This document shows, piece after piece, positions 1 to 16,601 of a stretch of DNA of 16,601 bases. Source of the DNA: Thermoprotei archaeon (lineage in GTDB: Archaea; Thermoproteota; Thermoprotei; Thermoproteales; B15-G16); contig QMRC01000019.1 of NCBI GenBank assembly GCA_003649205.1, positions 1 through 16,601 on the forward strand. The letters are read 5' to 3'. Both the position numbers and the translations under genes were made by a program. The notes under the pieces are model-generated. The model had not been told where the DNA came from and ran no database searches. It saw nothing but the letters and a program-made list of their open reading frames with translations. The stretch's first letter is position 1. Each line of letters opens with the position of its first letter.

Positions 1-276
1 AGGACTTACACCAGTGTACATACCCCTCCTAGCTAACTCACACCTAAGATCCTCAACAGCATCAACAGCTCTAGAGACCAACTCATACCTACGGAATCTA
101 GACCTAGGAACAGACCTCATCACAATAAGTACATCCACATCACTAGTACACGTAAAATCACCGCGAGCAATAGAACCAAACACAGCTACCGAAACGACAT
201 CCTCACCAAATTCCCTCAAAAGAACATCAACAAACCTCCTCACAAGTAACCAAACCAAATCCTTCACACTAGACAT
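1..276 (-). CDS. Minimal nucleotidyltransferase (MNT, Pol-beta superfamily) domain protein, 3' end beyond the window
   Basis: Manual translation from ATG at 276: MSSVKDLVWLLVRRFVDVLLREFGEDVVSVAVFGSIARGDFTCTSDVDVLIVMRS..., with the GS-x10-DxD motif (FGSIARGDFTCTSDVDV). The frame is open to base 1. Not in the ORF track. Confidence 0.9.
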   Translation of the reverse strand, partial: MSSVKDLVWLLVRRFVDVLLREFGEDVVSVAVFGSIARGDFTCTSDVDVLIVMRSVPRSRFRRYELVSRAVDAVEDLRCELARRGMYTGVSP

Positions 277-300
277 CGAGTTAGGTAACTCTGGTACAGA

Positions 301-308
301 CTTATAAG
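301..308 (-). promoter_or_regulatory. TATA box for the MNT gene (probably a leaderless mRNA)
   Basis: CTTATAAG about 25 nt upstream of the ATG at 276. Confidence 0.6.
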
Positions 309-365
309 TCAGCAATTCATGGAATTGAGCTGTACGTAGCATCAACGCAATCAATAGGTCACGAA

Positions 366-414
366 TCAGCAAGCCGAGACTCCTCATCAATCAGTGGTAC
401 AACCGGTTCATCAC
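366..414 (-). ncRNA. C/D-box 2'-O-methylation guide sRNA (second of a tandem pair)
   Basis: Minus strand reads GTGATGA (C, 414-408), ACCGGTTGTACCA (13-nt guide), CTGA (D', 394-391), T, TGATGA (C', 389-384), GGAGTCTCGGCTTG (14-nt guide), CTGA (D, 369-366). Box order and spacing match archaeal C/D sRNAs. Confidence 0.88.
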
Positions 415-439
415 AGAGCACCTAGTAGGTAGCTAGACA

Positions 440-488
440 TCAGTAAACCATAGGTTCATCACGCATCAGAGCGACCGAAAATCATCAC
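440..488 (-). ncRNA. C/D-box 2'-O-methylation guide sRNA (first of a tandem pair)
   Basis: Minus strand reads GTGATGA (C, 488-482), TTTTCGGTCGCT (12-nt guide), CTGA (D', 469-466), TGC, GTGATGA (C', 462-456), ACCTATGGTTTA (12-nt guide), CTGA (D, 443-440). All four boxes are perfect consensus and the spacers are the canonical 12 nt. Confidence 0.92.
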
Positions 489-533
489 ATAGATATCTGA
501 AGTTCTGATATCTGAGATGTGGAGGTAGGGATT

Positions 534-612
534 TGGTGCGGCGGCCGGGATTTGAACCCGGGCTCACTGGCTCGGGGGGCCAGCATCCTAGTCCAGGCTA
601 GACGACCGCCGC
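534..612 (-). tRNA. tRNA-Gly(CCC), intronless, CCA encoded
   Basis: Reverse complement: GCGGCGG TC GTCTAGCCTGGACTAGGAT G CTGGC CCCCCGA GCCAG TGAGC CCGGG TTCAAAT CCCGG CCGCCGC A CCA. It forms a full cloverleaf with anticodon CCC and discriminator A. Confidence 0.96.
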
Positions 613-642
613 AATACCCCTCATCTCTAATTCCTTTGGGAC

Positions 643-649
643 TTATTAA
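643..649 (-). promoter_or_regulatory. TATA box of the tRNA-Gly gene
   Basis: TTAATAA on the minus strand about 30 nt upstream of the mature tRNA 5' end. Confidence 0.6.
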
Positions 650-707
650 CTTACAGTCAACGCTCCTCTTCTCAGTACTGCTTTCTCGAATACCTAATTC
701 TCAATCT

Positions 708-714
708 TTATAAA
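708..714 (+). promoter_or_regulatory. TATA box for the radical SAM gene (leaderless mRNA)
   Basis: TTTATAA(A) about 26 nt upstream of the ATG at 740. No SD is present. Confidence 0.65.
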
Positions 715-739
715 CTAGATTGTATCAGTAATACTATCG

Positions 740-2074
740 ATGTACGTATGTACTACATTTGAGAGGTTTCTCGTTGATAAGGTTGTTGATAGGGTAAGGT
801 ATGGAGTTGTATTTTCACTGAGAGATTTCGATTTCAGTAATGTTTCTGAGCTATATGTTCCTGGGAGGAGGAATGTCGGTGTCTATGTTCATGTTCCTTT
901 TTGTCGTTCTATCTGTCCATACTGTCCATACTATAAGGTTGTAGTGAGTGAGTCTAGTATTCGTTCTTGGTTGAGAGGTATTGTTAAGGAGATTGAGTTA
1001 GTTAGTAAAGTACTTCATGAGTTTGGTGTTGATGTTGTAATTGAGTGGGTGTACTTTGGTGGTGGTACTCCAAGTCTCTTACCTATTGATGTGCTGAGTG
1101 AGGTTCTTGAGGTTTTGCGTAGTTCGTTCAATGTTGTTGGTGAGGTCGGTATTGAGGCTAATCCTCTCGATCTTTCTCTGGATAAGGTCTCGAAATTGCT
1201 TGAACTCGGAATTACGAAGCTTAGTATCGGTGTTCAGTCCTTTCAAGATAAGTACCTCAGGATTTTGGGAAGAATTGAAGCTGGTAGAGCTAGTGAAGTA
1301 GCTAAGATACTTCGTGAAGTGATTGAGGAAACTGATGTTCACGTAAATGTTGACCTCATGTTTGCTCTTCCAACACAGACAACTGATGACTTCATCACTG
1401 ACGTTATGATGGTTATCGATCTCGGTATTCCTCAGGTAACAACATATCCACTCATATTGGTGAGAGGACTTAGACTGAGGAAGCTAATTGAGGAAGGAGT
1501 TTTACCAAAAGTTCCTGACCTAGGTACGGAGTTAGCTATGTTGAAGAGAGCTAGAGATATCCTCGAGGAGCATGGTTACAGAATGTGTACCATCTGGTCC
1601 TGGACTAAGGTGAGAAAATTCTACGAAACTGTTAGCAATGAGATGGAGGGTGATTACCTCGGATTCGGTCCTGGAGCATTTAGTTTAATTCGTGAATTTG
1701 AGCATCTAAACATACCATCCATCGAGAAGTGGTATCAAGCAGTAACTAGTGGTAGATTCCTGAAGTACGTCAGCTACGTAGATAAGGAGAAGCTACTCTG
1801 GCGTGCATTTGGCAATCAGCTCTATACGGGAACTGTGGATCTGAATTACTTGAGAAGTAGGTATTACGAGCTGAAGAAGACATTGAACAGAGTAGAGAAA
1901 ATTACTAAGGTACTCGCTCTACTCAAGTACTTGAAGAAATCAGGTACCACCTATAAATTAACTTGGAGAGGTCACAGGTTAGCTCACATATTCACTAAGG
2001 TATTCGTTGAGAAAGTACCATGTGAAATAACTATACAAGCTATGCAGCAGAGACACGAACTAGTACTTAGGTAG
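740..2074 (+). CDS. HemN-like (coproporphyrinogen III oxidase family) radical SAM protein
   Basis: Motifs YVHVPFCRSICPYCPY (CxxxCxxC), YFGGGTPS, IEANP, LSIGVQSF, VNVDLMFALP and YLGFGPGA are characteristic of the HemN/HemW family. Confidence 0.9.
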   Translation: MYVCTTFERFLVDKVVDRVRYGVVFSLRDFDFSNVSELYVPGRRNVGVYVHVPFCRSICPYCPYYKVVVSESSIRSWLRGIVKEIELVSKVLHEFGVDVVIEWVYFGGGTPSLLPIDVLSEVLEVLRSSFNVVGEVGIEANPLDLSLDKVSKLLELGITKLSIGVQSFQDKYLRILGRIEAGRASEVAKILREVIEETDVHVNVDLMFALPTQTTDDFITDVMMVIDLGIPQVTTYPLILVRGLRLRKLIEEGVLPKVPDLGTELAMLKRARDILEEHGYRMCTIWSWTKVRKFYETVSNEMEGDYLGFGPGAFSLIREFEHLNIPSIEKWYQAVTSGRFLKYVSYVDKEKLLWRAFGNQLYTGTVDLNYLRSRYYELKKTLNRVEKITKVLALLKYLKKSGTTYKLTWRGHRLAHIFTKVFVEKVPCEITIQAMQQRHELVLR

Positions 2075-2554
2075 TGTACCTCCCTCCTAAGCTAGCCTTC
2101 ACCTAAACTAGAGGTACTTACCTCAATACTGCGTACCTATCTATGCATTCCTCTCGTGCCCTCAGTCAGAATGATAAGTTCTCTCGACCTATTATCTGCT
2201 ATCACCTCCTATATCTTGGTGTAATTGGCTTTTCGTAGCTTTCTAGTGTAAGTATCTAGGTAGTAGTCTGGTTACAAGTTAGAGATCCGAAGGAGAATGG
2301 AGAATTTAGGACGAGGTATTCCTGAAGTCAGTAAGTACTGGATTGAGTTGACGAGGTAGGTCTACTAAGGTCATTACCAAGCTAAGTGTGGCACCGTAAA
2401 CTAAATGTGGGTATATGAATGAGATAGTGACTATTGACCTATGTAGATCTTAAGCGTATTGAATATACCCTATCTTCTCGAGTGCTGTGTCTCATCAGCT
2501 CGGTATCTAAGTTAGCTTATAAGATGTTGGTGAACTCCTCGGGTGAGAGTAGTG

Positions 2555-2568
2555 AGGAAAGTTTTTAA
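2555..2568 (+). promoter_or_regulatory. BRE/TATA promoter for the uL24 sub-operon
   Basis: Purine-rich AGGAAAG followed by TTTTTAA (2562-2568). SD GGTGA at 2606-2610 precedes the ATG at 2617. Confidence 0.6.
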
Positions 2569-2616
2569 TCAACTTCACTTATACATGGTGCGACAGCAAT
2601 TACTCGGTGAAGTTAC

Positions 2617-3087
2617 ATGCCAAAGAGGGAGTACGTATCGAGGTGGCCTATAGCATCGAGTAAACCGAAGAAGCAGCGTAAAGCATACTTCAATGCACCA
2701 CTACATAAGAGGCAGAAGTTCGTTACAGCACCGCTAGCTAAGCCACTACAGCGTGAACTAGGTATCAAGAGGTTACCTGTTAGGAAGGGTGATACGGTAC
2801 TCGTAGTCAGGGGTGACTTCAAGGGTCTTGAAGGTAAGGTCGTTGAGGTTGATCTCAAGAGAATGAGAATTTTCGTTGAAGGAGCAGTGATAAAGAAACC
2901 AACAGGAGAGACCGTGTACTACCCAATACACCCATCTAAAGTCGTGATAACCAAGCTAGATCTCAGTGATTCAAAGAGGAAGGAAGTTATTGAGAGGAAG
3001 AAGAAAGCTAGGGAAGAGTTTCTCAAAAAGTTGAGAGAGTTCAAGGAGAAGGTAACTACATCCACCACACCTCAATCAGGTAGTTAG
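2617..3087 (+). CDS. rpl24: 50S ribosomal protein uL24 (archaeal L24P / eukaryotic L26-type)
   Basis: [20 protein letters not shown] motif [16 protein letters not shown], and [13 protein letters not shown]. Confidence 0.96.
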
Positions 3088-3098
3088 GGGGTTTAGAT

Positions 3099-3851
3099 AT
3101 GCCATCTCTCAGACACCTACGTAGGTCTTGTGCCCCCTACTTCTGGCCTATACTTCGTAAGGAGTATGTCTGGACAGTTAAACCAGCTCCTGGACCACAT
3201 CCCAAGGATAAGTGCTTCCCATTACTCATAATCGTTAGAGATATCTTAGGCTACGCTAAGACAGCTAGAGAAGCTAGGAGGATACTGGCTGAAGGCCACA
3301 TTAAGGTTGATGGTGTTGTTCGTAGAGACTACAAGTTCCCTGTAGGTCTAATGGATGTGGTAGAAGTTGTTGATACAGGTGAGTGTTACAGGGTGGTACC
3401 TCACCCAACTAAGTACCTAACACTACACCCCATATCACCTGAAGAGGCTAAGTTCAAGCTATGTAGGATAAACAATAAGACAACCGTTAAGGGCGGTCAT
3501 ATACAGCTGAATCTACACGACGGTAGGAACATCTTGATTAGAGTTAAAGATCCACTAAATCCAGTTGAGGATGTATATACAACACTTGATGTAGTTAAGA
3601 TAAGTTTACCTGATCAACAGATACTAGATCACTACAGATGCGATCTAGGTTACTGGGCTATTGTTACTGATGGCGCTAACGTAGGTAAGGTAGGTAGGAT
3701 AGTGACAATAGTTCAAATCTTCAAGAGAAGACAAGCAGTAGTTACTCTCGAGACACCTAGCGGTAAGGAGATTAGGACAATACTTGACTACGTATTCGTC
3801 GTTGGGAAGGATAAGCCTGAGATCTCACTTCCAGAAGAAGCATTTGATTAG
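3099..3851 (+). CDS. rps4e: 30S ribosomal protein eS4 (S4e)
   Basis: HLRRSCAPYFWPI, PAPGPHP, KVDGVVRRDYKFPVGLMDVV and QLNLHDGRNI. Confidence 0.97.
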   Translation: MPSLRHLRRSCAPYFWPILRKEYVWTVKPAPGPHPKDKCFPLLIIVRDILGYAKTAREARRILAEGHIKVDGVVRRDYKFPVGLMDVVEVVDTGECYRVVPHPTKYLTLHPISPEEAKFKLCRINNKTTVKGGHIQLNLHDGRNILIRVKDPLNPVEDVYTTLDVVKISLPDQQILDHYRCDLGYWAIVTDGANVGKVGRIVTIVQIFKRRQAVVTLETPSGKEIRTILDYVFVVGKDKPEISLPEEAFD

Positions 3852-3859
3852 GTGGGATC

Positions 3860-4450
3860 ATGAGTGAAGCACCTACACCACAGGTATCTGGTGAACCTCG
3901 AGTAGTTGAAACTAGTAAGGGACCAGTGCTAGTTATAGATCACCCGATGAGAGCTATCATGATAGATAAGGTAGTTGTGAACATTGCACTTGGTCAATCA
4001 GGTGAGAGGTTACATAAGGTAGCTAAGATCTTGGAGAGTATTACAGGTCAAAGACCATCTCTAAGGAAGGCTAAGAGGACGATTAAGGAGTTTGGTATTA
4101 GGAAGGGAGAACCGATTGCGTGTATGGTAACACTTAGGGGTAGGAGAGCATATGAGTTTCTGAAGAAAGCACTTGAAGCTATTGGTAATGTGGTGAAGGT
4201 ATCTAGCTTCGATAGGTTTGGTAATCTAAGCTTCGGTATTAGGGAATACATCACGATACCTGGTGTTAAGTACGATCCGACAGTAGGTATGTTCGGTATG
4301 GATGTTGTTGTTGCACTAGCTAGACCTGGATTTAGGGTTGCTAGGAGGAGAAGGAGGAGAGGAACTGTACCTATGAGACATAGGGTAACGAGGGATGAGG
4401 CAATACTTTTCTTCAAGTACGTATTCGGTACGAGGGTACTGGAGGAGTGA
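3860..4450 (+). CDS. rpl5: 50S ribosomal protein uL5
   Basis: HPMR..IDKVVVNI, ITGQRP, FGIRKGEPIACMVTLRG, SFDRFGNLSFGI and GMFGMDV. There is a short N-terminal extension. Confidence 0.97.
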   Translation: MSEAPTPQVSGEPRVVETSKGPVLVIDHPMRAIMIDKVVVNIALGQSGERLHKVAKILESITGQRPSLRKAKRTIKEFGIRKGEPIACMVTLRGRRAYEFLKKALEAIGNVVKVSSFDRFGNLSFGIREYITIPGVKYDPTVGMFGMDVVVALARPGFRVARRRRRRGTVPMRHRVTRDEAILFFKYVFGTRVLEE

Positions 4451-4459
4451 GGTGGGTGT

Positions 4460-4624
4460 ATGGCTAAGATTAAACCACCTAAGCAGAGGAAGTTTGGTAA
4501 GGGAACTCTTAGATGTAGGAGATGTGGTACTCACGAAGCTATTATCAGGAAGTACGGTCTAATGCTTTGTAGGAGATGCTTTAGGGAAGTTGCTGAGCAA
4601 CTTGGCTTCAAGAAGTATTTCTAA
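4460..4624 (+). CDS. rps14: 30S ribosomal protein uS14 (Zn-binding type)
   Basis: Manual translation [54 protein letters not shown] (54 aa) has CxxC...CxxC. SD GAGGTG upstream. Absent from the ORF track. Confidence 0.97.
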
Positions 4625-4635
4625 CCTAGAGCAGG

Positions 4636-4643
4636 TTTTTAAA
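4636..4643 (+). promoter_or_regulatory. Internal TATA box upstream of uS8 (the T-run may also terminate the upstream transcript)
   Basis: TTTTTAAA about 33 nt before the ATG at 4676. Confidence 0.5.
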
Positions 4644-4675
4644 GCTCTTGAGTACCTTACTCGGAGGGCTAAACC

Positions 4676-5068
4676 ATGGTAATGCTTGATCCACTTGCAA
4701 ATGCACTAGCAACGATAATGAATTGCGAGATGAGGGGACACAAGGAATGTATCATCTGGCCAGCTTCGAAGCTAATTGCGGCTGTGCTGAGGGTCATGCA
4801 GAGATATGGCTACATTGGTGAGGTAGAGTTCATTGATGATGGTAGGACAGGTAAGTTCAAGGTCCAGCTACTCGGTAGAATAAATAAGTGCGGTGTCATT
4901 AAACCTAGATTCCCGGTAAAGTACAGGGAAATTATTGAGTGGGAGAAGAAGATCCTACCAGCCAGGAACATCGGTATCCTCATACTTTCTACCCCTAGAG
5001 GTGTCATGTCTCATCACGAAGCTAAGCAACTGAGGATCGGTGGTGTCTTACTAGCATACTGCTACTAG
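4676..5068 (+). CDS. rps8: 30S ribosomal protein uS8
   Basis: [51 protein letters not shown] and GGVLLAYCY. Confidence 0.98.
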
Positions 5069-5078
5069 GTGATACACC

Positions 5079-5555
5079 ATGAGTGAGGTTAAGGTGGAGC
5101 TACCTAAGCCGAAATCAGAACTAATGACCAAGCTAGGTAGGTTGATGAAGTTAAAGAGGAAGATGAAACAGAAGAAACCTGAATTCATGAGAATGGATGA
5201 GTGGAGATTCGTGAGAATAGCTAGGAAGGACTCATGGAGACGACCTAAGGGTCTAGATAATAAGATCAGGAAGGAGATCAAAGGATACCCACCACGTGTA
5301 AAGGTCGGTTACAGGACACCTAAGGACGTTAGAGGACTACACCCTTCAGGATTTATCGAGGTTCTAGTTCACAGACCACAGGACCTAGAGGGTCTAGATC
5401 CAAGTAAGCACGCTATCAGGATAGCTCATACAGTTGGTAAGAAGAAGAGAATTGAGATAATTAAGGTGGCTATTAAAAGGGGATTCAAGATACTCAATCT
5501 GAGAAAGGAAGAAAGGGAGGTACTAGCTGAATTACTTAAATCTGAAACTACTTAG
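5079..5555 (+). CDS. rpl32e: 50S ribosomal protein eL32 (L32e)
   Basis: KKPEFMR, SWRRPKGLDNKIR, VGYRTPKDVRGLHPSGF and IAHTVGKKKR. Confidence 0.97.
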   Translation: MSEVKVELPKPKSELMTKLGRLMKLKRKMKQKKPEFMRMDEWRFVRIARKDSWRRPKGLDNKIRKEIKGYPPRVKVGYRTPKDVRGLHPSGFIEVLVHRPQDLEGLDPSKHAIRIAHTVGKKKRIEIIKVAIKRGFKILNLRKEEREVLAELLKSETT

Positions 5556-5564
5556 CTGTGAAGG

Positions 5565-5577
5565 GAAAGGTTAAATA
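5565..5577 (+). promoter_or_regulatory. BRE/TATA upstream of eL19
   Basis: GAAAGG followed by TTAAATA (5571-5577). SD GGTGAGG precedes the ATG at 5613. Confidence 0.6.
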
Positions 5578-5612
5578 TACTGAGTTGCAAGTAGCTCGGT
5601 GAGGAATGAGCC

Positions 5613-6077
5613 ATGACCAAGCTAACACTTCAAAAGCGTTTAGCTGCTGAAGTACTTGGAGTTGGTGAGTCACGTATTTGGATTGACCCAACTAGAATAG
5701 ATGAGGTAGCTGATGCCATAACTAGGGAAGACGTTAAGAGATTGATTAAGGATGGTGTAATTCGCGTTAAGCCACCTCACGTCAATAGTAGAGGTAGGTG
5801 GAGGGAAAGACACGAGCAGAAGAAGAAAGGTAGGAGAAGAGGTCACGGTAGTAGAAAGGGTGAGAAAGGTGCTAGAGCTGGTAAGAAGGAGCAGTGGGTC
5901 AATAAGATCAGAGCAATTAGGAGATACCTCAAGATGCTGAAGGAGAAGAGGCTAATCTCAACGAAGACCTTCAGAATGCTCTATAGACTAGCTAAGGGAG
6001 GTTACTTCAGGAGCGTAGCACACGTTAAGGCATACATTGAGGAACATAACCTACTGGAGAAGAAACCTATTAGGTGA
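5613..6077 (+). CDS. rpl19e: 50S ribosomal protein eL19 (L19e)
   Basis: [33 protein letters not shown] and [10 protein letters not shown]. Confidence 0.98.
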
Positions 6078-6082
6078 AGTAC

Positions 6083-6727
6083 ATGGCTAGAGGACCGAGG
6101 TACAAGGTACCATTTAGGAGGAGAAGAGAAGGACTAACTAACTACTACAAACGCAGGAAGTACATCCTATCTGGAAAGCCAAGACTAGTCATTAGGAAGA
6201 CCCTTAACCACATGATAGTACAGGTCATTGCGGCTAAACCTGAAGGAGACATAACTCTAGTATCAGCTCACACACGAGAACTAGTTAGAGACTTTGGATG
6301 GAAGGCTAACTGCGGTAACACACCAGCGGCATACCTAGCTGGACTCTTAGCAGGTTACAAGGCTCTCCTCAAGGGAATTAAGGAGGCAATAATCGACATA
6401 GGTCTTCACAGACCTATTAAGGGATCTAGAGTATTTGCAGCACTTAAAGGTGCTCTAGATGCTGGTTTACATGTACCCCACTCAGAGGAGATTTTACCCG
6501 ATGAAGATAGAGTACGTGGTGTACACATAGCTGAGTACGCTAGGATGTTAGCTGAAAAGGATCCAGAGCGTTACAGGAGACAGTTCTCGAAGTACCTTGA
6601 GAATGGGCTTAGACCAGAAGACCTACCGAAGCATTTTGAGGAGGTGCTGAGTAGAATTAAGGAGAAGTACGAGAAGTTACTTGCTGAAAGGGGTATCGTT
6701 GTAGCTGCTGAGGAGACTCAGAAGTAG
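6083..6727 (+). CDS. rpl18: 50S ribosomal protein uL18
   Basis: [34 protein letters not shown] and GALDAGL. The ATG at 6083 is preferred over the GTG at 6074 because the SD AGGTGA lies at 6072-6077. Confidence 0.97.
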
Positions 6728-6746
6728 ATGTGCTTTTGAGAGTAAG

Positions 6747-6753
6747 TTTTTAA
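6747..6753 (+). promoter_or_regulatory. TATA box upstream of uS5
   Basis: AAG followed by TTTTTAA, the same motif found before uL24 and uL15. Confidence 0.5.
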
Positions 6754-6801
6754 GTTTAGGGTACGTGGGGGTAGACGACACTCTTATTGAGGGGTTACTT
6801 C

Positions 6802-7410
6802 ATGGCATCAGCACTTGAGGAGTGGGTTCCTAAAACTAGGCTGGGTTGGTTGGTTAAGGAGGGTAAGATAACGAGTATTGACCAGATTTTCGCCATGAAC
6901 TTACCCATTAAGGAAGTCGAGATTGTGGACTACCTACTACCTGACCTAAAGCACGAGATAATCAACGTAAACATCGTACAGAGGCAGACAGATGCTGGTG
7001 AGGTCAGTAGATTTCAGGTAGTTGTCGCGGTAGGTAATGAAGATGGTTACGTCGGTGTTGGTGTAGGTAAGGCTAAGCAAGTGAGAGAAGCAATTGAGAA
7101 AGCCATTGTAGATGCGAAGCTTAACATAGTACCTGTTAGGAGAGGTTGCGGTTCATGGGACTGCTCATGTAATGAGCCACACAGCGTACCGTTTAGAGTT
7201 AGAGGTAAGTGTGGTAGTGTTGTAGTTGAGCTACTACCCGCACCTAAGGGTGTTGGTCTAGTAGCTGCTGATGTAGCTAAGGTAGTACTTAGACTAGCTG
7301 GAATAAGAGACGTGTGGACTAGGACATTTGGTAGAACAAGAACAACAATAAACTTCGCTAGAGCTGTATGGGATGCATTGAGGAGAACATACGATGTTAA
7401 GGGGATTTAG
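6802..7410 (+). CDS. rps5: 30S ribosomal protein uS5
   Basis: WVPKTRLGWLVKEGKI, QRQTDAGE, VGNEDGYVGVG and RRGCGSW. The ATG at 6802 follows SD GAGGGG. Confidence 0.97.
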   Translation: MASALEEWVPKTRLGWLVKEGKITSIDQIFAMNLPIKEVEIVDYLLPDLKHEIINVNIVQRQTDAGEVSRFQVVVAVGNEDGYVGVGVGKAKQVREAIEKAIVDAKLNIVPVRRGCGSWDCSCNEPHSVPFRVRGKCGSVVVELLPAPKGVGLVAADVAKVVLRLAGIRDVWTRTFGRTRTTINFARAVWDALRRTYDVKGI

Positions 7411-7902
7411 ATGAGTAGCAAGTCGGGAAAACCCTACACAAAGCTAGCTGTCATCAGAATTAGAGGGACAGTGGACGTACCATACGACGTAGAGCATACG
7501 CTCAAATTGCTTAGACTACATAAGAAACATCACTGCGTCATAATTGACGATAGGCCAGAGTACCTAGGTATGCTCAATAAGGTAAAGGATTGGGTTACGT
7601 GGGGGGAGATAGACGCCGATACACTAGCACAACTACTTAGGAAGAGAGGTAGGTTAAGGGGTAACAAACCACTGACAGATGACTACATCAGGAAGTACGG
7701 TTGGAACTCTATCGAGGAATTCGCTATAGCTGTCATAGAGGGTAGAGCATCACTCAAAGACATCCCAAACCTAAAACCAGTATTTAGATTAGCCCCACCT
7801 TCAGGAGGATTTAAGGGAAGCATAAAGAAGCCTTTTACTGTTGGTGGTGAGCTAGGTTACAGAGGACCGGAGATAAATGAGCTACTTAGGAGAATGATGT
7901 AG
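7411..7902 (+). CDS. rpl30: 50S ribosomal protein uL30 (archaeal L30P / L7e-like)
   Basis: AVIRIRG, TLKLLRL, GMLNKVKDWVTWGE, PVFRLAPPSGGF and GELGYRG. Confidence 0.96.
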   Translation: MSSKSGKPYTKLAVIRIRGTVDVPYDVEHTLKLLRLHKKHHCVIIDDRPEYLGMLNKVKDWVTWGEIDADTLAQLLRKRGRLRGNKPLTDDYIRKYGWNSIEEFAIAVIEGRASLKDIPNLKPVFRLAPPSGGFKGSIKKPFTVGGELGYRGPEINELLRRMM

Positions 7903-7909
7903 GTAGGAA

Positions 7910-9000
7910 TTAACCCCTTAGGAACTTCATAGCAGCTAGAACATCATCTAGCTTCACCTCGAGAAATACCAACATCTCATCATCTTTACCTGCAACTAAG
8001 ATAGGTCTTCACCTACCTTAACAGCTCCACAAACGAATATCGTTGATGGTCTTCTACCGCTATAGAGCTCTGGAGGGGAGAGATGATAGGTTCCTCTGTT
8101 GCCGCAGCTAGTTCACCAACATCATTGAAGCGAGCAGCATACGTGTGGTACATGCCATGTGGATACTCGACACTATAGAAGATGAGGAGATACTCATTCC
8201 TCGATATAGCTTTACTGAAGCATTAGCACCAGTCTTTAGCTCACGACCAGGTACAGGAACTAACTCAGGTACTGGTTCAAGAAATTTCAGGTTGACAATA
8301 GTTCCTCTTCGCTCACCAATGAATACACCACCAATTCCATACTCCTTAAACCACGGTCTCACAACCATGAATCTACTTAAGAGAGGTATAGTATCCCTGT
8401 AGTCGCTCAAGATAACGTAGTTGCCGTTCTCCTCAAAGACTACGGGTTTCAAGTACCTAGCAGATACCTGACTACCATACTCAATAGAGCACAGAACGTC
8501 ATCACTAACTTCTCTACTGAGTAACTCGGCATGTAGTAAGCTCTCACGTGAAATAGTGATGTCGGGTCTTCAGGATCTACTCTAGGATCCTCAACACATT
8601 CAGACGAAAGGAGTGGATAGAGTACTGTCCTAGTGTCAACTGAGACCTTACCACGTAACTGAAGTATAGGAACTTCAGTATACGCGATGAATGTCCTTGA
8701 GAAGTTAACACCACCAAGCCTAAGGAAGATACCCAGTACATCCCCATCCCTAATGATAGCTGCTGAGTTAGATACAGTAAGCACTAGTTCGGGCACATCT
8801 AGAGGACTTCGAGCATTCACATCTCGAAGAATAATGTACGCCTTAACCCCAAACATAGATCTATCACTGAACTTCCTCTCAATTCTAGTGAGCTTTCTAC
8901 TCCTAACTAATTTTGAGGGTAGAGTAATCTCAGCCTCCTTACTCATCAACCTACTTAATCTCAGTACGTAGTCACGAAAAATAGTAGCGCCACCAGACAC
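7910..9000 (-). pseudogene. Decayed glycosidase/phosphorylase gene (GH130 / PH1107-like beta-propeller family), at least 4 frameshifts
   Basis: Joining frames gives ...VSNSAA...CVEDPRV...[shift ~8485]...ELKTGANASVKL [extra TA ~8205] SRNEYLLIFYSV...YAARFNDVGEL...EPIIS [shift ~8077] PPELYSGRRPSTIFVCGAVKVGEDL [shift ~8001] ILVAGKDDE...MKFLRG stop (7910-7912). The EDPR, ExKxG and VFxCGA...GxxD motifs fall in the expected order. Confidence 0.8.
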
Positions 9001-9135
9001 AATATCGAATTCAAGCTCCTGAAGGAACCACTAAGCAACACCCAACCCCTACACCGTACATCAGGAATAAGTGATTTAATTATTTGAGGAAGCAAACGGA
9101 GAAATCATTAATAGGCACCGCACAGGTACTTGACT

Positions 9136-9148
9136 AGAAACTTTTTAA
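9136..9148 (+). promoter_or_regulatory. BRE/TATA for uL15-secY
   Basis: AGAAAC followed by TTTTTAA (9142-9148). SD GGTGA precedes the ATG at 9179. Confidence 0.6.
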
Positions 9149-9178
9149 GTACGATTGTTGAAATCTCGGTGAACCTCC

Positions 9179-9637
9179 ATGGTAAGGAGATTCGAGAAGA
9201 AATCTAGGTACCTAAGAGGTTGGAGAACACACGGTTGGGGTAGAGTCGGTCAGCACAGAAGACATGGGTCCAAAGGTGGTCGTGGTAGAGCAGGAAGACA
9301 CAAACACGAATGGACTTGGGTCGTCAAGTACTGCCCAGACTACTTCGGTAAACATGGCTTCAAACAACCACCAGAGATAACACCACACTTCAGGGAAATT
9401 AACGTAGGTACAATAGATGAAAAGATTGAGGAGTGGGTTAGAGAAGGTAAGGCCGAATATAGAGATGGTAAGTACTACGTAGATCTACTGAGTCTAGGCT
9501 ACAGCAAGGTACTAGGTTCAGGAAAGGTAACGAAACCCATAGTTGTTAAAGCAGCTGTATTCACTGAATCAGCTATCAAGAAGCTTAAAGATGCCGGTGG
9601 AGACGCTATCGAGGTTAGAGGTGTAGTACATGCCTAG
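9179..9637 (+). CDS. rpl15: 50S ribosomal protein uL15
   Basis: KKSRYLRGWRTHGWG, GGRGRAG, YFGKHGF, KVLGSG and AIKKLKDAGG. Confidence 0.97.
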   Translation: MVRRFEKKSRYLRGWRTHGWGRVGQHRRHGSKGGRGRAGRHKHEWTWVVKYCPDYFGKHGFKQPPEITPHFREINVGTIDEKIEEWVREGKAEYRDGKYYVDLLSLGYSKVLGSGKVTKPIVVKAAVFTESAIKKLKDAGGDAIEVRGVVHA

Positions 9638-11057
9638 CTTCCTTGAGACCCTAGAGCCAATACTTAGATACCTTCCTTCAGTTCCAAAACCACCTAGGAG
9701 GCTATCACTTGGTGAGAGACTCTTCTGGACCTTCATCGTACTAACGATATATCTCGTAATGAGCGAGACACCACTGTACGGAGTAGCTGGTAGAGCTAGG
9801 GAACAGTTAACGCTAATTAGTATAATCTTTGCATCGAGAAGTGGAACTCTGACGACTCTAGGTGTTGGACCAATAGTGACAGCAGGTTTGATACTGCAGA
9901 TCTTAGTTGGCTCAAAGATAATTCACGTAGACTTCACAGATCCTAGACAGAGATCTCTCTTCACAGCAGCAGAGAAGTTCTTCGCAATAATCTTCACAAT
10001 ATTTGAAGCCGTAGCTTACATCTTCGGAGGTATGTTTGGACCCGTAACCCTAAAGCAAGCACTACTCATACTAGCACAGCTAACGGCTGCAGGCATCATA
10101 ATAATTCTACTGGATGAGATGATACACAAGGGCTGGGGGCTAGGTAGTGGACTTAGCCTCTTCATTGCTGCTAGTGTAGCAACAAGACTCTTCTGGGATC
10201 TCTTCAGTCCATTCATAGTAGCTGATAGACTACCTTTTGGAGTAATACCAGCTCTCGGTGTCGCTCTGTACTCGGCAGCAATGGGTAATGCAACGTCTCT
10301 GGTAAATCTCGTATGGAGAGTTAGGTACCCAGACATAGTTGGTCTAGTAGCTACGGTAGCACTAATACTAGCTATCCTATACCTAAACCTAGTGAGAGTA
10401 GACATACCAATTACTGTAGCTAGGTACGGAACAGCAAGAACTTCACTACCACTAAGACTCCTCTATACATCAGTTATACCAGTGATCTTCACATCAGCGC
10501 TACTCGCAAACCTACAGCTACTAACACAGATCCTGTGGTCAAGGTACAATCCAGATAACACTAACCCAATACTGAACTGGATAGCTAAGTACGAACTAGT
10601 TGGAGGTACAAGACCAAGACCACTACCTGGATGTCTAGCATACTACATAACCTCACCAAGGTCACAACTAACCTATGATCCAGTACAGATAGTTATCTAC
10701 GCGATAGTATACATAGGTCTATGTGTACTATTCTCGAAGCTATGGGTTGAATTAGCTGGCATGGATCCTGAGTCGCAGGCAGAGTACATGGTCAAGTCAG
10801 GACTGACAATACCTGGTTTCAGACACTCACAGAGGATTATAGCGTACTACCTCAGTAAGTACATACCTGCATTGACTGTCGCGAGCGGTATACTGGTGGG
10901 TGCTATTGCTGTAGTTGGTGATGTATTGAGAGCATTTGCTACAGGAACAGGAATTCTACTACTCATAGGCATTCTAGAGCAGTACTATGCGATACTAGTT
11001 CGTGAGAGAGCTATGGAGATGTATCCATTCCTAAGGCGCTTACTGGAGCGTAGATAG
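9630..11057 (+). CDS. secY: Preprotein translocase subunit SecY (Sec61 alpha type)
   Basis: LGVGPIVTAGLILQIL, LDEMIHKGWGLGSGLSLFI, LLYTSVIPVIF, IPGFR and about 10 hydrophobic segments. It overlaps the uL15 stop. Confidence 0.98.
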   Translation: MPSFLETLEPILRYLPSVPKPPRRLSLGERLFWTFIVLTIYLVMSETPLYGVAGRAREQLTLISIIFASRSGTLTTLGVGPIVTAGLILQILVGSKIIHVDFTDPRQRSLFTAAEKFFAIIFTIFEAVAYIFGGMFGPVTLKQALLILAQLTAAGIIIILLDEMIHKGWGLGSGLSLFIAASVATRLFWDLFSPFIVADRLPFGVIPALGVALYSAAMGNATSLVNLVWRVRYPDIVGLVATVALILAILYLNLVRVDIPITVARYGTARTSLPLRLLYTSVIPVIFTSALLANLQLLTQILWSRYNPDNTNPILNWIAKYELVGGTRPRPLPGCLAYYITSPRSQLTYDPVQIVIYAIVYIGLCVLFSKLWVELAGMDPESQAEYMVKSGLTIPGFRHSQRIIAYYLSKYIPALTVASGILVGAIAVVGDVLRAFATGTGILLLIGILEQYYAILVRERAMEMYPFLRRLLERR

Positions 11058-11138
11058 GTTAGGTGCTTAGCATTAGTCTGTGAGTAAGGGTAATTAGGGA
11101 GTAGTACCTTAGAAGCACCTAAGGTGGTAGCTAGTTAG

Positions 11139-11786
11139 ATGCCCTACCGTATTACTCACCTCGAGACACTGAAGAAGAGGATATACGTAGAGGTTGACGA
11201 GCTAGATAACGTATTCATAGTGCTTGAGAGTAGAGCTAGGAAGTTACCGACATCCAAGAACGTGATCAAAACCCTTCAGAGATTACTTCGTGTACTTAAG
11301 TGGATTGAACCAAGTATACGAATTCTACATAGAGGTCGTGAACTAGAATTGAAGGAGTATCTGAGACACGTAGCTACACCTCATGACATAGTACCTGAGA
11401 CATGTAGTAGATATGTGAAGGTAGCTGAGAAGATACTCAAGCTATATGGAGTTGATAGAATTAAGGAATTTCTCGAATGTAATTGCTTTGTAGTTGATGC
11501 TTGTGCGGCATTCATGGGGAAGGTACTCAAGGCACTAGCTACTCTCTCTGGTGCATACACAGTAGTCAGGGTAGTGTCACGTGATTGCACAGATTTCGAG
11601 GTATTGAGGATAGCTAGTGAACTCGCTAAGCAGTACGGTAACTGCGTACTAATTACCAGAGATAAGTGGTTTATCGATAAAGCTGCCTCAGACATCAATG
11701 TAGTTTTCATCAATGTACCAAATACGGAGGAGAGTAACCTAGTTAGAGCATTTACTGAGTTACTTGCATGTACTTCGAGGAGTTAG
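11139..11786 (+). CDS. Hypothetical protein with a C-terminal PIN-like (DUF5615 / Mut7-C type) domain
   Basis: The C-terminal half, FVVDACAAFMGKVLKAL...DCTDFEVLRIA...CVLITRDKWF, fits the hhhD...xD.Ehh..A...hhhTxDxxF pattern. I do not recognise the N-terminal ~115 aa. Confidence 0.6.
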   Translation: MPYRITHLETLKKRIYVEVDELDNVFIVLESRARKLPTSKNVIKTLQRLLRVLKWIEPSIRILHRGRELELKEYLRHVATPHDIVPETCSRYVKVAEKILKLYGVDRIKEFLECNCFVVDACAAFMGKVLKALATLSGAYTVVRVVSRDCTDFEVLRIASELAKQYGNCVLITRDKWFIDKAASDINVVFINVPNTEESNLVRAFTELLACTSRS

Positions 11787-11807
11787 CTACCTAATTTATG
11801 GAGGAGA

Positions 11808-11814
11808 TTTTAAA
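11808..11814 (+). promoter_or_regulatory. TATA box for the small ORF-SPOUT unit
   Basis: GAGGAGA followed by TTTTAAA. SD GAGGTG lies at 11839-11844. Confidence 0.55.
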
Positions 11815-11850
11815 TTGTGTAGCACCTCAGCTATGTGTGAGGTGTTGAGT

Positions 11851-11949
11851 GTGGGTGGTAGACAAAGAACAACAATCTTCATGACTGATGAAGAGAAGAA
11901 GCAGAGAATTGAAGCTAAGAAGAGGGAGAAGAGAAGAAGACCAATGTAG
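11851..11949 (+). CDS. Small basic protein (32 aa), candidate ribosome-associated protein
   Basis: GTG start 6 nt after SD GAGGTG gives MGGRQRTTIFMTDEEKKQRIEAKKREKRRRPM. Its stop is 6 nt before the SPOUT ATG. It uses the same AAG/AGA/GAG codon style as the flanking r-protein genes. Confidence 0.7.
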   Translation: MGGRQRTTIFMTDEEKKQRIEAKKREKRRRPM

Positions 11950-11955
11950 TGAGAC

Positions 11956-12831
11956 ATGGCTCATCGAGATGTAACTAGACCACTTAAGCCGAGACCTGAG
12001 ATAAACTTCGCTATTCCATCATCTGTCGTATCTGAAGCACCTGGACTTCGAGAGAAGACAAGGAAGATAGGGTACATAGGTAGAGCAGCAGCAATATTCA
12101 GAGTAACGGAGGTGATAGTGTACAGAGACGATAATCCAGATAATGAGTACCTAGTGTACCTAGTGCTATCGTACATGGAAGTACCACCGTACATGAAGAA
12201 GGCACTATGTCCAAGAAGTAACTTGCTCAAGTACGTAGGACTACTACCACCACTAAAGACCCCACATCACGTATGGCCACACGTATTCAATACCAAGTTT
12301 AGAGAAGGTGTAGTTAAGGAAGCTAGAGGTAGCTACTCAGTAATTGATGTAGGTCTTGAGAAACCAGCTATCGTACAGCAGAGGTTACAGATAGGCTCCA
12401 GAGTTACTGTGAAGCTTGTTAGAGATGAAGGTAGGTTCTACGTAGCTGACCTAGCTTCTAGAGATGATGTTGACCTGTACTGGGGGTACGTGGTAACTAG
12501 GTACTCAAGCATGAAGTCCATGATAGAGGACACTAGGAAGAGATACGACCTAGTTATAGGGGCATCGAAAAAAGGTAAACTAGTCAACGAACTAGAGGAC
12601 GAACTCACCAAACGATTTAGAGAGATTAGTAAGGTACTTGTGGTATTCGGTGGACCCAGAAAGGATATAGATGAGATAGCTTCTAGCGAAGGATTCAACT
12701 TATCCAAGTACTGTGACTACATACTCAACTTCATACCCAGACAAGGAACTGAGAGCGTGAGAACTGAAGAAGCTATCTACGCAGTAATGTCAATACTCAA
12801 CTACTTAAGAGAAAAAGCTACACAACAGTAG
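11956..12831 (+). CDS. SPOUT-class RNA methyltransferase (DUF171 / SPOUT1-C9orf114 family)
   Basis: AIPSSVV, KIGYIGRAAAIFRV, YMEVPPYMKK, LKYVGLLPPLKTPHH, LVVFGGP and NFIPRQGTESVRTEEA. It sits upstream of uL3, as is usual in archaea. Confidence 0.92.
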   Translation: MAHRDVTRPLKPRPEINFAIPSSVVSEAPGLREKTRKIGYIGRAAAIFRVTEVIVYRDDNPDNEYLVYLVLSYMEVPPYMKKALCPRSNLLKYVGLLPPLKTPHHVWPHVFNTKFREGVVKEARGSYSVIDVGLEKPAIVQQRLQIGSRVTVKLVRDEGRFYVADLASRDDVDLYWGYVVTRYSSMKSMIEDTRKRYDLVIGASKKGKLVNELEDELTKRFREISKVLVVFGGPRKDIDEIASSEGFNLSKYCDYILNFIPRQGTESVRTEEAIYAVMSILNYLREKATQQ

Positions 12832-12844
12832 TGAATTCACTGTA

Positions 12845-12858
12845 GGAAAACTCTTTAA
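12845..12858 (+). promoter_or_regulatory. BRE/TATA upstream of uL3
   Basis: GGAAAA followed by CTCTTTAA. SD GAGGT precedes the ATG at 12902. Confidence 0.45.
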
Positions 12859-12901
12859 GGGGTCTGTTATTGATTTGACGAAGTTCCTGAGGTAGGTAAC
12901 A

Positions 12902-13939
12902 ATGGTTAAGGACCATAGACCACGAAGAGGTTCAATGGGATTCTACCCAAGGAAGAGAGCAAGGAGCATAGTAGCTAGAGTAAGGACCTGGGTAGATCCA
13001 CTCATTGGAAGACCAATGCTACTTGGATTTGCAGGTTACAAAGCAGGAATGGCACACGTAGTCATGATAGAAGATAGACCGACAAGCCCACTCTACGGAA
13101 AGGAGATTATCGTACCGGTCACGATAATCGACTGCCCACCACTCTACGTATGTGGAATAAGGTTCTACAAAGCAACACCCTACGGGCTGCTAACGATGAC
13201 AGAGGTGTGGGCGAACAACATCAAGGAAGCACACCCAGATGTAGAGAGGGTAGTAACCCTACCTGAGAAGCTAGAATTCAACATAGATGCAGTGAAGAAG
13301 AAGGTACTAGACAACCTAGATGCCATTGAGGAAATCAGAGCGATAGTAGCTACGAGACCAAGACTATCTGGAATAGGTAAGAAGACACCAGAAGTCTTCG
13401 AAATACCAATAGGTGGAGTACTAGACAAGGCAAAGCTAGTTGAGTACGCCTTCTCAATACTAGGTAAGGACGTGAACGTAACAGATGTCTTCAAGGAGGG
13501 TTGGTACGTAGACGTAATATCGATAACAAAGGGTAAGGGAACAGCAGGTGTCATCAAGAGGTTTGGAGTCAAGGAAAAGCCAAGATGGCATAAACACAGG
13601 AAAGGTAGTAGGAAGATAGGTTCAGTAGGTCCACAGAAACCAGCAGTCATGTTCACAACACCAATGGCAGGACAACTAGGATTCCACCAAAGAACAGAGT
13701 ACAACAAGAGAATACTCAAGATAGGTCTAGATGGTAGTGAAGTAACACCAGCAGGAGGATTCAAGCACTACGGAGTAATTAAGGGACCATACGTAGTACT
13801 AGCAGGATCAGTACCAGGACCACCAAAGAGGCTCGTCAAGATGAGATTCCCAGTTAGACCAAGACCAAGCCTCATCTGGGATAAACCACAGGTACTCTGG
13901 ATAAGTACTAAACCAATTACGGAGGTACCAGCAGTATGA
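12902..13939 (+). CDS. rpl3: 50S ribosomal protein uL3
   Basis: [45 protein letters not shown] and [16 protein letters not shown]. Confidence 0.98.
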
Positions 13940-14772
13940 GCTTAGAAGCAAGTATCCAGAGGTTAATAAACATACTCACAACACCACCAGTACCGAGAGT
14001 AGTCAAGGTATTCGACCTAAGCGGTAACCCAGTAAAGGAGATGGAGCTACCACCACAATTCTTCACACCGATAAGAATCGACGTCATTAGGAGAGCAGTA
14101 CTATCGATACAGACAGCCAGGAAGCAACCACAGGGTAGAGACCCAATGGCAGGTAAGAGGACAACAGCAATGAGCTTTGGTGTAGGTCTAGGACTAGCGA
14201 GATTACCTAGAATTAAGGGGCACCTATGGCCAAGAGCAGCCTTCGCACCGAACACAGTAGGAGGTAGAAGAGCACACCCACCAACGACCATGAAGAAGAT
14301 ACACGAGGAGATAAATAAGAAGGAGAAGAGATTCGCAACTAGATCAGCAATAGCAGCAACAGCTGTACTAGACCTAGTTAAAGCTAGAGGACATAGAGTA
14401 GACAAGGTACCACAGATACCACTAGTGGTCACAAACGACATAGAGGCACTAGCAACGACAAGTCAAGTAAAGTACGTATTCAAGACATTGGGTCTATGGG
14501 ATGACGTAGAGAGAGCACATGACAGAATAAGGATAAGAGCAGGTAAGGGCAAGATGCGAGGAAGAAGATACACATGTCCAAGAAGCGTACTCGTAGTTAT
14601 AGGACAGGATAGAGGAATAGTGAGAGCAGCTAGAAACCTTCCAGGAGTAGACGTAGTGGAGGTCAAGCTACTGAATGCAGAGCTACTAGCACCAGGAGGA
14701 GTACCAGGTAGATTAACCCTATGGACAGAATCAGCACTAGAAACCCTGAGAAGAGAGAACCTCTTCATGTGA
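13936..14772 (+). CDS. rpl4: 50S ribosomal protein uL4
   Basis: [36 protein letters not shown] and [14 protein letters not shown]. It has an ATGA overlap with uL3. Confidence 0.98.
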
Positions 14773-14782
14773 GGTGAGTAAC

Positions 14783-15052
14783 GTGACAGGAGTAGACCCA
14801 TACAAGATAATTATAAGACCGATACTGACAGAGAAGGCCCTTAGACTAGCTGAGAGAGAGAACAAGGTAACATTCCTAGTAGCGAGAGATGCAACCAAGA
14901 AGCAGATAAAGGAAGCAGTCGAGAAGCTACTCGGAGTCAAGGTGGTAAAGGTAAACACACTCATAACACCAAGAGGAGAGAAGAAAGCATACGTCAAACT
15001 AGCACCAGAGTACAAGGCCTTCGACATACTATCCAGAATGGGAGTACTGTAG
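14783..15052 (+). CDS. rpl23: 50S ribosomal protein uL23
   Basis: [23 protein letters not shown] and [17 protein letters not shown]. The GTG at 14783 follows SD GAGGTGA (14771-14777). The GTG at 14774 is an alternative start. Confidence 0.96.
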
Positions 15053-15111
15053 CAAAGTACAATCAACTTTTTAGCGTAAAATCCCCACACCTCACTCAGG
15101 GACACCTCTAC

Positions 15112-15468
15112 ATGGGACTGACTGCAGTCCACGTCAAGGTGAAGAATCCTTGGACTGGAGCTTTCCGTGAAATCGAGCTAATAGTTGACACAGGTTCACT
15201 ACTGACCTGGATTAGAGGTGAAGTCCTAGATCAGCTAGGTATTCAACGAAGAAGACGGAGAAAGATCAAGACAATTTCAGGACAAGTAATCGAGAGGTGG
15301 ACAGGACTCGCAACTATTGAGTACGAAGGACATGAAGCAGATGTCGAGGTAGTATTTGCTGAGGAGAGTGATGCGCAGGTCCTCGGCGTAATAGCACTAG
15401 AGAATCTCGGATACCGTGTAAATCCAGTAACAGGTAAGCTCGAGTACATAGGCTACATAGCTTACTGA
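15112..15468 (+). CDS. Retroviral-like (clan AA) aspartyl protease
   Basis: Catalytic motif LIVDTGSLLTWI and C-terminal VLGVIALENLGYRVNPVTGKL, typical of single-domain archaeal clan AA proteases. Confidence 0.88.
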   Translation: MGLTAVHVKVKNPWTGAFREIELIVDTGSLLTWIRGEVLDQLGIQRRRRRKIKTISGQVIERWTGLATIEYEGHEADVEVVFAEESDAQVLGVIALENLGYRVNPVTGKLEYIGYIAY

Positions 15469-15476
15469 CAACCAAA

Positions 15477-15863
15477 TTACTTCATAACTAGTTCCCTAAC
15501 TCTCTTCAAGTACTCTCCAGCCCTCTCCACAAGCTGTCTATGCTCATCCTCCTCATACATAAATCCATAGAAACAAGCACCATGAAGTCTATCTCTAACA
15601 TCGATGAAGTACTGAGCCCAAGAAGTAGCTTCATCCACCGTAACTCTAGCCCTAAGAAAAGCCTCCATAACGAACTTCCTCCAAGAAACACCCCTAGGCG
15701 GTACCGTACGTCCCATGTACTTGAGAGTTAAGGCCATAGTAGCACTCTTGACAGCAGCTCAAAACTTCTCAGCAGCATCATGGTAATCACCCCTAGATAG
15801 AAGCTCTTGACCATACCTAAGGTACGTACTGGCGATCTCAAGTAACTCCTCAACAGTAGTCAT
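15477..15863 (-). pseudogene. PaREP1-family (HEPN-like) gene interrupted by an in-frame TGA
   Basis: From ATG 15863: MTTVEELLEIASTYLRYGQELLSRGDYHDAAEKF*AAVKSATMALTLK...RDRLHGACFYG... The TGA (15759-15761) falls where PaREP1 proteins usually have an aromatic residue (W/Y) after EKx. The frame continues into the 15477..15737 ORF. A TATA-like TATTTA lies about 25 nt upstream. Confidence 0.78.
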
Positions 15864-16009
15864 CAATTCAGAGCACCAGAGTCAACTCTAAATACCTTAG
15901 CACCTTCACAGCGTAGCTAACGTGTTGACAAAGCTATCCATAACCGCAAAACCTTTTTGTAACCTCACACACGACGAAGGTACAGAGTACAGTCAGCAGG
16001 TGGTGAGTA

Positions 16010-16601
16010 GTGGGTAAGAGAATACTCGTACAGCGAATGGGTAGAGGAAGCCCAACGTTCATATCACCAAGCTGGAAGAGAGTAGGACCAGTCAAGTACA
16101 TACCAATCGACGAGAGACAGCTAACAGGAGCCATCAAGGGAAAGGTAGTGGACCTAGTGCACGACCCAGGTAGAGGAGCACCAGTAGCAGTCATCAGGCT
16201 AGAAGACGGTAGGGAGATGCTCATGGTAGCACCAGAGGGCATGTACATAGGACAGGAAATCGATATAGGAGCTAAGGCACCACCAAACGTAGGAAACGTA
16301 CTACCACTCTTCGCAATACCAGAAGGAACCATGGTATGTAACGTAGAGAAGAGACCAGGAGACGGAGGTAAATTCGCAAGAGCAAGCGGAACATACGCAG
16401 TAGTCCTAGCACACAACAGAGAGAAGAACAAGACCGTGATACAGCTACCAAGCGGAAAGACACTAGAGGTAGATTCAAGAGCAAGAGCAACCATAGGAAT
16501 AGTAGCTGGAGGAGGAAGAGTAGAGAAACCATTCCTCAAAGCAGGAAAAGTCTACCACCTAAGCAAAGTAAAAGCATGGAAATGGCCAAGAGTTAGAGGA
16601 G
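16010..16601 (+). CDS. rpl2: 50S ribosomal protein uL2, 3' end beyond the window
   Basis: GTG at 16010 after SD GGTGA gives MGKRILVQRMGRGSPTF...HDPGRGAPVA...NVEKRPGDGGKFARASGTYA...GIVAGGGRVEKPFLKAG...WPRVRG. Absent from the ORF track. Confidence 0.97.
   Translation, partial: MGKRILVQRMGRGSPTFISPSWKRVGPVKYIPIDERQLTGAIKGKVVDLVHDPGRGAPVAVIRLEDGREMLMVAPEGMYIGQEIDIGAKAPPNVGNVLPLFAIPEGTMVCNVEKRPGDGGKFARASGTYAVVLAHNREKNKTVIQLPSGKTLEVDSRARATIGIVAGGGRVEKPFLKAGKVYHLSKVKAWKWPRVRG

Follow-up and report, generated by a model that had tools for sequence, protein, structure and literature searches.

In this member of the Thermoprotei, the gene for tRNA-Gly(CCC) is followed on the same strand by two C/D box small RNA genes, sR1 and sR2, and the three are on balance probably co-transcribed as one unit from a TATA-like element at 650-643, as judged from comparison of sequences. 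The same arrangement is kept in a sister species and in a metagenome contig, and the spacers that separate the three genes display predicted hairpins but no evident promoter.

Organization of the locus

The window, by which we mean the whole stretch of DNA analysed (16,601 nt), is the start of contig C19 in an archaeal assembly of 2.07 Mb and 31 contigs. The features that concern us here are the following:

643-650, minus strand: TATA-like element TTAATAAG, read from the sequence; presumed promoter of the unit.
534-612, minus strand: tRNA-Gly(CCC) with encoded CCA (536-534), predicted by ARAGORN.
612-537, minus strand: the same tRNA-Gly(CCC) as matched by Rfam (RF00005, 52.7 bits against a gathering score of 29).
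489-533, minus strand: spacer 1, 45 nt; a pyrimidine-rich tRNA trailer, then a 7-bp hairpin.
440-488, minus strand: C/D box sRNA 1 (sR1), 49 nt from C box to D box, with guides of 12 and 12 nt.
415-439, minus strand: spacer 2, 25 nt, with a small hairpin at 434-417.
366-414, minus strand: C/D box sRNA 2 (sR2), 49 nt, with guides of 13 and 14 nt.
277-365, minus strand: non-coding stretch of 89 nt, identical in three sequences, including TTATAAG at 307-301.
1-276, minus strand: nucleotidyltransferase gene, ATG at 276-274, cut by the contig end (ORF table; Pfam NTP_transf_2, 42.1 bits).
740-2074, plus strand: divergent radical SAM gene (ORF table; Pfam Radical_SAM, 72.8 bits).

The coordinates of the preliminary description are all correct on the minus strand, for the tRNA, both sRNAs, the gaps of 45 and 25 nt and TTAATAA at 649-643. 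The TTAATAAG element occupies positions 31-38 nt upstream of the tRNA 5′ end, and the tRNA at 612-534 is the only Gly(CCC) gene detected by ARAGORN in the genome. Since the radical SAM gene diverges on the plus strand, the tRNA promoter is the sole upstream source of transcription in the direction of the sRNAs. On the other side, TTATAAG (307-301) is likely the promoter of the downstream nucleotidyltransferase gene. The 89-nt stretch that includes it has no significant fold (z -0.05) and matches nothing noteworthy in Rfam. A third, degenerate C/D sRNA was considered at 365-309 and rejected, as no acceptable arrangement of boxes could be found there by eye, the fold is unremarkable (z -0.05) and Rfam gives no meaningful match. 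No bulge-helix-bulge motif is apparent in the folds near the sRNAs.

Two C/D box sRNAs

Both sRNAs carry exact terminal boxes, GTGATGA and CTGA, together with internal D′ and C′ boxes, and have the symmetric double-guide architecture of about 50 nt. In sR1, the C box GTGATGA (488-482), D′ box CTGA (469-466), C′ box GTGATGA (462-456) and D box CTGA (443-440) delimit guides of 12 nt at 481-470 and 455-444, with a D′-C′ linker of 3 nt. This corresponds to the expected guide spacing of about 12 nt. sR2 deviates from it: its C box GTGATGA (414-408), D′ box CTGA (394-391), C′ box TTGATGA (390-384) and D box CTGA (369-366) leave guides of 13 nt (407-395) and 14 nt (383-370), and the linker is absent. 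The same layout is nevertheless displayed by another match to the strict pattern in this genome, at C5:19795.

Such architectures are very rare by chance. A strict C-D′-C′-D pattern gave 23 matches in the 2.07-Mb genome, sR1 and sR2 included, and 0, 0 and 0 in three first-order Markov genomes, whereas a relaxed scan allowing two box mismatches gave 170 matches after merging of overlaps, against 3, 6 and 1 in the controls. Once the copies from contig C3 are dropped, 159 unique candidates remain; this contig is a perfect palindrome and hence an assembly artefact. The size of sR1 and sR2, 49 nt, is the commonest one among the relaxed candidates (70 of 170).

When Rfam was searched with a permissive threshold, only C/D box families were found over sR1 and sR2, all of them below their gathering scores. 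The best match, snoPyro_CD, reaches 26.4 bits (E 0.0023) where the gathering score is 45; these families are guide- and lineage-specific, and scores below threshold are little informative. The genome also encodes the machinery expected to act on such RNAs: profile searches found genes for fibrillarin (345.7 bits), Nop5 (245.3 bits) and RNase Z (C1:56621-57532; TIGR02651, 321.4 bits, above the cut-off of 292.95).

Conservation of the linkage

The succession of tRNA, sRNA and sRNA is retained in the sister species G001, where the locus is present with 93% identity over 381 nt, and in the metagenome contig L049. The TTAATAAG element has no change in either of them (0 of 8), while its flanks at 739-651 and 642-613 have 15 of 89 and 6 of 30 differing columns, respectively. 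The tRNA is also unchanged in both (0 of 79). Between the present genome (G000) and G001, the only differences within the sRNA region lie in spacer 1 (5 of 45 columns) and spacer 2 (1 of 25); sR1 and sR2 have none. At 277-365, each of the three pairwise comparisons gives 0 of 89 differing columns, and this stretch is invariant.

L049 offers a more divergent view. It equals G001 in both flanks but has a diverged patch from 533 to about 390, in which it differs from G001 at 14 of 45 positions in spacer 1, 4 of 49 in sR1, 3 of 25 in spacer 2 and 1 of 49 in sR2. The changes in sR1 concern the linker (464 and 463), the C′ box (458) and the guide base adjoining the D box (444), and the one in sR2 concerns the first base of C′ (390). 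Thus, all five sRNA changes leave the guide cores untouched.

Outside these close relatives the linkage disappears. None of 11 tRNA-Gly(CCC) loci from two other families of the order has a same-strand sRNA candidate nearby downstream, the nearest one lying at 1,418 nt. The linkage is kept in G001 and L049 and absent at 11 of 11 loci of other families, so that, as far as these genomes indicate, linkage of tRNA-Gly(CCC) with sRNAs is genus-specific.

Guide sequences and predicted targets

The D′ guides have a wider distribution than the locus. Exact-match searches of 62 genomes from the order found the D′ guide of sR1 again in 7 of them, members of genera g7 and g8, a count given without G000 and G001, and that of sR2 in 6 of 7 g8 genomes. 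Every such copy is part of a complete C/D sRNA whose D guide is another one; these genes are unlinked and have no tRNA upstream. In G022, a member of g8, the homologues of sR1 and sR2 identified by their D′ guides are 193 kb apart, and two of the sR1 homologues sit upstream of tRNA-Phe. The D guides of sR1 and sR2 were encountered by exact search in G000 and G001 only. By this distribution, both D′ guides predate the genus.

The assemblies of G000 and G001 contain neither SSU nor LSU rRNA; targets were searched in 16S and 23S rRNA of four genomes from other families (G002, G003, G004 and G013). The sR1 D′ guide pairs over 12 of 12 positions with 23S rRNA in all four relatives (10 Watson-Crick and 2 G-U pairs, 0 mismatches), at 236-247 or, in G004, at 245-256; shuffled guides matched this pairing in 4, 6 and 9 of 300 trials. 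The sR2 D′ guide pairs over 11 of 12 positions (11 Watson-Crick pairs and one box-adjacent mismatch) with 23S rRNA of G003 and G013 at about 2003-2019, shuffles being equal in 10 of 300, and in G002 and G004 the predicted target base differs. Methylation falls on the nucleotide that faces the fifth base of the guide, counted upstream from the box. The D′ guides point by this rule to two predicted 23S sites, an A near 240 and an A near 2007-2012 in the numbering of the relatives. As for the D guides, no site in the rRNA of the four relatives beats shuffles (19 to 277 of 300), and no convincing site was found in the tRNAs of the genome or elsewhere in it.

In sum, sR1 and sR2 look functional: their guides are nearly constant in G001 and L049 while the spacers diverge, and their D′ guides recur in another family of the order and match 23S rRNA of relatives.

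Promoters and terminators

To evaluate promoters, we derived a BRE/TATA matrix from the upstream regions of 43 tRNA genes, with the tRNA-Gly(CCC) under test excluded, and ranked scores against a background of 20,000 random sites. The matrix recovers an archaeal motif of the AAA(C/G)-TTTAAA type 36-46 nt before tRNA 5′ ends; a first, unconstrained matrix gave an A-rich motif only, and a TATA-only version is too low in information. A scan for bacterial promoters and terminators found nothing and is not applicable to archaea. The best score before sR1 in G000 is -2.3 (30th percentile) and that before sR2 is -4.7 (11th percentile). The corresponding sites of sR1 and sR2 lie at the 23rd and 11th percentiles in G001 and at the 69th and 9th in L049. 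With the TATA-only model, CCAAATCC before sR1 reaches the 88.7th percentile, though it is not TATA-like in appearance.

These values have to be read against the rest of the genome. Only 37 of 159 sRNA candidates (23%) exceed the 95th percentile of background, leaving 122 of 159 with no recognizable promoter, and TTAATAAG itself obtains -1.2 (42nd percentile) with BRE and TATA combined and 4.75 (91.5th percentile) with TATA only. A weak promoter score at sR1 and sR2 is thus weak evidence alone, since most sRNA genes behave likewise and the matrix also scores TTAATAAG poorly. The same holds for terminators. No TTTTT occurs within 400 nt downstream of tRNA-Gly(CCC), the first TTTT being located within the D′ guide of sR1; yet T-runs are found within 50 nt downstream of few predicted tRNAs of this genome (TTTT in 9 of 50, TTTTT in 2 of 50), which makes their absence uninformative here. 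The preliminary description had noted that neither spacer carries a TATA box or a T-run. No promoter or T-run is indeed evident, but the argument it built on this carries less weight than it might seem, for the reason that 37 of 159 sRNAs score high and TTTT follows 9 of 50 tRNAs.

A comparison internal to the genome is more telling. Where same-strand sRNA genes are separated by 9-34 nt (four unique pairs), the second member scores from -3.2 to 3.4 and at most at the 87th percentile, and the first members reach or exceed the 94.6th percentile in 3 of 4 cases, the fourth being at the 86th. Where the gap is 45-48 nt (two pairs), a BRE/TATA is clear in both gaps, with scores of 7.1 and 6.7, above the 97th percentile. 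By eye, a BRE/TATA is also present in the gap of three sRNA-to-tRNA pairs of the genome. Together with the divergent gene upstream, the spacers that show no promoter word and the obvious TATA in several tRNA-sRNA spacers of relatives (see below), this comparison of pairs makes one promoter for three RNAs, as the preliminary description had proposed, the best-supported reading, although it is one that we infer rather than observe.

The main competitor holds that sR1, alone or with sR2, is transcribed from a weak or non-canonical promoter situated in the 45-nt spacer or in the 3′ end of the tRNA, while transcription of the tRNA terminates in its pyrimidine-rich trailer. We regard it as unlikely, yet as a candidate to be taken seriously. 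The trailer (AATCCCTACCTCC...) resembles those of many tRNAs of this genome with no sRNA behind them and may carry an unrecognized terminator, and the promoter model, which misses the promoter of tRNA-Gly(CCC) itself, could miss another. Precedents also exist: in Pyrobaculum, the sR44-tRNAMet pair is reported to have separate promoters in two species (PMC6009581). Among the 62 genomes of the order, an sRNA lies 27-56 nt behind a tRNA in 10, including G000 and G001 (0 with a reversed-pattern control), and several of the relatives concerned show an obvious TATA by eye in the spacer, for example CCTTTTAAACC and GCTTAAATTC in the 4 genomes of genus g5. Against separate promoters, no A/T-rich octamer is suitably spaced upstream of either C box in any of the three sequences. 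The word AGATATCA stands only 18-25 nt ahead of the C box, a distance too short for an archaeal TATA. Moreover, spacer 1 of L049, diverged at 14 of 45 positions, neither gains nor keeps a TATA-like word and yet keeps its hairpin pairing, and in front of sR2 there are 25 nt only, a length that cannot accommodate a promoter outside sR1.

Two other neighborhoods of the genome were inspected in the same search. tRNA-Leu(TAA) is followed after 26 nt by a C box (C1:256817), but the D box spacing is wrong and this case was not counted. In the other, tRNA-Met is followed after 70 nt by an sRNA (C1:29038 to 28967) with two TTTT runs between them, and co-transcription is doubtful.

Hairpins in the spacers

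Each spacer ends with a hairpin that stops 2 nt short of the following C box. In spacer 1, the hairpin has 7 bp, with arms at 513-507 and 497-491, and the fold (-6.3 kcal/mol, z -2.3) is equaled or surpassed by 5 of 200 shuffles. The one in spacer 2 (434-417, -5.5 kcal/mol) does not beat shuffles (42 of 200).

The diverged patch of L049 allows one to ask how these structures change. Despite 14 of 45 differing columns, the hairpin of spacer 1 retains 7 of 7 pairs via one compensatory and two wobble changes, and both changes in the stem of spacer 2 keep pairing as U-G. Over both hairpins, the 14 pairs are paired in 42 of 42 cells; a U-A pair has become C-G through changes of both bases, and in four others a single change has produced G-U. 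This thin covariation support comes from a single divergent sequence, L049, and from a structure derived from one of the aligned sequences. A shuffle control of pairing retention is not significant (188 of 500), and random transitions would keep all pairs with a probability of about 0.05. As G-U pairing is possible only in RNA of the minus strand, both spacers seem to be under selection at the RNA level and would then be transcribed.

Are such hairpins a general signal? Across the genome they are not: a hairpin of -6 kcal/mol or better is found upstream of 6.9% of the 159 sRNA candidates against 9.2% of random sites, and this idea was rejected. In a post-hoc set of six promoter-less downstream sRNAs, which included four second members of tandem pairs and sR1 behind its tRNA, 4 of 6 have a hairpin of -5.5 kcal/mol or better upstream, against 12.7% of random sites. 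One could suppose from this that the hairpins are dedicated processing or insulating signals, which mark the cut site or prevent mispairing of the guides, and that the unit was recently assembled, two older guide RNAs having moved behind the tRNA and received new D guides. Taken jointly, these two proposals are improbable. The signal reading, if true, would contradict the published view that flanking sequences are irrelevant to maturation of C/D sRNAs. The pair of hairpins before the C boxes might be the only new element of this locus.

Proposed transcription and processing of the unit

From the anatomy, the conservation and the genes of the enzymes, which are observed, we infer the single promoter, the read-through and all the processing steps of the favored co-transcription model. 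The TATA at 650-643 would drive a precursor composed of tRNA-Gly(CCC), the 45-nt spacer, sR1, the 25-nt spacer and sR2. RNase P and RNase Z would free the tRNA, and L7Ae, Nop5 and fibrillarin would assemble at the boxes of both sRNAs. The 25-nt spacer would be cut by an endonuclease and the ends trimmed by exonucleases as far as the protein-covered boxes, which would yield two distinct guide RNAs of about 50-55 nt; either one would guide 2′-O-methylation. Owing to the 45-nt structured spacer, RNase Z could not make the 5′ end of sR1 alone, and a second nuclease step would be needed. We know of no archaeal enzyme for this step.

Several observations weigh against a single unit. The matrix that scores TTAATAAG poorly could also let a weak or unusual promoter in spacer 1 escape. 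Termination signals behind the tRNAs of this genome are not recognizable, and a stop right after the tRNA is possible. Finally, the linkage is missing at the 11 of 11 tRNA-Gly(CCC) loci of other families and the evolutionary support is shallow.

Transcription could also extend further, from the tRNA promoter through both sRNAs into the nucleotidyltransferase gene, or the sRNAs could act as a roadblock that lowers read-through into it. This extension is compatible with the three-RNA unit and not opposed to it, but we hold it to be quite improbable. No TTTTT is found in the 400 nt behind the tRNA, and the three sequences are identical over the 89 nt that separate sR2 from the ATG. Most archaeal C/D sRNAs are described as processed from longer transcripts shared with neighbor genes, and an sRNA placed upstream of a gene is reported to have reduced its transcription (PMC7994747). 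On the other hand, the nucleotidyltransferase gene has its own TTATAAG, with about 28 nt from its centre to the ATG, a distance typical of leaderless mRNA.

That sR1 and sR2 remain joined as one four-guide RNA of about 125 nt is very improbable: although their spacer is of 25 nt only, with no cleavage signal known, and two co-transcribed sRNA genes overlap by 4 nt in one Pyrobaculum species (PMC6009581), each half is complete and of the standard 49-nt size (70 of 170 candidates), the D′-guide homologues are single unlinked genes in g8, and box motifs alone are reported to direct maturation (PMC7994747).

Relation to known tRNA-sRNA units

Dicistronic tRNAGly-snoRNA genes of plants are reportedly processed by RNase Z (Kruszka et al. 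2003, cited in PMC7994747 and PMC3491384). As in our model, one promoter serves a glycine tRNA and a C/D guide RNA located downstream of it, but transcription depends on RNA polymerase III and tRNA-internal promoters, and no homology of the arrangement is implied.

Among archaea, Nanoarchaeum equitans provides a close parallel. Its tRNAVal-sRNA8 is dicistronic, RNase Z making the 5′ end of the sRNA, and tRNAGly(CCC) and tRNAGly(TCC) adjoin two further sRNAs (Randau, PMC3491384). Our locus resembles these cases as described there by a tRNA upstream of a same-strand C/D sRNA with no evident promoter of its own, by the proposed start of processing with RNase Z and by the Gly(CCC) partner. In Nanoarchaeum, however, the sRNA is directly behind the tRNA, RNase Z sets its 5′ end and RNA-seq supports the scheme, whereas here tRNA and sRNA are 45 nt apart, with a hairpin between them, there is a second sRNA further on and the arrangement is known from its sequence.

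In Pyrobaculum, sR44 is co-transcribed with tRNAMet, and sR101 and sR21 form a dicistron, perhaps with sR100 too (Lui et al. 2018, PMC6009581). These units, like ours, comprise both tRNA-sRNA and sRNA-sRNA associations, are fluid between close species and show lineage-specific linkage; but there each association is reported as a two-gene unit of its own, spaced by -4 to about 100 nt, and here both kinds are combined. Fusions of tRNASer with an sRNA in Ignicoccus hospitalis and of tRNAPro with an sRNA in Thermoproteus tenax, besides those of N. equitans, have been reported together with clusters of two or three sRNA genes (Tripp et al. 2017, cited in PMC7994747). The same source states that about 20% of archaeal sRNA genes have their own promoter and that boxes, not flanks, direct maturation. 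Our locus falls into the same polycistronic class, with a similar share of sRNA candidates having their own TATA in the genome (23% against about 20%), and differs from the Ignicoccus and Thermoproteus cases by its tRNA partner.

The preliminary description, which cited the Nanoarchaeum precedent, overstated the novelty of the arrangement, as the Ignicoccus, Thermoproteus and Pyrobaculum cases and the sRNA clusters are already published. The principle of tRNA-sRNA units and of sRNA clusters is thus in print. In the sources cited here we found no published locus where a tRNA precedes two sRNAs and the spacer is long and structured, which does not amount to a claim that none has appeared.

If a single promoter serves the three RNAs, this locus would be a compact case of archaeal guide RNAs expressed by attachment to other genes, and it would tie the supply of rRNA-methylation guides to transcription of a tRNA. 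It adds to the known units one with a long, structured spacer between tRNA and sRNA. The comparison with relatives shows guide RNAs that have moved to another genomic setting and replaced one of their two guides but not the other, and illustrates the plasticity reported for these genes.

An invariant stretch and a divergent patch at the tRNA-Gly locus

Three versions of the locus were compared, those of the genome under study (G000), of its sister species (G001) and of a metagenome contig carrying a divergent variant (L049). They are strictly identical over one non-coding segment:

277-365, minus strand: invariant stretch of 89 nt between the second C/D box sRNA (sR2) and the nucleotidyltransferase start codon

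The non-coding DNA around it diverges by 10-30% among the same three sequences. A promoter reading, that of the motif TTATAAG (307-301), accounts for only the end part of the stretch; positions 365-309 displayed neither a fold, nor a C/D layout, nor an Rfam match.

Comparison of L049:430-1010 with the sister species sequence (L002) gave flanks that are 100% identical on both sides, the 22 differing columns being all confined to 144 nt corresponding to 533-390. From these alignments, the patch covering spacer 1 and the first sRNA (sR1) looks like a short import or a fast-evolving segment. On the other side of the tRNA gene lies a strong, near-palindromic motif:

706-714: TTTATAAAG, 26 nt upstream of the radical SAM ATG (740, plus strand)

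This is probably the leaderless promoter of the radical SAM gene, and both G001 and L049 carry a 7-nt deletion immediately beside it.

tRNA trailers and termination

In the majority of G000 tRNA genes, the encoded CCA is directly followed by a pyrimidine-rich trailer of AAYCC type devoid of T-run, and tRNA genes of this lineage show no obvious termination signal. Trailers of about 55 nt starting with TCATTTACTCATT were found at three places, each after one of three tRNAs (Met, Leu-AAG, Asp):

downstream of C1:29037
downstream of C4:26305
downstream of C12:49913

Behind these different genes the trailers have almost the same sequence; they may derive from a repeated element or be relics of integration sites.

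C/D box sRNA repertoire of the genome

Contig C3 (291,428 bases) is the exact reverse complement of itself, centred on a tRNA-His. This palindrome is an assembly fold-back artefact, so every C3 gene is doubled and counts are inflated. Convergent pairs, with one sRNA candidate on each strand, occur at three places:

C2:43182-43280
C2:283912-284010
C5:57492-57592

In all three, the D boxes touch with 0 nt between them (CTGA then TCAG). Unique C/D box sRNA candidates number about 159 in the genome (about 2 Mb), versus 1-6 per simulated genome. For Pyrobaculum, the published account gives 110 sRNA families over six species (PMC6009581). The count of about 159 is higher than the six Pyrobaculum genomes of that study would lead one to expect.
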